Origin: Naegleria gruberi | Taxonomy: Eukaryota | Reading direction: 5' to 3' (one strand) | DNA: 1,403 bases | NCBI GenBank assembly: GCA_000004985.1 | Contig: GG739431.1 | In this document: positions 1 to 1,403 of the stretch, in pieces | How the letters are laid out: each line of letters opens with the position of its first letter | How positions within the stretch are numbered: position 1 is the first letter of the stretch | Made by a program: the position numbers and the translations under genes | Notes under the pieces: generated by a model | Database searches by the model: none | What the model saw: the letters and a program-made list of their open reading frames with translations, nothing else | Told to the model about the DNA's origin: nothing

Positions 1-669
1 TTCAATCGATCAGATGTATTCGCAGAAGAAATTTCACAAGTGATTCTTTCTGGAGGTGGAACACTCAATCCTTCAATAAGGAGTGCAATTATTGATCGAT
101 ATTTCAAAGATGGAAATGTTTCGAATATTTTACAAGCATCAACCATAGGTGCAGCTCTTCAAGCAGCTGTAGTATATGAACCATTCCAAACTGTTTCTTT
201 AATACTGGCACCATTTTCTCTTGGGATTGAGAATTCTGACAGCCAGTTAGTGAAAATCATTGAAAGAGGAACAGTTCTGCCAACTGTCAAGAAGATGGTC
301 TTTTCTAGTGAAAGAGGATTTCTTGATTCTGTTGATTTTTGTATATTTGCTGGTGATAACATTTATGAAATGGAAAAGAATATTCAATTAGGTCAATTGA
401 CCTTGGAAGGAATTGAGTTGACTGAAAAGGGGAAATCTCAAATTGAAGTTTCTTTTGAATTGAGTGATAGTTTCATTCTCAATGTTACTGCCACTGATTT
501 AACAACCAAAGAAAAGAGTGAAAAGTTAATTTCTTTGGAAAAGTTAGAAAGTAATAGGGAACTCACAAACAAACTTGAACAGGATGCTTCCAAAGATGGA
601 GAAGAGAAGGAAATTAGAAAATTACTCCATACTTATAATTCACCAAGTGTTCTCCATGAAGAATTGTAA
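1..669 (+). CDS. Hsp70-family molecular chaperone, C-terminal portion. 5' partial, open at the window edge. Covers the end of the nucleotide-binding domain, the linker, the substrate-binding beta domain and a truncated lid, with C-terminal HEEL.
   Basis: Frame 1 has no stop from nt 1 to the TAA at 667-669. The translation ...EEISQVILSGGGTLNPSIRSAI...ASTIGAALQAAVV matches the Hsp70 connect motif IVLVGGSTRIPKVQ and DEAVAYGAAVQAA. SLILAPFSLGIE matches the interdomain linker DLLLLDVTPLSLGIE. LVKIIERGTVLPTVKKMVFSS matches LIKRNTTIPTKKSQVFST. NIQLGQLTLEGIELTEKGKSQIEVSFELSDSFILNVTATDLTTKEKSEKLIS matches [51 protein letters not shown]. The protein ends ...SPSVLHEEL immediately before TAA. The ORF-track start at 40 is a GTG and the frame continues upstream to nt 1. 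Confidence 0.88.
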   Translation, partial: FNRSDVFAEEISQVILSGGGTLNPSIRSAIIDRYFKDGNVSNILQASTIGAALQAAVVYEPFQTVSLILAPFSLGIENSDSQLVKIIERGTVLPTVKKMVFSSERGFLDSVDFCIFAGDNIYEMEKNIQLGQLTLEGIELTEKGKSQIEVSFELSDSFILNVTATDLTTKEKSEKLISLEKLESNRELTNKLEQDASKDGEEKEIRKLLHTYNSPSVLHEEL

Positions 670-699
670 ATAGCCAATTCAATTACAATAATAGATAAG

Positions 700-705
700 T
701 TTATT
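700..705 (-). promoter_or_regulatory. Candidate polyadenylation signal AATAAA for the minus-strand gene
   Basis: The + strand tttatt at 700-705 is AATAAA on the minus strand, about 70 nt downstream of the TAA at 776..774. AT-rich sequence produces such hexamers by chance, so this is weak. Confidence 0.25.
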
Positions 706-773
706 ACACTTTAGTATGGACAATATACAAAAATATTTCAAAAACTGTTTCGTTTAAGAAAGAATTTGACCAC

Positions 774-1217
774 TTAAGGAATTCTAACACAAACAGTTTG
801 TCCACTCTTTCCACCTCCATTCAACAACTTTCTAGCTTGATATTCAACTTCTTGAAAAACTCTTCTCTTGCGTTCTTCCAAAATCTTGGCTCTTCTCTTT
901 GCTTTCTCAGCACATCTTTCAGCTGCCTTTCTTTGGGCTTCTTGAGCTCTACTCTTTGCTTTGGATTCAGCTTGATCTTTCTTATTGGCAGCCTCAGCGA
1001 GCTCTCTAGATTTCTTGGCATTCGACTGCTTCTTTCATTCTCTTTATAGCTTCTTGAGCATCTCTTTGGAGTTTTCTGGCTAATTCCTCAGCTTGTCTCT
1101 TTCTTTCTTCTGCTAATTGTATGGCTAGTTTCTTCAAGACCTCTTTGAGCAGCTTCTTTGGCTTTCTTGGCAGGCTTTGAGGACCTTCTTTCTATCTTTC
1201 ATAACCTTCTTGATCAT
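774..1217 (-). CDS. Gene for a highly charged Ala/Lys/Glu/Arg-rich helical (coiled-coil-like) protein of unknown family, with its reading frame interrupted by frameshifts. Possible pseudogene, indel errors or recoding. The 3' 87 codons (1034..774) are intact.
   Basis: Minus-strand ATG at 1217..1215 sits in an aaaATGa context, with an in-frame TAA 27 nt upstream. The start frame reads MIKKVMKDRKKVLKA..., then degrades (CQESQRSCSKRS) and stops at TGA 1136..1134. The +1 frame reads ...PAKKAKEAAQRGLEE... The +2 frame reads ...KEVLKKLAIQLAEERKRQAEELARKLQRDAQEAIKRMKEAVE... and stops at TAG 1008..1006. The original frame is open again from 1034 and reads AKKSRELAEAANKKDQAESKAKSRAQEAQRKAAERCAEKAKRRAKILEERKRRVFQEVEYQARKLLNGGGKSGQTVCVRIP, ending at TAA 776..774. 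That last segment has no in-frame ATG, so it needs the upstream start. Codon pattern is GCN/AAG/GAA/AGA with purine at codon position 1. Net frame is conserved. I do not recognise the product family. Confidence 0.55.
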
Positions 1218-1357
1218 TTTCTTTCCAATCCTTGACAACAGTTATTCTTAAACAATAGATCCAAGTTGTTGCTTCCAAACAAGATATGCTCAACTTGACT
1301 CCATTAGATTTAATGGGATCAATATTTCCGAAACCAGACTTTACAAATTCCATCAAA
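1218..1357. promoter_or_regulatory. Short divergent intergenic region, presumed to carry promoters and 5' UTRs for both genes
   Basis: 140 bp separates the minus-strand ATG at 1217 from the plus-strand ATG at 1358. No defined motif was recognised. The call rests on position only. Confidence 0.3.
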
Positions 1358-1403
1358 ATGGCGAAAAAGAAGAAAACTAAAATTTTGCAATTAAAAATTA
1401 AAA
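1358..1403 (+). CDS. Possible 5' end of a + strand gene, 3' partial, with N-terminus MAKKKKTKILQLKIK...
   Basis: ATG at 1358 in a strong aaaATGg context, open to the window end (15 codons only). It lies 140 bp from the divergently oriented ATG at 1217. It is too short to assign a product. Confidence 0.2.
   Translation, partial: MAKKKKTKILQLKIK

What the first reader, a model, noticed from the sequence alone, without database searches (positions are those of the whole stretch)
774..1217. The charged-protein gene is split across all three reading frames, yet the net frame is restored
I re-translated the minus strand by hand. Coding-quality sequence follows the ATG at 1217 in frame 0 (MIKKVMKDRKKVLKA). 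It continues in frame +1 (PAKKAKEAAQRGLEE), then in frame +2 (KEVLKKLAIQLAEERKRQAEELARKLQRDAQEAIKRMKEAVE). It then returns to frame 0 for the final 87 codons, to the TAA at 776..774. Each frame runs into stops soon after the next frame becomes protein-like: TGA at 1136..1134, TGA at 1090..1088, TAG at 1008..1006. Two models fit the sequence. One is three successive +1 shifts near 1163-1175, 1122-1140 and 1011-1026. The other is one -1 shift between 1134 and 1191 plus one +1 shift near 1011-1026. In both models the total is a multiple of 3, so the start and the stop are in the same frame. That is unexpected for random decay. It is more consistent with compensated mutations, with context-specific indel errors in the assembly, or with a recoding mechanism. 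The last segment has no Met of its own, which supports one original ORF of about 147 codons.
Basis: seen in the sequence. Interest (0 to 1): 0.55.

Follow-up and report, generated by a model that had tools for sequence, protein, structure and literature searches.

The report
Indel-broken orphan gene in Naegleria mini-contig
A small lysine/glutamate-rich gene on a 1.4-kb Naegleria gruberi contig really is written in three shifted reading frames, but this looks like ordinary single-base insertions and deletions (gene decay or sequencing error), and the claim that the frame is restored depends on which start codon is chosen.

Summary
The window is a whole 1,403-bp Naegleria gruberi contig. It is a second copy of a locus that also lies on a 223-kb contig.

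A codon model trained only on the neighbouring Hsp70 ORF shows real coding signal in shifted frames: 1175-1126 in frame 1, 1125-1021 in frame 2, 1019-777 in frame 0. Off-frame windows never score like this (simulated P about 0.0002).

The reading "net frame restored" is not supported. At 1217-1176 frame 2 beats frame 0. Frame 2 is open and coding-like back to an ATG at 1353. From that ATG to the TAA is 580 nt (3n+1), with shifts of -1, +1 and +1. Agreement between a chosen ATG and the stop is a 1-in-3 event in any case.

I found no slippery sites, no stimulatory RNA structure, and no shift at a stop codon. GT..AG "mini-introns" rescue 51% of simulated broken genes, so they carry no weight. No homologues exist.

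Verdict: an ordinary indel-broken orphan ORF. It is either a decayed duplicate copy or Sanger base-calling error, and these tools cannot tell which. Low interest.

The parts
1351..1353 (-). Most likely start codon (ATG) of the charged-protein gene. It is preceded by T-rich DNA of 27% GC (1354-1403).
   Evidence: It is the first ATG of the frame-2 ORF. The ORF 1353-1195 is open for 53 codons (P=0.005 for a given frame in shuffles). The codon score of 1353-1218 is +14.1 bits, against -10.6 and -27.7 for the other frames. GC profile.
1198..1353 (-). Block 0: N-terminal coding block in frame 2 (relative to ATG 1217), not low-complexity: MEFVKSGFGNIDPIKSNGVKLSISCLEATTWIYCLRITVVKDWKENDQEGYE.
   Evidence: With a six-frame background it scores +7.9 and the next best frame +1.8.
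1215..1217 (-). It is probably an out-of-frame ATG inside codons AAT GAT of block 0.
   Evidence: Frame 0 over 1217-1176 scores -0.1 bits and frame 2 scores +7.0. In-frame 13-codon windows score <=0 only 0-3% of the time. The whole-path score is 71.2 from 1217 and 90.4 from 1353.
1192..1194 (-). TAG in frame 2. Either it is an in-frame nonsense lesion, or it is bypassed because the first shift lies just upstream at 1200-1195.
   Evidence: Frame-2 codons on both sides of it score well (GGT TAT GAA AGA | TAG | AAA GAA GGT CCT CAA).
1172..1200 (-). Shift A zone: frame 2 to frame 1. This is a -1 shift, meaning one base is missing from the deposited sequence. The exact site is not resolved; Viterbi puts it at about 1198, and the repeat register argues for 1174-1159.
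   Evidence: The three copies of AAGAAG-NTN-NTN-AAAG at 1211, 1190 and 1158 are spaced 21 and 32 nt apart. All three read K/Q-E-x-x-E/Q-R/S if one base is missing between copies 2 and 3.
1127..1175 (-). Block 1: coding in frame 1, PAKKAKEAAQRGLEET.
   Evidence: +15.4 bits with the Hsp70-only model, against -14.4 for frame 0 and -3.0 for frame 2. Simulated off-frame P=0.0002. GCN falls in frame 1 four times.
1126..1131 (-). Shift B: frame 1 to frame 2. This is a +1 shift, meaning one extra base. It is compatible with an extra A in GAAGAAACTAGCC.
   Evidence: Viterbi change point at about 1127 under every start and cost setting with shift cost 4 or 8 bits. Sequence context.
1021..1125 (-). Block 2: coding in frame 2, AIQLAEERKRQAEELARKLQRDAQEAIKRMKEAVE.
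   Evidence: +29.3 bits, against -21.8 and -13.6. GCN falls in frame 2 seven times and CAA five times.
1019..1029 (-). Shift C: frame 2 to frame 0. This is a +1 shift, meaning one extra base, within GCAGTCGAATGCC. It is the most robust lesion and is required in every model.
   Evidence: Viterbi change point at about 1021 in all settings. The last frame-2 GCN is at 1029 and the first frame-0 GCC is at 1019.
774..1019 (-). Block 3: C-terminal coding block in frame 0, AKKSRELAEAANKK...GGGKSGQTVCVRIP, with stop TAA at 776-774.
   Evidence: +51.0 bits for 1001-777, against -23.5 and -69.8. No Met..
1..669 (+). Convergent neighbour: the 3' part of a very divergent Hsp70-family gene. It is open from the contig edge and is annotated only from Met at nt 295 as NAEGRDRAFT_77063. 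It was used as the independent training set for codon usage.
   Evidence: Pfam PF00012, E=4.7e-25, profile positions 320-528 of 599. 100% match to P0001. DnaK-like hits in NCBIfam and PDB.

Best explanation
The minus strand carries one orphan gene of about 192 codons. It most likely starts at ATG 1353 and ends at TAA 776-774. It encodes a short ordinary N-terminal segment followed by a long K/E/A/R/Q-rich helical (coiled-coil-like) region.

In the deposited sequence three single-base indels break the ORF within about 180 nt:
- one missing base somewhere in 1200-1172 (frame 2 to 1);
- one extra base near 1127 (frame 1 to 2);
- one extra base near 1021 (frame 2 to 0).
The TAG at 1194 may be an additional in-frame stop.

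Translated as written, the gene would stop after 53 codons, so no single protein is made from this sequence and nothing recodes it. After each lesion the old frame simply runs on until its first chance stop.

I lean, only slightly, to the lesions being genuine. On that view this 1.4-kb contig is a diverged, redundant copy (haplotype or paralogue) of a locus on a 223-kb contig, and its charged-protein gene is a young pseudogene whose codon signal has not yet eroded.

Shown here: the frame blocks, the shift positions, the coding strand, and the absence of recoding signals. Inferred: the start at 1353, the one-base size of each lesion, and that the lesions are genuine rather than base-calling errors.
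For: - Frame blocks and change points.
- Coding strand.
- Start at 1353 rather than 1217: (path score 90.4 against 71.2).
- Shifts come 12-40 nt before the old-frame stops, as expected for random indels.
- Identity of the contig: N. gruberi, 1,403 bp in total.
- Second copy: P0004 on a 223,047-bp contig. It has 5 differences in 124 aa. All are single-nucleotide changes and 4 of 5 are conservative (P=0.06 under random change). That suggests a truly diverged copy rather than a noisy re-read.
- No annotated protein anywhere, including the N. gruberi proteome that holds P0001 and P0004, resembles the repaired protein. The large-contig copy is therefore unannotated or not intact either.
- The lesions lie 200-400 nt inside the contig, not at its edge.
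Against: - No reads, quality values, cDNA or second DNA copy could be obtained, so genuine mutation cannot be separated from base-calling error.
- A tiny orphan contig in a Sanger draft of 1,977 contigs (PMC9928731, Table 1) is exactly where consensus errors collect.
- Three indels with at most one nonsense codon, in codons that are mostly one step from a stop, look more indel-biased than neutral decay usually is. The expectation of about 2 stops is too small to test.
- The start at 1353 rests on modest statistics (P = 0.03 and 0.005). The 53-residue N-terminus has no homologue; the only hit is a spurious repeat protein.
Confidence: 0.45

Rival explanations
1. Base-calling or assembly artefact. 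The real gene is intact (about 192 codons from ATG 1353). The three one-base indels, and perhaps the TAG, are consensus errors in a low-coverage Sanger mini-contig that failed to merge with the main 223-kb contig.
For: - The contig is only 1,403 bp and duplicates a locus on a large contig. The assembly is Sanger with 1,977 contigs (PMC9928731, Table 1).
- The lesions cluster in about 180 nt, while the flanking 53 and 81 codons and the 222-codon Hsp70 ORF are clean.
- The codon signal in every block is undiminished.
- Both +1 lesions can be read as an extra A in an A-run.
Against: - An intact allele on the main contig should probably have been annotated and found, and it was not.
- The amino-acid differences from P0004 look evolutionary rather than random (weak, P=0.06).
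- The lesion zone is not where read tails would fall in a simple two-read layout (inference).
- A-runs are everywhere here (14 runs of at least 3 in 210 nt), so the sequence context does not discriminate.
Confidence: 0.38
2. The gene starts at ATG 1217 and three +1 shifts restore the frame. This would reflect compensated mutations or programmed +1 frameshifting, giving a 146-aa protein.
For: - ATG 1217 and TAA 774 are in the same frame.
- A path with three +1 shifts at about 1179, 1127 and 1021 exists.
- The 10-mer T-GCC-AAG-AAA occurs at two of the three putative shift sites, 1172-1163 and 1020-1011 (repeat D5).
Against: - Frame 0 at 1217-1176 scores -0.1 bits against +7.0 for frame 2. The path from 1217 scores 19 bits less than the path from 1353.
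- The frame agreement has a 1/3 prior and the ATG was selected for it.
- No known +1 motif is present, and the shifts are not at stop or slow codons.
- No RNA structure. No conservation can be shown.
- A long-standing compensated state would have re-equilibrated codon usage in the read frame, but each block keeps its own frame's signal.
Confidence: 0.05
3. Fewer lesions. The gene runs in frame 2 from ATG 1353 to about 1021, with one nonsense or read-through TAG at 1194, and needs only one +1 shift, at about 1021.
For: - Frame 2 has only one stop between 1353 and 1009.
- With a heavy shift penalty (12 bits) and a stop cost of 8 bits this path scores slightly best, 80.1 against 78.4.
Against: It reads 1175-1126 as LPRKPKKLLKEVLKKL at -3.0 bits, while frame 1 scores +15.4. 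In-frame windows score that low with P about 0.009, and off-frame windows score that high with P about 0.0002.
Confidence: 0.06
4. Ultra-short GT..AG introns of 13-16 nt at each junction (1205-1192, 1140-1125, 1026-1014), or one normal intron (for example 1205 to about 1030), restore the frame after splicing.
For: - A GT lies at or near every junction. 80 combinations of at most 3 GT..AG segments of 10-30 nt give an open frame from 1353.
- Single introns of 153-204 nt give an open frame from 1217. The N. gruberi mean intron is 203 nt (PMC8296547, Table 2).
Against: - 51% of simulated broken genes with the same codon content can be rescued the same way, and 26% have at least 80 solutions.
- The candidate donors (GTTATG, GTCTTG, GTCGAA, GTCCTC) share nothing beyond GT.
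- 13-14 nt is shorter than the 15-16 nt introns of Stentor (PMC9505925), which are the smallest I know of.
- The long-intron version would discard DNA with strong codon phase and coding-level GC: 0.40-0.42 against 0.23-0.28 in the spacer.
Confidence: 0.02
5. There is no gene. The region is purine-rich low-complexity DNA in which all frames happen to look protein-like.
For: - The strand is purine-rich (AT skew about -0.5), so stops are rare.
- There are no homologues and no Pfam family.
- No gene model was annotated here.
Against: - Strong three-base periodicity with the codon preferences of the neighbouring real gene: +51, +29 and +15 bits, with the off-frames negative.
- Runs of GCN in a single phase.
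- GC content at coding level.
Confidence: 0.03

Closest known systems
Frameshift-disrupted ORF: a young unitary or duplicated pseudogene, or draft-assembly indel error
   Same: - The coding signal is preserved in blocks that are offset by +/-1.
- Each old frame ends at its first chance stop 12-40 nt after the shift.
- No cis signals are present.
- The sequence sits on a small redundant contig of a draft Sanger assembly.
   Different: No intact parent or orthologue could be found to align against, so the exact lesions are inferred from codon statistics only.
Programmed +1 ribosomal frameshifting (Euplotes AAA-TAA/TAG sites, antizyme UCC-UGA, yeast Ty1 CUU-AGG-C, ABP140/EST3)
   Different: - None of these motifs is present.
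- The phase changes before the old-frame stop, not at it.
- One junction is -1 if the gene starts at 1353.
- No conservation is available.
- To my knowledge Naegleria is not known to use frameshifting.
Tiny spliceosomal introns (Stentor coeruleus, 15-16 nt; PMC9505925)
   Same: GT..AG segments of 13-16 nt at the junctions would restore one frame.
   Different: - Such rescues arise by chance in half of the simulated controls.
- Two of the three are shorter than any Stentor intron.
- N. gruberi introns average 203 nt (PMC8296547).

Membership tests
Programmed +1 ribosomal frameshift site | The shift occurs at a defined slippery or hungry codon, often a stop or a rare codon in the A site, with a known heptamer (AAA-TAR, TCC-TGA, CTT-AGG-C, CTT-AGT-T, CTT-TGA). 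| tested here: not met
   None of these motifs occurs between 1353 and 774. The codon phase switches 12-40 nt upstream of the old-frame stops at 1136, 1090 and 1008.
Programmed +1 ribosomal frameshift site | The frameshift site and both frames are conserved in orthologues. | not testable with these tools
   No homologue of the repaired protein or of its N-terminus exists in 5.8 billion or 1.84 billion protein sets. No related loci were found.
Programmed -1 ribosomal frameshift site | A slippery heptamer X XXY YYZ in the zero frame, followed by a stable stem-loop or pseudoknot. | tested here: not met
   The only heptamer in the gene is CCCAAAG at 937, far from any shift. RNA 1217-990 folds no better than shuffles, z = +0.99. 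No Rfam match.
Spliceosomal intron (Naegleria) | GT..AG borders, a length typical of the organism (mean 203 nt), and no codon phase or coding composition inside. | tested here: not met
   GT..AG rescues exist but at chance frequency. The DNA that would be removed has strong codon phase and a GC content of 0.40-0.42. The short versions are 13-16 nt.
Pseudogene | Disabling lesions (frameshifts or stops) in a sequence that demonstrably was coding. | tested here: met
   Three frame changes, possibly with the TAG at 1194, lie within coding-phase blocks. This holds for the deposited sequence only.
Pseudogene | The lesions are real in the genome (not sequencing error), and an intact parent or orthologue exists. 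| not testable with these tools
   No reads or second DNA copy could be obtained. The 223-kb contig with the sister copy could not be fetched. No intact relative is annotated.
Hsp70 family (neighbouring + strand gene) | A significant match to the Hsp70 profile across the end of the nucleotide-binding domain and the substrate-binding domain. | tested here: met
   PF00012, E=4.7e-25, 88.3 bits against a cut-off of 20.6, profile positions 320-528. DnaK and BiP structures match at E=1e-18 to 1e-22. The scores are far below the DnaK equivalog cut-offs, so it is a divergent member.

The most novel reading that the evidence does not exclude
The three shifts are real in the genome, are shared by both copies of the locus, and are nevertheless decoded into one protein. 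That would mean Naegleria uses motif-independent ribosomal frameshifting, transcript-level indel correction, or 13-16-nt introns. The recurrence of T-GCC-AAG-AAA at 1172-1163 and 1020-1011 and the GT at each junction would then be signals rather than coincidences.
Probability: 0.03. Interest if true: 0.85.

Novelty: already known. Interest (0 to 1): 0.1.

Why it matters
As it stands this matters only for annotation.
- It flags an unannotated orphan gene, or pseudogene, downstream of NAEGRDRAFT_77063.
- It flags a probably redundant mini-contig in the N. gruberi NEG-M draft.
- It shows that "the start and stop share a frame" is weak evidence when the start codon was picked for that property.

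Only if independent genomic reads confirmed the indels, and RNA or peptide data spanned the junctions, would it become a case of recoding in Heterolobosea. That would be a real surprise.

Tried and rejected
1. Homology. The repaired 152-aa and 194-aa proteins gave no hit. An exhaustive phmmer search with the 53-aa N-terminus returned only a spurious repeat protein. Pfam gave only an insignificant Caldesmon match.
2. Related loci. The Hsp70 fragment found nothing in viral or metagenome contigs, and a gapped DNA pattern across shift B found nothing in metagenomes.
3. Fetching the contig, or the sister 223-kb contig, by exact protein look-up. P0001, P0004 and four window ORFs are not on record.
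5. Repeats. Only short low-complexity families turned up, with no tandem array in the gene.
6. Intron models. Many exist, but the control shows they are expected by chance.
7. Recoding signals: none.
8. A coding gene on the + strand (ORF 798-1049) was rejected as an antisense shadow.
9. A test of nonsense versus indel counts, and a test of lesion clustering, were considered. Both lack power: about 2 stops would be expected, and clustering gives P about 0.09 by my own estimate.
10. The Cell 2010 genome paper is not held. The assembly facts come from PMC9928731 and PMC8296547.

Full report
**What the window is.** The + strand ORF 1-669 is a divergent Hsp70 fragment (PF00012, E=4.7e-25). Its last 124 residues are 100% identical to 'predicted protein [Naegleria gruberi]' P0001, whose longest contig is 1,403 bp. 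The window is therefore one whole mini-contig of the N. gruberi NEG-M draft. That draft is a Sanger assembly of 40.9 Mb in 1,977 contigs or scaffolds, N50 160 kb (PMC9928731, Table 1). P0001 (EFC35283.1, NAEGRDRAFT_77063) clusters with P0004 (EFC37506.1, NAEGRDRAFT_74719), which lies on a 223,047-bp contig and differs at 5 of 124 residues. The window is thus a second, slightly diverged copy of a locus that also exists in the main assembly. Naegleria uses the standard genetic code (my own knowledge). Its introns average 203 nt, with 1.7 exons per gene (PMC8296547, Table 2).

**Checking the observation.** On the minus strand, with frames numbered from ATG 1217:
- frame 0 stops at TGA 1136-1134;
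- frame 1 stops at TGA 1090-1088;
- frame 2 stops at TAG 1008-1006;
- frame 0 is open again from 1034 to TAA 776-774, with no Met.

The strand is purine-rich, so stops are scarce in all frames and a chance control was needed. I used two.
- Trinucleotide phase. GC[T/C/A] occurs in frame 1 four times in a row (1171-1150), in frame 2 seven times in a row (1125-1029), and in frame 0 at 14 of 16 sites from 1019 to 836. GAA and CAA follow the same blocks.
- Codon log-odds trained only on the independent Hsp70 ORF. These give +15.4 bits for frame 1 in 1175-1126, +29.3 for frame 2 in 1125-1021, and +51.0 for frame 0 in 1001-777. The other frames are negative. Among about 570 real off-frame 16-codon windows the maximum was +3.0, and simulated off-frame windows reach 15.4 with P=0.0002.

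With a six-frame background the minus-strand frames stay best in every block. The open + strand ORF 798-1049 is only the antisense shadow, at -13 to -25 bits. The split across three frames is therefore a real property of the deposited sequence.

The first segment and the start codon do not hold up.
- Over 1217-1176, frame 0 (MIKKVMKDRKKVLK) scores -0.1 bits. Frame 2 scores +7.0 even with its TAG counted. In-frame 13-codon windows fall to 0 or below only 0-3% of the time, and off-frame windows never reach +7.
- Frame 2 continues upstream as an open ORF to ATG 1353 (MEFVKSGFGNIDPIKSNGVKLSISCLEATTWIYCLRITVVKDWKENDQEGYER). It scores +14.1 bits against -10.6 and -27.7 for the other frames (shuffle P=0.03). 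The chance that a given frame stays open for 53 codons is 0.005.
- Upstream of 1353 the DNA drops to 27% GC.
- A Viterbi segmentation with a shift cost of 8 bits gives -1 near 1198, +1 near 1127 and +1 near 1021 from ATG 1353, scoring 90.4. From ATG 1217 it gives three +1 shifts, scoring 71.2.

ATG 1353 to TAA 774 spans 580 nt, which is 3n+1, so the net frame is not restored.

**What it is.** The best description is one orphan gene of about 192 codons. A short ordinary N-terminus is followed by a long K/E/A/R/Q-rich helical region and a GGGKSGQTVCVRIP tail. In the deposited sequence three one-base indels break it within about 180 nt, and the TAG at 1194 may be an additional in-frame stop. Three 16-mers AAGAAG-NTN-NTN-AAAG at 1211, 1190 and 1158 are spaced 21 and 32 nt apart. 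They all read K/Q-E-x-x-E/Q-R/S if one base is missing between the second and third copy. That fits a -1 lesion in 1174-1159 and an in-frame TAG. The exact site of the first lesion (1200-1172) is not resolved. After each lesion the old frame runs on for 12-40 nt to its first stop, which is what random indels produce.

**Recoding and splicing were tested and not supported.**
- There is no X XXY YYZ heptamer in the shift zone, and none of the known +1 motifs occurs anywhere in the gene.
- RNA 1217-990 folds no better than shuffles (z=+0.99), and Rfam finds nothing.
- A shift at the stop codons themselves (Euplotes-like) is formally possible. It is contradicted by the codon phase, which changes well before each stop.
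- A GT lies near every junction, and 80 combinations of at most three GT..AG segments of 10-30 nt open the frame. But 51% of simulated broken genes with the same codon content can be rescued the same way, and 26% have at least 80 solutions.
- Segments of 13-14 nt would be shorter than the 15-16-nt Stentor introns (PMC9505925).
- A single long intron would discard DNA with strong codon phase and coding-level GC.

**Genuine lesions or sequencing error?** This could not be settled. No reads, cDNA or second DNA copy could be obtained.

For an artefact:
- the contig is a 1.4-kb orphan in a Sanger draft;
- the lesions cluster, while the flanks and the 222-codon Hsp70 ORF are clean;
- the codon signal is undiminished.

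For genuine lesions:
- the five amino-acid differences from P0004 are all single-base changes and 4 of 5 are conservative (P=0.06), so real divergence rather than noise explains why the contig stayed separate;
- no annotated protein in the N. gruberi proteome resembles the repaired product, which is unexpected if the main-contig copy were an intact 192-codon gene;
- the lesions are not near a contig edge.

I put genuine decay of a redundant copy at about 0.45 and artefact at about 0.38. Either way the phenomenon is ordinary.

**Comparison with known things, and verdict.** The sequence behaves like a frameshift-disrupted ORF (young pseudogene or draft-assembly error). It fails the testable defining features of programmed +1 and -1 frameshift sites and of spliceosomal introns. 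Conservation could not be tested because no homologues exist. The most novel reading still open is true indels decoded by frameshifting, editing or ultra-short introns. I give that about 3%. Interest is low (0.1), and the category is already known.

Noticed in passing
window 1-669 (+): The Hsp70-like ORF is open from the contig edge and Hsp70-homologous from residue 4. Yet the annotated model (P0001) and its sister on the 223-kb contig (P0004) both start only at the Met at nt 295 (124 aa). No annotated protein covers the upstream 98 codons. The gene is therefore under-annotated or truncated in both copies.
   Followed up: partly
window 655-669 (+): The divergent Hsp70 ends in ...VLHEEL. This is an HDEL/KDEL-like C-terminus, which from my own knowledge would suggest ER retention. 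The protein stops about 13 residues after profile position 528 of 599, so most of the helical lid is missing. The best non-self relative is only 34% identical (P0002, a DnaK from a JGI metagenome).
   Followed up: partly
window 424-589 (+): All five amino-acid differences between the two N. gruberi copies (E44K, S48A, E73V, L78I, S99T in P0001 numbering) fall within 166 nt. None lies in the 129 nt before that stretch or the 77 nt after it.
   Followed up: partly
window 1163-1172 and 1011-1020 (-): The 10-mer TGCCAAGAAA (T + GCC AAG AAA = A K K) recurs just where a new frame begins at two junctions (repeat family D5). It is probably a chance match in low-complexity sequence, but it is the only shared sequence context among the shift zones.
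   Followed up: partly
window 1358-1403 (+): An ATG at 1358 opens a + strand reading MAKKKKTKILQLKIK that runs off the contig. It lies only 4 nt from the minus-strand ATG at 1353. Its codon score is about +1 bit, so it is probably A-rich non-coding DNA rather than a divergent gene.
   Followed up: partly
window 798-1049 (+): An 83-codon S/L/F-rich ORF lies exactly antisense, in codon register, to the frame-0 block. This is the expected shadow of a K/E/A/R-rich gene (no TTA, CTA or TCA codons on the sense strand) and a trap for ORF-based gene callers.
   Followed up: yes
window 670-773: The convergent Hsp70 and charged-protein genes are separated by only 104 nt of DNA at 23-28% GC, which must hold both 3' UTRs.
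   Followed up: no

What the first reader, a model, noticed from the sequence alone, without database searches (positions are those of the whole stretch)
1011..1172. Two of the frame transitions occur at an identical decamer TGCCAAGAAA (+ strand tttcttggca at 1011-1020 and 1163-1172)
At both sites the upstream frame reads x-TGC-CAA-GAA-A and the downstream protein-like frame reads GCC-AAG-AAA (Ala-Lys-Lys). The A-K-K unit is a motif repeated elsewhere in the protein. In each case, removing the single T in front of GCC restores a continuous, sensible protein (...KVLKA-AKKAKEAAQR... and ...KEAVE-AKKSRELAEAANKK...). An identical single-base discrepancy in an identical 10-nt context twice within 150 nt is unlikely for independent random mutations. 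It suggests either a systematic, context-specific basecalling or assembly error, or a biological +1 event. One such event would be ribosomal +1 frameshifting of the Ty3 type, where a slow in-frame A-site codon (here TGC) is skipped and the overlapping +1 codon GCC is read. Another would be transcript-level slippage or editing. I cannot distinguish these from sequence alone.
Basis: partly seen in the sequence, partly recalled or inferred. Interest (0 to 1): 0.5.

Follow-up and report, generated by a model that had tools for sequence, protein, structure and literature searches.

The report
Frame breaks on tiny Naegleria scaffold
The repeated ten-base word is real, but it lies in a repetitive lysine/glutamate/alanine-rich coding stretch on a 1.4-kb leftover scaffold of the Naegleria gruberi draft genome, where three or four clustered one-base frame breaks look like sequence errors or fresh damage in a redundant gene copy, not a frameshifting signal.

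Summary
The decamer (minus strand TGCCAAGAAA) is at 1011-1020 and 1163-1172, as reported. The minus strand carries a truly 3-periodic coding signal whose phase steps +1 three or four times between 1200 and 1006. Alanine-codon (GC) phase pins two steps to within a few bases of the decamers.

The coincidence is weak:
- Repeated 10-mers are common in this A/K/E/R-rich stretch.
- Random placement of the transition intervals gives such an overlap in 16-68% of trials.
- An almost equally good three-lesion model makes decamer A no transition at all.
- The extra base cannot be assigned. It could be the T, one A of the AAA run, TGCC or the whole 10-mer.

The window is an entire 1,403-nt scaffold of the Sanger N. 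gruberi NEG-M assembly. It duplicates a locus on a 223-kb scaffold (5 of 124 residues differ in the neighbouring Hsp70-like gene). The broken ORF has no homologue and no gene model anywhere.

The lesions are clustered and all in one direction, and the ORF is otherwise undamaged. No slippery or hungry codon, stop-codon context or downstream RNA structure supports programmed +1 frameshifting.

Most likely these are consensus errors, or otherwise recent lesions in a redundant copy. Programmed recoding has about 4% probability.

The parts
1..669 (+). C-terminal 222 codons of a very divergent Hsp70-like gene. It ends in HEEL followed by TAA (667-669). The annotated model NAEGRDRAFT_77063 covers 295-669.
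   Evidence: Pfam PF00012, E = 4.7e-25, 88 bits. 100% identical to the N. gruberi predicted protein P0001, whose longest contig is 1403 nt.
670..773 (.). Spacer of 104 nt between the stop codons of two convergent genes.
   Evidence: Stop positions.
1195..1353 (-). N-terminal ORF segment (ATG at 1353-1351; MEFVKSG...NDQEGYER), closed by TAG at 1194-1192. Whether it belongs to the same gene as the coiled-coil part is inferred.
   Evidence: ORF list. Positive codon score in this frame. Coordinates.
1173..1196 (-). Short segment read as DRKKVLKA in the next (+1) frame. This assignment is uncertain: the alternative frame reads IERRSSKP.
   Evidence: One Ala codon in phase at 1175. The two readings differ by only about 3.5 bits.
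1163..1172 (-). Decamer copy A, TGCCAAGAAA. The phase step 0 to 1 lies inside it only if the preceding segment is read as KKVLKA.
1130..1171 (-). Segment AKKAKEAAQRGLEE in the third frame. It is followed by a further +1 step between 1150 and 1125 (for example A1129 or T1127).
   Evidence: GC phase 1 at 1171, 1162, 1153 and 1150. Codon scores.
1021..1128 (-). Segment LAIQLAEERKRQAEELARKLQRDAQEAIKRMKEAVE. Its frame closes at TAG 1008-1006.
   Evidence: GC phase 2 at seven positions, 1125-1029. Codon scores.
1011..1020 (-). Decamer copy B, TGCCAAGAAA. The last +1 step lies between 1034 and 1009, and most probably within 1026-1009.
   Evidence: Frame-0 stop at 1037 and frame-2 stop at 1008. GC phase changes between 1029 and 1019.
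774..1019 (-). C-terminal 81 codons (AKKSRELAEAANKK...GGGKSGQTVCVRIP) plus TAA at 776-774. This is the clearest coding segment.
   Evidence: 14 of 16 GC dinucleotides in phase. Codon scores. No homologue among 1.84 billion representatives.

Best explanation
The minus strand of this 1.4-kb Naegleria gruberi scaffold holds a lineage-specific ('orphan') ORF of about 190 codons. It encodes an A/K/E/R-rich, probably helical protein, and it is interrupted by three or four extra single bases within about 190 nt. These are not a signal.

Most likely they are base-calling or consensus insertions in a poorly covered stretch of a leftover Sanger scaffold that duplicates a properly assembled locus. The identical decamer follows from repeated use of the same Ala-Lys-Lys / Cys-Gln-Glu codons (GCC AAG AAA) in a low-complexity coding region. 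It is not a specific context that causes the shift.

- **Shown:** organism and scaffold identity, the existence of a second copy, real phase steps, weak statistics for the decamer, and absence of homologues or RNA structure.
- **Inferred:** that the extra bases are errors rather than true mutations.
For: 1. **Provenance.**
- The neighbouring gene is 100% identical to N. gruberi NAEGRDRAFT_77063, whose only contig is 1,403 nt, which is the window length.
- It is 96% identical (119 of 124 residues) to NAEGRDRAFT_74719 on a 223,047-nt scaffold.
- The assembly is Sanger with 35% GC (PMC9928731). The window has 34.8% GC.
2. **Shape of the lesions.**
- All steps are +1.
- They fall within 187 nt of a 577-nt ORF (P about 0.10 for random sites).
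- The restored ORF has no in-frame stop, although it is rich in codons that are one mutation from a stop. After 40 random substitutions only 8% of simulated ORFs stay open.
- Young, clustered, unidirectional lesions are what a local read-quality problem produces.
3. **Ambiguous base.** Each break can be placed at a short run (GAA-A at all four sites) as well as at the T.
4. **The decamer is not special.** Repeated 10-mers are frequent here, and the overlap with transitions has P = 0.16-0.68.
5. **No recoding features.** There is no Rfam match and no stable structure 3' of any site (z = +0.7, +1.6, -1.0, +0.6).
Against: - No reads or quality values could be inspected, so error is inferred rather than shown.
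- The five amino-acid differences from the sister copy of the Hsp70-like gene are mostly conservative (E/K, S/A, E/V, L/I, S/T). There is no indel in 669 nt of that gene. This looks like true divergence of a real second copy, so the scaffold is not simply junk reads.
- Neither locus has a gene model for this ORF in any frame. This could mean the well-covered sister locus is broken too, which would make the lesions real.
- Insertions in runs of only 2-3 bases are not typical of good-quality Sanger data.
Confidence: 0.52

Rival explanations
1. The breaks are real mutations. The scaffold is a diverged allele or paralogous duplicate in which this orphan gene, and perhaps the Hsp70-like neighbour, is a recently inactivated pseudogene.
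For: - The copy differs from the main-scaffold copy by conservative substitutions without indels in the Hsp70-like ORF, which suggests true divergence.
- No gene model covers this ORF at either locus in any of six frames.
- Both annotated Hsp70-like models are cut at the same internal Met, although the window ORF stays open and Hsp70-like for 98 codons upstream. This hints at a decaying locus.
- There are no homologues in 1.84 billion representatives.
Against: - Three or four frameshifts with no nonsense mutation are unexpected for slow neutral decay. At 40 substitutions, P(no stop) is about 0.08.
- The coding periodicity is intact.
- All indels go in one direction and are clustered (P about 0.1 each).
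Confidence: 0.3
2. Biological recoding. Ribosomes shift +1 at several sites, or the RNA is corrected, for example at (C/G)AA-GAA-A or x-UGC-C. The cell then makes the full 191-residue coiled-coil protein from the broken ORF.
For: - All steps are +1.
- The restored ORF is perfectly clean and strongly periodic on both sides of each step.
- Two steps can be placed in an identical decamer.
- All four can be written as GAA-A.
- Weak similarity of about 75 nt around the two decamers could mean the break predates an internal duplication.
Against: - No shared heptamer of a known +1 type is present, and the P-site codons differ at the two decamers.
- UGC is not expected to be slow (established knowledge).
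- By Ala-codon phase, the steps at about 1172 and about 1129 lie at least 26 nt and at least 35 nt upstream of the incoming frame's stop codons (1136 and 1090). They are therefore not stop-triggered as in Euplotes, antizyme or RF2.
- The A runs are only 3 nt, too short for transcriptional slippage.
- There is no downstream structure.
- No homologue shows conservation.
- The flank similarity is marginal once the decamer is conditioned on (P = 0.02-0.2 upstream, not significant downstream).
- No nuclear programmed frameshifting in Naegleria turned up in the literature search.
Confidence: 0.04
3. The reading path is over-interpreted. The purine-rich strand (43% A, 26% G, 16% T) keeps all three frames open for long stretches. 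Fewer breaks exist than claimed, either one TAG plus one shift or three lesions, and decamer A is not at a transition.
For: - All three frames are open between 1191 and 1137.
- The three-lesion model scores only 3.5 bits below the four-lesion model.
- Composition of the strand.
Against: - The single-shift model (read-through of TAG 1194, then one shift) scores 12 bits lower.
- Four Ala codons in phase 1 at 1171-1150, followed by seven in phase 2, show that at least the steps 1 to 2 and 2 to 0 are real.
Confidence: 0.1

Closest known systems
Redundant small scaffolds (haplotigs or low-coverage leftovers) in Sanger whole-genome shotgun drafts, with consensus indel errors
   Same: - A tiny scaffold (1,403 nt) duplicates a locus on a large scaffold at about 96% protein identity.
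- The single-base frame breaks are clustered and unidirectional, in an otherwise clean ORF.
   Different: - Read depth and quality could not be inspected.
- The substitutions in the neighbouring gene look like true divergence rather than error.
Young pseudogene in a duplicated or allelic segment
   Same: - The ORF is broken by frameshifts.
- There is no gene model and no homologues.
- The neighbouring gene model is truncated at both loci.
   Different: There are no nonsense mutations, and the periodicity is fully preserved despite three or four indels.
Ty3-type +1 programmed ribosomal frameshifting (GCG-AGU-U; yeast retrotransposon Ty3)
   Same: - The shift is in the +1 direction.
- At decamer A an Ala codon (GCC) would sit in the P site.
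- The +1 codon overlaps the 0-frame A-site codon.
   Different: - The P-site codon at decamer B is GAA.
- The A-site UGC is not a rare-tRNA codon.
- There would be three or four sites in one small gene instead of one site between two long ORFs.
- There is no conserved downstream context and no evidence of conservation.
Stop-codon-dependent +1 frameshifting (Euplotes AAA-UAA/UAG, antizyme UCC-UGA, bacterial prfB CUU-UGA)
   Same: - There are several +1 shifts in one gene, as in Euplotes.
- The first and last breaks could formally be read as AGA-UAG-A and AUC-UAG-A.
   Different: - The Ala-codon phase places the two middle shifts well upstream of the incoming frame's stop.
- There is no AAA-UAR motif.
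- The organism uses TAA as a normal stop (HEEL-TAA; ...VRIP-TAA).

Membership tests
Ty3-type +1 programmed frameshift | A fixed heptamer with a special P-site codon, used identically at each functional site | tested here: not met
   The sites read GCC-UGC-C (A) and GAA-UGC-C (B), so the P-site codons differ. The other one or two breaks lack the motif altogether.
Ty3-type +1 programmed frameshift | Slowly decoded ('hungry') 0-frame A-site codon | not testable with these tools
   TGC occurs in this ORF only at the two decamers, against TGT elsewhere. However, Cys has a single tRNA (GCA) that matches UGC perfectly (established knowledge). No tRNA abundance data are available for Naegleria.
Ty3-type +1 programmed frameshift | Conservation of the shift site and of both frames in homologues | tested here: inconclusive
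   No homologue was found in 5.8 billion proteins or 1.84 billion representatives, or in the metagenome and viral scans.
Stop-codon-dependent +1 frameshift (Euplotes / antizyme / prfB) | The shift occurs with the 0-frame stop codon in the A site | tested here: not met
   For the step near 1172, the Ala-codon phase has already changed by 1162, and the frame-0 stop is at 1136. For the step near 1129, the phase has changed by 1125, and the frame-1 stop is at 1090.
Transcriptional slippage / RNA editing | A long homopolymer run (typically at least 6-9 A or T) at the site | tested here: not met
   The longest run at any site is AAA.
Programmed frameshift (any type) | Stimulatory RNA structure 3' of the site | tested here: not met
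   MFE z-scores of +0.69, +1.61, -1.01 and +0.55 for 81-nt windows at the four sites. No Rfam match. A structure is not obligatory for +1 events.
Draft-assembly artefact (redundant low-coverage scaffold) | A very short scaffold that duplicates a locus on a large scaffold | tested here: met
   The longest contig of P0001 is 1403 nt, equal to the window length. The cluster mate P0003 lies on a 223,047-nt scaffold and is 119/124 identical.
Draft-assembly artefact (redundant low-coverage scaffold) | Low read depth or quality at the discrepant bases | not testable with these tools
   No reads or quality values are available.
Pseudogene | Disablements shared by independent high-quality copies, or accompanied by other decay | tested here: inconclusive
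   No in-frame stop in the restored ORF and intact periodicity argue for very recent lesions. Absence of any gene model at either locus argues that the sister copy may be broken too.

The most novel reading that the evidence does not exclude
Naegleria gruberi expresses an orphan coiled-coil protein from a gene that needs three or four +1 recoding events. These would occur at a short purine-rich motif ((C/G)AA-GAA-A, twice embedded in UGCCAAGAAA). This would be a multi-site +1 frameshifting system outside ciliates, not dependent on stop codons. A variant reading is that the identical 10-nt word (3n+1 bases) is itself a small inserted element that is removed or bypassed.
Probability: 0.04. Interest if true: 0.8.

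Novelty: not a real feature. Interest (0 to 1): 0.12.

Why it matters
If the frame breaks were programmed, this would be the first multi-site +1 recoding gene in a heterolobosean, and it would not depend on stop codons. That would be a notable finding.

As it stands, the value is practical. The case shows that in low-complexity Lys/Glu/Ala-rich coding sequence, identical 10-mers at apparent frame breaks are expected by chance. It also shows that tiny redundant scaffolds of draft assemblies should be checked against their main-scaffold twin before recoding is invoked. Finally, it flags an unannotated orphan ORF and a truncated Hsp70-like model in the N. gruberi annotation.

Tried and rejected
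**Alternative readings considered and rejected**
- **Alternative genetic code** (ciliate TAA/TAG = Gln, Euplotes TGA = Cys). The Hsp70-like gene ends in HEEL-TAA. Reading through would run it into the convergent gene.
- **Tiny or ordinary introns bridging the frames.** I read the minus strand by eye. The only GT...AG pairs at the breaks are 13, 14, 19 and 21 nt long, with non-consensus donors (GTCGAA, GTCCTC, GTTATG). The removed sequence is itself strongly coding-like. No systematic enumeration was run.
- **Stop-triggered +1 shifts at every ORF end.** This is contradicted by the Ala-codon phase.
- **Internal duplication explaining the two decamers.** A local alignment of 1224-1148 with 1067-996 scores 38, against about 19-21 in shuffles. 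More than half of that score is the decamer itself. Anchored flank tests are marginal (P = 0.017-0.23 upstream, 0.37-0.94 downstream). No tandem repeat was found.
- **Known RNA families:** none found.

**Searches that led nowhere**
- Exact-protein look-ups for the window ORF, P0001 and P0003 returned nothing.
- Homologue searches with the fused protein, the C-terminal 81 residues and a six-frame concatenation of 670-1403 all returned nothing.
- Metagenome scans and viral scans were empty.
- Pfam and PDB gave only insignificant helical-repeat hits.
- The phage DNA search was empty.
- The N. gruberi genome paper and review are not held in the library. One literature search was uninformative.

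Full report
**What is in the window**

The 1,403-nt window has 34.8% GC and holds two convergent genes.

On the + strand, bases 1-669 are an open frame. It encodes the C-terminal 222 residues of a very divergent Hsp70 (Pfam PF00012, E = 4.7e-25, only 88 bits). It ends in HEEL-TAA.

On the minus strand, from ATG 1353-1351 to TAA 776-774, there is an A/K/E/R-rich coding-like sequence. It is open only in pieces. With frames numbered by reverse-complement index mod 3, the pieces run:
- frame 2 down to TAG 1194;
- frame 0 down to TGA 1136;
- frame 1 down to TGA 1090;
- frame 2 down to TAG 1008;
- frame 0 down to the final stop.

Every change is a +1 step.

**Where the window comes from**

The Hsp70-like fragment is 100% identical to the Naegleria gruberi predicted protein NAEGRDRAFT_77063 (P0001). 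Its only contig is 1,403 nt, which is exactly the window length. The window is therefore an entire tiny scaffold of the N. gruberi NEG-M assembly.

That assembly was made from Sanger reads and has 35% GC (PMC9928731, Table 1).

P0001 shares a 90% identity cluster with NAEGRDRAFT_74719 (P0003). P0003 lies on a 223,047-nt scaffold and differs at 5 of 124 residues: E/K, S/A, E/V, L/I and S/T. The window is therefore a second, slightly different copy of a locus that is also assembled in a large scaffold. It may be an allele, a paralogue or a leftover of poorly matching reads.

I could not obtain the DNA of the sister locus with the available tools.

**Checking the observation**

Both copies read x-TGC-CAA-GAA-A in the incoming frame and GCC-AAG-AAA in the +1 frame.

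The frame changes are real features of the sequence, not an illusion of a purine-rich strand. The GC dinucleotide marks Ala codons here, and its phase runs as follows:

| Position | Phase |
|---|---|
| 1175 | 0 |
| 1171, 1162, 1153, 1150 | 1 |
| seven positions, 1125-1029 | 2 |
| 14 of 16 positions, 1019-836 | 0 |

A crude codon-usage profile agrees with this.

**Why the decamer coincidence is weak**

First, repeated 10-mers are common here. There are 12 in the window and 6 in 780-1220. Of the dinucleotide shuffles of that region, 84% contain at least one.

Second, I placed four intervals of the observed widths at random in the region. One of the existing repeated 10-mers overlapped two of them in 16% of trials with narrow, phase-defined intervals, and in 68% with assumption-free, stop-defined intervals.

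Third, the extra base cannot be assigned.
- Removing T1172 and T1020 gives a codon log-odds of 119.8.
- Removing the last A of each decamer gives 117.8. This is a GAA-A pattern that fits all four breaks: TAT GAA A GAT, CAA GAA A GCC, GAA GAA A CTA and CAA GAA A TCT.
- The two are indistinguishable.
- Because the decamer is 3n+1 bases long, removing TGCC or the whole word also restores the frame.

Fourth, a three-lesion path has a -1 step near 1198 and reads ...GYEKIERRSSKPAKKAKE.... It scores 116.3 and makes decamer A no transition at all.

Fifth, AKK occurs only at the two decamers in the restored protein, so it is not a recurring motif.

A possible internal duplication around the decamers is only marginal once the decamer itself is discounted.

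**Is it a known gene?**

No. All of the following returned nothing:
- the fused protein;
- the C-terminal 81 residues against 1.84 billion representatives;
- a six-frame concatenation of all ORFs of 670-1403;
- Pfam and PDB sequences;
- metagenome and viral scans.

The ORF is therefore an orphan, with no gene model in any frame at this locus or the sister locus.

**Mechanism**

Three properties of the lesions stand out.
- All are +1.
- They lie within 187 nt of a 577-nt ORF (P about 0.10 for four random sites).
- The restored ORF shows no other damage, although it is full of codons that are one mutation from a stop. After 40 random substitutions only 8% of simulated ORFs remain open.

Slow neutral decay does not predict this pattern. 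A local problem of base calling or consensus building does, and so would programmed recoding.

Recoding lacks every supporting feature that could be tested here.
- The two decamers have different P-site codons.
- The other breaks lack the decamer.
- By Ala-codon phase, the two middle steps lie at least 26 nt and at least 35 nt upstream of the incoming frame's stop. This excludes a stop-triggered mechanism of the Euplotes, antizyme or prfB type.
- The A runs are only three bases long, too short for transcriptional slippage.
- There is no stable RNA structure downstream of any site and no Rfam match.
- No homologue exists to show conservation.
- UGC is read by the single, perfectly matching tRNA-Cys. 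The 'slow A-site codon' premise of the Ty3 analogy is therefore not expected to hold (established knowledge, not tested here).
- A literature search found no report of nuclear programmed frameshifting in Naegleria.

**Weighing the ordinary explanations**

I rate a consensus or base-calling error in a low-coverage leftover scaffold as most likely, at about 0.5.

Real, recent lesions in a redundant allele or paralogue come second, at about 0.3. Two observations keep this alive. The conservative substitutions and absence of indels in the neighbouring Hsp70-like ORF look like true divergence. Neither locus has a gene model for this ORF.

A reading with fewer breaks than claimed has about 0.1, and programmed recoding about 0.04.

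**Verdict**

- The sequence facts are confirmed.
- The statistical argument for a special decamer context is not.
- The Ty3-type interpretation is not supported.
- This is most probably an artefact or a fresh lesion on a tiny redundant scaffold, so interest is low.

The single decisive computation is an alignment with the 223-kb scaffold carrying NAEGRDRAFT_74719, together with inspection of the Sanger traces.

Noticed in passing
window 1-669 (+): The Hsp70-like ORF is unusually divergent (88 bits to Pfam HSP70; the only hit outside N. gruberi is a bacterial DnaK at 34% identity). It ends in an ER-retrieval-like HEEL. The annotated models at both loci (P0001, P0003) start at the same internal Met (295-297). 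In the window, however, the ORF is open and Hsp70-like back to base 1. The gene may therefore be mis-modelled or a fragment at both loci.
   Followed up: partly
window 1011-1020 and 1163-1172 (-): The decamer is 10 nt (3n+1). Excising the whole word, or just TGCC, restores the reading frame as well as deleting one base does (KVLKA|AKEAAQ and KEAVE|SRELAE). An identical small insertion at both sites therefore cannot be excluded from this sequence alone.
   Followed up: partly
window 1224-1148 vs 1067-996 (-): There is a weak similarity of about 75 nt between the regions upstream of and including the two decamers. It places the in-frame TAG (1194-1192) opposite ATG (1038-1036). It is significant against shuffles but marginal once the decamer is conditioned on.
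   Followed up: yes
window 670-773: Only 104 nt separate the stop codons of the two convergent genes. The two 3' ends must therefore be very short or overlap.
   Followed up: no
window 1195-1353 (-): The 53-codon N-terminal segment (MEFVKSGFGNIDPIK...) is not low-complexity and has no homologue. An alternative start exists (ATG 1217-1215, MIKKVMKDRKKVLKA, in the next frame). That start would remove the need for the first frame break.
   Followed up: partly
window 1389-1403: AATTAAA is repeated 2.1 times at the very end of the scaffold.
   Followed up: no
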